IMG/VR virus record: IMGVR_UViG_3300025840_000011
DNA from: a virus
Strand: one strand, 5' to 3'
Length of the DNA: 64,000 nucleotides
Shown here: piece by piece, positions 1 through 64,000 of the stretch
Layout: each line of letters starts with the position of its first letter
Numbering within the stretch: the stretch's first letter is position 1
Notes under the pieces: model-generated
Told to the model about the DNA's origin: nothing
Database searches by the model: none
The model's input: the letters and a program-made list of their open reading frames with translations, nothing else
Translations under genes and position numbers: made by a program

Positions 1-2
1 AT

Positions 3-386
3 GTTCTTATATCCACCGCAGCGTCTGGAGGTGGTACAGTTCTTGCTGATATTGGCGTTATTGGTACAGGAACAACTACTGGTTTGGGTCAAACTCAACT
101 TGCACTTTATACAATACCAGCTGGAAAGACTGGTTATCTCACTACTTGGAACATCGGTGTAGCACCAATGAATAATGCTGTTACAGTGACTTTACTAGCA
201 AGAGAACTAGATGGTAGTACACCATTTAGATCAAAGGATATTGTTGATATCGTAGGCGGATATACTACTCAGAATTATTCAATTCCCTTGCGTTTTCCGG
301 AAAAAACTGATATTGAAGTGAGAGGAACTGGTGACACTGGTTCAGTTATTTCATCTTCTTTTGATGTTATACTAGTAGATAACTAA
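3..386 (+). CDS. C-terminal part of a virion structural/tail-associated protein (5'-truncated by window)
   Basis: Frame is open from nt 3 (VLISTAASGGGTVLADIG...) through the 84..386 ORF; Gly/Thr-rich beta-type sequence. Confidence 0.5.
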   Translation, partial: VLISTAASGGGTVLADIGVIGTGTTTGLGQTQLALYTIPAGKTGYLTTWNIGVAPMNNAVTVTLLARELDGSTPFRSKDIVDIVGGYTTQNYSIPLRFPEKTDIEVRGTGDTGSVISSSFDVILVDN

Positions 387-398
387 ACGAGTTTGTGA

Positions 399-1124
399 AT
401 GATTATATCATATAGTAATGATTTTGTTTTAGTGAGAATACCAAAGACCGCATCGACTACATGTGTAGCGGGACTCTACGATATGGGTGCGGTTGTTGAG
501 TCAGAAGGTGATCTATGTCCGGGCGTGGAAGCGTCTATGGAATATGAGTCCGAAGATTCGACTAGAAGTGGTGTTAACTGGGGAAGTTGGATTACTGGGG
601 TCACTGAAATATTAGATCCCAATATGTACTGCCGCGAAGACCCTAGACACAGACAACTGTATAGACAACATGTCTGGCACACTGGGTTTCATAGGTTGGT
701 TGAAGTTGGATTGGTGGATGAAGATATGCCTTGCGTATCAACAATCCGTCATCCTGTAGATAGGTTCTTATCTATCAATGCATTTCTGGGTAAACACACA
801 CGTGTGCCAGAACGCGATCCCAACAGTACGTGGGATCAATATAAAAACGGAGATGAAGTATTTGGAATGTGGGAGAACATGTTTCGATTACATCAAGACT
901 ACTATGTTCCCGAACATGCCACGTTATGGAACATAGAAAACCTTTACGATTGGATGAAAAGGTTTGCAAAAGAAAAAGGGTTAGTGTATAAAGAACCAAT
1001 CTATTTTAAGAACAACAAGAAGTACAGGACAGTATCGTTGACTTCAGATAGAGAACAGGAAATCTTGGACCACTTTGAAAAAGATTTCTTGTTATGGGAA
1101 CAGGCATTTAGAGAGTTTAACTAA
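399..1124 (+). CDS. Sulfotransferase (Sulfotransfer_2-like)
   Basis: 5'-PSB motif RIPKTASTT and 3'-PB motif IRHPVDRFLS. Confidence 0.75.
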   Translation: MIISYSNDFVLVRIPKTASTTCVAGLYDMGAVVESEGDLCPGVEASMEYESEDSTRSGVNWGSWITGVTEILDPNMYCREDPRHRQLYRQHVWHTGFHRLVEVGLVDEDMPCVSTIRHPVDRFLSINAFLGKHTRVPERDPNSTWDQYKNGDEVFGMWENMFRLHQDYYVPEHATLWNIENLYDWMKRFAKEKGLVYKEPIYFKNNKKYRTVSLTSDREQEILDHFEKDFLLWEQAFREFN

Positions 1125-2347
1125 TGGAAGATTTTTTAGGGTTCATCACAGAACAGAAAAATACTCACATGACTCACATTGAGGACAGGGTTCTTTATGG
1201 TGGAGTCAAGGGTACACGTGAGGCCATCTTCGCACTTCGTAACATGCGAGATATGTTGGCGGGGAAGAAAGAAGGTAAGGTATCTGTGAAGTGGGACGGT
1301 GCACCCGCAATCTTTTGTGGCGAAGACCCCAATGACGGAAAGTTTTTTGTTGCGAAGAAAGGTATCTTTGCGAAGAACCCAAAAATCTATAAGACCGATG
1401 CTGAGATTGATGCTGACATGTCTGGTGACCTTGCAACCAAGATGAAGGCCGCCCTTCGGTATCTACCGGATCTGGGTATCACTGGAGTCATACAGGGAGA
1501 CTTCCTATTTGGGCCAGGCGACATAACCACAAAAACTATTGATGGTACAACGTACAAGGTTTTCCATCCAAACACGATTGTCTATGCAGTTCCGGTTGGT
1601 CAAGCCGGTCCTATCATGTCTGCGAAGATTGGTATTGTGTGGCATACAACCTACACGGGGACTTCGTTTGAAAACATGAGAGCGTCCTACGGTGTGGACG
1701 TATCGAAGTTTAAAAAGTCTACCGCAGTTTGGTCTCAGGACGCAATGTTGCGTGATGTAACCAAGGCGACAATGACCGCCGAAGAGACCGAAGAGGTTAA
1801 CGGATACCTAAGTACTGCGGGTTCGATATTCGCCAGTATCTCTGGTACTACCCTTCGACAACTGGAGGCAGATGAAGAACTCGCAAAGTTGATTGAACAG
1901 TACAACAACACTTTTGTTAGGAGGGGTGCAATCATTGGTGATACTACTCGACACACCAATGGACTGATCAAATGGATCAGGGATAAATTTAAGGCGGAGA
2001 TGGCGAAGAGAAGTTCCGCACGTGGTAAGAAGACCCAACAGGATAAGTTAGATGCAATCATGAAGTTCTTCTCTGCAACGAATAAAACTAACCTAATAAA
2101 AATGTTCGAATTGCAAAAAGTCATTGTTTTAGCGAAACTAAAACTTATAAATAAACTTAATAGACTAAAGTCAATTGATACTTTTGTCCAAACTCGAAAG
2201 GGTTATCAAGTAACCGGAGAAGAAGGTTACGTGGCAATTGACCGTCTTGGTGGTGATGCGGTGAAATTGGTTGATCGTATGGAGTTCTCCTACAACAACT
2301 TTTCACCAGATGTTATTAAGGGATGGGATAAACCAACGAGGAATTAA
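1124..2347 (+). CDS. Conserved T4-like protein with nucleic-acid ligase/nucleotidyltransferase motifs (DUF6267-like), probable internal head protein
   Basis: KWDG (motif I), IQGDFLF (III), EEGYV (IV), VKLVDR (V); N-terminus MEDFLGFITE. Confidence 0.65.
   Translation: MEDFLGFITEQKNTHMTHIEDRVLYGGVKGTREAIFALRNMRDMLAGKKEGKVSVKWDGAPAIFCGEDPNDGKFFVAKKGIFAKNPKIYKTDAEIDADMSGDLATKMKAALRYLPDLGITGVIQGDFLFGPGDITTKTIDGTTYKVFHPNTIVYAVPVGQAGPIMSAKIGIVWHTTYTGTSFENMRASYGVDVSKFKKSTAVWSQDAMLRDVTKATMTAEETEEVNGYLSTAGSIFASISGTTLRQLEADEELAKLIEQYNNTFVRRGAIIGDTTRHTNGLIKWIRDKFKAEMAKRSSARGKKTQQDKLDAIMKFFSATNKTNLIKMFELQKVIVLAKLKLINKLNRLKSIDTFVQTRKGYQVTGEEGYVAIDRLGGDAVKLVDRMEFSYNNFSPDVIKGWDKPTRN
2146..2153 (+). promoter_or_regulatory. 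T4-type late promoter (intragenic)
   Basis: TATAAATA about 200 nt upstream of the 2351 ORF. Confidence 0.45.
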
Positions 2348-2350
2348 ACG

Positions 2351-2800
2351 ATGGCGAAGCCATTAGGATTTAAACAATTCGTATCTACAGATACTACTAT
2401 GTCTGGTGATGACGAACTCGCATATCAAGCGAAGAAACGTCGAGGACATATTCCTACAGGGAACACAGGTGAGGCAGTAGATATGCAGACCCGCCGCAAG
2501 ATGGCGCGGGCGATGAAAAAGAATAAGGCGAAAATCGCAATGGGTCGTAAACGTGCGGCCCGCAAGATTGCAAATCAAGAAGTCCTTATGAAACGGGCCC
2601 GCAAGGCGGCACGTAACGCATTCGCAAAGAAAATCACAAAGAACCTTTCTAAGTCTGACTTGACCTATGCACGGCGTCAAGAGATTGAGAAGCGTCTAGA
2701 TAAAATGAAACCAAAGATTGACAAACTTGCGAGAAAACTCCTACCCCAAATGAGGAAGAAGGAACTCGAAAGGAAGCGTGGCGGAAACAAAGATGATTAA
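2351..2800 (+). CDS. Highly basic protein, probable internal head/DNA-binding protein
   Basis: K/R-rich helical sequence; FKQF-type N-terminus. Confidence 0.6.
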   Translation: MAKPLGFKQFVSTDTTMSGDDELAYQAKKRRGHIPTGNTGEAVDMQTRRKMARAMKKNKAKIAMGRKRAARKIANQEVLMKRARKAARNAFAKKITKNLSKSDLTYARRQEIEKRLDKMKPKIDKLARKLLPQMRKKELERKRGGNKDD

Positions 2801-4283
2801 GAATTTCTCACAATATCTGGTCGAAGAGGAACGTGAAGTTTATTTTACCTTTGGTAGAATGAACCCGCCTACTATCGGTCACGGTAAAGTGATGGATACC
2901 CTTGCAACCAAATCAGGCAAGGCAGACTACAAGGTATATCTGTCTCAGGTGTCCAATCCAAAGAAAGACCCCCTCTCATATTCAGACAAAGTTAAACACG
3001 TCCGTAAGATGTTTCCTACACACGCACGTAGTGTTATGATCGACAAGAACGTTAAGAACGTATTCGACGTTGCCTCTAGACTTTACGATCAGGGATACAA
3101 GAAGGTTACGATGGTTGTCGGTGATGACCGTGTGCGTGAGTTCGAAGTACTCCTGAACAAGTACAATGGTACGAAGGCGCGTCACGGGTTCTACAACTTC
3201 CAGTCAATCAGAGTTGTGTCTGCGGGTAAACGCGATCCGGATGCGGAAGGTGTGGAAGGTATGTCCGCATCGAAACAGCGTGAGAACGCATCCAAGAACG
3301 ATTTCGTTACCTTCGCACAAGGCGTACCCAAGTCCATGTCTAACAAGGACGCACGTAAACTATTCAATGACGTGCGTAAGGGTATGGGTCTCAAAGAAGA
3401 GCGTTCGTTCAAGAACCATGTTGAACTCGTTCCTGTTTCCGAAACAAGAGAACAGTATGTTCAGGGAGAACTATATGGTATCGGCGATCAAGTCGTTATC
3501 AAAGAAACTGATGAAGTGGGTACAGTCTCAATGCTCGGGGCCAATTATGTTATCGTCGAACGCACAGATGGCACTCGACTACGCAAATGGTTGGATGCAG
3601 TCGAACTCGTCGAAAAAGGATCAGGAAAGAATCAAGACCCTGACATTAAAGACAGAGAGGGAACCCAACCCGCAAGGTATCACGCAGGACTAGAAAAGTC
3701 CACCAAGGCGAAAAGAGACGCACACTTCAAGAAACACGGTAAGAAAGACGATGATGATGCTTCTGCCTACAAACCCGCGCCTGGCGATAAGACCGCCAAG
3801 ACTAAACCTTCTAAGTACACCAAGGCGTTCAAGGACATGTACGATGAAGATTCTTGGGACAGGTACAAAAAGGATCTGGATGAGATGCCACGTTGGATGA
3901 TAGACGCTATTGGTGATAAGGTTAATCCAAAAACTTACAAGGCCGCTCTAGATACTCTCAAAGACGTTGTGACTCGTAAGAAGAAAGAGTCTGGTGGTAA
4001 ACTCAGACATGACGTTGGGTATTATGCCGCCACTATTGGAAGACAATACAATGGTGTTGATGCGAGAGTGTTGGCGCGCCTCTACAAGAAATCTGTTACC
4101 GAAGTCGCCGCACCTCGTGGGTCAGATCCAGTAGTTATTGCGAAGGCGAGGATCCGTAGAGAGAAGGATGCAGATCGTAAGAAACACGATAGACTTCTCG
4201 ACACCGCAAGGTCCGCAAAAGCCCGTGCATCTAATGCAAACCGTAGTGCAAGAACACAGTCTAAGAACAGGAACACACAATGA
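2793..4283 (+). CDS. HxGH cytidylyltransferase-like protein with appended C-terminal modules
   Basis: FGRMNPPTIGH, VVGDDRV, SAGKRD, MSASK; ATG at 2793 gives MIKNFSQYLVEEE. Confidence 0.8.
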   Translation: MIKNFSQYLVEEEREVYFTFGRMNPPTIGHGKVMDTLATKSGKADYKVYLSQVSNPKKDPLSYSDKVKHVRKMFPTHARSVMIDKNVKNVFDVASRLYDQGYKKVTMVVGDDRVREFEVLLNKYNGTKARHGFYNFQSIRVVSAGKRDPDAEGVEGMSASKQRENASKNDFVTFAQGVPKSMSNKDARKLFNDVRKGMGLKEERSFKNHVELVPVSETREQYVQGELYGIGDQVVIKETDEVGTVSMLGANYVIVERTDGTRLRKWLDAVELVEKGSGKNQDPDIKDREGTQPARYHAGLEKSTKAKRDAHFKKHGKKDDDDASAYKPAPGDKTAKTKPSKYTKAFKDMYDEDSWDRYKKDLDEMPRWMIDAIGDKVNPKTYKAALDTLKDVVTRKKKESGGKLRHDVGYYAATIGRQYNGVDARVLARLYKKSVTEVAAPRGSDPVVIAKARIRREKDADRKKHDRLLDTARSAKARASNANRSARTQSKNRNTQ

Positions 4284-4528
4284 GACGTTACTCTCTTTGG
4301 GATAGTTTAGGTAGTTTGGAAGAAGGTCCGGATGGTATCGCCGCGAAGGCGAAGAAGTCTGGTATCTCTCCTAAAACACTTAAGAAAGTTTATAATCGTG
4401 GGGTTGCCGCATGGAAGACCGGACACCGGCCTGGGACAACACCGCAACAGTGGGGGATGGCGCGAGTGAATGCGTTCATCGTTAAAAAGAAAAAGGGCAC
4501 ATTAAATCACGATAAGGATCTCGCATGA
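4280..4528 (+). CDS. Small conserved viral protein (DUF5824-like)
   Basis: KKVYNRGVAAWKTGHRPGTTPQQWGMARVN motif. Confidence 0.65.
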   Translation: MRRYSLWDSLGSLEEGPDGIAAKAKKSGISPKTLKKVYNRGVAAWKTGHRPGTTPQQWGMARVNAFIVKKKKGTLNHDKDLA

Positions 4529-6174
4529 TTAATTTTAAAGAGTTGCGGGAGAAGACTCTGACCCCCGCAGAGAAAAAGAAAAGAGAAGAGATTGCGAAGG
4601 CAATTGAGAAAGACGATCCTAAGATGTCGATGGACAAGAAGATGGCCATCGCTACTGCGACTGCGAAAAGAGTTGCAGAGGGTTTCACTCCTAAAGAAAT
4701 CAAGATGGCAATCGGTGTTGCATCTGATAAACGATATGCGGGTGGTAACTACTCTGGTGCGGTCAAGGCAATCGAAAAGATCAAGAAGGGTCTATCTAAA
4801 CATAGTCAAGTAGCGGCAGTTCTCCGAAGACAGAATGAGTCAACAGAACTTGTTTCTGAAGCGGTAGACTACTTCAAGGTCGCAAAGGCATTCGATGACT
4901 ATGCAAAGAAGCATGGTGGTATCGACAAGAAGGACTTCATGAAGGTCGGTCAGTTTGTACGTCAACTTGGTAAAGAGTCGGACGTGAACAAACAGGACAA
5001 AACGTTCGTAGCGATGAAGAAGTTTATTGGTGCAATGGACACTGACCCCCGTGATGGCGTAATCCAAATCTTGCAGAAGCATGGTATGTGGAAGGGTGGT
5101 CGGATCATGCGTGAAGAAAAGGAAGGTATTTCTTTCTTTTCGTTGAGAGAAAAGAGAGATGCTGGTAAGTCTGCGACTGGGTATGACATTTATCACGATA
5201 CGTATTCTGCGGCAATGCAACATGCATATGCACACGCCAAGAAGAAACATGGTGTGACCGTTCGTCCTAGTGAGATCGACGATAAGGTCGCAACCGGACC
5301 TAAGAAACCGTCCACTGGTAAGACCGTAAAACATATTCTCAAAACAGACTCTAAGAAAAACCTTCACGTTCAGGTGTACAACACTGGTCGTAAGTACGAG
5401 TTGAATATGTACGTTGAGTCAGTAGAACTCAACGAGGCGGTTGCGATGCCTCGCAAACAGTTTGATACTCTGAGGAAGGGTGACAAGGTTACTATCACTT
5501 ATGACTCATCGATCCGTAAGGGTACAACTACAACCTTCGTTGTGAAGGGTAAGTCACGTAGTGCCAAGTACAACGTAGATAAGGTCACCATGCACCCCGA
5601 AGGTAAACCATCCGGAATGAAGTATTACCTCTACAGTAGAGATGGTAAGGACGCAACACTTGCACTGGGTGACATGGGTGCAACCATGACTAAGATTGTC
5701 AAGGAGGCGGTATCACCCGCACAACAGGCAGCGATTGCAATCTCTAAGAAAGAGAAGGGTGAGAAACCCGTGAAAGAAGAGAAGGTCGAATGTCCTAAGT
5801 GTAAGGGTGATGGTTGTTCTCATTGTGATAACAAGGGTTATCACGTCGAGAGTGCACGTTCTATGGCGATGCGAGATATCTCTAGAGACAAAGACTTCCA
5901 AGACAAAGATGATGAGAAGGATGTCAAGGCAACCGATGATGACCGCAAGGCCGCAGACAAGAATATCATCATGCAGATCCGTAGAGTCTCAGATCTACCA
6001 AAGGGTGGGACTCTAGAATTCAAGGACGGTAAGAAGGTGAAGATTAGTCAGAAAATTGCAAAACAAATCTCTGACAAGTTCAACAGTATACGCAAACCGC
6101 AGGACAAGAAGAAGTTCCAAGACATGGCGCAGACTTCCATGAACGGACTCAAACAGGCACTAAGGATCCGATAA
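4525..6174 (+). CDS. Modular basic protein, putative protease-processed internal polyprotein
   Basis: MINFKELRE N-terminus; unrelated modules separated by (L/V/I/M)xE(E) linkers; CxxCxGxGCxxC finger. Confidence 0.6.
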   Translation: MINFKELREKTLTPAEKKKREEIAKAIEKDDPKMSMDKKMAIATATAKRVAEGFTPKEIKMAIGVASDKRYAGGNYSGAVKAIEKIKKGLSKHSQVAAVLRRQNESTELVSEAVDYFKVAKAFDDYAKKHGGIDKKDFMKVGQFVRQLGKESDVNKQDKTFVAMKKFIGAMDTDPRDGVIQILQKHGMWKGGRIMREEKEGISFFSLREKRDAGKSATGYDIYHDTYSAAMQHAYAHAKKKHGVTVRPSEIDDKVATGPKKPSTGKTVKHILKTDSKKNLHVQVYNTGRKYELNMYVESVELNEAVAMPRKQFDTLRKGDKVTITYDSSIRKGTTTTFVVKGKSRSAKYNVDKVTMHPEGKPSGMKYYLYSRDGKDATLALGDMGATMTKIVKEAVSPAQQAAIAISKKEKGEKPVKEEKVECPKCKGDGCSHCDNKGYHVESARSMAMRDISRDKDFQDKDDEKDVKATDDDRKAADKNIIMQIRRVSDLPKGGTLEFKDGKKVKISQKIAKQISDKFNSIRKPQDKKKFQDMAQTSMNGLKQALRIR

Positions 6175-6374
6175 TGAACACCATCGATCAGATCAAAGAC
6201 ATCGTAAAGACCAAAGGCGCCAAGAAGGTAGATGGAGTCATGATTGATCTATTTACCGCATCTGCAATTTCTCAGATTTATGACAAGGTGAACGATGCCA
6301 ATAAACAAAAGATGCAGAAGATGAAGGCGACTCAACTCGCCAACGCTGCATACAAGATTATGCAGAGAAAGTAA
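6174..6374 (+). CDS. Small conserved protein, prohead-core-like
   Basis: DGVMIDLFTASAISQIYDKVNDANKQKM; coupled start/stop overlaps on both sides. Confidence 0.5.
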   Translation: MNTIDQIKDIVKTKGAKKVDGVMIDLFTASAISQIYDKVNDANKQKMQKMKATQLANAAYKIMQRK

Positions 6375-6892
6375 TGAAGACATTCAACGAACATTGCGAG
6401 TGTGGTTCTCACTCCGATCTTGTAGAGAACAATATATACAGAGTTGGTTCTGAGATGTACTTCGCATACTGGAGAGACATCCGCGAACAGTGGAAGAAGG
6501 GCGAGGTCACAGTCAACCCATCTGAGGTGGACATTATGGAATCTGACCTTGGTAATTTTGGAGTGTATGATGGCCAGAACGTTGCGTTGGACTGTATCTT
6601 CGAAGAGGGGGATAAGAAGACCCCCGAACTTAACAAACCAAAGGCGGGGGGCCCGAAGAAGTACTACGTCTACGTTAAAGACCCTTCGACGGGAAATATC
6701 AAGAAGGTATCTTGGGGTGACACTACAGGACTCAAGGTCAAGTTGAATGACCCCGCTGCACGTAAATCATTCGCTGCGCGACACAAGTGTGCACAACAAA
6801 ACGATAAGACGAAGGCCGCCTACTGGGCATGTCGCCTTCCCCGTTATGCAAAACAATTGGGGTTGAGTGGTGGCGGATCGTTCTTCTGGTAA
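6374..6892 (+). CDS. Conserved viral protein (DUF6321-like), probable internal head protein
   Basis: MKTFNEHCE N-terminus; KVSWGD...RKSFAARHKC...AYWAC motif. Confidence 0.65.
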   Translation: MKTFNEHCECGSHSDLVENNIYRVGSEMYFAYWRDIREQWKKGEVTVNPSEVDIMESDLGNFGVYDGQNVALDCIFEEGDKKTPELNKPKAGGPKKYYVYVKDPSTGNIKKVSWGDTTGLKVKLNDPAARKSFAARHKCAQQNDKTKAAYWACRLPRYAKQLGLSGGGSFFW

Positions 6893-7154
6893 ACCCTACG
6901 TAGATTTCAAGATGATGAACGGAGACACCCTTCGTTTATTTCGAAAGGAAATATGTGAGGAAGATTTAATTTGGCATCGTGATCTGCATGATCGTGATGT
7001 TAAAGTAGAAGACTGTGTTGGATGGAAATTCCAACTGGACAACGAGTTACCTGTCGATTTAAATATCGGCGACAGGTTTAGGATTCCAAAGATGACCTAT
7101 CATCGTGTTATAAAAGGTGATAGTGACCTTCTTTTGAGAATAAGAGATATATAA
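6867..7154 (+). CDS. Cupin-like small protein
   Basis: WHRD...IPKMTYHRVIKG His pattern. Confidence 0.55.
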   Translation: MVADRSSGKPYVDFKMMNGDTLRLFRKEICEEDLIWHRDLHDRDVKVEDCVGWKFQLDNELPVDLNIGDRFRIPKMTYHRVIKGDSDLLLRIRDI

Positions 7155-7157
7155 ATA
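7150..7157 (+). promoter_or_regulatory. T4-type late promoter
   Basis: TATAAATA upstream of 7194 ORF. Confidence 0.7.
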
Positions 7158-7193
7158 GATGTAGCAACTAACGTTTATTTCTATGGGGCGAAC

Positions 7194-7481
7194 ATGGCAA
7201 CACGAATAACACAATCTCAACGGTTAGACCGCATTGAAGACAAGATTGATAAACTGTCTGATGCGATGATTTCTATTGCGAGAGCGGAAGAGAAGTTGAT
7301 TGCAATAGAGAATAACAATCACGCTAACTACGATAGGATGAATCGATTCTCTCAGAAGTTAGATGAGTTAACCGTTAAGGTTGATGACAACGCTCGCACT
7401 GTCACGATTGTCAATAGGGTTGCGTTAGTTATCGGTACTGCGATAGTAGGTGCCATTATTAAATTTTTCTGGTTCATGTAA
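7194..7481 (+). CDS. Coiled-coil protein with C-terminal TM helix (holin/XhlA-like candidate)
   Basis: Heptad N-terminus, hydrophobic VALVIGTAIVGAIIKFFWFM. Confidence 0.45.
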   Translation: MATRITQSQRLDRIEDKIDKLSDAMISIARAEEKLIAIENNNHANYDRMNRFSQKLDELTVKVDDNARTVTIVNRVALVIGTAIVGAIIKFFWFM

Positions 7482-7492
7482 CGGAGACTACC

Positions 7493-8122
7493 ATGAGAAC
7501 TGAAGACATTAAAAGACTGGCAGAGGCATGGCAAGAAGTTGTCTCTGAAAAGAAATTAGATCCAGTCGATGACAAAGAGAACGATAAAAAGTTCAAAGAT
7601 CGTAAGGACAAAGACATCGACAATGATGGCGATGTGGATGATTCTGACGAATACCTTCACAAGAGACGCGCCGCTACCGACGATGCAATTGATGCACGTG
7701 ACGGTAAGAAGGACGATGATGAGGGTGATGAGAAAGAAGACCCCAAGAAGAAAAAGAAGGTCGCAGGGAATGACGGTGAGAAGACTGCCGAGATTTCTAA
7801 GATCGGTGAGAAGAAACACACCGTAAAGAAAGAAGACGTTGATGTATTGATCGACGCCCTCGAAGAAGCGTCCAAGAAAGATCAGACTAAAGGTGCAACC
7901 GAACCCGAAGGTATCATGGATAAGGAATCACCCAAGTCCAAAGAGTTCGCTGACAAACATAAAGTCGATGTTAAGAAACATGACGATCTGGAGAAGATTG
8001 TCCCTAACCCCAAAGTAAAGGTTAAGGAAGACAATCGTTCGTATCAACAGAAGATCATGGACATCCTGAATGGGAAGTCTTGGTCTGAGATCGCACAAGA
8101 AGTAGATCAAGTCGAGGATTAA
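7493..8122 (+). CDS. Highly charged conserved protein, probable prohead core/internal protein
   Basis: DIDNDGDVDDSDEYLHKRR motif; D/E/K-rich. Confidence 0.55.
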   Translation: MRTEDIKRLAEAWQEVVSEKKLDPVDDKENDKKFKDRKDKDIDNDGDVDDSDEYLHKRRAATDDAIDARDGKKDDDEGDEKEDPKKKKKVAGNDGEKTAEISKIGEKKHTVKKEDVDVLIDALEEASKKDQTKGATEPEGIMDKESPKSKEFADKHKVDVKKHDDLEKIVPNPKVKVKEDNRSYQQKIMDILNGKSWSEIAQEVDQVED

Positions 8123-8124
8123 AA

Positions 8125-8439
8125 ATGGTGTCACCTCCTAACTGGTGCCGAAATGCGGTGCCTACTACTCGTGGTTGGATTGATCCTACTACTGGGGAAC
8201 TTTTGAAATCACAACGTATGACTCTGGGTGAGATTGAAGATTATCTGGGTCAACGTACTGGTCCGGTTGTAACGGAACAGGTGGTTCATGAGGAACCTCA
8301 GATGTTGCATGAGGCGCCTGTGGGTAACAAGTCTCTTGAAGACATGACCAAGGCAGAACTACTCGCACTGGGAGAACAAACCGGAGTACAAGTAAGTAAG
8401 TGGGAATCTAAATCTGTGTTGATTGAAAAGTTGTTGTAA
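8125..8439 (+). CDS. Hypothetical protein with C-terminal HeH/Rho-N-like helical motif
   Basis: RGWIDPTTGELL N-domain; LEDMTKAELLALG...KSVLIEKL. Confidence 0.5.
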   Translation: MVSPPNWCRNAVPTTRGWIDPTTGELLKSQRMTLGEIEDYLGQRTGPVVTEQVVHEEPQMLHEAPVGNKSLEDMTKAELLALGEQTGVQVSKWESKSVLIEKLL

Positions 8440-8484
8440 CCCCTATATAAGGGATAGAATTAATTTATCCCACACAGGTATATT

Positions 8485-8859
8485 ATGGATTTAGAACTTA
8501 CACCGAACAATGTTGTTTTGTATGCAGCGAAGAACTACTATACTCCGAACTGCATTGACAGTGAACAGTTCTTCGAAGACCTGAAACGGTTCAAATATGT
8601 TAAACGTCTCCTGAACCGTTACAGAGACTCCGGAGAACTCTCAGAGAGATTGATCTTGAATCATCTCATTGTAATCTTTAATGTGTTCGGGATAAGTGCC
8701 GGACTGAAGATATTAGAATTAAAAATCGACGAGGAACATTGGCCTGCACTCAAACCTTTTCTAATTTTCCTTAAGTCGATTGACTACGATGGTTATCCAG
8801 ACGTTATAATGGATGACCTCGCAGTACAAAGGTTAAGAGAAATTAAGAGGATCACATAA
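8485..8859 (+). CDS. Conserved T4-like hypothetical protein
   Basis: FEDLKRFKYVKRLL...ERLILNHLIVIFNVFG. Confidence 0.6.
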   Translation: MDLELTPNNVVLYAAKNYYTPNCIDSEQFFEDLKRFKYVKRLLNRYRDSGELSERLILNHLIVIFNVFGISAGLKILELKIDEEHWPALKPFLIFLKSIDYDGYPDVIMDDLAVQRLREIKRIT

Positions 8860-9458
8860 TGGGAATTCTAAAAAGTGCTGCCGATCTGGTCTACACGATT
8901 AGATTCCTAAAACTCCTTGTAACCAAGTGGGAAGATACTGGTGCATACAAGGCGGGTATTATCAACTCAGACGGTTCTCGTAACAAAGATTTCAACACAA
9001 ATTCTATGGACGATAGGAAAGCGTATGAGGAACATTATACGATGTTCCATCGTCTTGTCTACAACATCAAAAGACTTATGACCAAAGTTCCTGGCGGACA
9101 ATCCGTGGTTGCACGGTATGGTGCCGCACTTCTATTGATCAAGGAACATGGTGAACTGTCTGATGATCAGATTGAAAAGATACACAAGGAGACTGGAATA
9201 GACATCCTTGATGTACTCTCTGAGGAAACTCAGTGGTTCATGATTGAAGGGGATCACCTCTCGCCTGGCGTGTATAGAATGAAGAACGATAGTATGACCT
9301 GTTTGGGTCATGAGTCCGTTGAACGTGGAGACCAGATAAGAGTCGAAGAGGAGTGCAATGGTCCCATAGATGAAATTCTTGGTTTGAAAATATATCAGGC
9401 TACACATCTTAAAACTCGTCAACGCATATATATTTCTACCGGAGAAATTCTTAGATGA
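8859..9458 (+). CDS. Conserved T4-like hypothetical protein
   Basis: DLVYTIRFLKLLVTKWEDTGAYKAGII; coupled to previous ORF. Confidence 0.6.
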   Translation: MGILKSAADLVYTIRFLKLLVTKWEDTGAYKAGIINSDGSRNKDFNTNSMDDRKAYEEHYTMFHRLVYNIKRLMTKVPGGQSVVARYGAALLLIKEHGELSDDQIEKIHKETGIDILDVLSEETQWFMIEGDHLSPGVYRMKNDSMTCLGHESVERGDQIRVEEECNGPIDEILGLKIYQATHLKTRQRIYISTGEILR

Positions 9459-9637
9459 GATCGTTCAATAAATTCCTAGAAGATATGACCAGTACCGCCT
9501 CTGTTGTAGGGACTGGTGACGATTCGTCTACTGTTATTGTCCGGAAAAAAAAGAAACGTAAGGATGCTACTGAGATCCTGAGACGTTTCAAGAGGGAATA
9601 TAAGGAGACGAAGAATGACACACAGAAATCTAACTAG
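9455..9637 (+). CDS. Small basic protein with capsid-targeting-like N-terminus
   Basis: MRSFNKFLED...RKKKKRK. Confidence 0.5.
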   Translation: MRSFNKFLEDMTSTASVVGTGDDSSTVIVRKKKKRKDATEILRRFKREYKETKNDTQKSN

Positions 9638-9651
9638 ACTCAAACTAACTC

Positions 9652-9681
9652 TTGACAGATCCCTCTCCCCTTTGATATAAT
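9652..9681 (+). promoter_or_regulatory. sigma70-type promoter upstream of nrd operon
   Basis: TTGACA-18nt-TATAAT with TGn extended -10. Confidence 0.7.
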
Positions 9682-9702
9682 TCTCCGTCTCTTGGAGAAA
9701 TT

Positions 9703-10053
9703 ATGTCAAAACCTATCAACCTAGACTTCGGCAACAAACTCGTTATCTTCGATGGTGACGAAGATTTGTCGTGGGTCTATGAGATCCAAGAAAACTCAGA
9801 TAGAAACAAATTGGTCTACGTGGCGAGACGTGGGACAAAGGATAGATATCTCTACCCCGATAGATTCTTGGTGGAGAATTATGATGTTGACATGGAGGCG
9901 CACTTCATGTATAATGATAAGTTCAACGAGGAAGACCGAACCGAATATCTTATCGAAAAGGCCCTAGCGTTTGTGAACGAGGGTCGAAGACTCTTTATAG
10001 AAGACTATGCGTTTAGTAGACCTCTAGAATTTTTTGACTATACTAAACGATAA
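9703..10053 (+). CDS. Hypothetical protein
   Basis: ORF with GGAG SD after promoter. Confidence 0.55.
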   Translation: MSKPINLDFGNKLVIFDGDEDLSWVYEIQENSDRNKLVYVARRGTKDRYLYPDRFLVENYDVDMEAHFMYNDKFNEEDRTEYLIEKALAFVNEGRRLFIEDYAFSRPLEFFDYTKR

Positions 10054-10066
10054 CTGGACAGAAAAC

Positions 10067-12055
10067 ATGACATTGAAAATTGATAAAAAGAGGGATGACC
10101 TACTGGCAGATTATGCAGTAGGTATGTTGAAAGACTTTTACCTTAACAGTTACGAGACATCACCACAGGAGGCGTATGGACGAGCAGCTACCGCATGGTC
10201 AACCTATAAAGAAGAGTTGGATGAAGAACTGGCCCAACGCCTCTACGATTATGTCAGTAATAAGTGGTTCATGTTTGCAAGTCCTGTTCTATCTAATGCA
10301 CCAAACGGTCACGGCAAGGGAAAAGGTATGCCAATATCATGTTTCCTTACTTACGTACCCGACACACTTGAAGGTCTTATCGATCATAGTTCTGAGTTGC
10401 GTTGGCTTAGTGTCTATGGTGGTGGTGTGGGAGGTCATTGGTCTGATGTCCGAACAGTTTCCGACATTGCGCCAGGCCCTATCCCGTTCCTACACACTGT
10501 AGATGCGGACATGATTGCGTATCGACAGGGTAAGACTCGTAAGGGTTCTTACGCTGCGTACATGGATGTTTCTCATCCGGACATTGTAGAGTTCCTTAAC
10601 ATGCGTATCCCAACGGGAGACGTTCAACGTAAGGCGTTAAACCTACACAACGCAATCAATATCACCAACGAGTTTATGCAGGCAGTAATGGACAACACTT
10701 CGTTTGATCTGCGAGATCCCAAAGACGGTGGTGTCAAAGAGACCATCAATGCACGTAAACTTTGGGAACGAATTTTAGAAGTGAGGTTCCGTACAGGTGA
10801 ACCGTACCTCAATTTCATTGATACCGCAAACGATGCACTACCACAAAACCTGAAGGATCTGGGACTCAAGATTCATGGATCGAATCTTTGTAACGAGATT
10901 CACCTACCTACTGGACCGGATCGAACGGCGGTGTGTTGTCTGTCCAGTCTAAACTTGGAGTACTATGATGAATGGAAAGATACAACGATTGTGCGTGATC
11001 TTGTCACTATGCTTGATAACGTCTTGCAGTACTTTATCGACAGCGCACCCGACACAATCACCCGCGCAAAGTACAGTGCAGAAAGAGAAAGATCAATCGG
11101 ACTGGGAGCGATGGGGTTTCACTCTCTGTTACAGAAACACGGTGTGGCTTGGGAATCAGCTCGGGCAAAGGAAATTAATGAAGTTGTGTTCAACCACATC
11201 AAAACAGAAGCCACTACCCAATCCAGACACCTTGCTGGATTGCGAGGTGAATATCCTGACGGAGAGGGGAGTGGATTGCGATTCGCGCATTTACTTGCCA
11301 TCGCGCCAAACGCATCTTCCGGAGTTGTACTTTCAACCAGTCCGTCCATTGAGCCCCTGAAGGCGAACGCATACACGCATCGTACCCGAGCGGGAAGTTT
11401 TTTGGTGAAGAACAAGTATCTTGACAAATTACTTACCGAGCGGGGTATAAATACTGATTCCACTTGGACATCTATCATCACACAAAAAGGTTCGGTTCAA
11501 CACCTTCCAGAGTTAACAGAGGGTGAGAAGGCGGTATTCAAGACCGCACAAGAACTTGATCAGAGTTGGGTTGTCACTCACGCCGCAGACAGACAGAAAT
11601 ATATTTGTCAAGGACAGTCGGTCAACCTATTCTTCCCCGCTGGTGCAGAGAAGTCCTACGTTAACAAAGTACATCTCAAAGCGTGGAGAGAGGGTCTCAA
11701 GGGACTCTACTATCTACGTACCGAAGCGAAGGCTCGTGCAGAGAACGTATCGGAGAAAGTGGAACGAGTTGCATTGCAAGATGACAGTCGCACCTTGGTG
11801 TACGGTAAGAAGAATTGTCCGTTCTGTCAACTTGCGAAAGAAGAACTCAAACTACGGGGAATCCCCTATGACTATATCGATCTGGAAGAGATCGGTAAGA
11901 CCGCCGCTGAAGTGACAGGTAGAAAAGTAAAGACTGTCCCTCAAATCTACGTAGAGGGAACGTATGTCGGTGGGTACGAAGAACTCATTGAATTTCTAGA
12001 TAATACCACTACAGAAGTTGTTGAAGAAGAAGAGTGCAAGGCTTGCGAGGGATGA
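10067..12055 (+). CDS. nrdA: Ribonucleotide reductase class Ia alpha subunit with glutaredoxin domain inserted before C-terminal CxxC
   Basis: PISCF, SNLCNEI, TAVCCLSS, IAPNASS, GLYYLR; then YGKKNCPFC...TVPQIY...VGGY; ends ECKACEG; no ATP cone. Confidence 0.95.
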   Translation: MTLKIDKKRDDLLADYAVGMLKDFYLNSYETSPQEAYGRAATAWSTYKEELDEELAQRLYDYVSNKWFMFASPVLSNAPNGHGKGKGMPISCFLTYVPDTLEGLIDHSSELRWLSVYGGGVGGHWSDVRTVSDIAPGPIPFLHTVDADMIAYRQGKTRKGSYAAYMDVSHPDIVEFLNMRIPTGDVQRKALNLHNAINITNEFMQAVMDNTSFDLRDPKDGGVKETINARKLWERILEVRFRTGEPYLNFIDTANDALPQNLKDLGLKIHGSNLCNEIHLPTGPDRTAVCCLSSLNLEYYDEWKDTTIVRDLVTMLDNVLQYFIDSAPDTITRAKYSAERERSIGLGAMGFHSLLQKHGVAWESARAKEINEVVFNHIKTEATTQSRHLAGLRGEYPDGEGSGLRFAHLLAIAPNASSGVVLSTSPSIEPLKANAYTHRTRAGSFLVKNKYLDKLLTERGINTDSTWTSIITQKGSVQHLPELTEGEKAVFKTAQELDQSWVVTHAADRQKYICQGQSVNLFFPAGAEKSYVNKVHLKAWREGLKGLYYLRTEAKARAENVSEKVERVALQDDSRTLVYGKKNCPFCQLAKEELKLRGIPYDYIDLEEIGKTAAEVTGRKVKTVPQIYVEGTYVGGYEELIEFLDNTTTEVVEEEECKACEG

Positions 12056-12056
12056 C

Positions 12057-12434
12057 ATGGCATATTCGGAAAAGGTATTAGACCACTACGAAAACCCACG
12101 TAACGTGGGTAAGTTCGACGAAGACGAAGAAGACATTGGTACAGGTATGGTGGGTGCACCCGCTTGTGGTGATGTCATGAGACTACAGATCAGGGTGAGT
12201 GATGAAGGAATTATTGAAGACGCACGGTTTAAAACTTATGGTTGTGGTAGTGCTATCGCTTCTAGTTCTCTACTCACCGAATGGGTCAAAGGGAAAAATC
12301 TTGAAGACGCCGGGCAAATCCGTAATACAGATATCGCAGAAGAACTCGCACTTCCACCCGTAAAAATTCATTGTAGTGTTCTTGCAGAAGACGCAATCAA
12401 AGCAGCCATCAAAGATTACAAGGAAAAACACTGA
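12057..12434 (+). CDS. iscU: Fe-S cluster scaffold IscU
   Basis: MAYSEKVLDHYENPRNVG, APACGD, YGCGSAIAS, LPPVKIHCS. Confidence 0.95.
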   Translation: MAYSEKVLDHYENPRNVGKFDEDEEDIGTGMVGAPACGDVMRLQIRVSDEGIIEDARFKTYGCGSAIASSSLLTEWVKGKNLEDAGQIRNTDIAEELALPPVKIHCSVLAEDAIKAAIKDYKEKH

Positions 12435-13426
12435 TGTCCCTATTAGAATTTAGTACAACCTACAAACCGTTCAAGTATCCTTGGGCGGTAGAACTCTCTA
12501 AGAAACATGAAGAGGTTCATTGGATTGAGGATGAGGCGGAACTGTCCGAAGACGTACAGGACTGGAAGACTAAACTTACCGATGAGGAGAAAGACTTCAT
12601 CACACACATTCTCAGACTGTTTACTCAGTCGGATGTTCAGGTGGGCGAGAACTACCACGAACTACTAATCCCTCGTTTTAAAAACAACGAGGTCCGTAAC
12701 ATGTTGTCCTCGTTCGCCGGACGGGAGGCAGTACACCAACGTGCATATGCACTGTTGAACGATACTCTGGGTCTACCCGACGAAGAGTACCACAAGTTTC
12801 TTGAGTTCAAGGAGATGGCAGACAAAGTTGACTTCATGAAAGAAGGTGACGTTAGTACACACACGGGTCTTGCACTCGCCCTTGCTCAGTCAGTATTCAA
12901 CGAAGGTATGAGTCTTTTCTCTTCATTCGTGATGTTGTTGAACTTTCAACGATTCGGAAAGATGAAGGGTATGGGTACAATCGTGGAATGGTCGATACGT
13001 GATGAAACACTTCACGTGCAAGGGAATGCAAAACTGTTTCGTACATTCTGTGAGGAACATCCTCGCATCGTGAACGATGAACTTAAATCCAAAATCTATG
13101 AGATGGCAAAAAATGCAGTTGAACTGGAAGACAAATTTATCAACCTTGCGTTCCGTGGTAACGATGTACAGGGACTCACTAAGACTGAAGTTAGGAAGTA
13201 TATTCGTCATATCGCTGATAGGCGTTTACTTCAACTGGGTCTCAAACCAAAATTTAGACAGAAGGATAATCCCCTCACCTGGCTTGACTGGGTGCTTAAC
13301 GGTGCATCCCATGACAACTTCTTCGAAAAAAGAGTTACCGAATACAGTGTTGTTGGGATGGCAGGAAGTTGGGGATGGGAGGAAAGTCCCGTTGTGTGCG
13401 ACATTAGCGAGAATGTCGCTGCATGA
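12434..13426 (+). CDS. nrdB: Ribonucleotide reductase class Ia beta subunit
   Basis: QSDVQVG, REAVHQRAY, FNEG, RDETLH, HDNFFE. Confidence 0.95.
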   Translation: MSLLEFSTTYKPFKYPWAVELSKKHEEVHWIEDEAELSEDVQDWKTKLTDEEKDFITHILRLFTQSDVQVGENYHELLIPRFKNNEVRNMLSSFAGREAVHQRAYALLNDTLGLPDEEYHKFLEFKEMADKVDFMKEGDVSTHTGLALALAQSVFNEGMSLFSSFVMLLNFQRFGKMKGMGTIVEWSIRDETLHVQGNAKLFRTFCEEHPRIVNDELKSKIYEMAKNAVELEDKFINLAFRGNDVQGLTKTEVRKYIRHIADRRLLQLGLKPKFRQKDNPLTWLDWVLNGASHDNFFEKRVTEYSVVGMAGSWGWEESPVVCDISENVAA

Positions 13427-13575
13427 TGGAGTCTTACATATACCAAGTTGAGTGCGTTATATGTGATGGCATCACCAAGGTTGTTTGTAGTTACGATGAT
13501 GACGAACCTCTCTACTGTCCTTTGTGCGGTGAAGAGGCGGAAGTTGAATATCTAGGAGATAGTGCCGTAGTATAA
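13423..13575 (+). CDS. 50-aa rubredoxin/zinc-ribbon-like protein (not in ORF track)
   Basis: MMESYIYQVECVICDG...YCPLCGEEAE; ATGA overlap with nrdB stop. Confidence 0.65.
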   Translation: MMESYIYQVECVICDGITKVVCSYDDDEPLYCPLCGEEAEVEYLGDSAVV

Positions 13576-13588
13576 GTCTACATACAGT

Positions 13589-13996
13589 ATGTGGATTTAT
13601 AACGGAACGCCTTACGAACCAGATGAAGACGAACTCAGTCAGTGGGTTGGGTTCGTCTATCTGATCACTGAACGTGACACCAACAAGAAGTATGTTGGTA
13701 AGAAGTTCTTTTGGTCTACTCGAAAATTGCCTCCTCTTAAGGGACAAAAAAGGAAGAGGATCAAAAAGGTTCAGTCCGACTGGAGAGACTACTACGGATC
13801 ATCCGAAGAACTAAAACTTCTAGTCGAAACGAAAGGTGGGGACGCCTACCATCGTCAAATTTTGAGGTTGTGCAAATCGAAAGGTGAGTGTTCCTACTAT
13901 GAGGCGAAAGAACAATTTGATCGTGATGTTCTGTTGCGAGAGGATTACTACAATGCGTTCATTGGTTGTAAGATACATGCGAAACATATCCAATGA
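13589..13996 (+). CDS. GIY-YIG family endonuclease (single domain)
   Basis: GFVYLIT...KKYVGKK...YYGSS...YYEAKEQF...YYN. Confidence 0.8.
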   Translation: MWIYNGTPYEPDEDELSQWVGFVYLITERDTNKKYVGKKFFWSTRKLPPLKGQKRKRIKKVQSDWRDYYGSSEELKLLVETKGGDAYHRQILRLCKSKGECSYYEAKEQFDRDVLLREDYYNAFIGCKIHAKHIQ

Positions 13997-15198
13997 TTGT
14001 TGATCGAAATATAATCAACCCCGATATTATTTACGATGGTAAGACCAAGAATGAACTCATTCGAGACATCGACGGTTGGAAGAGACTACTCGTAGACACG
14101 CATAGTTTGAAAAAGGGCGACATGGTTGCGGTGTCAATCATGAACGTAAGTACGAGACACGTGTCGGCCGTGTTCGCTTGTGCAGAACTAGGATTACGGT
14201 TGATCCTACTTGATTCCCCCGCACACAAAGAATCTTTACCGTACACCAAGATTGCAAGGTTTGGTCCAGCGGACCTAACTATCACCGATGGTATTGGTGA
14301 AAAATTGTACAAGGGGTTGCACGGTGATATGATCCACCACAATTCCAAAAAGGTCGTTCATGAACTTGATATGGAACCAAGTCCGGATCCATACTTCCCT
14401 TGGTACGCCGAAGAGTCGGATCCCTTTTTAGTATCCAGTACTTCGGGAACGACACAGTACTCTCGCAAGATAGAGTTCACTCATGAAGACTGTATGGTCT
14501 TCGCACTTCGAAACATTCACATATTCAAGTTCCACCCTAGTTCAGTTTGTTGGCACACCAAGAACATGCACCATGCATCTTCTATGTTGACAGACCTTCT
14601 ACCCTCTGTGATGGCCAGTAATCGTCACTGGAGTTACTCTCTGCCAGACAGGAAAGAATGGTTACCACTCACCAAGAATGAGGCCATAACCTTCATAGAG
14701 GACCGTGGCATCAATCGGTGTATCGTACCTAACCGTGACATCCTAGATTGGTTGATAAGAGGACACACCTTCAAAAAACGCTTGACAATTAACATGTCTG
14801 GGTTTACAATGGATAAAGACTATGGGGACATGTGTGCAATGCATAATCTCAGGTTCATATCCCACTACGGTTCTATAGACACCGCTATCCCCGCACTGGT
14901 GAACTATGTGGATGAAACCTATGATGAGGATGAGAATTGTCTGGGTGTCCTAGCGGATACGCAATTTATGGTTGGGGTCAATCCCGAACACGCATATGTA
15001 ATCCACCAGAGATGGAAAGAATCCCGTCAACTGGGTGACAGACTCGAATATCGAAATGGGAAGTATTATCATTTGGGTAGAATCGAGAACATCAAACTGC
15101 CTGAGGGCATCGATCTAGAACCCTTTTACCAAGATACCAAGGTAAACATGGACCAACTGAGGGGGTACATGTGGGAAAAATTTTCAAAAATAATTTAA
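13993..15198 (+). CDS. Divergent ANL (AMP-binding) adenylation enzyme lacking the small C-terminal domain
   Basis: SSTSGTT (A3), HYGSIDT (A5), LGD...YHLGR (A7/A8). Confidence 0.65.
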   Translation: MIVDRNIINPDIIYDGKTKNELIRDIDGWKRLLVDTHSLKKGDMVAVSIMNVSTRHVSAVFACAELGLRLILLDSPAHKESLPYTKIARFGPADLTITDGIGEKLYKGLHGDMIHHNSKKVVHELDMEPSPDPYFPWYAEESDPFLVSSTSGTTQYSRKIEFTHEDCMVFALRNIHIFKFHPSSVCWHTKNMHHASSMLTDLLPSVMASNRHWSYSLPDRKEWLPLTKNEAITFIEDRGINRCIVPNRDILDWLIRGHTFKKRLTINMSGFTMDKDYGDMCAMHNLRFISHYGSIDTAIPALVNYVDETYDEDENCLGVLADTQFMVGVNPEHAYVIHQRWKESRQLGDRLEYRNGKYYHLGRIENIKLPEGIDLEPFYQDTKVNMDQLRGYMWEKFSKII

Positions 15199-15206
15199 AA
15201 AAACGC

Positions 15207-15235
15207 TTGACTTTTCTTGCCAGACTTGTTAGTAT
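15207..15235 (+). promoter_or_regulatory. Early promoter P1
   Basis: A-tract, TTGACT TTTCTTGCC, 17-nt spacer, TAGTAT. Confidence 0.75.
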
Positions 15236-15278
15236 AAGAAGTAATTTGGTTGTTTTGAGGAGACTGTGAGGTAATGTG

Positions 15279-15416
15279 ATGGAAGACTTGGTTTACTACT
15301 TAGAAGTTGAGGGAGTACTCCTGCCGGAGTGTTTTGAGTGTGAAGATGATGCGATAGAATACGCAGTCCAGAATGGTCTGGATGAGTACGAAATCGTAGA
15401 ATGGGATGTTGATTGA
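15279..15416 (+). CDS. 45-aa acidic early protein (not in ORF track)
   Basis: MEDLVYYLEVEGVLLPEC...; GAGG SD; overlaps next start. Confidence 0.55.
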   Translation: MEDLVYYLEVEGVLLPECFECEDDAIEYAVQNGLDEYEIVEWDVD

Positions 15417-15640
15417 TGATTAGAATTGTGATTGGTTTGTTGATGACGTTTGGTGCGGTTGGTACTCAGGACTTCTATGATGAGTGTCTGATGGCCGCAG
15501 ACTGTGTGGCTGGTGATCCCCCTAGTATGTGGGTGACTTGTGGTCTCGCCCTAGTTGGCCTCTTTCTGATGTATTGGGGTGTCTGGGACAACCGTGATGA
15601 CTTCGTGAATGATGACGATGACCGTCCATATTGGGGGTAA
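15416..15640 (+). CDS. Small membrane protein
   Basis: Two hydrophobic segments. Confidence 0.55.
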   Translation: MIRIVIGLLMTFGAVGTQDFYDECLMAADCVAGDPPSMWVTCGLALVGLFLMYWGVWDNRDDFVNDDDDRPYWG

Positions 15641-15668
15641 AAAATATCACTTTTTTTGAAAAAAAGTC

Positions 15669-15697
15669 TTGACTTTTCTTGCCCGATGGGTTATAGT
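15669..15697 (+). promoter_or_regulatory. Early promoter P2
   Basis: TTGACT TTTCTTGCC-17-TATAGT; GATTGAGAGAG leader. Confidence 0.8.
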
Positions 15698-15729
15698 ATA
15701 CCTGTAACGTTGATTGAGAGAGTATTGTT

Positions 15730-16278
15730 ATGAAAGAGTTGATTGCGAAGTTTGAAGAACGTGGATACGAGTTGGCCATGGATTATGGTAACAACGTTGC
15801 CAAGTGTGTCCGTCCCGCCCCCCGTGCTCGTCTTGGTTACAAGATTGAGTTCAACTACCGCTTCGGTAGTGAGGTTCGCATGGTGGAGTACTGTGAGGAC
15901 TTCCTCGTCAGTCTTGATCGTGCTGCGAAGTACAAAGAAGAACGCAAGATTGCCCGTGCGAACGCTCGGAAAGAGGCAATCGCCAACGTCAAAGAGGGTG
16001 ACTTGTTCGTCGCGTCTTGGGGTTGGGAACAGACTAACGTTGATGCCTATCAGGTTGTTGCGAAGAAGGGTGCGAGTGTTGTCCTTCGTGAGATCGCCCT
16101 TCAGAGTGTTGAAGGTTCTGAGGGTTTCATGAGTGACCGTGTTGTCCCCGTCAAGGATGCCTTCATTGGTAGTGAGTTCAAGAAGCGAATCGCTGGTAAG
16201 TACATCAACATTGATGACGTTCGTATGGCTTGTCCTGCGGAAGAAGGTAAAGATTTTTATAGGAGTTGGTACGCATAA
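15730..16278 (+). CDS. Early hypothetical protein
   Basis: SWGWEQTNVDAYQVV motif; directly after P2. Confidence 0.65.
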   Translation: MKELIAKFEERGYELAMDYGNNVAKCVRPAPRARLGYKIEFNYRFGSEVRMVEYCEDFLVSLDRAAKYKEERKIARANARKEAIANVKEGDLFVASWGWEQTNVDAYQVVAKKGASVVLREIALQSVEGSEGFMSDRVVPVKDAFIGSEFKKRIAGKYINIDDVRMACPAEEGKDFYRSWYA

Positions 16279-16547
16279 TGACTGTTATTCCGATTGGTAG
16301 TGGTAAGATTGTGACTGAGAAATATCGTAAGTTCCAAATGTTTCGTGAGTTCCGTAACTATTGTCTGTCTTTCTATGGTTACGATGGGATCTACCCCATC
16401 GCTGGATTGACTGTTGACTATCTCGAACAGGCTATTGTCAAGTACATTGACCTGTGTCGGGATCCTCAAAACTTCTTTGAGTGGGGTGACGGTGACAGTC
16501 TTGACCGTGAACGTGTTCGTGATTTAATTCTACAGGAGAGTGTGTAA
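16278..16547 (+). CDS. Hypothetical protein
   Basis: Coupled ORF; GDSLDRERVRD motif. Confidence 0.55.
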   Translation: MTVIPIGSGKIVTEKYRKFQMFREFRNYCLSFYGYDGIYPIAGLTVDYLEQAIVKYIDLCRDPQNFFEWGDGDSLDRERVRDLILQESV

Positions 16548-16753
16548 TGACATATATTGCAAAACCATATCTTGGTCGAGAGAAGGGTCGCAAGGAATTT
16601 GCAACCGCAAAAGAGGCGGTCAAGTACCTTCTCGAAGAAACTGGGTGTGAGGAGTACGGTAACCGTATGACCGCCGAAGATTGGGTGATGATTGAAAAGT
16701 TGGTTCCGCCTGCGGGGGTATACTTCCGCGAGAACAAGGAGTTCGCGGCATGA
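16547..16753 (+). CDS. Hypothetical protein
   Basis: Coupled ORF with AGGAG SD. Confidence 0.55.
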   Translation: MTYIAKPYLGREKGRKEFATAKEAVKYLLEETGCEEYGNRMTAEDWVMIEKLVPPAGVYFRENKEFAA

Positions 16754-16965
16754 GTTTAGTGTACTGCGATTTCATCGCAGACTTCATTAAGAAGACTCTT
16801 CCCTCTGCAAAGATGTATGGGGAAGACTTCACTAGTGATGTGGGTCCAGTCAAGTTGGATCTGAATGTCGATGGGGTTTTCTTGTCCACCAAGAAGACTC
16901 TGGATCTTGTAGATAATAACGGTACTAAGTATCGTATAACCGTTGAGGAAATGCCTGATGAGTAA
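16750..16965 (+). CDS. Hypothetical protein
   Basis: ATGA overlap, AAGGAG SD. Confidence 0.55.
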   Translation: MSLVYCDFIADFIKKTLPSAKMYGEDFTSDVGPVKLDLNVDGVFLSTKKTLDLVDNNGTKYRITVEEMPDE

Positions 16966-17164
16966 GATGGGTCAATTTGTTTTTGAAGTTCAAGAGATCG
17001 TGTGCGATAACTACAACGAACCTTTCTCTGTTGTTGAGGAAAAGATCCGGACTCGTTTCGGGCCTGTAGCGGAATACGCTGTTCAAACCGCTCGTCAAGA
17101 GTACGATCAAATTTTTTCAGATTTTGAAGAATTTGAACAATATCTTGCATCTGGGGAACGGTAA
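16958..17164 (+). CDS. Hypothetical protein
   Basis: MSKMGQFVFEVQE. Confidence 0.5.
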   Translation: MSKMGQFVFEVQEIVCDNYNEPFSVVEEKIRTRFGPVAEYAVQTARQEYDQIFSDFEEFEQYLASGER

Positions 17165-17193
17165 AACCCTATATACTATAACAGGTGAATTAT

Positions 17194-17634
17194 ATGGCAT
17201 ACGTAGGTGAAACCAAACAAGTCTATGAAATTTTCGAGGAAATCGAAAATGCAAAAAACAAAGCAGAGCGGATGACAGTACTCAAGAAGTACTCTGACGT
17301 ACCCGCATTGAAGGATGTCCTTCGAGGAACCTTCGACAAATCTTTGGTCTTCCTTCTTCCCGAAGGCAAACCGCCCTATACTCCAAACATTCCGGAGTCA
17401 GTCCCATCTTCCTTACTCAAAGCCCATAAAAACTTTGGATACTTTGTAAAGGGTGGGCCTGGTACAGAATTACCCGCATTCAGACGGGAGAAGATGTTTA
17501 TCGACATGCTCGAATCAATTCATCCGGCTGATGCAGAAATCGTCTTGAACATGGTTGCGAAAAAACAACCAGTGAAGGGCGTAACCCTTAAACTAGTACA
17601 GGAGGCATTTCCAAACTTAATTCAATCTTCTTAA
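17194..17634 (+). CDS. Conserved T4-like hypothetical protein
   Basis: LPEGKPPY...RREKMFIDMLESIHPADA...LVQEAFP. Confidence 0.7.
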   Translation: MAYVGETKQVYEIFEEIENAKNKAERMTVLKKYSDVPALKDVLRGTFDKSLVFLLPEGKPPYTPNIPESVPSSLLKAHKNFGYFVKGGPGTELPAFRREKMFIDMLESIHPADAEIVLNMVAKKQPVKGVTLKLVQEAFPNLIQSS

Positions 17635-17657
17635 CTCACCAACAAAAAAGGAGTGTT

Positions 17658-17831
17658 ATGACAGCAACTCAGATAGAACGATTAAAAAGAGACAGTCGAG
17701 AACTAGATAATTATATTGCGAGTCTCAATAAAAAGGGAAAAACTCAGAAGGCGCACAAACTGATGGCCAAACGGGAGTTTCTCAATCAGACTATTTTAGA
17801 AGTCGAACCTAAATTCACTCAAGTACAATAA
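17658..17831 (+). CDS. 57-aa hypothetical protein (not in ORF track)
   Basis: AAGGAG SD; MTATQIERLKRDSRELD... Confidence 0.55.
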   Translation: MTATQIERLKRDSRELDNYIASLNKKGKTQKAHKLMAKREFLNQTILEVEPKFTQVQ

Positions 17832-17899
17832 GGAAGGTGATCCTATCTCTTCATCGAAAGATGTCGTAGTGAGGTTTGATATTAAGTGTGAAGTAAACC

Positions 17900-18136
17900 A
17901 TGCCAACTTATACGTTTAAAAATTTGGAAACCGGAGAGATTTTGGAGGAGTCTCTCCGAATGTCCGAATACGATCAATTTAAGATCGACAATCCCCATCT
18001 AGAAAGAGTTTACAATTCAGTGCCAGGCCTGATATCTGGACGAATCAGTCCTATGCGTAAGGCGGGTAAGGAATGGGAAAATCATCTAGAGAGGATTAAG
18101 AAAGGTTCTGGAAAAGGAAATACCATCAATACATGA
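17900..18136 (+). CDS. FmdB-like small protein
   Basis: MPTYTFKNLETGE...NPHLERV; typical position before phoH. Confidence 0.6.
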   Translation: MPTYTFKNLETGEILEESLRMSEYDQFKIDNPHLERVYNSVPGLISGRISPMRKAGKEWENHLERIKKGSGKGNTINT

Positions 18137-18837
18137 AACCCAAAGTCAATACGCTTCCGCAGAAGTTACGCATTGATGATCTAAGAACCTTCGAACCAAT
18201 CACAGCCTCTCAAGAAAAAGTTTATGCGGCCTGGGATAACGGTGATCATATCGTAATGTCCGGATCTGCCGGCACAGGTAAAACCTTCAGTGCGTTATAT
18301 CTTGGACTAGAAGAAGTTCTGGATAAAGGTAAGATGCCTGACAAGATCATACTTGTTCGATCCATAGTACCTACACGAGAGATCGGTTTTCTGCCAGGCA
18401 CCTTAGAAGAAAAGATCGATGCATACACGGGTCCATACCGTGCACTGTGTTATGAACTCTTCGATGACAAAGAGGCCTATGACAAACTGATCAAAGAGGG
18501 TGTGATTGAGTTCGTCTCAACATCATTCATTCGAGGGTTCACGTTTGACGATGCCGTGATCATAATCGATGAGATGCAGAACTGTACATTTCACGAGTTG
18601 GACTCTATAATTACACGAGTGGGTCACAACTGCCGAATCATCTTTTGTGGGGACTACAGACAGACAGACTTCACCAAAGAAACCGACAAAAAAGGACTGT
18701 TAAAGTTCCTTGATGTTATAGATAATATGACTAAGTTCACTAACGTAGAGTTCACTTGGTCTGACATTGTGAGGTCAGACTTCGTAAGGGATTACATTAT
18801 GACCAAGGAAATGTTGGGATACAACAGAGAGGAATAA
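18133..18837 (+). CDS. phoH: PhoH-like ATPase
   Basis: GSAGTGKT, IGFLPG, RGFTF, IIDEMQN, CGDYRQTD, IVRS. Confidence 0.92.
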   Translation: MKPKVNTLPQKLRIDDLRTFEPITASQEKVYAAWDNGDHIVMSGSAGTGKTFSALYLGLEEVLDKGKMPDKIILVRSIVPTREIGFLPGTLEEKIDAYTGPYRALCYELFDDKEAYDKLIKEGVIEFVSTSFIRGFTFDDAVIIIDEMQNCTFHELDSIITRVGHNCRIIFCGDYRQTDFTKETDKKGLLKFLDVIDNMTKFTNVEFTWSDIVRSDFVRDYIMTKEMLGYNREE

Positions 18838-18841
18838 GGAA

Positions 18842-19342
18842 ATGCAACTTAGCGCGAACTTTGTATTGGCGGAATTCACAAAATCAGCCACTGCAACAAA
18901 AAAAGGGATTGACAACACCCCTCAAGACGAACACCTTGAAAACCTAAAATACGTTGTCCAGAATATCTGTCAACCAGTGCGTGAGGCATTTGGTAGACCA
19001 GTACGTATCAACAGTGGATATAGATCCCCCGCACTGAACAAAGCGGTTGGTGGTTCTAAAACATCACAACACTGTAACGGACAAGCCGTTGACTTTGAGA
19101 TCAACGGTGTTGCCAATCTTGCACTCGCAGATTGGATCAGTGAGAATTTGACTTTCGATCAACTCATCCTAGAATTCTATAACCCTGATGAGGGTGAGAA
19201 CTCTGGTTGGGTTCACGCTTCGGTCAGATCGGATGGTCAAAATAGAGGTCAAAAACTTATTGCGTTCAAGGACGGGAGACGTACCCGTTACGAGGTGGTA
19301 GATGATTTTGACCCTGACAATAACTACGACAAGTATCTCTGA
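18842..19342 (+). CDS. Peptidase M15 endolysin
   Basis: SGYRS...SQHCNGQAVD...DQLILEF...WVHAS. Confidence 0.85.
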   Translation: MQLSANFVLAEFTKSATATKKGIDNTPQDEHLENLKYVVQNICQPVREAFGRPVRINSGYRSPALNKAVGGSKTSQHCNGQAVDFEINGVANLALADWISENLTFDQLILEFYNPDEGENSGWVHASVRSDGQNRGQKLIAFKDGRRTRYEVVDDFDPDNNYDKYL

Positions 19343-19359
19343 TATATAAAGGGGTGAAC

Positions 19360-19509
19360 ATGGCGAAGTTCAGTCGGCATGACACTAGAAACAAAAAACG
19401 TAACAGACATAAGAATCTAACCAAGAGTGGATTCGTGGGAAAGATGCATCATGACTTCAGGCGAAAACCCAAATACAAATCTGATATTTCAGTATCTAGT
19501 TATAAATGA
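19360..19509 (+). CDS. 49-aa basic protein (not in ORF track)
   Basis: MAKFSRHDTRNKKRNRHK; GGGGTG SD; overlaps next gene. Confidence 0.45.
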   Translation: MAKFSRHDTRNKKRNRHKNLTKSGFVGKMHHDFRRKPKYKSDISVSSYK

Positions 19510-20308
19510 TGACCTAGACGAAAAACGGGGAGATATCCAAGGTAGATCACGATCACAACTGTATCGTGAGATGGCAGATATCTCCCGCGAGTCATTTGAG
19601 ATTTACGCCAAAACTGTTGGCGCTGATTACCTTTACTCTGATGAAGCGGTGTTCACCAAAGAAGAATATGTACGGGACACTACCGTGTGTCTGTTCGAGT
19701 GTCTTCGAGTAATCTACGATGAGTCGTTCGACAAGTATGACAAGGTTCTCTTTGTCGATACTGACATTGTAGCGAACACCGAACGAAACATCTTCGAAGA
19801 GGCTGATGGTGAAGTCTCTGGTGTACTAGAGTCTGATATTCGAACTGCTAACGGTGGTGGATATAATGCATGGGACCACAAGGAATCTACTCTTCGAGAT
19901 TACGTAGAGAAGTATGAGTGGCATGACGTACCCATAGTACCCGCCTTCGGAGTAATCCCTTCCAAACTAACAATCATGAATACCGGAGTAGTTGTCTGGA
20001 CACGCGAGGCGCGTATACGTGCGCGAGAGGTCTTTGACGATTGGAAGTGGTGGTTCTTTGAGGGTCCGGTTAAACACATGTCAATCATGAATGATCAACC
20101 TTATATCTCAGGCCAACTGGTGAAACACGATTTCGATATCGGTTGTATGGATCAGTTCTGGAACGACACACCAACACACTACTCCGATCCTTGGGGTGAG
20201 GAAGCCATGTCTGCTGGGTTTCTTCACTACACTGGTGGCGAGAATAAGATCGTCATGGTGGACGGTTACAGGGAAAAAAAGTTTCCTATTTTTGAAAAAA
20301 GTTCTTGA
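19451..20308 (+). CDS. GT-A glycosyltransferase (GT8/GT34-like)
   Basis: VLFVDTD, MNTGVVV, NDQPYI, FLHY. Confidence 0.8.
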   Translation: MTSGENPNTNLIFQYLVINDDLDEKRGDIQGRSRSQLYREMADISRESFEIYAKTVGADYLYSDEAVFTKEEYVRDTTVCLFECLRVIYDESFDKYDKVLFVDTDIVANTERNIFEEADGEVSGVLESDIRTANGGGYNAWDHKESTLRDYVEKYEWHDVPIVPAFGVIPSKLTIMNTGVVVWTREARIRAREVFDDWKWWFFEGPVKHMSIMNDQPYISGQLVKHDFDIGCMDQFWNDTPTHYSDPWGEEAMSAGFLHYTGGENKIVMVDGYREKKFPIFEKSS

Positions 20309-20333
20309 CATTTCTTGCCTGATCAGTTATAGT
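20305..20333 (+). promoter_or_regulatory. Early promoter P3
   Basis: TTGACA TTTCTTGCC-17-TATAGT. Confidence 0.8.
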
Positions 20334-20355
20334 GTAACTGAATTAAGGAACTGTT

Positions 20356-20937
20356 ATGAAAACAGATTATGAAAAAGTGATTCTGACTGATGTTGATGGA
20401 GTACTCCTTAACTGGGGTTACGCCTTCGATATCTGGATGAATCAACATGGTTATGAAATGAAAAATCGGGATGTCTATGACATCGCTCAGTGTTACGGTA
20501 TCTCTAAAACTAAGGGTAAGGAACTGGTAAAACACTTCAATGAGAGTGCGGCGATTGGTTTCATTCCCCCTCTCAGGGACGCAATCCACTACGTGAGAAA
20601 GTTACACGAAGAACACGGATATGTGTTTCACGCAATTACCAGTCTGAGTCTTGATCCCCACGCTGCAAAGTTGCGGGAGATGAATCTCGCAAAGTTGTTT
20701 GGTGAGACTGCGTTTGAAAAGGTTGTCTGCCTCGATACTGGTGCGGACAAAGACGAAGAACTTGTGAAGTACAAGGATACTGGTTTCGTCTGGATTGAAG
20801 ACAAAATCGAGAATGCCCATGTAGGAGATAAATTCGGTCTAGATAGTATCGTCATGGAACATGGTTACAATATGAACGACTACACGTTTCCTCTGATGAA
20901 AAACTGGAAAGAGGTATATGAATACCTAGAGGGTTGA
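20356..20937 (+). CDS. HAD-family 5'-nucleotidase-like protein (T4 gp30.2-like)
   Basis: LTDVDGVLLNW, AITSL, WIEDK, HGYN. Confidence 0.8.
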   Translation: MKTDYEKVILTDVDGVLLNWGYAFDIWMNQHGYEMKNRDVYDIAQCYGISKTKGKELVKHFNESAAIGFIPPLRDAIHYVRKLHEEHGYVFHAITSLSLDPHAAKLREMNLAKLFGETAFEKVVCLDTGADKDEELVKYKDTGFVWIEDKIENAHVGDKFGLDSIVMEHGYNMNDYTFPLMKNWKEVYEYLEG

Positions 20938-22434
20938 ATGAGATACATAGGATTCTCTGAGTTCTATCATGATGCGGGAGTCAGTGTCATCGAAGAAGAT
21001 GGCACTGTCTCCTATGCAACACATGCAGAACGATGGTCTAAGAAAAAGAATGATGCGATAATCCCACCTGAGTTGTGGGATTTTGTAGGCCAAGAAAAAG
21101 GTGATGTGGTCACCTTTTATGAGGACCACCACATCAAGTATAACGTTCGTGGTGGTTTGGCGGTAGAACCTAAGTTAGACAATTACAAAAAAGAACTCCA
21201 TTACCACCACAAGATCCCTGTGTATGAGTCTCTTGTGTATGACAAGAAAGAACTACATCACACATCCCATTGTGCGGGTGCATTCTATACACGCCCTTGG
21301 CAGTCAATAGAAGATACCGTAATGGTGTCGATTGATGGTGCTGGAGAAGTCCAGACTGGGGTCATCCTAGATCACAACTTCAATCTAATCAAAGAGTGGC
21401 ACTACCCTAAGTCCGTTGGGTTAATCTATGCAATGGTCACTGAGTTTCTTGGTCTGAGACCTCTAGAGGACGAATACGTGGTCATGGGATTATCATCCTA
21501 TGGTGAACCCGTATTCGCCGACTGGTTGTACGAACAATATCACAAGTTCTCTGATATCGCAAAGGAGATAGAAGAGGGTACTCTCATTGGGGTCAGTCAT
21601 TCGGATAGAGAGAAACGAAGAAAGGTTTTCCGTAAGGAACTAAAATGGAAGTGTTACAACAACAAGGACCAAGACTCCGCTGCATCTGTACAGGAGTTTG
21701 CGGAACGTGCAATCCTTGAGATCATGCGTGAGGCGCGTAAACACGGATCTAAGTTAGTCTACTCTGGTGGATGTGCACAGAACGTTGTTACGAACTCTAA
21801 GATCGCAGAATTGTTTGATGAGGTTCACATTGCAATCGCTCCCGCAGACTCAGGGTCTTCTCTGGGGTGCGCCGCAAAAACGTGGGCGGATGAGACCGGA
21901 GGAACTCATCTTCGTTGGAACCCTTACTTAGGAACCAACATTGACCGTGAGATTAACCCGTCCGATGTTGTTGACCACTTATTGTCAGAACAATACTGTG
22001 GTATCGCAAACGGTAGATCAGAGTTTGGTCCACGTGCACTGGGTAACAGATCCTTGATTGCAGACGTTCGGTTTGATGTCAAGGATACGGTCAACGCAAT
22101 CAAACGGAGACAGAAGTATCGTCCATTTGCTCCTGCGATTCTCGAAGAGTATGCGGACCAATATTTCTCTGGTCCGATGAATGAGTACATGCAATTTACC
22201 AGTAAGGCATTACATGACTACAAGTCGGTGACCCATGTAGATGGAACCGCAAGGGTACAGGTTGTCCGTAAGGATTGTCAATCTATATTCCGTAAAATTA
22301 TTGAAGAGTACTATGAACGCACTGGTGTCCCTATGCTCTTGAATACTAGTCTTAACGTTAGGGGTAGACCTATGGTCGATGATCTTCGAGACGCTAAGAT
22401 TTGGGAAAGTACATATAACGTAAGGGTATTTTAA
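20938..22434 (+). CDS. O-carbamoyltransferase (NodU/CmcH/TobZ family)
   Basis: HDAG, HHTSH, IDGAGE, VMGLSSYG, SGGCAQN, EFGPRALGNRS, YRPFAP, HVDGTARVQ, LNTSLN. Confidence 0.92.
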   Translation: MRYIGFSEFYHDAGVSVIEEDGTVSYATHAERWSKKKNDAIIPPELWDFVGQEKGDVVTFYEDHHIKYNVRGGLAVEPKLDNYKKELHYHHKIPVYESLVYDKKELHHTSHCAGAFYTRPWQSIEDTVMVSIDGAGEVQTGVILDHNFNLIKEWHYPKSVGLIYAMVTEFLGLRPLEDEYVVMGLSSYGEPVFADWLYEQYHKFSDIAKEIEEGTLIGVSHSDREKRRKVFRKELKWKCYNNKDQDSAASVQEFAERAILEIMREARKHGSKLVYSGGCAQNVVTNSKIAELFDEVHIAIAPADSGSSLGCAAKTWADETGGTHLRWNPYLGTNIDREINPSDVVDHLLSEQYCGIANGRSEFGPRALGNRSLIADVRFDVKDTVNAIKRRQKYRPFAPAILEEYADQYFSGPMNEYMQFTSKALHDYKSVTHVDGTARVQVVRKDCQSIFRKIIEEYYERTGVPMLLNTSLNVRGRPMVDDLRDAKIWESTYNVRVF

Positions 22435-22435
22435 T

Positions 22436-22783
22436 ATGAAGGCAGGTAAAGTTTGGGGTCAGACGGAACTGATCGAAGCGAACGGTGTACTAGAGTTTCA
22501 TCGTATCGAAATGAAGAAGGGTGGTGTGTGTTCCAAACACAAACACAAGTATAAGTGGAACGGGTTCTTCTGTGAGTCCGGAGAACTACTCATTCGAGTG
22601 TGGAAGAACGCATATGATCTTGTTGATGAAACAATTCTCAAGCCCGGACAGTATACCAAGGTTGCGCCAGGCGAGTTTCACCAGTTCGAATGTTTGAAGG
22701 ATGGTGTCGCCTATGAATTGTACTGGGCGGAGTTCAACCATGATGATATTGAAAGAGAGTCCGTAGGGTTCCAACAGGTATAA
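22436..22783 (+). CDS. Cupin
   Basis: KVWG...SKHKHKYK...HQF. Confidence 0.75.
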   Translation: MKAGKVWGQTELIEANGVLEFHRIEMKKGGVCSKHKHKYKWNGFFCESGELLIRVWKNAYDLVDETILKPGQYTKVAPGEFHQFECLKDGVAYELYWAEFNHDDIERESVGFQQV

Positions 22784-22789
22784 AATATT

Positions 22790-23113
22790 ATGAAATTCAA
22801 AAGTTCAAGTATTGAAGGAACGGTTGTAAAAAATGATGATCGTTACATTGTAAAGGATAACACAACACTAAAAAATCTTGTTGTTAGTTCAACAAGATTA
22901 AATCCACGCAAAAGCACAAGTGGACACAAGCACGAAGGACAGGAAGAAGTTTACATGTTTCTTGAAGGCAGTGGCACTATGGAACTGGATGATGTAACTC
23001 ATAATGTTGAAGCAGGCGACACTGTGTTAATTGAGGACGGTGTGTTTCATCGTGTTCATGCAGGCAATGAAGAATTGTATTTTGTATGCGTGTTTGATGG
23101 AAGTAGAAAGTAA
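22790..23113 (+). CDS. Cupin
   Basis: GHKHEGQEEVY...AGD...FHRV. Confidence 0.8.
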   Translation: MKFKSSSIEGTVVKNDDRYIVKDNTTLKNLVVSSTRLNPRKSTSGHKHEGQEEVYMFLEGSGTMELDDVTHNVEAGDTVLIEDGVFHRVHAGNEELYFVCVFDGSRK

Positions 23114-23125
23114 CGAGACAAACGG

Positions 23126-23133
23126 TATAAATA
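23126..23133 (+). promoter_or_regulatory. T4-type late promoter
   Basis: TATAAATA upstream of 23164. Confidence 0.7.
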
Positions 23134-23163
23134 CTTCCGACAATAACAATAAGAGAGGTAACC

Positions 23164-23502
23164 ATGTCGGAAGAAAAACAAACCTTAACTGTCGATAAGG
23201 ACAGTGATCTCAGTACAGCAGATTTGAATGGTGATGGTCACATCTCTAATGAAGAGTTGTCGATGCACCTTGAGTTCAAGAGAAGAGAACTCGAAGACAA
23301 AGACGCACAGAGAGACGCCATTCGTAAGATGGCTTGGTTCTCCCTGTTCGGACTTTTAGTCTATCCGTTAGGTATTGTAATCACTGCGGTTCTGGGTCTA
23401 GAAAAGGCTGCCGAACTTATTGCAGATATTGCACCTACCTACTTTGCATCGATTGCGGTTCTGGTGGCAGCGTTCTTCGGAGCAGACGCCTACAAGAAAT
23501 AG
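23164..23502 (+). CDS. EF-hand-like plus two-TM membrane protein (holin candidate)
   Basis: DLNGDGHISNEE loop; two hydrophobic helices. Confidence 0.55.
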   Translation: MSEEKQTLTVDKDSDLSTADLNGDGHISNEELSMHLEFKRRELEDKDAQRDAIRKMAWFSLFGLLVYPLGIVITAVLGLEKAAELIADIAPTYFASIAVLVAAFFGADAYKK

Positions 23503-23517
23503 ATAAGTACCTTTATT

Positions 23518-24384
23518 ATGAGAAAAGTTTCGTGGAGAGGTACGCCAGGCGTTGGAGATTTTATGTGGGCACTTAACTGTGCACACAACTACTCCTATGA
23601 ATTCAAAGAAACAGTAGACCTCACCTTCCATTGGGAACACGGTGAGGACTACCTTCATCACTTCGAAGATCCCGAAACCATAATCGAAAGACTCGAATAC
23701 ATTCACAACTTCTATCACCGGAAAGAGGATGTGGTGGTAAACCACGTCTTCAACTCAACAGATCCCATGTACTCCTCTTGGAAATTTTCTGATGATGTGA
23801 TCCAGAAAGATGGTGAACACAAACCAACCATAGTCGCCAAGGGGACAGAGAAAAAACGGTTCTGGTTCGAAGACGGTTGGTTTAATGACGAGAAGGGGAG
23901 GACACTACCCTACAACGACTGGGCGTTCAGACAAGACAGTTTTCTCCCAAAAGACGATAACAAGATAGTTGTCTGGACTCCTATCCTAAATGCAGAAACA
24001 CCAAGAACTTGGAAAAGACTCTTGCCAAACCGTGAATGGTATGGTATAATAAATCTACTTCGCCGCTCAGGGTTCAATGTAGTAGAGTTGTCTTATCGTA
24101 CTCCGGTAAGAGAGGCGATGTACCATATCTCTAACTGTAGACTAGTGTTCTGTTATGATGGTATGTGGCATTACATTGCAAGGAACTTCTTTAAACCCAT
24201 GATTGTGATGAGTGATCAGGGTGTGACTACATACCACACCCCTCAGGCTCAGAAGTTATCTCCGAATAAGGACGATAAGAGAAAGAATATATACGAGATG
24301 AAAAAGAACATGAACGAGTTTCTGGGTCTTCCGAAGAAGAGGGCCGTTGAATTTCAGAAAGCGATGCAGTGGATCTATGACTGA
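23518..24384 (+). CDS. GT-B glycosyltransferase (GT9/heptosyltransferase-like)
   Basis: GVGDFMWAL; CRLVFCYDGMWHYIA...KPMIV. Confidence 0.55.
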   Translation: MRKVSWRGTPGVGDFMWALNCAHNYSYEFKETVDLTFHWEHGEDYLHHFEDPETIIERLEYIHNFYHRKEDVVVNHVFNSTDPMYSSWKFSDDVIQKDGEHKPTIVAKGTEKKRFWFEDGWFNDEKGRTLPYNDWAFRQDSFLPKDDNKIVVWTPILNAETPRTWKRLLPNREWYGIINLLRRSGFNVVELSYRTPVREAMYHISNCRLVFCYDGMWHYIARNFFKPMIVMSDQGVTTYHTPQAQKLSPNKDDKRKNIYEMKKNMNEFLGLPKKRAVEFQKAMQWIYD

Positions 24385-25360
24385 TATTAAAATAGACAGA
24401 GCGGTTATTGAGGTTCAGGGTGCCTGTAACTTTGACTGTACCATGTGTCCCCAAGACAAACGTGCGGGAGGTAGACACAAGGGGTTCCTAACCAAGATGA
24501 GTCTTCTAGAGTTTGAAGACAACGTGTATGACTGTGTACAACACGGACTTCGAGTAGTGAACCTAGATGGTTCTGGTGAGGCGACGATTAATCGTAACCT
24601 ACCCGAATACATCAAGATCGTTAAGAAGTATAACGCACAGGCGATTATCTTCTCGAACGGTTTTCGTATGCGTGGTCAGTTCATGAGAGATTGCGTAGAC
24701 GCTGGTCTCGATTTCTTTCGGTTCTCTTTCATTGGACCAACACCCGAACTCTACGATAAGTGGATGCACAACACACGGGGAAGTTCATACGAACTGATCA
24801 AACAAAACGTCAAAGAGATGAAGGAGTACGTCGATCAAACTGGTAGCGGTTGTGTTGTGGAGACCTATCACTTGATCACAGACAACGATAACCTAGAATG
24901 GGAACTAGATAAGTACAAAGAACTAGTCGAAGAACTTGGTGTCAAAACAGAAATTTGGAAGATGCATAACTGGTCTGGTGCTTGGGACATTGGAAAGAAT
25001 GCACGAAAAGGTGAGGTAAAAACTTGTGGAAGGCCTTTTAGTCCTGACGTTGTTATCCGTGCTGGCGGTCTTGATGGTCAACGGGGTGCTGTTCATCCTT
25101 GTTGCCAAGTCCTTGGTAGAGACGAAGAAGCCGTCCTTGGACACACCAGTCAAAACACAATCGAAGAGATTATTCGGGGAGAAGAGTACTCTGCGTTGAG
25201 ACAGGCTCATCGTACTGGAGACTATCCCGATTACTGTAAGTCCTGTGATTTCTTATTAGATGATCCAGAGGTGCTCGTGTATACAAATCACGATAGAGAC
25301 CTATACAAGATGATCGGGACTGAATTTGATCTAAACGACTATCGGGAGGTAGTAGAATGA
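24377..25360 (+). CDS. Radical SAM protein with SPASM/twitch domain
   Basis: CNFDCTMC, GSGEA, C-terminal CGRP...PCC...CKSC. Confidence 0.9.
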   Translation: MTDIKIDRAVIEVQGACNFDCTMCPQDKRAGGRHKGFLTKMSLLEFEDNVYDCVQHGLRVVNLDGSGEATINRNLPEYIKIVKKYNAQAIIFSNGFRMRGQFMRDCVDAGLDFFRFSFIGPTPELYDKWMHNTRGSSYELIKQNVKEMKEYVDQTGSGCVVETYHLITDNDNLEWELDKYKELVEELGVKTEIWKMHNWSGAWDIGKNARKGEVKTCGRPFSPDVVIRAGGLDGQRGAVHPCCQVLGRDEEAVLGHTSQNTIEEIIRGEEYSALRQAHRTGDYPDYCKSCDFLLDDPEVLVYTNHDRDLYKMIGTEFDLNDYREVVE

Positions 25361-25587
25361 AATCAATAGTTAAGTGGTTTAAAGATTTGTTTTTAGAAGA
25401 GTTTGAGGTCACTATCTGGTTCAAGGGTGGTACAGAATACAGTCCGTCAGAGTTTAAACGGGACTGGCGTATGAAGAAGATCATTACCAAGAAACAAACT
25501 CACTTTGTTGGTATTGATATTGACGGTAACATGGTTGAAATCAAAACAACAACCCCATTTGATTATAGGATTAGGAAGATACATTGA
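25357..25587 (+). CDS. Hypothetical protein
   Basis: ATGA overlap, GGAGG SD. Confidence 0.5.
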   Translation: MKSIVKWFKDLFLEEFEVTIWFKGGTEYSPSEFKRDWRMKKIITKKQTHFVGIDIDGNMVEIKTTTPFDYRIRKIH

Positions 25588-26369
25588 GACGTTTAATATA
25601 TCAGGTAGCGGTAGGTAAACCCTCTCAACTTTACGAACACTGTATTAAGAGTGTCTCGAACTACTGTAAGTATCATGGAATTGGTCACATAGTACAGAGA
25701 CAACCGATATTTCGTATTGCTCCCGATCCCTTTAACATGGGTCGATCCCGCGAGTCCTTCGAGAAGTACGGTGGTTACCTACCTATCTTTGAGAAAGAGG
25801 TTGCGTTCAATTATCTGGATGAGTATGACCAGATCGCAATCGTGGATGCTGACATCTACATCCGTCCTAACTCCCCCAATATCTTCGAAGACTTTGGGAC
25901 AGACAGGGCGTTCGGTGCGGTCATCGAACGGGAGATGCCTATCAGGAGTTGGTACATCGACAAGATAATCAACTACTCTCGTATGCAGTACGGACAACTC
26001 CACAACAACAAAGTTGATTTCAAACCAACAGCGGCAGGGTTCGAGTATGCGAACATGGGGTTGATCCTACTCAACAGTGAGAAGTTTAAACCTTTCCTCA
26101 AGGGGCAGACAGGTAAACAGTTTCTCGAACGTGCAGAGTTCAAGAACTTTGTTGATGGTGTGGGCCCTTGGAAGTGGAGTACAGATCAAACACTACTAAA
26201 CTACTTTGTTAAGAAGTACAACGTTCCTTTCAGGAAAATGCACTGGAAGTGGAACGGTCTATACACCGCAAATGACAAGATAGAAGATTGTCACTTCGTC
26301 CATTTCTTCCTGAAGGATAAACTACCTAATCAGGGAGAGGATGTTGTGGAATTGATGAATCGGATATGA
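25584..26369 (+). CDS. GT-A glycosyltransferase
   Basis: IVDADIY, NMGLILL, TDQTLLN, WNGL, FVHF. Confidence 0.8.
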   Translation: MRRLIYQVAVGKPSQLYEHCIKSVSNYCKYHGIGHIVQRQPIFRIAPDPFNMGRSRESFEKYGGYLPIFEKEVAFNYLDEYDQIAIVDADIYIRPNSPNIFEDFGTDRAFGAVIEREMPIRSWYIDKIINYSRMQYGQLHNNKVDFKPTAAGFEYANMGLILLNSEKFKPFLKGQTGKQFLERAEFKNFVDGVGPWKWSTDQTLLNYFVKKYNVPFRKMHWKWNGLYTANDKIEDCHFVHFFLKDKLPNQGEDVVELMNRI

Positions 26370-27160
26370 AACCCAAAGTAGCGATGGGGTTGTGTTACCC
26401 TTCGGGTTCGGGTGGCATGTTCCTTACGGAATTGATCTACCCAACCACGGATGATAAGTCCGGTAAGTACGAGACTAATCCAGGCTGTAACCGTTCCGTA
26501 TCTCACAATGAGTATGGTGGTGCACAAGAGTGTGTCTTCGTTGATAACACCGATGGACCCCTTGAGGCGAACGAGAAGTCTATCCTTGTTGCGAAGTTAA
26601 ATATCCACAAGTATCTACCGTTCTATGACTGTCCGATTACATATCAGATAGATGTACAGGACGATGAGTCCTACGCATTTACGCAAGAACTCTTCTTCTT
26701 AAAAAAATACCTTGGGGGGTATCCTCAGTACGAAGAAGAGTTTAAGGACGTATTCCAAGAGTCTGGACTGTCTGAACTGTTGTCTGAATTCAAGAGTATA
26801 CATCCCTATTCAAAGATCGCCACGGATCTCTATCGAATGTACCTAGAAGTAGGTCAGATAAACAGAGATATGGTGTTGAGTCAATGCAGAACAATTTATT
26901 CAGAATACCTTGACAGGGGACAAAAATCAAGGTATAATAAGAAAGAACGTTGGGACAGGGATACTAATATTGATCGTAGTGCGTTGTATGATCCAGAAGA
27001 GATAAAGAAGCACACGCACCTAGAGGTGATCAGTTATGCCGATCTGTTTCTAAACGGTAAACAGACTTGGACAATCTGGGATAGTTACCTAGAGGAGATA
27101 GGAGAGTACACAGAAAGAAACTGGAGACTCATCGAACAGTTTGAGGACGAATTCTTATAA
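26366..27160 (+). CDS. Divergent sulfotransferase-fold protein
   Basis: YPSGSGGMFLTEL N-terminal loop; ISYADL near C-terminus. Confidence 0.4.
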   Translation: MKPKVAMGLCYPSGSGGMFLTELIYPTTDDKSGKYETNPGCNRSVSHNEYGGAQECVFVDNTDGPLEANEKSILVAKLNIHKYLPFYDCPITYQIDVQDDESYAFTQELFFLKKYLGGYPQYEEEFKDVFQESGLSELLSEFKSIHPYSKIATDLYRMYLEVGQINRDMVLSQCRTIYSEYLDRGQKSRYNKKERWDRDTNIDRSALYDPEEIKKHTHLEVISYADLFLNGKQTWTIWDSYLEEIGEYTERNWRLIEQFEDEFL

Positions 27161-27163
27161 ATA
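27156..27163 (+). promoter_or_regulatory. T4-type late promoter
   Basis: TATAAATA upstream of 27211. Confidence 0.7.
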
Positions 27164-27210
27164 AAGAAGGTGAACATCTATATTAAAAGAGTGATTAACA
27201 GGAGAACCTT

Positions 27211-27909
27211 ATGTTAGAACCACAAGAGTTTGTGAAGAAAATTCGCAACGAAAACCAAGCCCTCTTCGAGGCGTCTAAGATGAATGTCAAGGCGTACTTC
27301 GAAGGTGACCTTTCCGAAGAGGAAATGGTCGATCACTTCATTGGTCGCATGGTCAATGAACGTATGAACATGTCTGAGATTTCTATGCAGATTGCAAATG
27401 CAGCGGATGACGCAGACCCCAAAGAATTAGAACTTCTTTCTAAACAAGCCGCAGACGAGGCGAAACACTATCGCATGGTCAAGGAAGTTATCGAACACAT
27501 CTCTGGTGAGGAGATCGATGCAGCCTCTGCAATCCGCAAGGAACGTGAGATGGATACCGCAAAGGGTGCGACTCTGTTAGAGAAGTATGGTGCAGAGAAT
27601 GACGAAGCAGTTCTCGCCGCGTATCAGTTGGTTGCGGAAGGACGTGCGGAAGCAGTCTGGAACCAGATGGCAGACACCATCGAAGACTCATTCATTTCAA
27701 GTCGTTATCGTGAGATCGCAAAGGACGAAGGTTTCCACAGTGCAATCGGTGGATACAAACTACGCAAGGTTGCAACAGACGAAGAGACACAGAACCGTGT
27801 CCAACGTGTTGTTGAAGGTATGCGTAAAGACCTTTTTGAAATCTCGTGTGCAAACACAGTTGAAGCGACTGGATCACGTGAACTCGTAAACGAAGCTTAC
27901 GGTTGGTAA
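27211..27909 (+). CDS. Ferritin-like diiron-carboxylate protein
   Basis: E...DEAKH...E...DEGFH ligand pattern. Confidence 0.75.
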   Translation: MLEPQEFVKKIRNENQALFEASKMNVKAYFEGDLSEEEMVDHFIGRMVNERMNMSEISMQIANAADDADPKELELLSKQAADEAKHYRMVKEVIEHISGEEIDAASAIRKEREMDTAKGATLLEKYGAENDEAVLAAYQLVAEGRAEAVWNQMADTIEDSFISSRYREIAKDEGFHSAIGGYKLRKVATDEETQNRVQRVVEGMRKDLFEISCANTVEATGSRELVNEAYGW

Positions 27910-27912
27910 ATC

Positions 27913-28476
27913 ATGAAAATTGGACTCACTCAACGAGTCCTCACGTTTCCTAACACTGGAATAGTTCATGACGCTTTAGAACATGGTTGGTACAAGTTCC
28001 TAAAGGGTCATGAACTCATTCCTATCCCAAATCGTGAAGACTTAGATTATGAAACCCTCTCAGACGAATTGGATCTACTCATCATAACAGGTGGGCGGAA
28101 CGACGATATTCGTATCATCACAGAAGTAGGGATCGCCACAGAGATGGTGACCGAAGGTAAACCCGTACTTGGTATTTGTCACGGGGCGTTTCTACTCACC
28201 TCAATTCTGGGTGGATACGTCGAAGGTGATAAAATTAAGGAACAACACTACATAACAGAACACAACGTTTTTTATGATGGAAGACCTTACTGGGTCAATA
28301 GTTATCACGATATCTGGATTGCAGAACCACCGCCCGGATCTGTAGTACTTGCAACTGATCCAGAGGGAGACTGTGAATCGTGGTATAAAAACAACATTGG
28401 TGCGATAGTATGGCATCCAGAAAGAATGGAGAAACCCTTCATTCCGACAGAGATTTTAGAGGTGACAGGATTATGA
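27913..28476 (+). CDS. Class I glutamine amidotransferase/peptidase C26 (Cj1417-like gamma-glutamyl hydrolase)
   Basis: IGLTQR, TGG, LGICHG nucleophile, NSYH, WHPER. Confidence 0.8.
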   Translation: MKIGLTQRVLTFPNTGIVHDALEHGWYKFLKGHELIPIPNREDLDYETLSDELDLLIITGGRNDDIRIITEVGIATEMVTEGKPVLGICHGAFLLTSILGGYVEGDKIKEQHYITEHNVFYDGRPYWVNSYHDIWIAEPPPGSVVLATDPEGDCESWYKNNIGAIVWHPERMEKPFIPTEILEVTGL

Positions 28477-29165
28477 AGAACAACATGTTCCATCTCCATC
28501 ACGGTGAAACGTTTCAGGTAAACGATATCTGGAGATATGACGTTCAGGTGTGGAAAGGACAATACGAAGAAGTGTCGGAAGGTTGGCAGGACCATAACAG
28601 TTATGTGATGGGCAAGTCTTGCAACTTTCGAAGTAACAACAGTGGGTGGAGTATCAAAGACTCGAACTTCGCCGCTTCGGTGAACTCAGGGTTTCAGGCA
28701 GAAACACTGGATGAGGACTCCACACTAGTCAACATCAAATACTATGGACTTGGGATGAACGACGAACGTTTGTTTGTACCCAACGCCCGTGGTGTAACAG
28801 GTAATCTATCCTACATGGATGGTGGTACTAACACCACCGCAGTCAATCCGGGCCGATTAGGACTTCCGGTCATCAACTACGTGCACTTCCCCAAAGGAAT
28901 GCAACAAACACTCCATACTCACCCAAGTCAACGTATCGGTCTTATCCTCAGTGGATCCGGTCAGATCGAACTTGACAACAACGAAGTGTTCCCCATTAAC
29001 AGGGGTGACGTTTGGGTTATGGAAAGAAACGTTCTACATAATTTTATGTGTAACAAAGGTGAAGACGTAACCCTTTTCGTGTTTGCGCCTGACTCTGGTA
29101 CAGGCCCAACAGATGAAGTTAACCCATTGAAGGTACGTACCTATGTCGGACAACAACGAGTATAA
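28473..29165 (+). CDS. Cupin-domain protein
   Basis: QTLHTHPSQRIGLILSGSG...LHNF. Confidence 0.75.
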   Translation: MKNNMFHLHHGETFQVNDIWRYDVQVWKGQYEEVSEGWQDHNSYVMGKSCNFRSNNSGWSIKDSNFAASVNSGFQAETLDEDSTLVNIKYYGLGMNDERLFVPNARGVTGNLSYMDGGTNTTAVNPGRLGLPVINYVHFPKGMQQTLHTHPSQRIGLILSGSGQIELDNNEVFPINRGDVWVMERNVLHNFMCNKGEDVTLFVFAPDSGTGPTDEVNPLKVRTYVGQQRV

Positions 29166-29814
29166 CCGAAACAGACCAATCGGAAAACACATTCTATTGG
29201 TCACAGGCCCACAGGGTTCTGGTAATCACTTATTCAGTAAAATCCTTGGTCTCAGCGAACATGTCTATGGTTGGGACTTTGGAGAGAAGTATTGGATTCC
29301 GAGTGATGAGGAACCCTTTGCAGAATGTTGGGTCAATCCGGAACTGACCGTTCCTACCCTAGAGAAGATCAAAGAGGACTACGTTGTCGCAAACGTCAGT
29401 GTCCCATTTGTCTTTGACGGAGAGAAACGAATTCCCGCCATTCAGGAGTTCGTTGATGAAGCCAAGAGTGCGGGTCATAGAGTAACTGTTTGTATCGTCT
29501 CTCGTGACCGTAACATCAACTGTCTTCAACAGGAAAGGGTAAGGGACGAAATAACCCTACCTACTGCGATGGCGTACTATCGTTGTCTTGATTGCGACTT
29601 TGCGTTTCTATCCCACGAAACTTTATACCTACATAAAGGTATGTACTTAAAGTATTTGTCGAGGACTCTAGGATTTCCTATTGACTACGACAACCCAAGA
29701 GTGTATGATATACTGGTAGAAGATCAGAATAACAAATATGTAAAATATGTTGAGGAGCACTGGTTAGATAATGAAGTCTGGAAAGGTCTTAGACCCAAGT
29801 CTGAAAGAAAATAG
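29143..29814 (+). CDS. Divergent sulfotransferase/P-loop-fold protein
   Basis: TGPQGSGNHLFSKIL; IVSRD; LSHETL. Confidence 0.5.
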   Translation: MSDNNEYNRNRPIGKHILLVTGPQGSGNHLFSKILGLSEHVYGWDFGEKYWIPSDEEPFAECWVNPELTVPTLEKIKEDYVVANVSVPFVFDGEKRIPAIQEFVDEAKSAGHRVTVCIVSRDRNINCLQQERVRDEITLPTAMAYYRCLDCDFAFLSHETLYLHKGMYLKYLSRTLGFPIDYDNPRVYDILVEDQNNKYVKYVEEHWLDNEVWKGLRPKSERK

Positions 29815-30385
29815 GTATATCCTATTCACAGGTGCGCCAGGCTCTCGTTGGTCTGGTGTGTCTAATAACATTTGGATCGCACCCGACTTCGATCACACCG
29901 ACTCTACACCTGAACGAAAATACACACACAACAACGGACTGGTTCATGGTGGTGCATACTTTGACCCCATGATGGAGTTCGACTTTGATCCCTCAAACTG
30001 GGACTTGCCATTTAGTGGTGAAGGTGTCCGGTTGATCAAGTCACACACACTTTCAACCCAACTACAGAACTTTCACAAGTACCGGATTATTCTGGTCTAT
30101 CGAAACGACTATGAGTGTTGGAAGTGGTGGAATGAGTGTGGAGGTTTTGATATAACCTACCCGAACTACGCTTGGTACAAAAATCAAGAAAACATGTTTG
30201 ACCAGATTCAAAGACAGAATCAGGCGATAATGCAATTCATATATAAGAACGAAAATAAAGTAACTCAATGTGATAACAACTTAGAGGTTCTGAAGTTACT
30301 TGACCTAACTTGGAAATTAGATCCTTCGGTCATAACAGATGAATACTCTAAGAAGGATGTGAAAGTTTATGTCTACAGACCTTAA
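29771..30385 (+). CDS. Divergent sulfotransferase/P-loop-fold protein
   Basis: TGAPGSRWS; LIKSH; IILVYRN. Confidence 0.5.
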   Translation: MKSGKVLDPSLKENRYILFTGAPGSRWSGVSNNIWIAPDFDHTDSTPERKYTHNNGLVHGGAYFDPMMEFDFDPSNWDLPFSGEGVRLIKSHTLSTQLQNFHKYRIILVYRNDYECWKWWNECGGFDITYPNYAWYKNQENMFDQIQRQNQAIMQFIYKNENKVTQCDNNLEVLKLLDLTWKLDPSVITDEYSKKDVKVYVYRP

Positions 30386-30923
30386 TCCACACATGGATTT
30401 TTTGAAGGATTATTTTACTAACACGTGGCCTAGTTCCAGAACCGCTGGTTTAGATGGTTACTACTGGACTGGGTTTCGACTGATTGATGAAGTGAAAAGA
30501 GAAGAAAGGGTATTAGATGTCGGTTGCGGAGTCAATCCTTTTAAGCGTCATATTGATCTACTCCACGGTATCGATATTACTGATATAGGTGCGGATGAAG
30601 TATGTCCGATTGAAGACTATGAAGTTGTCGATATGTACGAGGATAAATATGACGTTGCATTCTGTCTGGGTAGTATCAACTTTGGATCGTATGATCTTGT
30701 TGAATTGCAATGCAAGAGAGTGTGTGAGGCACTAAAGGAAAAATCTAGGATCTACTGGAGGTGCAATCCGGGCCACAGAGATCATGGTAATGATAGGGTA
30801 GGTGAGATACCCTTCTTCAACTGGACGATAGATCATCACATCGATCTATCAAGAAAGAACGGGTTTGAGGTGACCGAATTGATGCCTGACAGGAATAGGA
30901 TGTACGTGAAATGGGAACGTTAA
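30369..30923 (+). CDS. Class I SAM-dependent methyltransferase
   Basis: VLDVGCG, GID, YDVAFCLGSINF. Confidence 0.8.
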   Translation: MSTDLNPHMDFLKDYFTNTWPSSRTAGLDGYYWTGFRLIDEVKREERVLDVGCGVNPFKRHIDLLHGIDITDIGADEVCPIEDYEVVDMYEDKYDVAFCLGSINFGSYDLVELQCKRVCEALKEKSRIYWRCNPGHRDHGNDRVGEIPFFNWTIDHHIDLSRKNGFEVTELMPDRNRMYVKWER

Positions 30924-31561
30924 GAGAATTATTCGACAAGTGGGATTGCGACAAAGGTACTAAGAAACACTGTTACGACAACTGTTACGAGCAGTATTTC
31001 TGGGACGTGAAGGATGACCAACTCAATCTTCTTGAGATTGGTTGTTTTCGGGGGGAGAGTACTGCCGCATTTTTGGAATATTTTCCTCATGCGACTATTT
31101 ACACAATCGACATCTTTGAGAGGACTCATCCCGATAGTCTTGATGTCCTGAAGGATGAACGTGTGAAGTGGTTGAAGTATGATAGTTGTCACGCCGCACT
31201 GCCGAATGCAATCCGTAGGATGTGGGGTAACGATATCAAGTTTGACTTTATTATCGATGATGGTGCACACTGGCCTGAAGCGAACCGAAAGACTTTCGAA
31301 AACTGTTTCCCGTTTCTAAAACAAGACGGGGTGTACTTCATCGAAGACGTTTACATGTTAGATCGGGATTATGCCGCTAACGACCCTTGGGTAAAGAAAC
31401 AACCCGATAGGTACAAGATCGGAGAACACATCCGATTGATGAACACCATCGATAAGTACGATGTCAAACACTATGACTACCACGAACGTGAGTACATGCA
31501 TCTGGGGGCGATATGTAGAAATCCCGACTCTTATATCTTAAGGGTAATGCATGGATCGTAA
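30911..31561 (+). CDS. Sugar O-methyltransferase-like (MycE/Methyltransf_24-like)
   Basis: DKG..HCY, LLEIG, IIDDGAH, GVYFIED. Confidence 0.8.
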   Translation: MGTLRELFDKWDCDKGTKKHCYDNCYEQYFWDVKDDQLNLLEIGCFRGESTAAFLEYFPHATIYTIDIFERTHPDSLDVLKDERVKWLKYDSCHAALPNAIRRMWGNDIKFDFIIDDGAHWPEANRKTFENCFPFLKQDGVYFIEDVYMLDRDYAANDPWVKKQPDRYKIGEHIRLMNTIDKYDVKHYDYHEREYMHLGAICRNPDSYILRVMHGS

Positions 31562-32240
31562 ACTCTTCATACACATCCCCAAAAACGGTGGTATGACTCT
31601 CCGCAGAAATGTGGAGTTACGCAAACGTCTGATACTTGCACACCCGACTCACCATTGTAATAGGACATACACCAAACGTCTCGAAGAAAAGATGCGAGCC
31701 ACGGGTGATGATATGGGGTACGAACACGCCCGATGGAGAGACGTGGATAATACGATAAGAAACACCTATAAGTCTTTTGCGATAGTTCGAAACCCTTGGG
31801 CAAGAGTTGTATCTCGTTACTGGTTTGCAAAGAAGGTCATTGAGGTCGAATACAATTCGAACGTCTACGGTAACAAAGAGTATGCGGATGTATCATCCTT
31901 CGAAGCGTTCCTTGAGGAACGTCACAAGTGGGGTGGTGAAGAATTTATGTGGCATCGTGCAGTGCGGGGTTGGTATCCCGCATACGATCACGTGTGTGAC
32001 AAAGAGGGTAATGTAAGGTGCGACATCCTTCGGTTTGAGAACTACAACGATGATATCAAAGCCTATTTCAAGGTACTGTTCGATCCGGAACCTCGTAACG
32101 TAACAGGACTCTTGACAGACCCCTATCAGTCCATGTATAATGATAAGACTATACAGGTAGTTGCGGACTGGTACAGGAAGGACATTGACTACTGGGGGTT
32201 CGACTTTGATACAGGGGCGACTAAGAACTACTGGCGATGA
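31551..32240 (+). CDS. Sulfotransferase (Sulfotransfer_2-like)
   Basis: FIHIPKNGGMT, VRNPWARVVS, LRFEN. Confidence 0.85.
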   Translation: MDRKLFIHIPKNGGMTLRRNVELRKRLILAHPTHHCNRTYTKRLEEKMRATGDDMGYEHARWRDVDNTIRNTYKSFAIVRNPWARVVSRYWFAKKVIEVEYNSNVYGNKEYADVSSFEAFLEERHKWGGEEFMWHRAVRGWYPAYDHVCDKEGNVRCDILRFENYNDDIKAYFKVLFDPEPRNVTGLLTDPYQSMYNDKTIQVVADWYRKDIDYWGFDFDTGATKNYWR

Positions 32241-33181
32241 ACTTGGTAGAAAGAATACGTATGGCGAATGAGATAGAAAATGCAGAACCCACGGTTACCG
32301 ATTTAGATGGTGACCGTCATATTAAAGCAGTCATCATCTCTCTGTTCCATAACGCAGCTGCGACACACGCAACTCGTAACCTCTTAAAGAGTATTGAGAT
32401 AACGGGTTCGAAGATCAATCCGGTTGTGATGGATGCCACTACACCCACCACACTGGGTAAAGGAATGGGTGAGATTTATTACCTCAAGGGTAAACACCTT
32501 CAGTGGACTTGGCCTGCAACACCAGAAACAAGTGGGTTGGATCTTGCAACCGGACTGTACAAGAAAGCGTATATCGCCAACGATCAGAACAAAGTCATTG
32601 CATGTATGGTATCTCACATGAGAGCCTGGCAGTACTGTATTGACATGAACGAACCTGTTATGGTTCTGGAACAGGACGCCCTGTTTATTCGCAAGTTTGT
32701 GTGGAAGGACATCTCAGATCCCGAACCACTTAGACTAACAACGGACTGGTTTGATAGGTGGAACGACACAAAGGAGATGATGGTCACAGGATGGGATATT
32801 CCTAAAAGAAGACAGGTCATGGATGAGTGTTTGTCCAGAGAACCTATTGGTAGTTTTGCGGGAGGTATCCTTGGACTCAACAGTCCTATCGGTGCAACAC
32901 GCAAGGCATCTGTTTTCCACAATGCGTTGTTTGGTAAGTATGGGTTCCATAAGGTTCCCTCTGTTGATCAGATCGGAGACGATCCTCTACCTCAAGGTCT
33001 TGCAGGAAACTCTGCATACATCATCAAACCTTGGGCCGCAAAGAAACTCCTAGATAAAGTGAATGAAATTGGAATGTGGCCTAACGATGCACTGATGTGC
33101 AAACAGTTCTTCCCTTGGATGCAAGTGATGTGGCCTTATTACACTGTAGTGCAGGGAGTGAAGTCTACTACAACAGGATAG
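32237..33181 (+). CDS. Glycosyltransferase family 25-like
   Basis: ACMVSHMRAW, VLEQDA, AYIIKPWAAKKLL, PNDA. Confidence 0.8.
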   Translation: MNLVERIRMANEIENAEPTVTDLDGDRHIKAVIISLFHNAAATHATRNLLKSIEITGSKINPVVMDATTPTTLGKGMGEIYYLKGKHLQWTWPATPETSGLDLATGLYKKAYIANDQNKVIACMVSHMRAWQYCIDMNEPVMVLEQDALFIRKFVWKDISDPEPLRLTTDWFDRWNDTKEMMVTGWDIPKRRQVMDECLSREPIGSFAGGILGLNSPIGATRKASVFHNALFGKYGFHKVPSVDQIGDDPLPQGLAGNSAYIIKPWAAKKLLDKVNEIGMWPNDALMCKQFFPWMQVMWPYYTVVQGVKSTTTG

Positions 33182-33183
33182 TT

Positions 33184-33837
33184 ATGAAGAGTTTTGTTAT
33201 CACTATTATGGACAATCCTAAGTCCGTCGAGTCCGCAGATCGATGTATCGCAAGTGCAAAAAAGATCGGGTTACAGGTCGAGAAGTTCAAGGCGATTACT
33301 CCAAACGATAGTCCCTTCTCAATCGCAAAGAGTGAGGGTATAGACCCTGATGGTTTCTCTGAGGTTTATTCTCGACACGCAAACTGTCTGTCTGCGTTCC
33401 TGTCACACTATTCTCTGTGGAAGAAGTGTTTACTTGAAATCGGTCAACCTATAGTCATCTTTGAACATGATGCAGTTGTGATCAATGAGTTACCCGCATC
33501 TAATATTTTTAAGGGGGCAGTAAATCTGGGTGCACCTAGTTACGGTAAATTCAATCAACCCTCTTTCTTTGGTATGGGTCCACTCACAACTAAGAGATAT
33601 TTTCCCGGCGCCCATGCGTATATGGTAAACCCTAAAGGTGCGGAAGCGTTCATAAGAACCGCAAAAATATCTCCAAAACCCACCGATGTTTACCTAAATA
33701 TAGATACATTCCCTTGGTTGCAAGAACATTACCCCTTCGTCGCAAAAGCAGATGATAGTTTCACAACCATACAAAAAGAAGAGGGATGTCTCGCAAAACA
33801 CAACTATGGTGAAGGATATGTCATCGAGAATTTATAG
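33184..33837 (+). CDS. Glycosyltransferase family 25-like
   Basis: FLSHYSLW, IFEHDA, GAHAYMVNP, PTD. Confidence 0.8.
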   Translation: MKSFVITIMDNPKSVESADRCIASAKKIGLQVEKFKAITPNDSPFSIAKSEGIDPDGFSEVYSRHANCLSAFLSHYSLWKKCLLEIGQPIVIFEHDAVVINELPASNIFKGAVNLGAPSYGKFNQPSFFGMGPLTTKRYFPGAHAYMVNPKGAEAFIRTAKISPKPTDVYLNIDTFPWLQEHYPFVAKADDSFTTIQKEEGCLAKHNYGEGYVIENL

Positions 33838-34579
33838 AAAAGTCACGTTCGGTACACCACCGGCAGAACCACCTTATAGGTTACCGGACGATTTTCCGGA
33901 AGCGAACCTAATGCCTCGTTCTCTTTGGTTAGAGAACAGAGAATCGAACATCCAAGTGACTACCGAAGGTGGTCAAATATTAACCTTTATCTGGAACCCC
34001 AATACTGGGATGGATAGAATCAAATCTTGGTTGTTCGAACACATTAGAAAATTTCGAATTGAAGATTTCTCCACAACCGATACCATGTATCAAACGCAAT
34101 CGGAGTTCGCCGCCACGTTGACGGATAACAATGTGTTGGATGGTCTGGGTACAACAATCACGGTAGTCAGAGACCCCTACACTAGGATACGTGAACAATA
34201 CGAACAGTGGCACAGAGGTAACGCAACGTCCACAGATCCGGATAGAAAACGTTTTGCAAATCACAGTTTTAACAGATTCATCGAAACTGAGATCCCTTGG
34301 AGACACGGCCGGTTCTTAGAACAAAAGAGATTTGTCGAACCCGCTGACATTGTGTTGAAGTATGAGGATCTAGAAGAAGAGTTTATGTCTAAGGTTGTTG
34401 TGCCTTACTTCGATACCTCGTTCGGGGGACTAAGAACCCTACCGAAGGTTGACCTACGGGGCGCACTAGACGATAAGAGTTTTTTGTTAGAGTGCAGTGA
34501 CATGACCATCTCATATATAAACCAGTACGATGAGTATGTGTTCAATGGAGATTATGGGTATAACACACATGTTGGATAA
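33818..34579 (+). CDS. Divergent sulfotransferase-like protein
   Basis: FIWNPNTGMD (degenerate PSB), VVRDPYTR, LKYEDL. Confidence 0.55.
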   Translation: MSSRIYRKVTFGTPPAEPPYRLPDDFPEANLMPRSLWLENRESNIQVTTEGGQILTFIWNPNTGMDRIKSWLFEHIRKFRIEDFSTTDTMYQTQSEFAATLTDNNVLDGLGTTITVVRDPYTRIREQYEQWHRGNATSTDPDRKRFANHSFNRFIETEIPWRHGRFLEQKRFVEPADIVLKYEDLEEEFMSKVVVPYFDTSFGGLRTLPKVDLRGALDDKSFLLECSDMTISYINQYDEYVFNGDYGYNTHVG

Positions 34580-35231
34580 GACTTTCCTTACGGGTTGTGA
34601 CGAAGTGACCGAATGGCAGTTGCCTTGGTTCATCCGCAACTATTTTGAAAATAATGACACGCACCTGTTTGTGTGTGACTTTGGTATGAGTGAAGACATG
34701 GCGGACTTCGTTGACAAACTCGAAGAGAATGTCACTCGTTATGAAATCAAGACAGAGGCGGTGGGGTGGTTCAAGAAACCTCGCGCCATGTTGGATATTT
34801 CCTTCCAGTCAAAGAAGTCTTGTTGGCTTGATACGGACTGTGAGATATTCGATAACATCGACAGTATCTTCGAACACACTGTTCCTTTCAAAATAAGTAT
34901 GTGTGAAGACAGACCGTGGACTCGAAGACGGGGTGAACATGGAATGTGGTACAACTCTGGAGTAGTCGTATTCGAAGGAACACCCAACATCCTACGTGCA
35001 TGGGCGTCTGAGTGCATCAACAAACCTATACAGGGAGATCAAGAAACTCTCTATGCAATGTTCGCTGGTGACGATATTGCAAAGATGGCAGTCATAGAAC
35101 CGTTACCGCATAAATACAATACACTACGGTTAGACTACATAGATAATATCGCAGTAAAGAACCCTCTGATTGTACACCACACTGGTAAGAAGGGTAAGGA
35201 CTTGATCAGGGAGATCATGCAGAATGTTTAG
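34569..35231 (+). CDS. GT-A glycosyltransferase
   Basis: GWFKKP, WLDTD, YNSGVV, GDQE, HHTG. Confidence 0.75.
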   Translation: MLDKTFLTGCDEVTEWQLPWFIRNYFENNDTHLFVCDFGMSEDMADFVDKLEENVTRYEIKTEAVGWFKKPRAMLDISFQSKKSCWLDTDCEIFDNIDSIFEHTVPFKISMCEDRPWTRRRGEHGMWYNSGVVVFEGTPNILRAWASECINKPIQGDQETLYAMFAGDDIAKMAVIEPLPHKYNTLRLDYIDNIAVKNPLIVHHTGKKGKDLIREIMQNV

Positions 35232-35628
35232 TAAAATTTTACTTGGAGTTGTTCTCGCAATGGGCGCTGGTGGTTACATCTACTACAATACCACCGAAAC
35301 CAAGATTAACACCTTGGAGGCAAGAGCGATAACTCAGGCGAATGAAATCAACGCACTAAAGATTGCACAACAAGAACAGGTCAACACCATCGAGGCGTTA
35401 CAGGTTAACCTAGAAAGACAGACAACCGCACTCAATGATATGACCCAACGTAACAACGAGATCGAACAGGAAAAACAGAGATATCTCGACATCTTTGCAC
35501 GTCATGACCTTGCAAGACTTGCAGCTGCCAAACCAGGCCTAATTCAAACACGTATTAATAGGGGAACAAAAGATGTCTTTGACACCATTGAAGCTGAGTC
35601 TGCTTTTATTGACAACCTTGATAACTAG
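35224..35628 (+). CDS. Inner-membrane spanin (Rz-like)
   Basis: N-terminal TM, coiled coil, AAKPGLIQTRIN; overlaps lipoprotein gene. Confidence 0.75.
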   Translation: MFSKILLGVVLAMGAGGYIYYNTTETKINTLEARAITQANEINALKIAQQEQVNTIEALQVNLERQTTALNDMTQRNNEIEQEKQRYLDIFARHDLARLAAAKPGLIQTRINRGTKDVFDTIEAESAFIDNLDN

Positions 35629-36007
35629 TGGTTGTGCGAGTTTTCTTGGGGGACCGAAGATTCCCGCCCCCGCCCCTGTAGAGATTCGTACCGTTGAGGT
35701 ACAGATTCCTATCGTTCACCCCACTATGCCCCGTGCGATTGATCTGAAGGATCCGCAGTGGTATGTGGTGTCTGATGAAAACCTAGACACATTCCTAGAT
35801 GAGATTAGGGATATGAATAATGGTGGTGTTGTATTCGTTGCCATGTCAGTAGGTGATTACGAACTCATGTCTTACAACATGCAAGAGATTCGTAGATATG
35901 TTAATCAGTTGAAAGAGGTTGTGGTATACTACCGAACCGTCAACACCAAAGAAGATAAGGAAGAAGAAGATGGTGTCGAAGAGAACAGTGATTCTGGAAA
36001 GTCTTAG
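35573..36007 (+). CDS. Outer-membrane spanin lipoprotein (Rz1-like)
   Basis: Lipobox LITSGC, Pro-rich segment. Confidence 0.75.
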   Translation: MSLTPLKLSLLLLTTLITSGCASFLGGPKIPAPAPVEIRTVEVQIPIVHPTMPRAIDLKDPQWYVVSDENLDTFLDEIRDMNNGGVVFVAMSVGDYELMSYNMQEIRRYVNQLKEVVVYYRTVNTKEDKEEEDGVEENSDSGKS

Positions 36008-36182
36008 GGTACACGCCGAAGGACAGATTGCGTTACACAAGGCGAACGTTGAAATTTATCTAGATAACCCTGCGGGTATCGGAGAACATTCGGATGTTAT
36101 GCAAGCGATTGAGTCTGAACTCCACAAGATTGCAGAGTGGGAAGACCAGTTGTTTGTCCTAGAAAAATATTTCGGAGAGTGA
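35970..36182 (+). CDS. Conserved T4-like hypothetical protein
   Basis: ANVEIYLDNPAGIGEHSD motif. Confidence 0.65.
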   Translation: MVSKRTVILESLRVHAEGQIALHKANVEIYLDNPAGIGEHSDVMQAIESELHKIAEWEDQLFVLEKYFGE

Positions 36183-36183
36183 T

Positions 36184-36666
36184 GTGTACGAGTATCGAGC
36201 AAGACTAAAGAGGGTTGTTGATGGAGACACCGTGGATGTCGATATTGATTTGGGCTTTGGGATTTGGCTTCATAACGAGCGTGTTCGTATTATGGGAATT
36301 GATACACCAGAATCCCGAACTAGAGACAAGGTTGAAAAACTTTTCGGCCTCGCTGCAAAGAAAAGAGTAAAAGAACTACTTGGGAAGAACCCCAAGTTGA
36401 AGACTATCGCCGCAAAAGACGGTGAGGATATGAAAGGTAAGTATGGTCGAATTCTTGGGGACTTCGAGGTCTACTACGGACCCCAAGATCGTTGGATGCG
36501 ACTGACCGAAGTCCTAGTACTAGAGGGACACGCCTGCGCCTATAATGGTGGTAGTAAGGAACAAATTAGAATCCGACATCTAGAAAACCGACAAAAACTT
36601 CTTGACGAAGGTGTGGTTAATAGAGTACAATACGACAAGTTAAATCCCAACAAATTAAGGATGTAA
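36184..36666 (+). CDS. Thermonuclease (SNase) family
   Basis: VVDGDT, GIDTPESRT, GKYGRILG. Confidence 0.85.
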   Translation: MYEYRARLKRVVDGDTVDVDIDLGFGIWLHNERVRIMGIDTPESRTRDKVEKLFGLAAKKRVKELLGKNPKLKTIAAKDGEDMKGKYGRILGDFEVYYGPQDRWMRLTEVLVLEGHACAYNGGSKEQIRIRHLENRQKLLDEGVVNRVQYDKLNPNKLRM

Positions 36667-36667
36667 T

Positions 36668-37297
36668 ATGCGAGTTAACGTATTGGGGAATGGTGATTCC
36701 GCCTTTATGTTCAAACGTGGGACTGCCGGTAAACTGTTGATCTGCAACATGCCACCCTTCGAAATTCCACGTAATGAGGTTTATGCGACATGCATGGTAG
36801 ACTTCAAGATGATGAAGGCCCTACAGGATGGTCAGATTCGTCTTGACATGTATGACTGGGTACTGGGTGCGAGACCAAGAAAGTGGATGGAGATGCAACC
36901 ATCTTTCTATCTCAAGTACTCGCAGAACATTAAGGGGTTTCATCAAAACATTCCCCGATACGCACAACTGCCTGGCCAGAGTGAAGGACAGGCGGCAACG
37001 AACTACTCGTGTGGACACATGGCTGTGGACTATGCGTGTAGAGCATTGAAAGCCGATGAAGTTCACATATACGGATTCGACTCAATGTTTGATTTAAATC
37101 TACGGTCCTCTACGGACCTCATACTTGAGAGTGACCGGAGTGTTGGAAATACTCACAGACTCGCCAGTAATTGGAGACCAATCTTTACGAAGATTTTTCA
37201 AGAGTTCAAGGGTACGAATTTTTACTTACATAACACTCACAAGAATATTAAAATCGCTATCCCTGATAACGTAACCATAACCACAGAGGAAAACTAA
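36668..37297 (+). CDS. Sialyltransferase/DUF115-like Rossmann protein
   Basis: VLGNGDS...CN...SCGHMA...IYGFD. Confidence 0.55.
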   Translation: MRVNVLGNGDSAFMFKRGTAGKLLICNMPPFEIPRNEVYATCMVDFKMMKALQDGQIRLDMYDWVLGARPRKWMEMQPSFYLKYSQNIKGFHQNIPRYAQLPGQSEGQAATNYSCGHMAVDYACRALKADEVHIYGFDSMFDLNLRSSTDLILESDRSVGNTHRLASNWRPIFTKIFQEFKGTNFYLHNTHKNIKIAIPDNVTITTEEN

Positions 37298-37298
37298 A

Positions 37299-37442
37299 AT
37301 GGAAACTCTTAACAAAGCCTTCAACTGGACTTGGGACTATGTAAAAGGTACTGTCGCTGACTTCAGAGAAGTTGTGACCAATTACCCGAATGTCCTAATT
37401 TGGACTGGTGTAATTGTTCTGTTAGTAACTTGGATTGTATAA
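37299..37442 (+). CDS. 47-aa membrane protein (not in ORF track)
   Basis: GAGG SD; C-terminal VLIWTGVIVLLVTWIV. Confidence 0.5.
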   Translation: METLNKAFNWTWDYVKGTVADFREVVTNYPNVLIWTGVIVLLVTWIV

Positions 37443-37445
37443 ATA
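37438..37445 (+). promoter_or_regulatory. T4-type late promoter
   Basis: TATAAATA upstream of 37475. Confidence 0.7.
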
Positions 37446-37474
37446 TAAGTAAACTAACATAGGTTCCCCCTGCC

Positions 37475-38347
37475 ATGCAGAAATTCAAAGCACATATGGA
37501 TGAGACAACTTTTCTTTTCGAGGAGGCGGAATCGCTCCTTGAAAAGTTGATCACTTTTGGTGGAGAAGCGTATCCTCGTTTTGGAAACATTGTCTTCATG
37601 GCGGGGGGAGCGGGTTCCGGTAAAGGATTCGTTCTCTCTAACCTCGTAGGTATCGAAGGGAAGACTCTGGATGTCGATGAACTTAAAACTCTCGCGTCCA
37701 GAGCCCCTAGCATTCGTGCAAGAGTTCAGAAAGAACTTGGTGTTGATCTTGCTGACCTTGCAGCGAACCTAAAGAATCCTGAGAACGTATCGAAACTTCA
37801 CGATATCATGGGTGACTATTTGGATCTGGACAACCGGAAACAGAAGGCACTCTTTCGTGGAGTTTTGTTACAACCCAAAGACAAGAAACCCAACATCATC
37901 TTTGATACCACACTCAAAGACCTACCCAAACTGGAAAGACTCACCCGTCAGGCCGCAAGTCTTGGATACGATAAGGAGAACATCCATATCGTCTGGGTTG
38001 TCAACGACATCGAAGTTGCAAAATCTCAAAACCAGGCACGTTCACGTCGAGTCCCATCTGAGATCCTAGTCAACACTCACCGTGGTGCCGCCAATACAAT
38101 GGGTGACATCATCAACATGGGTAAAAAGTTGAAGAGGTACATGGACGGAGATATCGTCTTTGCGTTCAACAAGGTTGGGGTGGATGCGAACCTCGCAAAG
38201 TCTGGAAGGGGTGGATCCTACGTCAAGGACGCAAATTACTTCTACGTCAAGAAGAAGGGTCAACCACCCACGTCAGTTGCGGATCTGGATAAAGAGATTC
38301 GTCGTAAGATTAAAGACTACGTACCCGCAGGCGTAGACTGGAATTAA
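37475..38347 (+). CDS. P-loop kinase (zeta-toxin/AAA_33-like), probable internal head protein
   Basis: MAGGAGSGKG, DVDE, IIFDTT, NQARSRRVP; MQKFKAHMDE...LLE leader. Confidence 0.7.
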   Translation: MQKFKAHMDETTFLFEEAESLLEKLITFGGEAYPRFGNIVFMAGGAGSGKGFVLSNLVGIEGKTLDVDELKTLASRAPSIRARVQKELGVDLADLAANLKNPENVSKLHDIMGDYLDLDNRKQKALFRGVLLQPKDKKPNIIFDTTLKDLPKLERLTRQAASLGYDKENIHIVWVVNDIEVAKSQNQARSRRVPSEILVNTHRGAANTMGDIINMGKKLKRYMDGDIVFAFNKVGVDANLAKSGRGGSYVKDANYFYVKKKGQPPTSVADLDKEIRRKIKDYVPAGVDWN

Positions 38348-39213
38348 TACGCTGTGATGGTTCTACGGAACCCATCATAATGCACGGGTCTTCCCATCAA
38401 CATTGTTCTATCCGTCTCTGCTCTTGCGGAGAAAGACTTCTGGATCTGAGGTTCTAGGTCCAGTTGATTGTGGCGGTCAGAATATCTCAATGGATCGTGT
38501 CCCTGATATGAGATGTCCATGATCTCAAAGTTGGGTTGACAGTAAGGCGCCCACTCTTCTTTGATATCATTACTGGTAAAACTAGTATCTGCATATTTCT
38601 TAGGCACACCCGCAAACACCACCGCATCATACAACAGTTCACCTTCACCCAAAGGTTCTTGTAGAACCGTAGACTCACTACCATACTTGTACTGTTTGTT
38701 TGCGGGAGTTGTCTGTACACCTGTTGCATCATACATGTACTTAACCACACCCCTGTTACGTTCAGCGGGTGGTAACAAGACAGTCATGTCGAACCCGTAG
38801 TCGTAGAATTTTTGGAAGACCGGAATCATCTGGTAACTCAATTCCATTGGGGCAGCGTGACTTTGATTGCGAACTTCGATAGGAATCTGATCGTGTTTCG
38901 CAACCTCTTCCATAGATGCAACCCACTCGTTGGTTTCGTTTTCGTTGTAGTAACCCACGAACAGAACGTTCCTGTATCCACGTCCGGCGATGATGTTGCA
39001 CACCAATGGAATTCTAGTCATGATAGACGGTGTGGGATCTACGTTATTCTTTCGAACAACCAGATTGCGGTTTACCCCATTTCTATACGTGGCGAACGCT
39101 TCGTCCATGAGTAAACGTAGTTCGTTTCTCGTTTGTCTGTGGACCGTCTTACCCTGATAGAGTTCATTCTCACGGGTAGTCACGATGACTTCATTGATGT
39201 CTTGATAGTTCAT
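38344..39213 (-). CDS. Hypothetical protein (possible degenerate Rossmann fold)
   Basis: 289-aa ORF; NVLFVG and YDAVVFAG strands. Confidence 0.55.
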   Translation of the reverse strand: MNYQDINEVIVTTRENELYQGKTVHRQTRNELRLLMDEAFATYRNGVNRNLVVRKNNVDPTPSIMTRIPLVCNIIAGRGYRNVLFVGYYNENETNEWVASMEEVAKHDQIPIEVRNQSHAAPMELSYQMIPVFQKFYDYGFDMTVLLPPAERNRGVVKYMYDATGVQTTPANKQYKYGSESTVLQEPLGEGELLYDAVVFAGVPKKYADTSFTSNDIKEEWAPYCQPNFEIMDISYQGHDPLRYSDRHNQLDLEPQIQKSFSARAETDRTMLMGRPVHYDGFRRTITAY

Positions 39214-39217
39214 TTAG

Positions 39218-39481
39218 TTAACCCTTGTAGATACCTTGGATGTAGTCTTCGAACTGTTCTATCTTATCTAGTCTGTTCGGCCACAATATATATTCCTTCT
39301 CAGGGTTCTGTTTCAGATTGTTCAGTAGCGGTTGAATTGCATTGAACAACTTGTCTAGTTTCTCCTGAGTGGAGATGACCGCAGTTGTATTCAACTGATT
39401 GGTCTGTTGTGCCTGTTGCACAACTTCGAGTTCATCCTCATTTGCGAATGTGAACCCAAAATCGAATAACTCTTCACTCAT
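39218..39481 (-). CDS. Conserved T4-like hypothetical protein
   Basis: MSEELFDFGFT...PLLNNLKQNPEKEYILWPNR; start reassigned to 39481. Confidence 0.65.
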   Translation of the reverse strand: MSEELFDFGFTFANEDELEVVQQAQQTNQLNTTAVISTQEKLDKLFNAIQPLLNNLKQNPEKEYILWPNRLDKIEQFEDYIQGIYKG

Positions 39482-39513
39482 ATTTATACCTTTTCCTAAT
39501 GGCGCTTTTCTTA

Positions 39514-39521
39514 TATTTATA
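39514..39521 (-). promoter_or_regulatory. T4-type late promoter
   Basis: TATAAATA on minus strand upstream of 39481. Confidence 0.65.
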
Positions 39522-39533
39522 TGAAAAAAAGAC

Positions 39534-39562
39534 TTGACAATTCCTGCGGGGTGTTGTATTAT
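39534..39562 (+). promoter_or_regulatory. Early promoter P4
   Basis: TTGACA ATTCCTGC-17-TATTAT; ATTGAGAG leader. Confidence 0.75.
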
Positions 39563-39595
39563 AAACAAGTAATTGAGAGAAAAGTGAGGTTTGAA

Positions 39596-39775
39596 ATGAT
39601 TCTGATTCCTAACATTAATGAGTTCGAAGGTATGATTCCGGTTGGATATAACTTGGTTGTCTACGAGGCAAAAGAAGATCCTATGGATGGATTTGTCCTG
39701 TACGGTTTTGATGAGATTGGTCTCTATGACAACAATTTCAAGGTTCCTGCTTACGCTATGGTGGAGTTTCAATAA
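39596..39775 (+). CDS. Early hypothetical protein
   Basis: GAGG SD, ATG 39596. Confidence 0.5.
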   Translation: MILIPNINEFEGMIPVGYNLVVYEAKEDPMDGFVLYGFDEIGLYDNNFKVPAYAMVEFQ

Positions 39776-40071
39776 TGATTAAAATGTTTAAGGAAAATTT
39801 TGATAGAGGTGCGGAGAAGGGTAACTTCGCCATCAAATTCGAAAACGGATTCACCGTATCCCTTGCGATGGGTGATGGTATGTACTCTACGGGTACTTTC
39901 TCCGGAGGGTTCGCTTCGGTGGAAGTGGCCGCATGGGACGCAAATGGTGATTGGGTTCCATTGGTTGAAGGTGAGAATGTCGAGGGTTGGGTCAGTCCCA
40001 ATGGTGTCCTTGAGATCATGAATCGGGTTGCAGCGATGCAACCCATTGATTCGCAAGGAAAAGAAAATTAA
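39775..40071 (+). CDS. Early hypothetical protein
   Basis: FENGFTVS...VEVAAWD...VEGWVSP. Confidence 0.6.
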   Translation: MIKMFKENFDRGAEKGNFAIKFENGFTVSLAMGDGMYSTGTFSGGFASVEVAAWDANGDWVPLVEGENVEGWVSPNGVLEIMNRVAAMQPIDSQGKEN

Positions 40072-40090
40072 CTTTTTTTCAAAAAAAGTG

Positions 40091-40119
40091 TTGACATTTC
40101 TTGCAGAGGACTGTATAGT
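40091..40119 (+). promoter_or_regulatory. Early promoter P5
   Basis: TTGACA TTTCTTGC-17-TATAGT; GATTGAGAAAGAGAG leader. Confidence 0.8.
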
Positions 40120-40152
40120 ATACAGGTAAGATTGAGAAAGAGAGAGATTCCT

Positions 40153-40395
40153 ATGTTCCGTATTCCCCATTTCCACCAGATCGAAGAGATGTCGTTTGAC
40201 GAAGCTGTTCAGATCATGAAGTCCCGTGCCAAGGGTGACCTCCTTGCGGGTCTCCAGTCGATGGACGTTCTCTGGAGCGACTACGTTGCCCTGCCCGGCG
40301 ATGAGCAGGACGATGATGAGTTCTTCTCCAACTGGTGTTACGAAGTCAACGCCTACAACGTGGTCGTTGAAAACATGCGCCCCCTGTTCGCTTAA
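40153..40395 (+). CDS. Early hypothetical protein
   Basis: MFRIPHF...YEVNAYN. Confidence 0.6.
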   Translation: MFRIPHFHQIEEMSFDEAVQIMKSRAKGDLLAGLQSMDVLWSDYVALPGDEQDDDEFFSNWCYEVNAYNVVVENMRPLFA

Positions 40396-40407
40396 GGAGA
40401 TTTGATT

Positions 40408-40710
40408 ATGCAAGTTGCAGTTATTCACACCGCATTCGAGGATACGCCTCGGACAGTTGCACTGGTTGAGGTTGGTGACCTAGAGGGTACAGAAGCCCTT
40501 GAGTATGCATATCGTTGGACTAACAACGTTATGGGTTCTTGGAGTCGGACTGACATCGAAGACAATGGTGATTTCAATCCCAACGTTACTGTTATGGCTC
40601 CTCTACACGAAGGTGGTATGGGTCTTCGGTCTACATCTATGGGTGACCAGATGCTTCTTGGTAACAAGAAGTTCAAGGTCGCTGCGATTGGTTTTGAGGA
40701 GATTGCGTAA
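40408..40710 (+). CDS. Early hypothetical protein
   Basis: AAGGAG SD; GLRSTSMGD motif. Confidence 0.6.
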   Translation: MQVAVIHTAFEDTPRTVALVEVGDLEGTEALEYAYRWTNNVMGSWSRTDIEDNGDFNPNVTVMAPLHEGGMGLRSTSMGDQMLLGNKKFKVAAIGFEEIA

Positions 40711-40904
40711 TGCGAGTTATTGATACTAGTGGTCCTGATGGGAATGCGTTCGTTTTGATGGGTTATGCAAAAAGGTTTGGTAGACAACTTGGTTGGAGTC
40801 GGGAAAAGATCGACACCCTCATCAAAGAGATGATGTCCGGTGATTACGATAACCTGACTGCAACATTCGAAGAGGCCTTCGAGGGTATCGTCGAACTAGT
40901 ATGA
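40710..40904 (+). CDS. Early hypothetical protein
   Basis: GPDGNAFVLMG...MMSGDYDNL motif. Confidence 0.6.
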   Translation: MRVIDTSGPDGNAFVLMGYAKRFGRQLGWSREKIDTLIKEMMSGDYDNLTATFEEAFEGIVELV

Positions 40905-41323
40905 CCATGCATTTGATGGGTCATGCGTACTCAACCCTAAATACACGTAAGAAGAAACGCAAGATCACCAAGGCGAAACTCGCACGGTGGGAGACGGAAC
41001 TTCGAGAGTACAACAAGTTGATGAAACGTTGTGGTAGTCCTAAGTTGACTCTGGAACAGTACATCGACAAGGTGCACGGTAAGGTTGAGACCAAGCGAGA
41101 GTTTGTCCCTATGGAACGCAAGGAGAGTCTCTTCCAGAGACAATCGCGGGAACATAGGGAGAAGTACCCTAGTCACGATACCATGTCTGGTTCGACGCCT
41201 AAGAAAGAACCACAACGGTATACAGGGACTCTGGTGAAGGGTATCGCAACCATGCACAAGTCCAATGCGGTTCCGGTCATAGACTCGAAACAGGCCACAG
41301 AAATCTCCAAGATGGGGAAATGA
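40901..41323 (+). CDS. Conserved T4-like hypothetical protein
   Basis: YTGTLVKGIATMHKSNAVPV motif. Confidence 0.65.
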   Translation: MTMHLMGHAYSTLNTRKKKRKITKAKLARWETELREYNKLMKRCGSPKLTLEQYIDKVHGKVETKREFVPMERKESLFQRQSREHREKYPSHDTMSGSTPKKEPQRYTGTLVKGIATMHKSNAVPVIDSKQATEISKMGK

Positions 41324-41348
41324 TGGGGTTGTCACCTAATAGACACGC

Positions 41349-41379
41349 GAGGGACCACGGTAAGTCCCTCAACTTTTTT
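41349..41379 (+). terminator. Rho-independent terminator (part of a two-hairpin element)
   Basis: GAGGGAC-cacggtaa-GTCCCTC then AAC TTTTTT. Confidence 0.6.
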
Positions 41380-41421
41380 CTAAGTCCTTGATTTCCCTAA
41401 ACTTATTTTTGAAAAAAGTTC

Positions 41422-41450
41422 TTGACATTTCTTGCCCGATACCCTATAAT
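41422..41450 (+). promoter_or_regulatory. Early promoter P6
   Basis: TTGACA TTTCTTGCC-17-TATAAT; GATTGAGAAAGAGAGG leader. Confidence 0.85.
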
Positions 41451-41481
41451 GTATATGTAAGATTGAGAAAGAGAGGTCGTT

Positions 41482-41667
41482 ATGCAATACATCGTGAAAA
41501 CTCTAGACGGTAAACCCATGGCGGGTTTATTCACTCCCATTTATTCTCTTCAGAAGGCTCGGGATTACGCCCGTTCCATCTGTTTCACCGCCCAGTTGCC
41601 AGATATCAAATCTGTCAACATCTTTTCTTTCGATGGTGAGGAACAAGTCCTCGTGGAGGTAGTGTAA
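41482..41667 (+). CDS. Early hypothetical protein
   Basis: First ORF after P6. Confidence 0.55.
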   Translation: MQYIVKTLDGKPMAGLFTPIYSLQKARDYARSICFTAQLPDIKSVNIFSFDGEEQVLVEVV

Positions 41668-41921
41668 TGAACGCTGAAGATATCGTTGGGTCTGGTGGTC
41701 AGACCTATGGTTATTTGGAAGAGTGTCTTAAGTTGATCGAGTGTCCGGACCATTGGAAGGGCCCTCTGTCTGGTGTTATTCACATATCCATGTTTGATGA
41801 TTGTAGAGAGGCGGCCGCATACTTCTGTGGGTCTCCCCTAGAGATCGTCAAAATAGTGTCCGGTGAAAAACAGACCATTGAGGTCTTCGGACGTGGTTAT
41901 TGGCAGTGCGTAGGAGCCTGA
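41667..41921 (+). CDS. Early hypothetical protein
   Basis: HWKGP...REAAAYFCG...GYWQCVG. Confidence 0.55.
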   Translation: MNAEDIVGSGGQTYGYLEECLKLIECPDHWKGPLSGVIHISMFDDCREAAAYFCGSPLEIVKIVSGEKQTIEVFGRGYWQCVGA

Positions 41922-41925
41922 AAAT

Positions 41926-42036
41926 ATGTCAAAGGTTAAATACAACAAAGAGTCGGTTGAGAAGGCCCTCAAACAGGCGAAGGTCAAACCCAAGAATCGC
42001 AAAATTTATCACGCTTTATTGAAGGGTAGGGGTTGA
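41926..42036 (+). CDS. 36-aa basic protein (not in ORF track)
   Basis: MSKVKYNKESVEKAL...YHALLKGRG; AGGAG SD. Confidence 0.5.
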   Translation: MSKVKYNKESVEKALKQAKVKPKNRKIYHALLKGRG

Positions 42037-42061
42037 CAATTCCTGTTAGGGCTGATACACT
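42033..42061 (+). promoter_or_regulatory. Early promoter P7
   Basis: TTGACA ATTCCTG-17-TACACT; GATTGATGAGAGAGG leader. Confidence 0.7.
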
Positions 42062-42091
42062 GTACTTGTAGATTGATGAGAGAGGGTAGTT

Positions 42092-42532
42092 ATGGATTGT
42101 TTCATTGAAGGTCGCATCGCTAATCAACCCGTTGTCGAGGAGTTCATCCTCAACTTGGTCAAGGAATTGGGGATGAATCGTCTCCGCAATCCTTGGATCG
42201 ACGTTCAGTTTACTAACAAAGATATCGGTGCGTATGGTCTCTGCAATGGAGATAACGACTACGCAGAAATTCAAATCGCTAAGAAATGTCCGGAGACTGG
42301 TCGTAAGTTTGGGTTCATCGAAATGATGCAGACCCTTGCACACGAGATGGTTCACGCTCGACAGTTCATTCGCGGTCAACTCGACGCAGAGGGTGCGAAG
42401 GGTTGGAAGTGGAAAGGTCGTAACGCTGAGGGTTTTCAGTACGAGAACCAACCTTGGGAGAAGGAAGCGTATCGACTGGAAGGTCAGTTGTTCTTAAAAT
42501 GTTTTCCGTTCGAGGCGAAGTTTACAAACTAG
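42092..42532 (+). CDS. HExxH zinc metallopeptidase-like protein
   Basis: TLAHEMVHARQ...PWEKEAY. Confidence 0.75.
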   Translation: MDCFIEGRIANQPVVEEFILNLVKELGMNRLRNPWIDVQFTNKDIGAYGLCNGDNDYAEIQIAKKCPETGRKFGFIEMMQTLAHEMVHARQFIRGQLDAEGAKGWKWKGRNAEGFQYENQPWEKEAYRLEGQLFLKCFPFEAKFTN

Positions 42533-42541
42533 GGGGTCTAG

Positions 42542-42706
42542 ATGTCATACGAAACTTGGTTAAGAGAGATGTATTTTCTCCACAATGAAGAAAGAAGAAC
42601 GTGGGGAGAAAAACCAATACCGTATGAAGAATACGTGACCAAAAATTCTGAGTGGTTGGAGAGGATGTATGAAGAACAAGAAAAAAGTGTTTCGAATCAA
42701 AACTAA
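42542..42706 (+). CDS. 54-aa hypothetical protein (not in ORF track)
   Basis: MSYETWLREMY... Confidence 0.45.
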   Translation: MSYETWLREMYFLHNEERRTWGEKPIPYEEYVTKNSEWLERMYEEQEKSVSNQN

Positions 42707-42812
42707 TCCAGTCGCACGAACTATCAATAAGTTCAACAAGCCTGCTACGCATGTTGATCGTAAGAAACGTGACCGTAATGGTTACCGCAAACACAAGGGG
42801 GTTGAAGAGTGA
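42669..42812 (+). CDS. 47-aa basic protein (not in ORF track)
   Basis: NPVAR..NKFNKPATHVDRKK...GYRKHK. Confidence 0.5.
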   Translation: MKNKKKVFRIKTNPVARTINKFNKPATHVDRKKRDRNGYRKHKGVEE

Positions 42813-43336
42813 ATATATTTGGTATTGAGTATGACGATAAACGGGGTTTCAAGTTTCCTTGTGCAATAGACTCCGCACGTTCTCAATGCGATAAACATAT
42901 CGTGAAGATGCCCCTTGAGTCTTGCCAGATGTTGTGTACTGTACATCGTGTACTTGATGGTGGTAACGATCACTTGTACAAGATCGCGCATCCCAAACAT
43001 CCATCGACTCTCTGGACTATGGAGTCACGTGCTAACTACTATTGGCACTACCGTCACTGGCAAGAACTCTGCAAGGAGTACACGTTCCGGTATGGTAAGG
43101 TACACAAGTCTTGGGAGAAGTATGGTGAATACCTTATGTGGGCACCGCAAAACATTCCTGACTCACGGGCTTTGACCCCATTCAAACTTGCATTCAAAAC
43201 ACATCCTGAGTGTGTGGTCGAAGGTGATCCGGTTCAGTCCTACCGGAACTTCTACAAAACGAAACAAGAACGTTTTGAGATGAAGTGGACTAAACGTAAA
43301 ATTCCAAATTGGTTCTTGACAGAGGAAGTGGATTAA
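42809..43336 (+). CDS. Pyrimidine-dimer DNA glycosylase/endonuclease V-like
   Basis: MNIF...DKHIVKMPLESCQML...HPSTLW...EYTFRYGKVH. Confidence 0.7.
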   Translation: MNIFGIEYDDKRGFKFPCAIDSARSQCDKHIVKMPLESCQMLCTVHRVLDGGNDHLYKIAHPKHPSTLWTMESRANYYWHYRHWQELCKEYTFRYGKVHKSWEKYGEYLMWAPQNIPDSRALTPFKLAFKTHPECVVEGDPVQSYRNFYKTKQERFEMKWTKRKIPNWFLTEEVD

Positions 43337-43342
43337 TGTATA

Positions 43343-43609
43343 ATGGATTCCAGTAAACAACTTAATTCAGCAGAAAGGTATGCACTGTTTATGAAAGTTG
43401 CGAATCGTATGAACGCACAAAACCGAAAACGGCAGTCTGACCGTAGACGCCAACAAAGACTGATGAATGAGTATGATGACAATACTGTCAGCAGTCTTGA
43501 CAACCGTGACGATCTGTATTGGGGAGATGAACAGAATTACATCTCAACTCACTACAGTGACTCTATATCCGTTAACCGTAACAGAGGAAACTTTGATGAT
43601 GAGTATTGA
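43343..43609 (+). CDS. Hypothetical protein
   Basis: ORF in operon. Confidence 0.45.
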   Translation: MDSSKQLNSAERYALFMKVANRMNAQNRKRQSDRRRQQRLMNEYDDNTVSSLDNRDDLYWGDEQNYISTHYSDSISVNRNRGNFDDEY

Positions 43610-43865
43610 TATGTCCCGTGATGACATGTTATCCGCCCTACGAGAAGGTGTAGTGTCCCTATCCTTCGAGAAGGTTAAGGATGGCCTGATCCGTGAAATG
43701 AAAGCGACACTGGTGTCCGATAGGATCCCAGCCGACAAGATGCCCAAGGGTGGTTCTGTCGATCAGTCTGTCGGTGGTGACGCAACCCTTCGAGTGTTTG
43801 ATACAGACATTCAAGAGTGGCGGTCCTTCCGTGTAGACAAAGTACTAACGTTCGAGACTGCGTAA
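43596..43865 (+). CDS. WYL_2/SH3-like protein
   Basis: FEKVKDGLIREMKATL...VFD...WRSFR. Confidence 0.7.
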   Translation: MMSIDMSRDDMLSALREGVVSLSFEKVKDGLIREMKATLVSDRIPADKMPKGGSVDQSVGGDATLRVFDTDIQEWRSFRVDKVLTFETA

Positions 43866-44443
43866 TGGCAAATCATGTAGAATTTAGTCTCTCTTTTCAA
43901 CGCCTCACTGATGAGGCGTTGGACTTTTTGGTCGAACTGTTTGATGGGGTTGAAGACCTTCATGAAATTGAGTGTATCGATGACGTTGGTGCAAAGTGGG
44001 CGACAGTAGAGGATGCGGCGGAAGACAGGGATGGAAAAGAGTTTTTCATTCTTGGTACTGCGGCATGGAGTGCACCTTGGGGTATCCAAGACATACACAC
44101 CAAACTACTGGAGTTCGCACCTGACTGTATCGGTGTGTTCTTCTACTCAGATGAGATGCCACTGTTTGCTGGTGCGTACACACTAGAACCCTATCGTGAT
44201 GAAGATACGGATGAGTTGTTTTCTTCGGAAGACGGTGCACACTGGGAAGACGCTGACATCTATGACAAGTTGAAGGAGACGAACCCTGAGTTCTTTAAAG
44301 AACATGATGTGGACCCCGACTTGGATCTCTATGAGGCGCAAGACGAACACGAAGAACTCGAAGAGTTGTGGAACGATACCTGTTGGGATGTCATATCTGA
44401 TCTGCAACGGGTAATGATTGAGGACAACATGAGTTATCTCTGA
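43865..44443 (+). CDS. Acidic hypothetical protein
   Basis: MANHV...AAWSAP...YSDEMP. Confidence 0.55.
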   Translation: MANHVEFSLSFQRLTDEALDFLVELFDGVEDLHEIECIDDVGAKWATVEDAAEDRDGKEFFILGTAAWSAPWGIQDIHTKLLEFAPDCIGVFFYSDEMPLFAGAYTLEPYRDEDTDELFSSEDGAHWEDADIYDKLKETNPEFFKEHDVDPDLDLYEAQDEHEELEELWNDTCWDVISDLQRVMIEDNMSYL

Positions 44444-44459
44444 TATAGATAGAGGTGTT

Positions 44460-45119
44460 ATGACTAAGGGCGAAAAGGCGGCTAAAACCCGTAAGAAAAA
44501 AGAAGAGGCCATGTTACGTGCAATGGGGGTTGATCCTGAGCGTAAAAAGACGAAAGTCAAACGTAAACGGAAACCCATGACACCAGAACAGAAAGCGGCG
44601 GCGGCAGAACGTCTCGCAAAGGCTCGTGAAGCAAGAGGTCATGATGGATCTGCATCTATCCACGAATCTATTCGTGATTTACCCGAAGATCATTTTATAC
44701 ATTGGAAGAAGGTCAAGGCGTGGATCAAGGATAGTGAACAGATGCTAAAGAGTATCAGTCATATGAAGAACTCCAACAATTGGAAGGAACGTTCTGAGTA
44801 TAATGATCTCAAAACTTATATTCAAAACATGAAGTCTTATCTCAGTAATGGTGTGTGGTTAGATTTTCGTTATGGTGACAACAGACAACACAAGGTATTG
44901 CGATACTGTGTTGCCATGTCGTATCATCCTAACGGGGAACCAAACCGACAGTTCGGAGTATACTATCCCGACATCAACGCTGTGTGGACTATCGAACTAC
45001 AGGATGCATGGTATGGAGAAGGCGTTGACCCAAGAGGACTCAAAGTTCCTGACAAAAAAGAACTTTTCGATGATGGTCGAGGAGACGGTGAAGAAGACGA
45101 GTCTGGGGTACTTGGATAG
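44460..45119 (+). CDS. Conserved T4-like hypothetical protein
   Basis: KPMTPEQKAAAAERLAKAR; YLSNGVWLDFRYG. Confidence 0.65.
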   Translation: MTKGEKAAKTRKKKEEAMLRAMGVDPERKKTKVKRKRKPMTPEQKAAAAERLAKAREARGHDGSASIHESIRDLPEDHFIHWKKVKAWIKDSEQMLKSISHMKNSNNWKERSEYNDLKTYIQNMKSYLSNGVWLDFRYGDNRQHKVLRYCVAMSYHPNGEPNRQFGVYYPDINAVWTIELQDAWYGEGVDPRGLKVPDKKELFDDGRGDGEEDESGVLG

Positions 45120-45258
45120 TATTATCCACTTGTGCGAAGAGAACAAGATTGAAGTCGAGGACGTGAAGAAGTATCTCAACGACAACATCAAACAGAAACT
45201 CGAAGTCGAGGCGATGAGTCTCAACTTCATTCCCAAGGTAAACACACTAGATGTTTAA
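45013..45258 (+). CDS. gp33: Late transcription co-activator gp33
   Basis: YLDSIIHLCEENKIEVE...KQKLEVEAMSLNF; upstream of gp32. Confidence 0.8.
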   Translation: MEKALTQEDSKFLTKKNFSMMVEETVKKTSLGYLDSIIHLCEENKIEVEDVKKYLNDNIKQKLEVEAMSLNFIPKVNTLDV

Positions 45259-45814
45259 GACCGTTCGTGTCTTATCAGAAGAACAACTCGAAGAACTCCG
45301 GAGATTTGACGCTCCGTGGGTGAACTCGCATGTGGATGACGGTTCTTCTGAAAAGAGTTACCTAGATAAGTTTAACTCGAAGAGACACGAACAGTACACC
45401 AACGTAAGGCGTGGTCACACCGCCCGCAAGAGTGTGAACAAAGTCATCCTGCACGAATGGTTCGAGGATGTCAACCAGTCCATAGAAGAAGAGACTGGTA
45501 TCCCGATCACTGATTGTAACTACCTACGTTACGATGAAGGAGATTTTTTAGTACCTCACAGAGACACGTTCGATGGTTCCGAAGACTATCAGTATGTCGA
45601 GGGTGAAGGTAAAAGCAGAACACTGACCACGATTACAATGGTCAACAAGTCAGAAGACCTAGAAGGTGGCATTCTGATTATCAGACATCTGGATGATGGT
45701 CAAACGTACCATGATCTAGAGATAGGGGAGACTGTAATCTTCCCGTCAAATCTAGTCCACGAGTGTACTCTAATCACCAAAGGGTGGAGAGAGGTATATG
45801 TTGGTTGGGCTTGA
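45251..45814 (+). CDS. 2OG-Fe(II) oxygenase
   Basis: HRD...EGG...IFPSNLVHE...R. Confidence 0.8.
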   Translation: MFKTVRVLSEEQLEELRRFDAPWVNSHVDDGSSEKSYLDKFNSKRHEQYTNVRRGHTARKSVNKVILHEWFEDVNQSIEEETGIPITDCNYLRYDEGDFLVPHRDTFDGSEDYQYVEGEGKSRTLTTITMVNKSEDLEGGILIIRHLDDGQTYHDLEIGETVIFPSNLVHECTLITKGWREVYVGWA

Positions 45815-45822
45815 TTTAACTC

Positions 45823-45852
45823 TTGACAGGAGTATAAATACTGGTATATAAT
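45823..45852 (+). promoter_or_regulatory. Nested sigma70 and late promoters for gp32
   Basis: TTGACA-18-TATAAT with TATAAATA (45833-45840) inside the spacer. Confidence 0.7.
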
Positions 45853-45912
45853 ATGCATCAAGTGGATACAAATATACACTAATACAATATACGCAAATAT
45901 ACGGAGAAACAT

Positions 45913-46839
45913 ATGTCTTTTGCAAATCTTAAGTCCAAGTCTATGGACGTGTCTAAACTGGTCACAGCAGCAGCCGAAATGAACGGTGGTGGTACTACCG
46001 AAAAGAAAGGTTATGGTGATGACCGATTCTGGAAACCCACAGTAGATGAGAGCGGAAACGGTTACGCCGTAATCCGGTTCCTTCCCGCAGCGGAAGGTTC
46101 TGATCTCCCTTGGGCTCGTTACTGGGATCACTTCTTCAAGGGACCAACAGGTCAGTGGTACATTGAGAAGTCTCTGACTACTATTGGTCAGAATGATCCT
46201 GTCTCTGAATTGAACTCCCGTCTGTGGAATTCTGGTGTCGAGGATGACAAGGAAACTGCACGTAAACAGAAGCGCCGTCTTCACTATGTGTCTAACATCC
46301 TTGTGGTCAATGACCCTGCGAATACCGCAAACAACGGTAAAGTGTTCCTCTATGATTTTGGTAAGAAAATCTTTGACAAGATCATGGATGTCATGCAACC
46401 TCAGTTTCCGGGCGAGGAACCAATCAACCCCTTTGACTTCTGGAATGGATCCGACTTTCAGTTGAAGATCCGTAACGTTGCGGGTTACCGTAACTACGAC
46501 AAGTCTGAGTTCAAGGCGGTGTCTGCATTGTTCGATGCGGATGAGACTAAACTCGAAGCGACTTACAACCAGTTGTTTGATCTCACTGAGTTCACTGCAC
46601 CTGCTTCCTTCAAACCTTATGAAGAACTGAAGGGTCGCCTTCAGATTGTTCTGGGTGAGGCAGTTGGTGGAAATGCAACTGCACGTAACGAGGCGTTAAC
46701 TCAGACTGCGGAGTCGAACGTTGGTCGTTCTGCACCTGAACCTCAGATCGTTGCTGCACCCGAACCTAGTGTAGGTGCGGAAGCGGACGATGATGAGGAT
46801 ACCTTGTCCTACTTTGCAAAGATGGCGAATGAGGACTAA
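45913..46839 (+). CDS. gp32: Single-stranded DNA-binding protein gp32
   Basis: DDRFWKP...GNGYAVIRFLP...WYIEKS...GKKIFDK...RNYDKSEF; acidic tail DTLSYFAKM. Confidence 0.95.
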   Translation: MSFANLKSKSMDVSKLVTAAAEMNGGGTTEKKGYGDDRFWKPTVDESGNGYAVIRFLPAAEGSDLPWARYWDHFFKGPTGQWYIEKSLTTIGQNDPVSELNSRLWNSGVEDDKETARKQKRRLHYVSNILVVNDPANTANNGKVFLYDFGKKIFDKIMDVMQPQFPGEEPINPFDFWNGSDFQLKIRNVAGYRNYDKSEFKAVSALFDADETKLEATYNQLFDLTEFTAPASFKPYEELKGRLQIVLGEAVGGNATARNEALTQTAESNVGRSAPEPQIVAAPEPSVGAEADDDEDTLSYFAKMANED

Positions 46840-46850
46840 GTAGTACCGGC

Positions 46851-47285
46851 ATGAAAATTTTAATACTTGGATTGCCGGGCAGTGGGAAGTCAACTCTCGC
46901 AAGGGAGTTGGCTTACCATTTTCTGATTCCGCATCACAATGCGGATACGTACCGTGAGATGTTTGATGACTGGGACTTCTCACCCGAAGGTAGGTTAAGA
47001 CAGGCCAAAAGAATGGCCGATCAGGTTGGAATTCTGGATTTTGTTTGTCCGTTGAAGGAGCTCCGTGATATCGTAGAAGCCGACTTCACCATCTGGATGA
47101 ATACAATCGATGAAGGACGATTCGAGGATACTAATAAGTTATTCGAAGTACCTGATTCATATGATCTGGAGGTTAAAGAATGGATCGACTTAAACCAACT
47201 ACGCAACTCCTTGGAAGGTTTCAACCGTGGCACCAAGGGCATACTAAGTTATTTGAACGGGCCCTTTCAAAGACTGGTCAAGTAG
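46851..47285 (+). CDS. Adenylylsulfate-kinase-like P-loop kinase
   Basis: GLPGSGKST, NAD, DWDFS..GR.RQ, DFVCP, FEDT..FE.P. Confidence 0.7.
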   Translation: MKILILGLPGSGKSTLARELAYHFLIPHHNADTYREMFDDWDFSPEGRLRQAKRMADQVGILDFVCPLKELRDIVEADFTIWMNTIDEGRFEDTNKLFEVPDSYDLEVKEWIDLNQLRNSLEGFNRGTKGILSYLNGPFQRLVK

Positions 47286-47539
47286 CGATACTACTTCGTG
47301 ACACTGAGGTAGACGAAAGTAATCCTTACACCGTAGAGGAACGTAAGGCAAACATCATACTCGAACTTGCAAAAGAAGGGTATGAACACCATAAAGACTT
47401 TGTGATAATCGCTGTACCTAACATCACCCATATCACCTATGGTCGGGATGTTGGATACACGATTGAGCAGGAAGATCTGGGGGAAGAGGTTGAGTCAATC
47501 TCCGCAACCAAGATACGTCAACTGGAACTAGGTCTTTAG
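47180..47539 (+). CDS. Small HxGH nucleotidylyltransferase
   Basis: GRFQPWHQGH, YGRDVGY, ISATKIR. Confidence 0.75.
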   Translation: MDRLKPTTQLLGRFQPWHQGHTKLFERALSKTGQVAILLRDTEVDESNPYTVEERKANIILELAKEGYEHHKDFVIIAVPNITHITYGRDVGYTIEQEDLGEEVESISATKIRQLELGL

Positions 47540-49839
47540 GTTATAGGTAATGCGCCCGCCTGATTGTTCGTCAAGAAGGCGGCGTTTACATCCCACACAC
47601 TTGGAATGACTGCCGCTTGAGTACTGTTATTATTGACTTGTGTTGACGAAGAAGACCCACCAACGTTAGTCTGCATAATAATAGGATTACCACCACCCGC
47701 ACCCATATTCCCTGCATTTGCAAGTTGAGTTCCCGCCATGGTTCTTGATGTTGTGCCAGGCGCTTGTGGAGAACCTGGCGCTGGTATACCTCTCGCGTTC
47801 ATTGATGCCAATCGTTCTCTTCGGTATTCAGCCGTTCCTTCTTGAGTGCCTTTAGACACATGCATGTGATCCATGTGACCACCAGTTCTCCACATCACAC
47901 TATAACCTGCGGTTTCTAATTTATCGCGTAGTACATCGAAGACCGCAGCCTGTTCGGGATTGTCTGCCTCAACATAACGTTCATCATTAGGACCGACAAA
48001 GTTAATATCTAATGCGTCACCCCTATAGTGTCTGGAGTTTTCACCATGTGTTCCAACTTCACCAAATGCCTCGTGGCCAGATACATGTAGTCCTTTTCCC
48101 TGCAACCATTCACCCAAAGCAACAATATCGTCTGATGGTGGTAAACCTGACATGGGTTCTTCTGGTTCTTGACCGGATGTCCCTAATTGAGGGCGAGGTC
48201 GGTTACGAGTCCTACGTGAGGCTGTCTGAGGTCTCTCAGGCGGAGGAGGAGGTGGTCGAGTTTCGGTATCTACTGCATCATTAGTCTCTGGTGGATTATC
48301 TCTCATTGCGGCAGTATCAGTTTCATCATCCCACCAATCCGTCAATGCATCCCATGCATCTGAAAATATATTGCTTACCCAATTTTTAATATCTTCCCAA
48401 AGTTGGGTAGCTGAATCCACCATACTTCCCCATTTGTCGGGTTCATTTTCCCACCAGTCAATTACTGCATCATAGGCGCCCATAAACGACTCACCTATTC
48501 TGCCCGGAATTCCCATAAGATAATCAAATGTCTCTGATGCATACGTAAATAGGGATTCTTTAAATGCGGTCATTGTCTCATCCAACCACGCGAAGAGACT
48601 AGGGAGAACGTCAGTGAATACGTAGGTCAGACCTCCCCATATCCCCTTCAATCCCCACTTAACCATGTCTGCGAGATTCATGAACATGGTCTGTGCAAAT
48701 TGACCCATCCAAGGTATGAACTGGGTGAAGATATCTTTCAACGCTTCGATTGGTGAACTGAATAGTTTACGAACCCAATCAAATATGGATGCTATCATTC
48801 CACTAATACCGCCAGGCATTAGTTCGTTGATTCTATCCGTAACAGAACCAAGACCAATCTTGTCCAGTATCCACTTCATTCCGTCTTGCAGTAAATCACC
48901 AATAGTACCGAAGAAACCAACGAACACACCTTTGAGACCTTCCCAAGTTGCACTTAGAATTCTGGTAAAGATGTTCATATCAGATTCGGCGGTTCTTTGC
49001 CAGTCACCCAAGAATCCGGTGAAGAAGTCGAAGAGTGAAATAATAATTTGAATAGGCCAAAGAAGTTTGGTGAATACACCTTTCACCAAAGACATGATCT
49101 TATTACCGCCAGCCTTGAAAAGATCATCACCAACACCAATGGTAGCCTTAAGTGTGTCTCCTAGAAAACCAAATATTTTTCCAAAAAAACCAAACACTTT
49201 TTGGACGATAGAGTTTGTGAACGAACCAAGTTTGGATGCATTCCACCATTTGATAATCGCATTGAATGGTCTTGCTATGAAACCAAATATCTTCCCTATA
49301 TTAGAAACCATTCTTTCGGCAAAATTCATTTTCTTGAATTTACCGTTGGCCTCTCTAAGGTTGTATCTTAATGATCCATCTAGGGCTTTGAAGAAACCAC
49401 CTCTAAACGCTTTGTAGAAATTTGTTATAGATCTCTGGAGACCTTTCGTTAGATTCGTTATACCAGCTACAGAAAATAGTCTAGAAAACGCCAGTTTAAC
49501 AGCACCGAAAAACCGTTGCACCATGTCTTTGATTCTTCTTACGGTCTCGCCTATCACAGCGCCAAGACCCAAAAGGATACCACTAAAGGATTTGTCTAAT
49601 TTTATTTCAGGTGCTTTGAAAATAGGTGCTTTTTCTTTTTTCTTGTCTCGTCGATCTTCTTCGTTCTGCAAACGATCCTGTTTTATCTCTGCGAGAATCT
49701 CACGCATAGTCTTATTGAGATCAGAGGTATTCTTCTCTGTCCCTTCTTGACTTCTTTGGAGCGCTTGGTTACGGTTATTATTTTCTTGACGCATCAAGTC
49801 AATAACATTACCCAAACCACCTATTGTTGCTTCTGCCAT
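47536..49839 (-). CDS. Tape measure/baseplate hub protein (gp29-like) with C-terminal M15-like peptidase domain
   Basis: Long amphipathic W/F-rich repeats; SRHYRGDALD...HMDHMHVS; downstream of gp26/gp51. Confidence 0.7.
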   Translation of the reverse strand: MAEATIGGLGNVIDLMRQENNNRNQALQRSQEGTEKNTSDLNKTMREILAEIKQDRLQNEEDRRDKKKEKAPIFKAPEIKLDKSFSGILLGLGAVIGETVRRIKDMVQRFFGAVKLAFSRLFSVAGITNLTKGLQRSITNFYKAFRGGFFKALDGSLRYNLREANGKFKKMNFAERMVSNIGKIFGFIARPFNAIIKWWNASKLGSFTNSIVQKVFGFFGKIFGFLGDTLKATIGVGDDLFKAGGNKIMSLVKGVFTKLLWPIQIIISLFDFFTGFLGDWQRTAESDMNIFTRILSATWEGLKGVFVGFFGTIGDLLQDGMKWILDKIGLGSVTDRINELMPGGISGMIASIFDWVRKLFSSPIEALKDIFTQFIPWMGQFAQTMFMNLADMVKWGLKGIWGGLTYVFTDVLPSLFAWLDETMTAFKESLFTYASETFDYLMGIPGRIGESFMGAYDAVIDWWENEPDKWGSMVDSATQLWEDIKNWVSNIFSDAWDALTDWWDDETDTAAMRDNPPETNDAVDTETRPPPPPPERPQTASRRTRNRPRPQLGTSGQEPEEPMSGLPPSDDIVALGEWLQGKGLHVSGHEAFGEVGTHGENSRHYRGDALDINFVGPNDERYVEADNPEQAAVFDVLRDKLETAGYSVMWRTGGHMDHMHVSKGTQEGTAEYRRERLASMNARGIPAPGSPQAPGTTSRTMAGTQLANAGNMGAGGGNPIIMQTNVGGSSSSTQVNNNSTQAAVIPSVWDVNAAFLTNNQAGALPIT

Positions 49840-49843
49840 TGGT

Positions 49844-50041
49844 TTATCTCATTTTGGATTCTTGTTGTCTACGTTCATTCTCTTCTTTAATCCACTCAAC
49901 CAATAATGTAACATAAATTTCCCTTTCCCATGGCATCATCATTTCAAGTTCTGTTAGACTGTAATGATGATGTTGCATTAATGAAAAGTTGGTCTTAAAA
50001 TAATTGACCAAATTATCATGAGAAAGGTTTATGATAAAAAA
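49844..50041 (-). CDS. gp51: gp51-like baseplate hub assembly protein (first ATG 49978; probably reached by -1 frameshift)
   Basis: LSHDNLVNYFKTNFSLMQHHHYSLTELEMMMPWEREIYV. Confidence 0.75.
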   Translation of the reverse strand, partial: FFIINLSHDNLVNYFKTNFSLMQHHHYSLTELEMMMPWEREIYVTLLVEWIKEENERRQQESKMR

Positions 50042-50736
50042 TCCGACATTCCCCTTAACATCTGTTTGTTTTCTTCCCCACACTTATTACAGGTATATTC
50101 TGCATTGTGTCTCAGTGCGGGTAGACTCTCAAGGTAGTCTGCCAGTTTCTTAAACTGACCCTGCGTCATTGACTCAAGAAACTCATTGATCTCTGTCTTG
50201 GAAACTTCGTCCGCCTCGATCCTTTCGTCTCCTGTGATGACGGCCTGAATACACGCACCAACCATAGCGAATCCAATTTCAATTTCCTTTCCGGTGAAAT
50301 TGACTTTACTGACATGTTCGTACATTGGGTATCTCATTTCAACACTAACACCGTCACTCAGTTCAATAACATTTTCGGTATTGGGTGCTTCTACTTTAAC
50401 GGAGGAGATGTCTATCTCATACTCGTTCTGTGCATCACATGATTCACATCTCAACAAAATAGTAGATACCTCACCAACTGACTTTGACCTAATCTGAGTG
50501 AACAGATACTCAATGTCAAAGGTTGTCAACTTCTTTCCCTGAAAACCTTCACTCGTGATACACGCATCGATTGTATCTACAATCGCACGTAGTGCCTGTT
50601 TCTGGTCTTGAGTCTCCATTGCCATCATCAAGACCTTTTCTTCTTTAACCAAGTAAGGTCTGAATGAAACTTTTTTCCCCGTCGAGGGAATCGTACATTC
50701 ATACGATGGACTGGTGTTTAACTTTGGTAATGCCAT
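50029..50736 (-). CDS. gp26: Baseplate hub assembly protein gp26
   Basis: MALPKL...FRPYLVKEEKVL...DIEYLF..IRSKSVGE; two CxxC. Confidence 0.88.
   Translation of the reverse strand: MALPKLNTSPSYECTIPSTGKKVSFRPYLVKEEKVLMMAMETQDQKQALRAIVDTIDACITSEGFQGKKLTTFDIEYLFTQIRSKSVGEVSTILLRCESCDAQNEYEIDISSVKVEAPNTENVIELSDGVSVEMRYPMYEHVSKVNFTGKEIEIGFAMVGACIQAVITGDERIEADEVSKTEINEFLESMTQGQFKKLADYLESLPALRHNAEYTCNKCGEENKQMLRGMSDFLS
50035..50041 (-). other. Slippery heptamer U-UUU-UUA (candidate -1 frameshift site)
   Basis: gp26 ends GAT TTT TTA TCA TAA; -1 frame continues into gp51. Confidence 0.65.
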
Positions 50737-50759
50737 TTCACGCTCCTAATTTAGCAATG

Positions 50760-51467
50760 TTAAAATACTCTATCAAGTATCCCTGATAGAATTGAACCAC
50801 CAAAACCGCTTGTTGGTCCGTCTGCTTCTTTTGACCGCCAGTCTCTATAAGACAACTGTACGGTAAACTCCGTAATCTGATCAGTCTGATCGCCCCCTAA
50901 CTGTATCGCATTGACAGTGACCGGAAACGCCTCAAGTAATTTTATGTGACGAATAACCGCAGCGTCTTTTCCAAAACCGAAGTCAATCTCACCCTGTTGG
51001 AAGTCTGGGTTACCGTCAAAAATCCTCGCACGGATCGATGAGGGTATACTATCTAGGAACCCTAATTGTTTCTTAAATAGACTAAACGCATACCCTTTCT
51101 GAAGTTGTTTGATGTCGATGTCCTGAACGTAATCTTTGTAATATTGTATTTGATTTGATTCCTGATCGTAACACGCCTTCATCCACTCATCGAAGTAGGA
51201 TGTAATTTTGTGATCGTTCATGACATAGAAGGTTAAGTTCAAATCTACGGTTGCGAACCCGTTGACAACTTTTCTAAGAACTGTACCTACCTGTTGATCC
51301 TGTGTCATCATCTGTCTGCCAGGCAGTTCTGTTGATTTACAGATGACGTTAATGTCTCTCGAACTCATACCAAACTTACTGGGTAGGACAATCTCGAACA
51401 TGTTCGACATTGCGAACCCTTCGCTCTTACTCGCGGCCGCCTTGAGTTCTTCTATACTAGTAGCCAT
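50760..51467 (-). CDS. Tail tube initiator gp54-like (tube fold)
   Basis: CKSTELPGR, FDEWM, LLEAFPVTVNAI, FTVQLSYRDW. Confidence 0.7.
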   Translation of the reverse strand: MATSIEELKAAASKSEGFAMSNMFEIVLPSKFGMSSRDINVICKSTELPGRQMMTQDQQVGTVLRKVVNGFATVDLNLTFYVMNDHKITSYFDEWMKACYDQESNQIQYYKDYVQDIDIKQLQKGYAFSLFKKQLGFLDSIPSSIRARIFDGNPDFQQGEIDFGFGKDAAVIRHIKLLEAFPVTVNAIQLGGDQTDQITEFTVQLSYRDWRSKEADGPTSGFGGSILSGILDRVF

Positions 51468-52062
51468 TTATAATACGCCTTGAATCGTAGTAGACCTTCT
51501 GTCTATTCCTCTTTCTCCAGTCTGCGGTTGGTAGGAAAGTTGCGATCTCCCACTCCGGTGCCGGAACCTCTGCGAACTTACTCTGGACTTGACTGTTCAG
51601 GTAATGTTTCAGACAGGGTTTGTAATACTTCAGTTTCGATGCCTTGACCAATACCTCGTATGATAGATCCAGTTTGGTTCCGTCATCGATGTTCTTTCCC
51701 GCAATGTCCATAAGTGCATCCAGAAACTTTGCACGTAACAATGGGGGTAGGTAGTGGATGTTTAACCCCATGAACCCACCCTTGGCAGGACCAATGATGA
51801 ACACGAGAGGAAACGCATCGTAGTAGGGAAGAGTCTCTTTGTGTTTGGGGTCATAGAAGAACATGTACATTCTACCCACAACACTCGTACCCTTCCTCTT
51901 AATAGGATCCGATGACATCAATCCTTCACGGTTAATACTGCGTAGGTTAGACGCCTTCTTTAGAAACCATGCGCGACTTTCCTTTGTACGGGGTGTGATC
52001 CCTGCACGGAACGCCTGTTGTTCCAATCTGTTAATTACATTTGATTTCGCTGTAGTTGCCAC
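51457..52062 (-). CDS. gp2: DNA end protector gp2
   Basis: GRMYMFFYDPKHKETLPYYDAFPL...GLNIHYLP...KHYL. Confidence 0.9.
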   Translation of the reverse strand: MATTAKSNVINRLEQQAFRAGITPRTKESRAWFLKKASNLRSINREGLMSSDPIKRKGTSVVGRMYMFFYDPKHKETLPYYDAFPLVFIIGPAKGGFMGLNIHYLPPLLRAKFLDALMDIAGKNIDDGTKLDLSYEVLVKASKLKYYKPCLKHYLNSQVQSKFAEVPAPEWEIATFLPTADWRKRNRQKVYYDSRRIINGY

Positions 52063-52086
52063 ACCGGACCCTCTTAGTTACTTCTT

Positions 52087-52094
52087 TATTTATA
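52087..52094 (-). promoter_or_regulatory. T4-type late promoter
   Basis: TATAAATA on minus strand upstream of gp2. Confidence 0.7.
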
Positions 52095-52110
52095 CGATTT
52101 ACAATGGCAT

Positions 52111-52587
52111 TTATCTTTTCTTTTTGGGAAATGGTTTGAGTGGTTTGAATGCCTTGGGTAGAATTCCCATTGCAGATAATCTCTTCTCTGTCCAGATTTC
52201 AAACTTCCAACCCCGTTCCTTTGCGTACTTCTCTGCCGCCTTCCATTTGTTCTGGTTCTTGACATAGGTCAACGATTGTTCTACCAGTAACTTGGTTTTA
52301 CGTTTTCCGGTAGGTGGGCGTGTCTCTTTGTCTGGTTTGATCTCCACGAGGACTATGTTACCGTCCTTATATTCGATCACCAGATCCATAAAGTATCTGT
52401 GATATCTCTTGTCAACCTCATATAGATATGGTATAATAACCTCTTCACTACCCCAACGTTTGACATTGGAGTTGTTGTCACACCACTTAAATGCGTGTTT
52501 CTCCCAAAGAGATCGATACACCACACCATTGGGGTCTCCAAGATACTTAGATTTATTTTTAACGGGATATCTACCTGAGTACGCCAT
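52111..52587 (-). CDS. gp4: Head completion nuclease gp4
   Basis: MAYSGRY...KYLGDP...YRSLWE...WGSEE...EIKP...NQNKW. Confidence 0.9.
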   Translation of the reverse strand: MAYSGRYPVKNKSKYLGDPNGVVYRSLWEKHAFKWCDNNSNVKRWGSEEVIIPYLYEVDKRYHRYFMDLVIEYKDGNIVLVEIKPDKETRPPTGKRKTKLLVEQSLTYVKNQNKWKAAEKYAKERGWKFEIWTEKRLSAMGILPKAFKPLKPFPKKKR

Positions 52588-52596
52588 ACAAAACCA

Positions 52597-52633
52597 TATA
52601 AATAAACGTGTAAAACTACACAACTTATTTAGT
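52597..52633. promoter_or_regulatory. Divergent late promoters between gp4 and gp48
   Basis: TATAAATA (+, 52597-52604) and ACTAAATA (-, 52626-52633). Confidence 0.6.
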
Positions 52634-52643
52634 AGGTTAAGAG

Positions 52644-53768
52644 ATGCGCTATCCATTAGAATACTCAGACGAATATGCGGGAACAGTTACTTTTGCCATC
52701 CAAAAGTCCGCTAGTTCTGGCGGTGCGGTGGGAGAAGGAAATACAGATATGGAATCTGATCCCTCTGGAGCAGCTGCGACTCAGGCGGAGGAAGAAGCAA
52801 CAAATCCCCCCGAATCGCCTGATAATGATAATACTGACACCAGAACAGAGGATGCGGAGACGAATACTGATCCCACCCAAGAAGAACATACATCGTTTGA
52901 TGGACAGAATGAAGAACAACAATCTATTTCGAACGATGAAGTTCAGGTGGATGGTGACGCAACAGAGGGAAACGAAGGTGAAGAAGCACCTGAAGAAAAT
53001 GACGAAGAGGGTGGTTCAGAAAATCCACCCGCCCAATCGAAAGCGGAGACGAATACTGGAGGAGGTGTAACTCTATATCTCCCGCCTGGCTTACAGTACA
53101 GAGACAATGTTGTATATGATGCAATGGATCTTGGATTTCTGGGTGGTATAACCGCAGACAAGATTAGGGGGGCGAGTAATGCAACCGTTGGACAAATTGC
53201 CCGTGGTGCGGGTGGTTCTGTCGTAGATAGTATCCAAAATTTGATTACTCAAATTAGAACCGCTGCCACTGAGGGTGGCAAGACCGATCAGGCGAGACTT
53301 GGTATGACTCAACTCGCAACCCTCATTCCGGATCAAGGAGTTCGAGGTGCGATTAAAAACGAATTGGGTGTAACCGCAAACCCCAACACTCGTGTACTAT
53401 TCAATAAAGTAAACCTTCGAGAATTTCAATTTGCGTTCAAAATGATTGCAAGAAGTCAAAAAGAGGCAAAGGCGATCCAAGCGATTATCCAGTTTTTTAG
53501 AGAATCATTATATCCAGAAACTTTTGACGTTGCTGGGGTCAGTGGTTTGGGTTATAAGTTCCCCGACAAGTTTGATATCACTATCGATTATGGTGGCGAA
53601 TGGAAAGCGCCCAAAATAAAAGAATCATATCTCAGGGATGTCAGTACTACATTCAACGCTTCAACGATGGCGATTCTGCCAGGCGGTGAACCTTTAGAAG
53701 TTGACCTAACGTTGTCGTTTATTGAAGCCGCTGCACTAGAGAAGAAAGATATAAAGTCGGGGTACTAA
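52644..53768 (+). CDS. gp48: Baseplate tail tube cap gp48 with acidic insertion
   Basis: MRYP, LYLPP, NPNTRVLF...LREFQFAF...ARSQKEA, LSFIE. Confidence 0.8.
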   Translation: MRYPLEYSDEYAGTVTFAIQKSASSGGAVGEGNTDMESDPSGAAATQAEEEATNPPESPDNDNTDTRTEDAETNTDPTQEEHTSFDGQNEEQQSISNDEVQVDGDATEGNEGEEAPEENDEEGGSENPPAQSKAETNTGGGVTLYLPPGLQYRDNVVYDAMDLGFLGGITADKIRGASNATVGQIARGAGGSVVDSIQNLITQIRTAATEGGKTDQARLGMTQLATLIPDQGVRGAIKNELGVTANPNTRVLFNKVNLREFQFAFKMIARSQKEAKAIQAIIQFFRESLYPETFDVAGVSGLGYKFPDKFDITIDYGGEWKAPKIKESYLRDVSTTFNASTMAILPGGEPLEVDLTLSFIEAAALEKKDIKSGY

Positions 53769-53769
53769 G

Positions 53770-54909
53770 ATGTCATCAAAATATTTCTCCAACACAAAAC
53801 GACTCAGGTATAAATTCGGTGATGGTGAAGCGCCGGTACTCTACCAGAATCTATCGACTTATGTTGATCTACTGGATCAGGTTAAAACGGAGTCTTCCTT
53901 TTATCAGGACTATGTGATCAAGTCCGGAGAACGTCCGGATAGTCTTTCGTTGAGATTGTACGGAGACGATCAGTACTACTGGACGTTCTATATGATGAAC
54001 GACAAATTGAGAGAGTGTGGTTGGCCTGTTGCAAATGAACTGATACTGGATACGGTAAAAGAGAAGTATCCCCACAGAACTATCACAACCAAAGAGGACT
54101 TCACAACCGACAACGCGCTCGAACCAGCGTTCAAGGTTGGACAGATAGTCTATGGATCTGAGTCTGGTACTATTGGTACTATCTTGAGAAGGGATCCGAC
54201 TTTGGGTCAACTTATTATCGATACAACAAATACGGTGATACCGTTGACAAGATCGATTACCTTTGAACCCAACGTTAACGGGTATGCAACTTATGAGTTG
54301 ACACTAGAGAATGAAAAGTTCCATAGTCCTTCACAGTGGAGAGTCTTTCAGGACGATATCGAAATATCTAGTGATGTGGAAATCACACTACCCAAAGGTA
54401 AAAACAACCGTATATTCGAAATAAACAACGTGAACTATAAAGAGGGTTCTTCGTATTACGTATCGGCAGAAATCTTTATTTCCAACCCACTAGACAATAA
54501 CTTTGGTGAGGGTGAGTCTTTGTACTTCGTCAACCCTAGAACTGGATTGAACGTGGTTGCGGTTATCTGGAAAGAGTCGGAACAGTACAACGCTGTGCAT
54601 CATTACGAGAGAAGAACGTACACTGCGTTTGACCTTGACACAAACACAAATATTTTAGTCTCGTATGAAAAACAAGAGGCAGTAAATGCAGTCGAAAACT
54701 TTGACAATGCAGAGGTAAGAATATCAAGTGAATGGGTGCACATAGATCCGTACACTGGAATACTTCCTGCGGGTGCGTATCCGGTTACTGTACGAGAACG
54801 ATTTGAAGAATTCAATGACGATCTCAAGAAGATCAAGATTCTTAAAAAAAGTGTTATTGAAAGAGTCGCAAAAGAATTCTATAACAAACAAGCGGGTCGT
54901 ACCCCATAA
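53770..54909 (+). CDS. gp53: Baseplate wedge gp53 (LysM-like)
   Basis: YF..., GERPDSLSLRLYGDDQYYW, HHYE, NDDLKKIKIL. Confidence 0.8.
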   Translation: MSSKYFSNTKRLRYKFGDGEAPVLYQNLSTYVDLLDQVKTESSFYQDYVIKSGERPDSLSLRLYGDDQYYWTFYMMNDKLRECGWPVANELILDTVKEKYPHRTITTKEDFTTDNALEPAFKVGQIVYGSESGTIGTILRRDPTLGQLIIDTTNTVIPLTRSITFEPNVNGYATYELTLENEKFHSPSQWRVFQDDIEISSDVEITLPKGKNNRIFEINNVNYKEGSSYYVSAEIFISNPLDNNFGEGESLYFVNPRTGLNVVAVIWKESEQYNAVHHYERRTYTAFDLDTNTNILVSYEKQEAVNAVENFDNAEVRISSEWVHIDPYTGILPAGAYPVTVRERFEEFNDDLKKIKILKKSVIERVAKEFYNKQAGRTP

Positions 54910-56279
54910 TGTTTAATACTAAGAGTACTCAACAGTGGCGTCTCGAATACGCCGTAATCACAGCGGATCGTGGTGTAAAAAAAGAAGTAACCGATTTCGT
55001 TGCAGAGATCGTGTTGTATGAAAACATCTACGTACCTTATGTTACTGGTCGAATCGCATTCGCTGACAACACGGGTATCTTTACTAAAATGAAACCTATG
55101 GGTAGTGAGAGACTTGATCTTGTCATCAAGGCAGAAACCCCTGGCGTGGACCACCCTGTTAGTGGAGGACTTGAAGGTAAAACATTTGTTATGAAAAGAT
55201 TAGAAGATAGTGTAAAGGCGAACGCAGAAGGAACATCGTCTTTGGTCATATTTGAAATAATCGAAGAACACGCTGTTGCAAGTAATCTAAAAAAATTATC
55301 CAGAACAATCAAAGATAATTTCGTTCTTGAGATACTTAAGTGTGGCGCTGACATGGGCGCGGCTGTGAACATTGATCGTGCCAGACCTTCTAAACAAACG
55401 AAATGGAAAGGTTACATTCCTTATCTTAGTCCTTTAGATGCGATAAGGTGGATGATGAACAGAGCGACAAACCATAAAGAGATGCCATACTTTTTATATT
55501 CCAACATACACGAGAGTAATATTCGACTGGCCTCTCTAGACATCCTAATGGAACAGACTCCTTTTAATGCGGCAAATCCTTATGTTTTTAGTAGTGCAAC
55601 TGTTCAAAGTCAAGAATATGAAACTGGTGGTCCTACTCTAGAGTCACTAGAGAAAAAACACTGGCACATAAATTCAATACGTGCAAAGAACATGGGAGAT
55701 CAGATGGCTCAGGTTCAGAAGGGTGCGAGTACTGGATCTAGATTGTCGGTCACCAACATCAATGGTGACAATCCGATTATCGCCAGTAGACACAACTCAA
55801 TGATGGAGAGTGTTGGTAAGATGGGACCGTTGTTTAGAGGTAATCCACAGAACATATATGATCCTGCATTTAATGTTAGGGGCGCGGGACCAATGCATGT
55901 CAATGACGCTGCTCAGTATCATACGATTGTTTCGGAGAATATTTACACACAAGAATTTAAGAGTTTCCACTATGAAGAATCTATCGATGAATATATGCCT
56001 GTTTTGACTGCAAACGCAGTGAGGGCGGCTATGCAAAAAAATACATACGAGGTTTCTATCAACGGTGCAAAGTTTCTCCAAAACAAAAAGGGTGTGGGTG
56101 ATCTGGTTGAACTCAGAGTGTATGCGGATAATACTGACTTAGAAAACGCACCTGAACAAATAGATAAGATGAAGAGTGGTACGTTCTTGGTTACTGGAAT
56201 TGCACATACATTTTCAATTCCAACCCATACCATTACTATGGAAGTGACCAAGTTTTCGTATGACCCAAGTTTAGGATAA
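54909..56279 (+). CDS. Baseplate hub protein (gp27-like)
   Basis: LYENIY..YVTG; SGTFLVTGIAHTF; located between gp53 and gp5. Confidence 0.6.
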   Translation: MFNTKSTQQWRLEYAVITADRGVKKEVTDFVAEIVLYENIYVPYVTGRIAFADNTGIFTKMKPMGSERLDLVIKAETPGVDHPVSGGLEGKTFVMKRLEDSVKANAEGTSSLVIFEIIEEHAVASNLKKLSRTIKDNFVLEILKCGADMGAAVNIDRARPSKQTKWKGYIPYLSPLDAIRWMMNRATNHKEMPYFLYSNIHESNIRLASLDILMEQTPFNAANPYVFSSATVQSQEYETGGPTLESLEKKHWHINSIRAKNMGDQMAQVQKGASTGSRLSVTNINGDNPIIASRHNSMMESVGKMGPLFRGNPQNIYDPAFNVRGAGPMHVNDAAQYHTIVSENIYTQEFKSFHYEESIDEYMPVLTANAVRAAMQKNTYEVSINGAKFLQNKKGVGDLVELRVYADNTDLENAPEQIDKMKSGTFLVTGIAHTFSIPTHTITMEVTKFSYDPSLG

Positions 56280-56282
56280 CAG

Positions 56283-57134
56283 ATGAAAGAGTTACCTGTA
56301 CAGTTCTACGGAGACAATGTACGTTGGTTTATAGCCACCGTTGTTGACGCACGTCCCCCTAAAGGAGAGAAACTAGAGGGACGTGTGTGTATCAGAATTC
56401 ACGGTACAATGTCTCCATCGACTGCGGACATACCACAAGGTGATTTACCTTGGGCGCAAGTATTGATCCCCACTACTGAAGGTGGTACTTCTGGACTTGG
56501 TGCAACACCAAGACTAGAGGCGGGAACCAACGTCTTCGGATTCTTCATGGACGGTAAGGCGTCACAAACACCTATAGTTCTGGGATCACTACCTCAGTAC
56601 GAGTTCGCCTCTCCAGTACAGGTCGGAAATGATCCGGGCTTCATAGAACAGGCTTTGGAGGCGGTAATAAGTTTTATTAACAAAGATTTGGTGGAAGACG
56701 ATAATACTGGTGCAATCACTCAAGAAACCAGACTCGCCAGACAATCCGAAACTATACGGTACTTAATGGATCAGGGGTACACCAGAGACCAAGCGATAGG
56801 TATGGCGGCGGCTTTGGACATAAGTTCTGGTATGGTTACTGGATATAGTGAAGACGAAACGCGATATGGAATTGGTGGTTGGAGTGCAACTGACCAAGAA
56901 AGACTTCGAAACTCTACAGAGCTCTGGGATACCTTTTCAGGTCAAATGGAATATATTGTTGAGAAGGCGAAAGAGTCGAATCTGAATAGGGCGACAACAA
57001 TTAGTAAAAATACTCAGAACAATAGTAACACAGTATTTGCAAGTTTGGAAGCTTTAAACCAGTTCCAAGAAACTAATAGAGATCTTGCACTTGACGCAGC
57101 GAATAGAATCAATGATGATATGGGTGGTGGATAA
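56283..57134 (+). CDS. gp5 N-terminal OB-fold plus degenerate phage tail lysozyme domain
   Basis: WFIATV...GRVCIRIHG...DLPWA...VFGFFMDG...PIVLGS; GYTRDQAIGM..DISSG..YGIGGW. Confidence 0.75.
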   Translation: MKELPVQFYGDNVRWFIATVVDARPPKGEKLEGRVCIRIHGTMSPSTADIPQGDLPWAQVLIPTTEGGTSGLGATPRLEAGTNVFGFFMDGKASQTPIVLGSLPQYEFASPVQVGNDPGFIEQALEAVISFINKDLVEDDNTGAITQETRLARQSETIRYLMDQGYTRDQAIGMAAALDISSGMVTGYSEDETRYGIGGWSATDQERLRNSTELWDTFSGQMEYIVEKAKESNLNRATTISKNTQNNSNTVFASLEALNQFQETNRDLALDAANRINDDMGGG

Positions 57135-59059
57135 TGTCACTAACTAAACAACAAGTCAACCAAACTCTAAATCTACAGAACCAGAGTAGTAAACGTACAC
57201 ATTCAAGTAATTTGAATAAGGCGGTATCTCTGGTTCGGGACAACCAGATTACGAACAACGTAAACAAGGCCGTTGAACATGGTCCTGTGGGTACTAGTGG
57301 TATCATCTCTCTGAACTCCACGGACAATGCGGCGCAGAAGGGGAACGGTACTAACCTTGTTCAAGCGGATGATTTTGCACTTAAGTCTGGTGCAAAGACC
57401 GCAACACAATTGCAGAATGAAACCGTGGTTCAAATGGGTGGCCACGGTGATAGTGATGGTAAAACAACCATCAGCGAAGACAACTGGAATGTACTGTCGG
57501 TAGAATTCTGGACAGACTCTTCTGACTTGTCTGCGTTGAGTGCAGAGATTAATAGTATTGGTGGTGGTATAGGTGACACTATTGCGGGACTCATGAGATT
57601 GATTACCGCACTGGGTGCACTTGCAGACCTTGCATCAAATCTGAATGTGGGTGCGGCGACTGGTTCTGCGGCAGAAAAAGCCGGTACTATAATGAAAGAC
57701 AAAGCGACTCAGTTAGGTAACGACTTGCAAGGTGGACTGAATGGTATCGGAGATGCATTCCAAGGATTTGGAGATATCTCAAATATCCAAGAACTGGGTA
57801 ATCAATTCGATACATTGGGTAATGCGATCAACAACTTTACTGGACCACTTCTGACTGCAACGGATATCATCACAAATCCTGCGGACGTATTCCTCGACAC
57901 TCTTACTGAAGAGACGGGAATTGGAAATGCGTTTAAAGAAGTTGAGGCTGGTTTCAATGATATAACAACGGGTATCAACGACACCTTAAATTCTATTGGT
58001 GATACGATAGATGCAGCGGTGGCTATTGCAGATCCTATTATGGAAACAATCGCAAAGGCGGAAAGGTTAGGTGCGACTATCAGTGCAAACGCTGGTATCC
58101 TTCAAAACCTGAACGAAATCTACAGTGCGAACTTGGGTAAGGACATTACTAAAATCACTGGTGGTGCATCTCTAAGTAGGTCAGAGACAGGTAAGATCAT
58201 GGATCAGATCAACTCTGGAAAGGAAAAGGATATTGCAAATGCAGTCAAGACGATTGTAGGAAAGAACACTAACTTGCATCCCGATATGATACCGATTGTT
58301 AACGCAACCGTTTCTTTCAATAACACGTCTCAACTACAGGATAACATCGTTGATCGCGCAAAGTTGGCGGGTGTTGATCCTGCGATAATTGCAGACTTTG
58401 AAGAAATCTTTGTCAACATCGAAGACAACGTTTCAATCTTTGACACCACAATGCAAGGAAACTTGTTTGTGTCTCAGAACGATTTCTTTTCTAAGAACAA
58501 GAATCTCAAAGACTATGGTTCACAGTATGAATCAGATGTCAATGTAGATGGAACGCCTAAATTTCTTACGTGTGATTCCTATGAGGAACTCGCACAAGAG
58601 GTTATGGTTACAGACCGTGATATAACCAAAATTGTTATCCACGGTAGTAACACTTACCTCAACCAGTACCTAACTTCTAGAGACATTCATCAAAGGATGA
58701 TAGACAGAGGGTATGATGGTATGCAATACCACTATGTGATCAGGAGAGACGGTACTCTGGAAAGAGGTATACCCTCTAACAAAGTGACTGCGGTCACTGA
58801 TCCAACCATTGCGAATAATTCCATCGATATCATTATGGTTGGTGGTATTAATGCGGCAACCGGAACTGAGAATCCGGACAGATATAAAGGTATCGGATCT
58901 TACACTAGACAACAGTTTAACACCCTAGAGTCTTTGTTGGTAAACTGGTATAGAAGGTATCCAGGCGTAGAGGTAGTAGGTCATCAAGACATTGACACTG
59001 CCTCTTCTGATCCTGCGTTCGATGTTAAAGGATATGTAAAAGATAGGTTTGATGTATAA
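57134..59059 (+). CDS. Virion protein with C-terminal N-acetylmuramoyl-L-alanine amidase (Amidase_2)
   Basis: IVIHGS, YHYVIRRDG..ERG, SIDI.MVGG, VVGHQD, DPAFDV. Confidence 0.75.
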   Translation: MSLTKQQVNQTLNLQNQSSKRTHSSNLNKAVSLVRDNQITNNVNKAVEHGPVGTSGIISLNSTDNAAQKGNGTNLVQADDFALKSGAKTATQLQNETVVQMGGHGDSDGKTTISEDNWNVLSVEFWTDSSDLSALSAEINSIGGGIGDTIAGLMRLITALGALADLASNLNVGAATGSAAEKAGTIMKDKATQLGNDLQGGLNGIGDAFQGFGDISNIQELGNQFDTLGNAINNFTGPLLTATDIITNPADVFLDTLTEETGIGNAFKEVEAGFNDITTGINDTLNSIGDTIDAAVAIADPIMETIAKAERLGATISANAGILQNLNEIYSANLGKDITKITGGASLSRSETGKIMDQINSGKEKDIANAVKTIVGKNTNLHPDMIPIVNATVSFNNTSQLQDNIVDRAKLAGVDPAIIADFEEIFVNIEDNVSIFDTTMQGNLFVSQNDFFSKNKNLKDYGSQYESDVNVDGTPKFLTCDSYEELAQEVMVTDRDITKIVIHGSNTYLNQYLTSRDIHQRMIDRGYDGMQYHYVIRRDGTLERGIPSNKVTAVTDPTIANNSIDIIMVGGINAATGTENPDRYKGIGSYTRQQFNTLESLLVNWYRRYPGVEVVGHQDIDTASSDPAFDVKGYVKDRFDV

Positions 59060-60588
59060 TGGCAGATGATAATATTACAATAGAGACAGCGGCAGAAGAA
59101 GCGACTCAACAGGTTCCCCTTTATGGGTTCCAAGATCCTTCCGGTGAGTTTCCCCGTAAACAATACTGGGGAGAAAGTTCTATCAACAAGGCGGCGAGAG
59201 GTGATTTTATCAATGACCTCATGGTCACGGGTTCCTTTCCACAAGTTGATCTCGAACTAAAACCAACCAGACCCTCAGAGTATCCCTACAATCAGGTTAA
59301 GGAAACTTACTCTGGTCACGTCATCGAATATGATGACACGGCGGGGGGTGAGAGAATCTTGATTAAACACCGCACGGGTGCGGGTATAGAGATTCGTCCG
59401 GACGGGACAATCTACATTTCTTCTGTAAACAAGAAATTGGAAACCGTTGGTGGTGACATGCGTATCATCGTAGAAGGTGATACGAAGATGGCGTACAAGG
59501 GTAATGTCGATATGTACGTCGAAGGTAACTACAATGTTGACATTGGTGGTAACTACAATATCCGAACCAAGGGTCACAAGAACGAGAAGGTGTTCAAGAA
59601 CTATCGTGACCAGACTTCCGGTAACCGTGAGTCTACGACTAAAAAATTCCAGACTAACTTGACCGTTGGTGGAAGAATCGATACCACACTTGGTGCACAC
59701 CAGATCAATGCAAAACAAGGATTTAGTGCCGCAACAGAAGGGACAATGCAATTGACTTCTGATGGTACTATTATGTTATCTGGTAAGAAAGAAGTCGCTG
59801 CATCATCTAGGGTTGTTAACATGACGGGTATGCACTGTTCGGTGATTGGTGTAACTGGTTCGTTTGGTGGTACACTAGTTGACTTCGTAGGAAAAACCTA
59901 TATGGGTCCAGCGGGTCCGGTCCCCTATGCATCTGGTGCCGCATTCTATGGTGGTTTCTTGGGTTGTTCGTTGAGTGCGGTTGCGTCGAAGACTTCTATC
60001 ACTTCTGGGACTGCAATCTCTGCGTCCTCACTTGGTGGTTCTGCTCCTACTATTCCAGATTTCACTGCTCCGCCTTTACCGACACCCCCATCTATTCCAA
60101 CTATTCCTAGTGCATTGGTTGCGACTAGTTTGTTGGGTGGACCTTATGGTATCAAGACAGTATCTATTGATGCGGGTGATGATCTCAAAAATAAGATCCT
60201 CAAAAATGATGGATACGGTGGTGTCTTTCATGGTGGTGAAGAAGAAGCCTCCACACAGAATTTAAGATCCGCAATGCGAGATGTCAATAATAGAGACGCA
60301 CTACAGTTACAGGCAATGGCGGATGGACTGATCAATGAAGAATCTGTCTTCTCCATTCCCGAAGCGATTGGTCGTTCTACAGGCGCGGATCCCACATCCA
60401 TCATGGGTATGATACCTTTGGGTAATACAGAAGAACATTTGGGACAACAGGTTACTCTTGGTCTTGATCCACAAACAAGAGAGGACATCCGTAACGCAGA
60501 GGCGCAAAGACTTGCATTCCTCGACAGAGAAGGTATTGAAGATCCTCTCAGGGCATCCACGTTACCCACCACGGAGGATTCTGCATGA
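59059..60588 (+). CDS. gp5 C-terminal part (beta-helix spike)
   Basis: GFQDPSGEFP, YPYNQVKETYSGHVIEYDDT.GGERI; VEGD/VEGN/IGGN repeats. Confidence 0.8.
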   Translation: MADDNITIETAAEEATQQVPLYGFQDPSGEFPRKQYWGESSINKAARGDFINDLMVTGSFPQVDLELKPTRPSEYPYNQVKETYSGHVIEYDDTAGGERILIKHRTGAGIEIRPDGTIYISSVNKKLETVGGDMRIIVEGDTKMAYKGNVDMYVEGNYNVDIGGNYNIRTKGHKNEKVFKNYRDQTSGNRESTTKKFQTNLTVGGRIDTTLGAHQINAKQGFSAATEGTMQLTSDGTIMLSGKKEVAASSRVVNMTGMHCSVIGVTGSFGGTLVDFVGKTYMGPAGPVPYASGAAFYGGFLGCSLSAVASKTSITSGTAISASSLGGSAPTIPDFTAPPLPTPPSIPTIPSALVATSLLGGPYGIKTVSIDAGDDLKNKILKNDGYGGVFHGGEEEASTQNLRSAMRDVNNRDALQLQAMADGLINEESVFSIPEAIGRSTGADPTSIMGMIPLGNTEEHLGQQVTLGLDPQTREDIRNAEAQRLAFLDREGIEDPLRASTLPTTEDSA

Positions 60589-61181
60589 TCTATAGACCAA
60601 ACCCAAAGTACGATCCAAGAAAAACTCAAGGTAGGTTCATAACTTCACAGTTACCTCTTGCAGCCGGTATCAATATTGCAACGTTTCTGGGACACGGTGC
60701 GTCTGGTATTGGTCACCTTGGTACTGCGGAGAAGAGATCACAACTTGCAAGAAACCTGTATCTACAGGCGCAGATGATCAATGCAGTAAACATGGACACC
60801 AAACTATTCAGAACTATTCGAGTTGCGGTTTCTGAGGGTGTCTACGAACCAGGCCCAAATGAAGTCTGTAAGGGAGATAACGCCCTGAAAGAAGATGGGA
60901 GAATGATTGTATATCAGGTGTATGGTGGAAACGGAAAGATCGATCATGCGGCAACATATGACGTTGCAAAGTTCTGGAAGGATCACATGAAGTTCAACAG
61001 GTTGGTTCTGGATTATGATATCTTTAATCCTGATGGATCACTTACCTCTCAAATCCTGATAGAGATGCCCAACGTGCCTAAGAACTTTGATGTCACATAC
61101 ACGAACGTGGTTCAGACTCAGTACAACGGATACTTATTTTCTAACAAAGAACTTGTTGAGGTTCTTGAGAAAAAGGTATAA
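60585..61181 (+). CDS. Baseplate-associated protein, probably inactive M15-peptidase fold
   Basis: RNL...VSEGVY...GRMIVY...FNRLVLDY parallels M15 (SGYR, GQAVD, DQLILE) without Zn ligands. Confidence 0.4.
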   Translation: MIYRPNPKYDPRKTQGRFITSQLPLAAGINIATFLGHGASGIGHLGTAEKRSQLARNLYLQAQMINAVNMDTKLFRTIRVAVSEGVYEPGPNEVCKGDNALKEDGRMIVYQVYGGNGKIDHAATYDVAKFWKDHMKFNRLVLDYDIFNPDGSLTSQILIEMPNVPKNFDVTYTNVVQTQYNGYLFSNKELVEVLEKKV

Positions 61182-61184
61182 ATA
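61177..61184 (+). promoter_or_regulatory. T4-type late promoter
   Basis: TATAAATA upstream of gp25. Confidence 0.7.
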
Positions 61185-61211
61185 AAGATATTATAACACA
61201 CGAGAGTCAAC

Positions 61212-61667
61212 ATGGCAATTAAAAGAGCGCTTGCCACCGAAGATTTTGGTCTGGACACAGTAAGTCTTGCGACTACAAGAAACCGCAAGTATATTGATCT
61301 AGATATTGCATTCAAGGCAAAACCAGTATCCGGTGACATTTACAAGAAGACTGAGGCGGCTGCGGTGAAACAGGCCGTCAAGAACCTCATGTTGACTAAT
61401 TATAGGGAAAGACCCTTTAAACCGTATTTTGGTACGAACATAACATCGTACCTGTTTGAACTTACCGAAAAAGAAATAGAAAAGAAACTGGCTAGGAACA
61501 TTCGTAATGCGATCAAGGCATACGAACCTAGAGTCAACAGTAGAACTCTAAAGATCGTGGTAAACGTTCAACCGGATTATAACTCAATAGACGTAACACT
61601 TGTTTTTAATGTGATTAACTCGTCGGAAGAAGTTACGTTAACTACGTCGATAAACAGGTTAAGGTAA
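61212..61667 (+). CDS. gp25: Baseplate wedge gp25
   Basis: YIDLDIAF, AVKQAVKNL, ERPFKPYFG, YEPRV, RLR. Confidence 0.9.
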   Translation: MAIKRALATEDFGLDTVSLATTRNRKYIDLDIAFKAKPVSGDIYKKTEAAAVKQAVKNLMLTNYRERPFKPYFGTNITSYLFELTEKEIEKKLARNIRNAIKAYEPRVNSRTLKIVVNVQPDYNSIDVTLVFNVINSSEEVTLTTSINRLR

Positions 61668-61668
61668 G

Positions 61669-63498
61669 ATGACTACAACAATTAAATCCTCTGCACTAGA
61701 CTTCAACAACATCAAGAACAACCTGAAGAATTACTTGATTGAACGAGGAGAGTTTGCAGATTATAATTTCGAGACATCCGCACTCTCCAACCTGTTGGAC
61801 GTTCTTGCGTACAACACTCACCTGAATGGTCTTACCGCCAACTTTGCATTAAACGAGTCATTCCTCTCTACTGCACAACTTCGTAGTTCTCTGGTATCTC
61901 TTGCAGAGGGTATTGGATATATTCCTGATTCTAAGACATCCGCTGAGGCGAGGATTCGAATGGCGTTGAACTTGTCTTCAATCGAAGACAGACAAGACTC
62001 TATCAGTCTCGCGTCTGGGTTTGAATTTACTTCGGTCATTGACTCAACGATATACAGATTTCAGACTCAAGAGACTATTATTGCAACGGATGATGGAGCG
62101 GGATATTACAGATTCGCCACCTTAGATGGTAACGTCAACATTCCTATCTACGAGGGGACGCAACAGACTCGTACCTTTATCGCGGGTGAAAATGATGAGT
62201 ACGCTCTCTACATAATTCCTGATCCCAATATGGACATCAACACCGCTGTCGTAAAAGTCTACGAGAGTCCTACGTCATCAAACTTTGTGACATACACTAA
62301 TATTCTTAAGGCGACAACGATCAGTGAACAGTCAACCCTTTATATCCTGAAAGAGACACCCAACGGATACTTCGAACTATCGTTCGGTAACGGTACTACT
62401 CTGGGGCAAACACCTGAGGCGGGATATAAGATTGTGGTGGACTATCTGTCTTGTAACGGAGTTAACGGTAATGATGGTGTTATCTTCCAACCCCAAACAC
62501 AAATCAAGATTAACAACACCACTTACAGAACACCTTCGGTAACAACCAGAAGTAAATCGGTTGGTGGTGCGGAGAAGGAGTCCTTGGAGTCCATTCGTAA
62601 GAATGCGCCTTACCAGTACGCCGCACAAAACAGGATGGTAACTCACGTTGACTATTCTTCTCTTGTACTGCGGAACTTTTCAAACCTAATCTATGACATC
62701 AAGGCGTGGGGTGGAGAAGACAACACCGAACCAGAATTTGGAACTGTGTTCATGTCAATCAAGTTTAACGCTGATGTTCCTGCGGATCGTATTGAAATCA
62801 CAAAGACTGCGGTTGAGGATCTGTCGAATCAACTGGGTGTCGCTTCTTTTGATATTAAGTTTACTGATCCTATCATCACTTATGTAGAACCGGAAGTGTT
62901 CTTCCAGTTTAACCCAAGACTGACCACACTGTCAATTAACACGATTCAGGACAGGGTACGTAAAGTCATTAACAACTACTTTACCGGAGCGGTGGGTAAA
63001 TTTGAAACCTCTTTCCGTAGATCAAACATGTTAGCGTTGATCGATGAAGTCAGTCCTGCGGTACTATCATCTCGTGCAAACATTAGAATGCAACAGAGAC
63101 TTACTCCTGCACTGACTCAGGAGAAAGATTACACATTTACTTTCCCTGTTCCGATTGCGGATCCTGATGACGTACAGTATCGTATCACTTCTGGTTCTTT
63201 CAACTTTAGAAACCAGACGTGTCAGTTAAGAAACAAACTGTCAAGTAACAAGTTACAGGTTGTTAACCTTGCCACCAATAAAATTGTTGTTGACAACGTT
63301 GGAACATATAATGCAACGCTAGGTATTGTCAACATTATTGGACTACAGGTTGACTCTCTTGTGGGTGGTGGGACAACAATAAAGATTGCGGTAGTTCCTG
63401 CAAACCAGAGTGCGATCACTCCACTCAGAGAATACATTTTGGAACAAGACGTTGATCGTACTACCGCTAAGGGTGTACTAGTAACTGCGACTAATTAA
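61669..63498 (+). CDS. gp6: Baseplate wedge gp6
   Basis: LDFNNIKNNL, DYNFE.S.LS.LLDVLAYNTH, NESFL.TAQLRSS, AQNRMVT..DY, WGGED. Confidence 0.92.
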   Translation: MTTTIKSSALDFNNIKNNLKNYLIERGEFADYNFETSALSNLLDVLAYNTHLNGLTANFALNESFLSTAQLRSSLVSLAEGIGYIPDSKTSAEARIRMALNLSSIEDRQDSISLASGFEFTSVIDSTIYRFQTQETIIATDDGAGYYRFATLDGNVNIPIYEGTQQTRTFIAGENDEYALYIIPDPNMDINTAVVKVYESPTSSNFVTYTNILKATTISEQSTLYILKETPNGYFELSFGNGTTLGQTPEAGYKIVVDYLSCNGVNGNDGVIFQPQTQIKINNTTYRTPSVTTRSKSVGGAEKESLESIRKNAPYQYAAQNRMVTHVDYSSLVLRNFSNLIYDIKAWGGEDNTEPEFGTVFMSIKFNADVPADRIEITKTAVEDLSNQLGVASFDIKFTDPIITYVEPEVFFQFNPRLTTLSINTIQDRVRKVINNYFTGAVGKFETSFRRSNMLALIDEVSPAVLSSRANIRMQQRLTPALTQEKDYTFTFPVPIADPDDVQYRITSGSFNFRNQTCQLRNKLSSNKLQVVNLATNKIVVDNVGTYNATLGIVNIIGLQVDSLVGGGTTIKIAVVPANQSAITPLREYILEQDVDRTTAKGVLVTATN

Positions 63499-63507
63499 GG
63501 TATTTAG

Positions 63508-64000
63508 ATGGCGCACCTACGTGACAGAACTCTATTAGATATAGGAAGACGTAATCTTAACGTACAAGACTACTATATCGAAGAGGTCATACCGGATTGG
63601 ATTGTCCAAGATTATCCCAATCTGGTAAACTTCATAAAAGAGTATTATTCGTTTGAGGAAGATGACCTATCTCCCTCACATATCATCAAGCAGTTATTCT
63701 TTGCACGTGATATTACGCAAACTGAATTGGAACTATTGTCGTTCATTGAGGACGAACTTCTTCTTGGTCAAGCGTACTTCGAAGGGTTCCCTGATAAAAG
63801 AGAGGCCGCAAAATACTCGAATACACTTTATCGTTCGAAGGGTACGAAGTTCACGATACAACAGTTCTTCCGTACATTCTTTCAGATTGACCCCGATGTC
63901 ATCTACGGTAAAGAACAAGTTTTCTTTGTTGGTGAAGATCACATTGGTCCAGAGTCTCAGAGGTACTTAACCAACGACAAACTATATCAGATGTTCGCCA
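63508..64000 (+). CDS. gp7: Baseplate wedge initiator gp7-like (3'-truncated)
   Basis: IPDWIVQDYPNLVNFIKEYY...LYRSKGT...FFRTF. Confidence 0.7.
   Translation, partial: MAHLRDRTLLDIGRRNLNVQDYYIEEVIPDWIVQDYPNLVNFIKEYYSFEEDDLSPSHIIKQLFFARDITQTELELLSFIEDELLLGQAYFEGFPDKREAAKYSNTLYRSKGTKFTIQQFFRTFFQIDPDVIYGKEQVFFVGEDHIGPESQRYLTNDKLYQMFA

Follow-up and report, generated by a model that had tools for sequence, protein, structure and literature searches.

The window analysed here is the whole 64,000-nucleotide stretch (64 kb) of virus record IMGVR_UViG_3300025840_000011, a marine T4-like phage. Its plus strand holds, at positions 4525-6174, an open reading frame (ORF 4525) that encodes a mosaic of small modules joined by acidic linkers; the frame is present as the first-pass annotation had described it. 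The start of ORF 4525 overlaps the stop of ORF 4280 and ORF 6174 begins at its last base, an arrangement of translational coupling. The surroundings are nucleotide-metabolism genes, not head genes; none of the latter was found within the 64-kb window, which is why the window's own prohead protease is not seen. The features of the locus are the following.

2146-2153, plus strand: nearest upstream match to the T4-type late-promoter consensus TATAAATA, at the head of a translationally coupled gene series to which ORF 4525 belongs
2793-4283, plus strand: cytidylyltransferase-like ORF with the leader MIKNFSQYLVE and a modular tail
4280-4528, plus strand: 82-aa DUF5824 ORF, found as an internal module of 7 family proteins and within Melnitz gp18
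4525-6174, plus strand: mosaic ORF, 549 aa, 61.6 kDa, pI 9.7, 16% Lys
4525-4551, plus strand: N-terminal leader MINFKELRE, resembling the T4 capsid-targeting sequence (CTS), with an aromatic residue at position 4, Leu at P3 and Glu at P1
4552-4680, plus strand: module A (aa 10-52), two helices, pI 9.6, ending KRVAE↓G (arrows mark the joint)
4681-4836, plus strand: module B (aa 53-104), three helices, pI 10.4
4837-4860, plus strand: acidic linker ESTELVSE, pI 4.1
4861-5115, plus strand: module C (aa 113-197), four-helix domain, pI 9.7
5116-5151, plus strand: linker with relic internal leader, EKEGISFFSLRE
5152-5418, plus strand: module D (aa 210-298), alpha+beta, the family hallmark, with 25 invariant residues
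5419-5436, plus strand: canonical linker SVELNE (family consensus ESVELDE↓A)
5437-5706, plus strand: module E (aa 305-394), small beta-barrel, pI 9.9, ending IVKE↓A
5707-5778, plus strand: module F (aa 395-418), single helix AVSPAQQAAIAISKKEKGE
5779-5850, plus strand: module G (aa 419-442), zinc-ribbon-like CxxC...CxxC, with low model confidence
5851-6171, plus strand: module H (aa 443-549), alpha/beta, pI 9.9, the C-terminal module in most family proteins
6174-6374, plus strand: stand-alone 66-aa ORF without a leader, an internal module in 36 of 252 family proteins

The modules measure 2.5-12 kDa and seven of the eight are basic (pI 9.4-10.4), the exception being module G at pI 6.1; the linkers are acidic, with pI values of 4-5. 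All boundary strings quoted in the first-pass annotation are found in the translation, and the blocks it had called unrelated show no significant similarity when the eight are compared with each other. AlphaFold models the whole protein with a pLDDT of 81.8 but a pTM of 0.31, that is, as confident separate domains. This bears out the independent domains that had been postulated: pLDDT drops below 50 only at residues 108-111 (in ESTELVSE), 198-211 (at the relic leader), 300-304 (in SVELNE) and 413-442. Module D folds alone, with a pTM of 0.76. Colinear homologues folding as one unit were not found, and disorder is confined to the linkers.

No function could be assigned to a module from Pfam, PHROGs, PDB, Foldseek, VIA-align, BFVD or the ESM Atlas. 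Pfam returns no family for the whole protein at E up to 0.01 and nothing meaningful for six parts of it at E up to 10, and the sole PHROG match is a family of unknown function. Sequence searches of the PDB with the protein and with a module-D profile give no match, nor does Foldseek of the whole model against the PDB at E up to 0.001. A wide VIA-align search with module D reaches at best Z 4.4 (PAS- or cystatin-like arrangements), below the useful level, and reveals no known fold relative. The best BFVD match (E 0.08), a 1,134-aa uncultured-phage protein labelled Acb1, is treated as a lead only; the ESM Atlas matches are unnamed viral clusters only.

The modules recur, rearranged, in a large family of proteins whose statistics, here and below, are drawn from related, non-independent sequences. 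A database search with ORF 4525 gives about 3,000 matches, each covering only 15-72% of the query, and more than 3,500 protein clusters (3,522 at 50% identity) carry subsets of the blocks. Module order is permuted among relatives: module B alone has 163 matches in 252 of them, at any position. In database searches the blocks are found shuffled in other phage proteins and bounded by the same x-x-E, as had been anticipated; the homologue breakpoints, which cluster at residues 47-52, 106-112, 197-219, 296-311, 392-402, 418-424 and 438-443, coincide with the boundaries drawn earlier from the sequence. One relative (P0024) is identical at 131 of 132 positions and then switches cassette directly after GEKP; another (P0001) does so directly after KRVAE. 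Apparent stand-alone, leaderless module D proteins were considered as an argument against targeting and dismissed: on the DNA they are ORFs of 185-216 aa that had been called from an internal Met.

Over 66 family members, Pfam detects DUF3008, DUF5824, DUF7230 and DUF5872 and, rarely, Zeta_toxin/AAA_33, EF-hand, DnaJ_CXXCXGXG and HNH_3. DUF3008 (PF11450) occurs in five of these 66; in the query, residues 395-442 included, it has no match even with the limit relaxed to E 10. The same leaders and linkers are carried by enzymes, a cytidylyltransferase and the ligase-like DUF6267, which would be unusual as cargo, and modules are fused to enzymes of cytoplasmic type: a cytidylyltransferase, a Zeta/AAA_33 kinase and a PHROG family annotated as ribonucleotide reductase alpha subunit. 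Literature searches found no published description of the family or of its linker.

The modular organisation extends to the neighbouring genes. The tail of ORF 2793-4283, already suspected to be built alike, holds modules found inside family proteins elsewhere, and such modules also occur in the small neighbour ORFs 4280, 6174, 6374 and 7493. In Methylophilales phage Melnitz, a cultured carrier of the family (gp20 and gp21), gp18 unites the homologues of ORF 2793-4283, ORF 4280 and ORF 6374 in one protein. The adjoining ORF 6174 has neither leader nor site, so not every module comes with a targeting signal. A frameshift joining it to the 549-residue frame was considered and rejected, the upstream extension of the ORF 6174 frame being devoid of real homology.

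Across relatives, the joints follow the consensus K-E-[E/S]-V-E-L-D-E↓A, whichever modules adjoin. The prohead protease of T4, gp21, cleaves after L/I-x-E, and Asp at P1 blocks processing (PMC9026906). Strict [LI]-x-E sites number three in ORF 4525 against 2.97 expected, which is chance level: the signal therefore lies not in the raw count but in position. The relaxed form [LIVM]-x-E-[AGS] is mildly enriched (4 observed, 1.35 expected, P ~0.04), and all eight [LIVM]-x-E sites fall within the junction zones, which were defined independently, from homologue breakpoints, and make up 19% of the protein length. The same zones contain 19 of its 32 Glu residues. In the family, 11.7% of all Glu but 3.1% of Asp stand in the [LIVM]-x-[E/D]-[AGS] context; in the window's remaining ORFs the share is about 5% for Glu or Asp.

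The individual positions of the joint are constrained as well. P3 is usually Leu, Val or Ile and P1' is Ala, Gly or Ser, although several joints have Val, Met or Tyr at P3 or no hydrophobic P3 (YHVE↓S). P1 is Glu in 64/84 contexts before module B, 31/34 before C and 34/36 before F; it is never Asp, though P2 often is. After module D, the motif NMY-x-E is present in 161 of the 170 contexts with more protein downstream and in none of the 44 where D is C-terminal: this Glu is a feature of the joint, not of module D. The module cores contain 13 Glu versus 40 Asp, while the ratio is about 1:1 elsewhere in the window (Fisher P 1.3e-4). Taken as sequence patterns, the joints fit the grammar of a T4-type, Glu-specific S77 prohead protease.

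The T4 CTS comprises about 10 residues, with targeting at positions 4 and 7, processing at positions 8 and 10, and the L/I-x-E motif (PMC9026906). The leader MINFKELRE has Phe at position 4, Leu at 7 and Glu at 9, hence an L-x-E, and is one residue shorter; the start of the neighbouring ORF 1124, MEDFLGFITE, shows the exact T4 spacing. CTS-like N-termini occur in 48% of the non-redundant family and in 8% of control ORFs (P 6e-9). The internal second leader previously noticed also stands: GISFFSLRE↓K precedes module D, and many homologues have D at the N-terminus behind MKSFKQIRE↓A or MINFKQLRE↓K.

A protease of the expected type is present in relatives. Phage Melnitz encodes an S77 prohead protease, and predicted maturation sites are FLSE↓AAP in its gp23 and AELEE↓A in its scaffold. 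S77 occurs in all five module-D contigs that are at least 74% complete; the smaller module-D contigs are all fragments, 25-56% complete, of similar-sized genomes. A literature search found no proteome of Melnitz or of pelagimyophages. As for timing, the window contains 12 copies of TATAAATA where 1.8 would be expected, and one copy lies 40 nt ahead of the first gene of the Melnitz cluster. There is no late promoter directly before ORF 4525, the nearest being 2.4 kb upstream, within another ORF.

We propose that ORF 4525 encodes a cassette-built polyprotein of a CTS-like leader and eight modules, and we give this reading roughly an even chance. The polyprotein would be made late in infection and loaded into the prohead core by its leader of about nine residues. 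Cleavage at the linkers by the S77 head protease would then free the modules as separate internal proteins, small and basic, with loss of the acidic linker peptides, and when the next cell is infected these products would exit the capsid together with the DNA. The initial idea of one targeting signal for a payload released by the head protease is partly supported by these sequence features.

It is also conceivable, if unlikely, that the protein is never cut and that its modules act as beads on a string inside the infected cell, for instance as adaptors that bind nucleic acids or proteins, with linkers as spacers and an N-terminus that serves another purpose. Such a role would agree with the fusions to cytoplasmic-type enzymes, with the leaderless ORF 6174 and with a gene placed among those of nucleotide metabolism rather than of the head. 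However, a spacer would tolerate either acidic residue, whereas Asp never stands at P1; conservation extends to a hydrophobic P3 and a small P1', Glu vanishes when module D is terminal and the cores avoid it, and free permutation argues against modules cooperating in a fixed arrangement. Site grammar, for its part, shows Glu-specific recognition only and not the place of cutting, so that another Glu-specific protease, of phage or host, might release small early proteins in the cytoplasm with no capsid link. This we regard as improbable: neither the family nor the neighbouring genes yielded a protease domain, the S77 prohead enzyme is the only protease with Glu specificity observed in relatives, and the N-terminus resembles the T4 capsid-targeting leader.

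Finally, the linkers could be mainly DNA-level recombination joints for in-frame cassette exchange, their likeness to protease sites being incidental. Their codons are far from background (Leu CTT 41/52, against a background of 0.24; Ile ATT 23/26; Val GTT 42/60), so part of the linker conservation lies at the DNA level, and near-identical proteins switch cassette exactly at the joints. On the other hand, 78 linkers are encoded by 70 distinct DNA sequences, in which the codons for Glu, Ser, Val and Asp vary synonymously, which means that the peptide is conserved beyond the DNA; no exact DNA repeats were found among the linkers of ORF 4525, and the leader, the Glu-not-Asp rule and the avoidance of Glu in the cores are left unexplained. 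We think it quite unlikely that this is their main role, but it is compatible with cleavage in the prohead and not exclusive of it. Since linker DNA is homologous, the joints likely serve recombination too, and they probably double as points where related phages swap, fuse and split modules.

The proposed prohead-cleaved polyprotein resembles several known systems in part. Like ORF 4525, T4 IPI, IPII, IPIII and Alt begin with a short leader that carries an aromatic fourth residue and an L/I-x-E site (PMC9026906, PMC3012670). T4 IPs are small basic products of ~8-20 kDa, and the modules here, whose release is putative, are small and mostly basic; both sets show a hypervariable payload behind a conserved leader in a T4-like phage with an S77 prohead protease, known here from relatives. 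Each T4 leader serves a single protein; here up to eight modules share one, with linkers that have their own conserved acidic consensus, a leader one residue shorter, and putative packaging and cleavage. No homology to IPI, IPII, IPIII or Alt was found (Pfam, with E limits of 0.01 for the whole protein and 10 for six parts). T4 gp22, gp67 and gp68 and the inner-body proteins of phiKZ/SPN3US undergo multiple x-x-E cuts in the prohead, with acidic fragments expelled (PMC9026906), a process that is putative here; those proteins are scaffolds or propeptide regions with redundant sites, in contrast to the permuted, independently folded domains of ORF 4525.

Polyvalent proteins (Iyer et al. 2017, PMC5512222) likewise combine many unrelated domains per polypeptide in highly variable order, and are proposed to travel with DNA and be processed into separate units. 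With eight modules, permuted in relatives, ORF 4525 falls within their range of 2-15 unrelated domains in variable architecture. Polyvalent proteins are nonetheless large, their domains are recognisable as enzymatic or anti-restriction, and their processing is ascribed to an MPTase peptidase domain of their own (PMC5512222), whereas the present modules of 25-110 aa have no known family and no peptidase domain, and would be processed by the head protease at a dedicated linker. The query and the 66 family members gave no match to the polyvalent hallmark domains (MPTase peptidase, ArdC, DarB-type methylase/helicase, ParB and others).

More tentatively, the family may constitute a combinatorial cargo system in abundant marine T4-like phages of the pelagimyophage/Melnitz group. 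A single linker would be both cut site and in-frame recombination joint, and any small domain, even an enzyme (ligase-like, nucleotidyltransferase or kinase), could be plugged in behind the leader, packed, cut free and injected.

Carriers of the family include relatives of phages whose hosts are OM43 and probably SAR11, bacteria that rank among the most abundant in the sea. Cutting of the linkers in the prohead would mean that these phages carry small basic proteins in their heads as a shuffled set, much more varied than that of T4 with its three internal proteins, and cassette swaps at the cut sites would give them a built-in route to new cargo and a fast evolution of the injected set. This would provide a handle on what marine phages deliver pre-expression, a context for thousands of 'hypothetical' domains and a rule, taken from nature, by which T4-like capsids could be loaded with foreign proteins. 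Even without cleavage, the family ranks among the clearest examples of domains that permute freely around a dedicated joint.

The 549-aa product of the ORF at 4525-6174 (+) has a mass of 61.6 kDa, a pI of 9.7 and a lysine content of 16%. The first-pass annotation had read it as a polyprotein of small, mutually unrelated modules separated by prohead-protease sites, with one targeting signal and mini-effectors released in the capsid. All the boundary strings quoted there are present in the translation, no significant pairwise similarity was found among the eight modules, and the alignment breakpoints of homologs (aa 47-52, 106-112, 197-219, 296-311, 392-402, 418-424 and 438-443) fall at the same boundaries.

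Modules of the ORF at 4525-6174 (+), in residues of its 549-aa product
Module A, aa 10-52
Module B, aa 53-104
Module C, aa 113-197
Module D, aa 210-298
Module E, aa 305-394
Module F, aa 395-418
Module G, aa 419-442, zinc-ribbon-like
Module H, aa 443-549

The pI lies between 9.4 and 10.4 in seven of the eight modules; that of module G is 6.1, and the linkers have a pI of 4-5. AlphaFold2, supplied with an alignment of colinear relatives, models the whole protein with a mean pLDDT of 81.8 and a pTM of 0.31: at the level of the model, this means confidently predicted domains whose mutual arrangement is not fixed. The pLDDT falls below 50 solely at aa 108-111, 198-211, 300-304 and 413-442, corresponding to linkers and the zinc-ribbon-like block. 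Modelled alone, module D reaches a pTM of 0.76; 25 of its residues are invariant over 42 loci. No family or fold could be assigned to the modules from sequence and profile searches (Pfam, PHROGs, PDB), Foldseek, VIA-align, BFVD or the ESM Atlas. The top BFVD match of the module D model (window 5140-5427), a 1,134-aa uncultured-phage protein labelled anti-CBASS Acb1, is too weak for use (probability 0.96, E 0.08, 18% identity across 81 columns); possibly this is a further long mosaic protein with a D-like module.

The same modules are shuffled elsewhere. A word-indexed search returned some 3,000 relatives, 300-960 aa long, and an exhaustive HMMER scan 3,522 clusters at 50% identity. We looked for full-length colinear homologs folding as one unit; instead, each relative spans just 15-72% of the query, and the block orders, read by mapping 120 and later 252 relatives back onto it, are permuted (D-B-E-C-...-H, E-C, E-D-C, B-E-D, H-D-B-H and others). 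In Methylophilales phage Melnitz the modules are spread over two genes, in a different order. Family members occasionally carry Pfam-type domains (DUF3008, DUF5824, DUF7230, DUF5872, EF-hand, DnaJ_CXXCXGXG, HNH_3 and, in one member, a Zeta_toxin/AAA_33 kinase), and in some a cytidylyltransferase forms the N-terminal part. Two IMG/VR contigs (L078 and L079; 146,609 and 39,816 bases) encode proteins of 1,274-1,366 aa in which the cytidylyltransferase (MKKLVFTFGRMNPPTIGH) comes before many modules and D stands at residue 511, so that enzyme and small modules share one polypeptide. A conserved class of 185-216 aa (L086-L116, e.g. L101 and L092; arrows mark boundaries here and below) starts with MKRWxEVSPYSG[IL]EE↓DAP, continues with about 100 residues without assignment and ends on module D; Glu is absent both at its junction to D (..NA↓AKSATGY..) and at its end (NMYI[TSDQ]).

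The number of sites is by itself insufficient ground for a finding: strict [LI]-x-E sites occur in the query at chance level (3 observed, 2.97 expected), and a relaxed motif is just mildly enriched. Their placement is more informative. All eight [LIVM]-x-E sites of the query lie inside junction zones, and in its module cores Asp outnumbers Glu by 40 to 13, the two being about equal in the rest of the window (Fisher P 1.3e-4). In relatives, modules are flanked by a common joint consensus, K-E-[E/S]-V-E-L-D-E↓A, independent of the neighbouring modules, with variants that include ESIEE, EVRE↓G, KVAE↓G and IVKE↓A. Over 124 non-redundant family proteins, which are related sequences, the [LIVM]-x-E-[AGS] context accounts for 11.7% of Glu and the corresponding one for 3.1% of Asp; in other window ORFs it is about 5% for either residue. 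Glu directly precedes module B in 64 of 84 distinct contexts, C in 31 of 34 and F in 34 of 36, Asp never; one position earlier, Asp is more frequent than any other residue. At P3, 65 of 84 contexts before B and 31 of 34 before C have Leu, Val, Ile or Met. Where at least 20 residues come after module D, x-Glu follows it in 161 of 170 distinct contexts; where D ends the protein, in 0 of 44. Glu is therefore part of the joint, not of the domain.

The T4 head protease gp21 recognises L/I-x-E and cleaves behind the Glu; in gp22 the cleaved bond is Glu-Ala. Ten N-terminal residues of IPIII are enough for capsid targeting: positions 4 and 7 serve targeting, 8 and 10 processing, and Asp at 10 prevents the cut (PMC9026906). 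The query starts with MINFKELRE↓K, and family N-termini include MKSFKQIRE↓A, MKTLKQLRE↓K and MTRY...SEVRE↓G. Such leader-like starts occur in 48% of non-redundant family proteins and 8% of control ORFs (P 6e-9). The proposed internal second leader is borne out: GISFFSLRE↓K, ahead of module D, is of the N-terminal type, kept after fusion. Melnitz carries a gp21-type Peptidase_S77 gene; in its gp23 a maturation site, FLSE↓AAP, is predicted immediately ahead of the conserved N-terminal region of the mature protein, and the Melnitz scaffold contains AELEE↓A, TESLEE↓G and TVAE↓S. Peptidase_S77 occurs in all five module-D contigs of at least 74% completeness and in 6 of 21 smaller ones tested, roughly the number expected of these fragments, 25-56% complete, of similarly sized genomes.

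The window comes from the genome of a marine T4-like myophage; its closest named records, Melnitz and phage C48C1, are both placed in Kyanoviridae. It contains 12 copies of the T4-type late-promoter word TATAAATA (1.8 expected), and no head genes were found within its 64 kb. Start-stop overlap links the genes between positions 2351 and 6892, with no strong sigma-70-type promoter found within the cluster; the nearest upstream TATAAATA lies at 2146, within ORF 1124, and in Melnitz one stands 40 nt ahead of the cluster's first leader-bearing gene. This layout is weakly consistent with late transcription. Just ahead of ORF 9703, a perfect sigma-70-type promoter (9652-9681; TTGACA, 18 nt, TG-extended TATAAT; 12/12 matches) starts the next transcription unit, which includes ribonucleotide reductase genes. 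The DUF6267 protein at 1124-2347 (E 4.6e-103; ligase-like KxDG motif, VKWDG) begins with MEDFLGFITE, in exact T4 capsid-targeting spacing (Phe 4, Phe 7, Ile 8, Glu 10), and has 0.49 [LIV]-x-E sites/100 aa, near the lowest in the window. ORF 37475-38347 starts with MQKFKAHMDE, directly downstream of TATAAATA at 37438.

The modular mosaic thus stands more firmly than first stated, and architecture, shuffling, site grammar and protease context fit the proposed interpretation, in which packaging and cleavage are inferred. That the protein is a head-cargo polyprotein we regard as evenly poised. Against it weigh the position of the gene among nucleotide-metabolism genes, a poor P3 residue at some joints, the reliance of the statistics on related sequences, and the 66-aa ORF 6174-6374. 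The latter starts on the last base of the mosaic ORF's stop codon and encodes by itself a module that lies inside 36 of 252 family proteins; neither a leader nor an x-x-E site is present, so the window produces this module with no targeting signal. An uncleaved multidomain protein seems unlikely; cleavage by a different protease is quite improbable.

The joints could also serve recombination only, which we doubt somewhat more than an uncleaved protein. No repeated linker DNA was found in the query ORF. The 78 distinct linkers from 80 loci comprise 70 distinct DNA sequences, varying synonymously at Glu, Ser, Val and Asp. Even so, 41 of 52 Leu codons are CTT (background 0.24) and 23 of 26 Ile codons ATT, with P values inflated by relatedness. 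The linkers look homologous as DNA. One relative (P0024) is identical to the query at 131 of 132 positions across aa 284-415 and carries a different cassette directly after GEKP; another (P0001) diverges directly after KRVAE. Because these swaps occur at the exact joint and linker DNA appears homologous, the joints are most likely recombination points too.

Our literature search found no published description of this family. The closest concepts are T4 internal proteins with a targeting leader (basic, ~8-20 kDa, ~300 copies each; PMC9026906; PMC3012670), core and inner-body proteins cleaved at multiple sites, and the polyvalent proteins of Iyer et al. (PMC5512222). Melnitz gp18 (650 aa; 3232-5184 in the Melnitz record) fuses homologs of window ORFs 2793-4283 (cytidylyltransferase), 4280-4528 (DUF5824) and 6374-6892 (C-terminal GGGxFFW domain); the second of these window ORFs is separated from the third by the mosaic gene and ORF 6174. 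ORFs 4280 and 6174, parts of 6374 and 7493, and part of the ORF 2793 tail are internal modules of family proteins elsewhere. Given this fusion and these neighbours, the boundary between gene and module is fluid.

Follow-up and report, generated by a model that had tools for sequence, protein, structure and literature searches.

In the window analysed here, a 64,000-nucleotide stretch of an uncultured marine T4-like phage lineage (IMG/VR record IMGVR_UViG_3300025840_000011), a gene related to gp26 of phage T4 is followed in another frame by a short ORF resembling gp51, which raises the question of whether these are two genes or one gene that is read in two ways. The answer that we reach, with a probability of roughly 0.83, is that the short 'gp51' ORF belongs with the gp26-like gene to a single recoded tail assembly chaperone gene, expressed through a -1 ribosomal frameshift; a short and a long protein would very probably be made from it by ribosomes slipping on UUUUUUA. 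The initial annotation of this DNA had proposed such a frameshift from the letters of the window: its observation of the gp26-gp51 junction is confirmed, and its interpretation is supported with the exception of a downstream hairpin.

Layout of the locus

The order of the genes on the minus strand, as assigned from PHROG profiles, is tube-like gene, chaperone and tape measure gene (Table 1); the equivalents of the tube gene in PX29 and Mosig are annotated as gp54 tail tube initiator. The gp26-like protein matches PF12322 with a score of 203 bits against a curated cut-off of 24.5, and its closest match among the gp26 proteins of GenBank phages is 42% identical. The gp26-like ORF ends GAT TTT TTA TCA TAA, with a T run at 50041-50036, so that the U-UUU-UUA previously claimed for 50041-50035 at the end of gp26 is present at exactly these positions and in phase. 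Starting at 50083, the -1 frame stays open as far as its stop at 49846-49844; it reads ..FFIINLSHDNLVNYFKTNFSLMQHH.., and from the heptamer on it is IINLSHDNLVNYFKTNFSLMQHH... As in known frameshifted pairs, the second ORF lies in the -1 frame at the end of the first and has no start of its own, and the two together are placed between a tail tube-type gene and a tape measure gene, the start of the latter (49839) coming 4 nt past the stop of the extension. The heptamer, its phase, the two frames, the missing start and the homologies described below are all read directly from the DNA.

Table 1. Features of the gp26-gp51 locus, with positions in the window.
Feature	Positions	Strand	Evidence or remark
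Tail-tube-fold gene, in the position of a gp54-like tube initiator	50760..51467	-	phrog_45 'tail tube', E 2.9e-34
gp26-like gene, predicted short form (TAC-N), 235 aa	50029..50736	-	PF12322, E 5.4e-60; phrog_150, E 2.6e-63
Purine-rich AGGGGA, 9 nt 5' of the heptamer; possible SD-like 5' stimulator	50050..50055	-	
Slippery heptamer U_UUU_UUA, phased as X_XXY_YYZ in the gp26 frame and separated from the stop by one sense codon	50035..50041	-	
Zero-frame stop TAA; possible 'shifty stop' stimulator	50029..50031	-	stimulator role putative
-1 frame extension, 63 codons plus stop	49844..50035	-	phrog_634, E 1.8e-27
Weak local hairpin, probably no functional stimulator	49981..50019	-	-9 kcal/mol
Tape measure gene, 767 aa	47536..49839	-	phrog_4200, 58, 1272 and others, E 5e-14 to 2e-4

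Two side observations concern the tape measure gene and the DNA before it. In Melnitz, Mosig, Rhizobium AF3 and Caulobacter Cr30 the extension is separated from the tape measure gene by one or two small ORFs of unknown function (1725-2054 in locus L001, 1697-2099 in L002, 2866-3294 in L009 and 2872-3120 in L010). In the C-terminal third of the window's tape measure protein, after a proline-rich linker, residues ~597-662 (window 47854-48051, minus strand) carry the signature of a LAS/M15-type zinc peptidase, S-x-H-x-x-G-x-A-x-D followed by H-x-x-H-x-H. Peptidase_M15_4 is matched by this C-terminal region with an E value of 0.026, below the cut-off, and Hedgehog N-domains, which share the LAS fold, are matched weakly (E 0.24-0.6). 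Judging from the signature, the peptidase-like region may be a wall-cutting domain that is delivered with the tape measure.

The slippery heptamer among relatives

We compared the gp26 loci of 16 GenBank phage records and 80 IMG/VR loci (the latter 45-74% identical). A downstream extension is present in 92 of the loci, which with the window make a set of 93 sequences. This set covers Kyanoviridae, the KVP40 group, Aeromonas PX29, Rhizobium AF3, Caulobacter Cr30 and a Nitratidesulfovibrio phage besides the 80 IMG/VR loci, and falls into 12 clusters at 50% identity and 40 clusters at 70% identity. All 93 sequences with this layout have an in-phase T_TTT_TTN, and the gp51-like part is always in the -1 frame, which is what the initial annotation had proposed to look for in an alignment of gp26 3' ends. 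The zero-frame stop follows the heptamer after 0-1 codons throughout the set of 93, with the exception of pelagiphage Mosig (8 codons); counted by cluster (n = 40), 23 have a distance of 0 codons, 16 of 1 codon and one of 8 codons.

The residue before the run is variable (Asp, Ser, Asn or Ala), and its codon ends in T throughout (GAT, AGT, TCT, AAT, GCT); the first Phe of the heptamer is encoded by TTT in every relative, and the last codon is free (TTA, TTG, TTT, TTC). With the codon background taken from the same genes, in which TTT accounts for 70% of Phe codons and GAT for 72% of Asp codons, the joint probability of this choice given the amino acids is ~1e-13.8 over the 40 clusters (≤70% identity), and it would stay below 1e-3 if calculated with the 12 clusters at 50% identity. 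Within the window itself the heptamer is only suggestive, as in-frame T_TTT_TTN occurs 7 times in 16,514 codons of long ORFs, the one at 50041-50035 being the only one that adjoins a stop; the weight of the evidence comes from the relatives. Taken at the level of sequence, the comparative evidence for a frameshift is strong.

Phage T4 as a natural control

The extension matches phrog_634, 'baseplate hub assembly catalyst', over 63 residues, and also positions 232-277 of the 282 positions of phrog_150 (E 1.4e-5), of which the gp26 part covers 5-232. It aligns with residues 204-244 of T4 gp51 (BLASTP E 2e-4) and is homologous to the C-terminal ~45 residues of that protein. T4 gp51 (249 aa) matches in its residues 1-201 the whole PF12322 profile (E 7.7e-55) and spans positions 13-280 of phrog_150, its residues 147-246 matching phrog_634; T4 gp26 (208 aa) ends at position 235 of phrog_150, and the two T4 proteins align with each other at E 1e-5. 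On these alignments T4 has the short form and an in-frame long form as two paralogs, and gp51 is the equivalent of the predicted frameshift product. The label 'gp51' that the window's ORF had been given is therefore sound as a statement of homology and too broad in its extent, since only the last ~45 residues of T4 gp51 correspond, while the whole protein is a gp26 paralog plus the extension in frame. Reading the locus as a frameshift explains why the resemblance of cyanophage 'gp51' to the T4 protein is limited to the final fifth of the latter.

T4, Krischvirus and an Acinetobacter phage lack both the downstream extension and the heptamer and have the gp51 paralog instead. The codons that correspond to the heptamer are GAG TTC TTT in T4, AGT TTC CTT in Krischvirus and AGC TTT ATG in the Acinetobacter phage; T4 gp26 ends GAG TTC TTT GAG TTA CTA TAA, so that Phe-Phe is retained in codons that are not slippery. 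Gene 25 comes after gene 26 in T4, where gene 51 is divergently transcribed in the order 51-27-28; the gene layout of Krischvirus and of the Acinetobacter phage is the same. The two-paralog arrangement is not that of the window: a second PF12322 (gp26/gp51) copy was not found within the 64 kb, a count that covers the window only, and with one PF12322 gene and no second copy in this stretch the window phage would have to recode to obtain a long form. T4 with its two genes is the derived exception, and recoding is the rule in the family.

The -1 frame extension and its missing start

In the relatives the extension is conserved from the first codon past the heptamer, with the consensus L-I/V-x-L-S-H-D-x-L-v-N-y-Y-K-T-N-F-x-L-M-Q-H-H-x-Y-S-L...P-W-E-R-E-I-Y; L4, H6, L27, P35, W36 and E37 are invariant, and S5, L9, N16, F17 and L19 are at least 90% conserved. 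Across 30 sequences the mean column identity is 61% and a period-3 pattern runs in the -1 frame, clear signs of purifying selection. AlphaFold2 run on 30 extension sequences gave a three-helix domain (pLDDT 86; helices 6-22, 27-31 and 35-62). No other part of the locus is as strongly conserved in sequence. A Pfam search of the extension found no family at threshold, and weak matches to Stealth_CR2, which fell below threshold, were regarded as spurious.

In a blastn search of a phage collection, the DNA similarity to cyanophage, pelagiphage and Methylophilales phage genomes was confined to the junction and the extension (70-74% identity), that is to positions 684-867 of 49844-50736 (about 50053-49870), the body of gp26 being undetectable as DNA.

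An unlikely alternative is that the locus encodes two separate proteins, with the extension translated as a small ORF from ATG 49978 (44 aa), TTG 50011 or GTG 50083, perhaps coupled to the termination of gp26. This is how the relatives are annotated in GenBank, and in some lineages an ATG does overlap the gp26 stop: KVP40-like phages, AF3, Cr30 and ACG-2014f have it at codon +2 or +3 together with the heptamer, and Vibrio phage K483 (L095, 2600-2900) has it in TAATG, at the start of an extension-like ORF, with no heptamer, its gp26 ending TCA CTT TTC AAG TAA. Some lineages may produce the extension as a free peptide, and the lineage of K483, to judge from its sequence, may make it as a separate, translationally coupled peptide. 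In the window, however, none of the three candidate starts is preceded by an SD-like sequence, while the start of gp26 has TAGGAG, and seven conserved residues (L4, S5, H6, L9, N16, F17, L19) as well as the whole of helix 1 in the AlphaFold2 model lie upstream of ATG 49978 (codon 20), in agreement with what the initial annotation had said of the gp51-like segment and its want of a clear SD. Some relatives have Ile, Leu, Gln or Ala in place of the Met encoded by ATG 49978, and several relatives lack any start codon within reach. In L064, L076, L078 and L086 a -1 frame stop directly abuts the heptamer; the first start codon of any kind is an ATG at codon +32 in L064 and L076, a TTG at +18 is the lone start before ATG +32 in L078, and L086 has two GTGs (+1 and +14) and no ATG before +32. 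In the Nitratidesulfovibrio phage (L011) the whole extension ORF is without a start codon. Two separate proteins would also leave the invariant codon choice at the heptamer unexplained, and in T4 gp51 the same domain is fused in frame.

Fold of the short form

A sequence search of the gp26-like protein against solved structures gave nothing significant, and Foldseek with the AlphaFold2 model of the short form (pLDDT 82) gave no match at E ≤ 0.001, the highest probability in its list (0.92, with E 0.55) being that of 2ob9. A structural search with this model over 48,161 chains returned as the top three 3fgx (Z 8.3, 89 aligned residues), the HK97 protein 2ob9 (Z 7.3, 85 aligned) and YqbN, 3klu (Z 6.9), the next match having a Z of 5.2; all three align to residues 1-97 of the gp26-like protein and cover most of each target. 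These Z values are moderate, and their weight comes from the fact that the three best matches are all tail assembly chaperones, as which YqbN and the HK97 protein are treated in the literature (PMC9603447). The model thus assigns to the gp26-like N-terminal domain the fold of a tail assembly chaperone.

Beyond this domain the gp26-like protein contains a zinc ribbon formed by two CxxC pairs, C97/C100 and C216/C219, which are 116 residues apart, with a domain of ~110 residues inserted between them; none of the four cysteines varies among 32 homologs. In the structural search small zinc-ribbon proteins were aligned to residues 92-232 with a Z of about 3, and the ribbon accounts for the names TFIIS or RNA polymerase subunit M-like that JGI gives to several homologs. 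No in-frame fused homologs were found among close relatives, the best 120 of 5,045 protein matches all being 232-238 aa long.

Proposed mechanism

In the mechanism that we propose, most ribosomes would terminate at TAA 50031-50029 and release the 235-aa short form. In a minority, tRNA-Phe and tRNA-Leu would re-pair on UUU UUU after a backward slip of one base on U_UUU_UUA, and translation would go on with AUC AUA AAC, which would add the 63-residue three-helix domain; we infer both the slip and its efficiency. The predicted long form has 234 + 63 = 297 aa and a junction ..SDF(L/F)IINLSHD.., in which ..SDFLIINLSHDNL.. would correspond to tandem ribosomal slippage after decoding of the Leu, and ..SDFFIINL.. 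to P-site slippage or to transcriptional slippage. By analogy with lambda G/GT and with T4 gp26/gp51, the two forms would cooperate on the tape measure protein, whose gene comes next, while the hub and tail tube are being initiated, and neither would be retained in the virion.

The slip could in principle occur in transcription instead, with RNA polymerase adding one U on the T run so that the fused protein is read in one frame. The signal is a pure T homopolymer, and bacterial RNA polymerase slippage usually needs runs of 8-9 or more to be efficient. A run of T8 is found in 14 of the 40 clusters, which may slip in this way; the window and 24 of the clusters have only T6, which favours ribosomal slippage. 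The T run, moreover, is never out of X_XXY_YYZ phase. The poly-T of T4-like TAC-N genes is also named a -1 frameshift slippery sequence in PMC12846349. On balance we regard transcriptional slippage as improbable.

That the T run simply reflects conserved D-F-F/L residues in an AT-rich genome, the -1 ORF being an unexpressed, decaying remnant, accounts for part of the run (the motif is conserved as protein, and the window, at 44% GC, has 68 T6/A6 runs besides the in-frame heptamers in long ORFs) and is nonetheless effectively refuted by the extensions that have no start, by a codon choice with P about 1e-14, and by an extension that is under purifying selection, folds confidently in AlphaFold2 and belongs to the essential gp51 of T4.

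Possible stimulators of the shift

The initial annotation had suggested that UUGGUC and GACCAA, downstream of the heptamer, could form a stimulatory hairpin or pseudoknot. The pairing itself exists, UUGGUC 50011-50006 and GACCAA 49994-49989 being the core of a hairpin whose outer stem starts 15 nt, and whose core starts 23 nt, past the heptamer; folded in 100 nt it has a z-score of -0.63, and in 60 nt one of -2.2. As a stimulator the hairpin did not hold up: RNAalifold gave 0 consensus pairs downstream of the heptamer in 35 relatives, 67% of the cells are paired in these relatives versus 64% in shuffles, and 11 of the 12 hairpin pairs fail to form in 6-23 of these 35 relatives. A conserved 3' hairpin or pseudoknot was rejected on these grounds, the structure being weak in the window and barely above shuffles among the relatives.

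On the 3' side, the adjacent zero-frame stop is the one feature that is conserved. Weiss et al. are said to have found in 1987 that stops beside slippery runs raise shifting ('shifty stops'), and it is possible that the stop next to the slip site acts in this way. On the 5' side, a block RRRGG is present at -14..-10 in 38 of the 40 clusters; a purine stands at position -12 in every case, also in the 5 of 5 fourfold-degenerate codons in which any base would be synonymous. The dnaX shift is stimulated by an SD-like element 10 nt upstream, and the block is suggestive of a 5' stimulator of this kind, a role that is confounded by an invariant Gly codon and that we do not claim.

We would put forward, tentatively and at clearly less than even odds, that the family uses a minimal, structure-free and termination-coupled -1 site, made of U_UUU_UUN, a stop within 0-1 codons and perhaps the purine block 9 nt 5'. 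If so, the ratio of short to long form would be set by the competition between release factor and slippage, and one cassette could work in SAR11, cyanobacteria, Vibrio, Rhizobium and Desulfovibrio; K483, with its ATG-coupled separate peptide, and T4, with its duplicated gene, would then be independent escapes from recoding.

Consequences for annotation

In the GenBank records examined the extension is either left uncalled or entered as a truncated 'gp51 / hub assembly catalyst' ORF that begins at an internal ATG or TTG, and none of them has a joined or slippage CDS for it. By record, it is unannotated in ACG-2014b (L005, 1476-1655), starts at an internal Met in Melnitz, DSL-LC02, S-T4 and S-RIM8, and at a TTG in PX29; further coordinates of the extension are 1564-1707 in L001, 1576-1698 in L004 and 2714-2887 in L007. 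Because there is no joined CDS in the records, hundreds of T4-like phages, marine ones and others, have no entry in protein databases for the ~297-aa long form, which the sequences predict to be a version of an essential tail assembly chaperone. The chief value of the finding is this correction of annotation; it opens no new question, because the concept, as far as the accounts cited below convey it, was published in 2022.

Comparison with known systems

Vladimirov, Gautam and Davidson (Virology 2022, 566:9-15, PMID 34826709) identified the tail assembly chaperones of T4-like phages; as their study is summarised in PMC10885494 and PMC12846349, T4-like TAC-N genes have poly-T -1 slip signals, and some T4-like phages have one short gene and one longer fusion gene. 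According to these summaries the gene family and the idea are the same as for the window, so that the gp26-gp51 frameshift of T4-like phages was already published and the window phage is one more example of it. A literature search on gp51 slippery sites and on programmed ribosomal frameshifting in cyanophages found nothing relevant.

As chaperones, T4 gp26 and gp51 are both required to assemble the hub, and the virion does not contain gp51 (Leiman et al. 2010, PMC3004832, Table 2). T4 resembles the window in that gp26, which has PF12322 only, is the short form, and that gp51 has PF12322 and a C-terminal part matching the window's -1 ORF; it differs in that these are separate, divergently transcribed paralogs without the heptamer, and that the tape measure gene, gene 29, does not adjoin the pair.

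The slip signal of HIV-1 gag-pol is U_UUU_UUA and that of E. coli dnaX is A_AAA_AAG. The window has the identical heptamer of the former, and its purine-rich, SD-like block 9 nt upstream recalls the 5' stimulator of the latter; unlike both, its family has no conserved 3' hairpin or pseudoknot.

A conserved -1 frameshift of tail assembly genes, with gpG/gpGT of lambda, was reportedly described by Xu, Hendrix and Duda in 2004. The window pair differs from that of lambda in that the protein has no match to Pfam TAC or Phage_tail_T, the short form matching only PF12322, that it is about twice as long, with the added zinc-ribbon domain, and that the heptamer of its family is U_UUU_UUN rather than G_GGA_AAG, with the stop within 0-1 codons. 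It shares with lambda a predicted -1 slip late in the first ORF, giving two nested products, and the position between tube-type and tape measure genes, and with the HK97 and YqbN chaperones the modelled fold of its N-terminal domain. The G/GT-type pair that the initial annotation had seen ahead of the tape measure gene is supported by the phase, the codon choice, the constant -1 frame, the conserved residues that precede any start codon, the T4-type control and the chaperone fold. On sequence and model together, the window pair is not a member of the TAC or Phage_tail_T families and yet would work as G and GT do.
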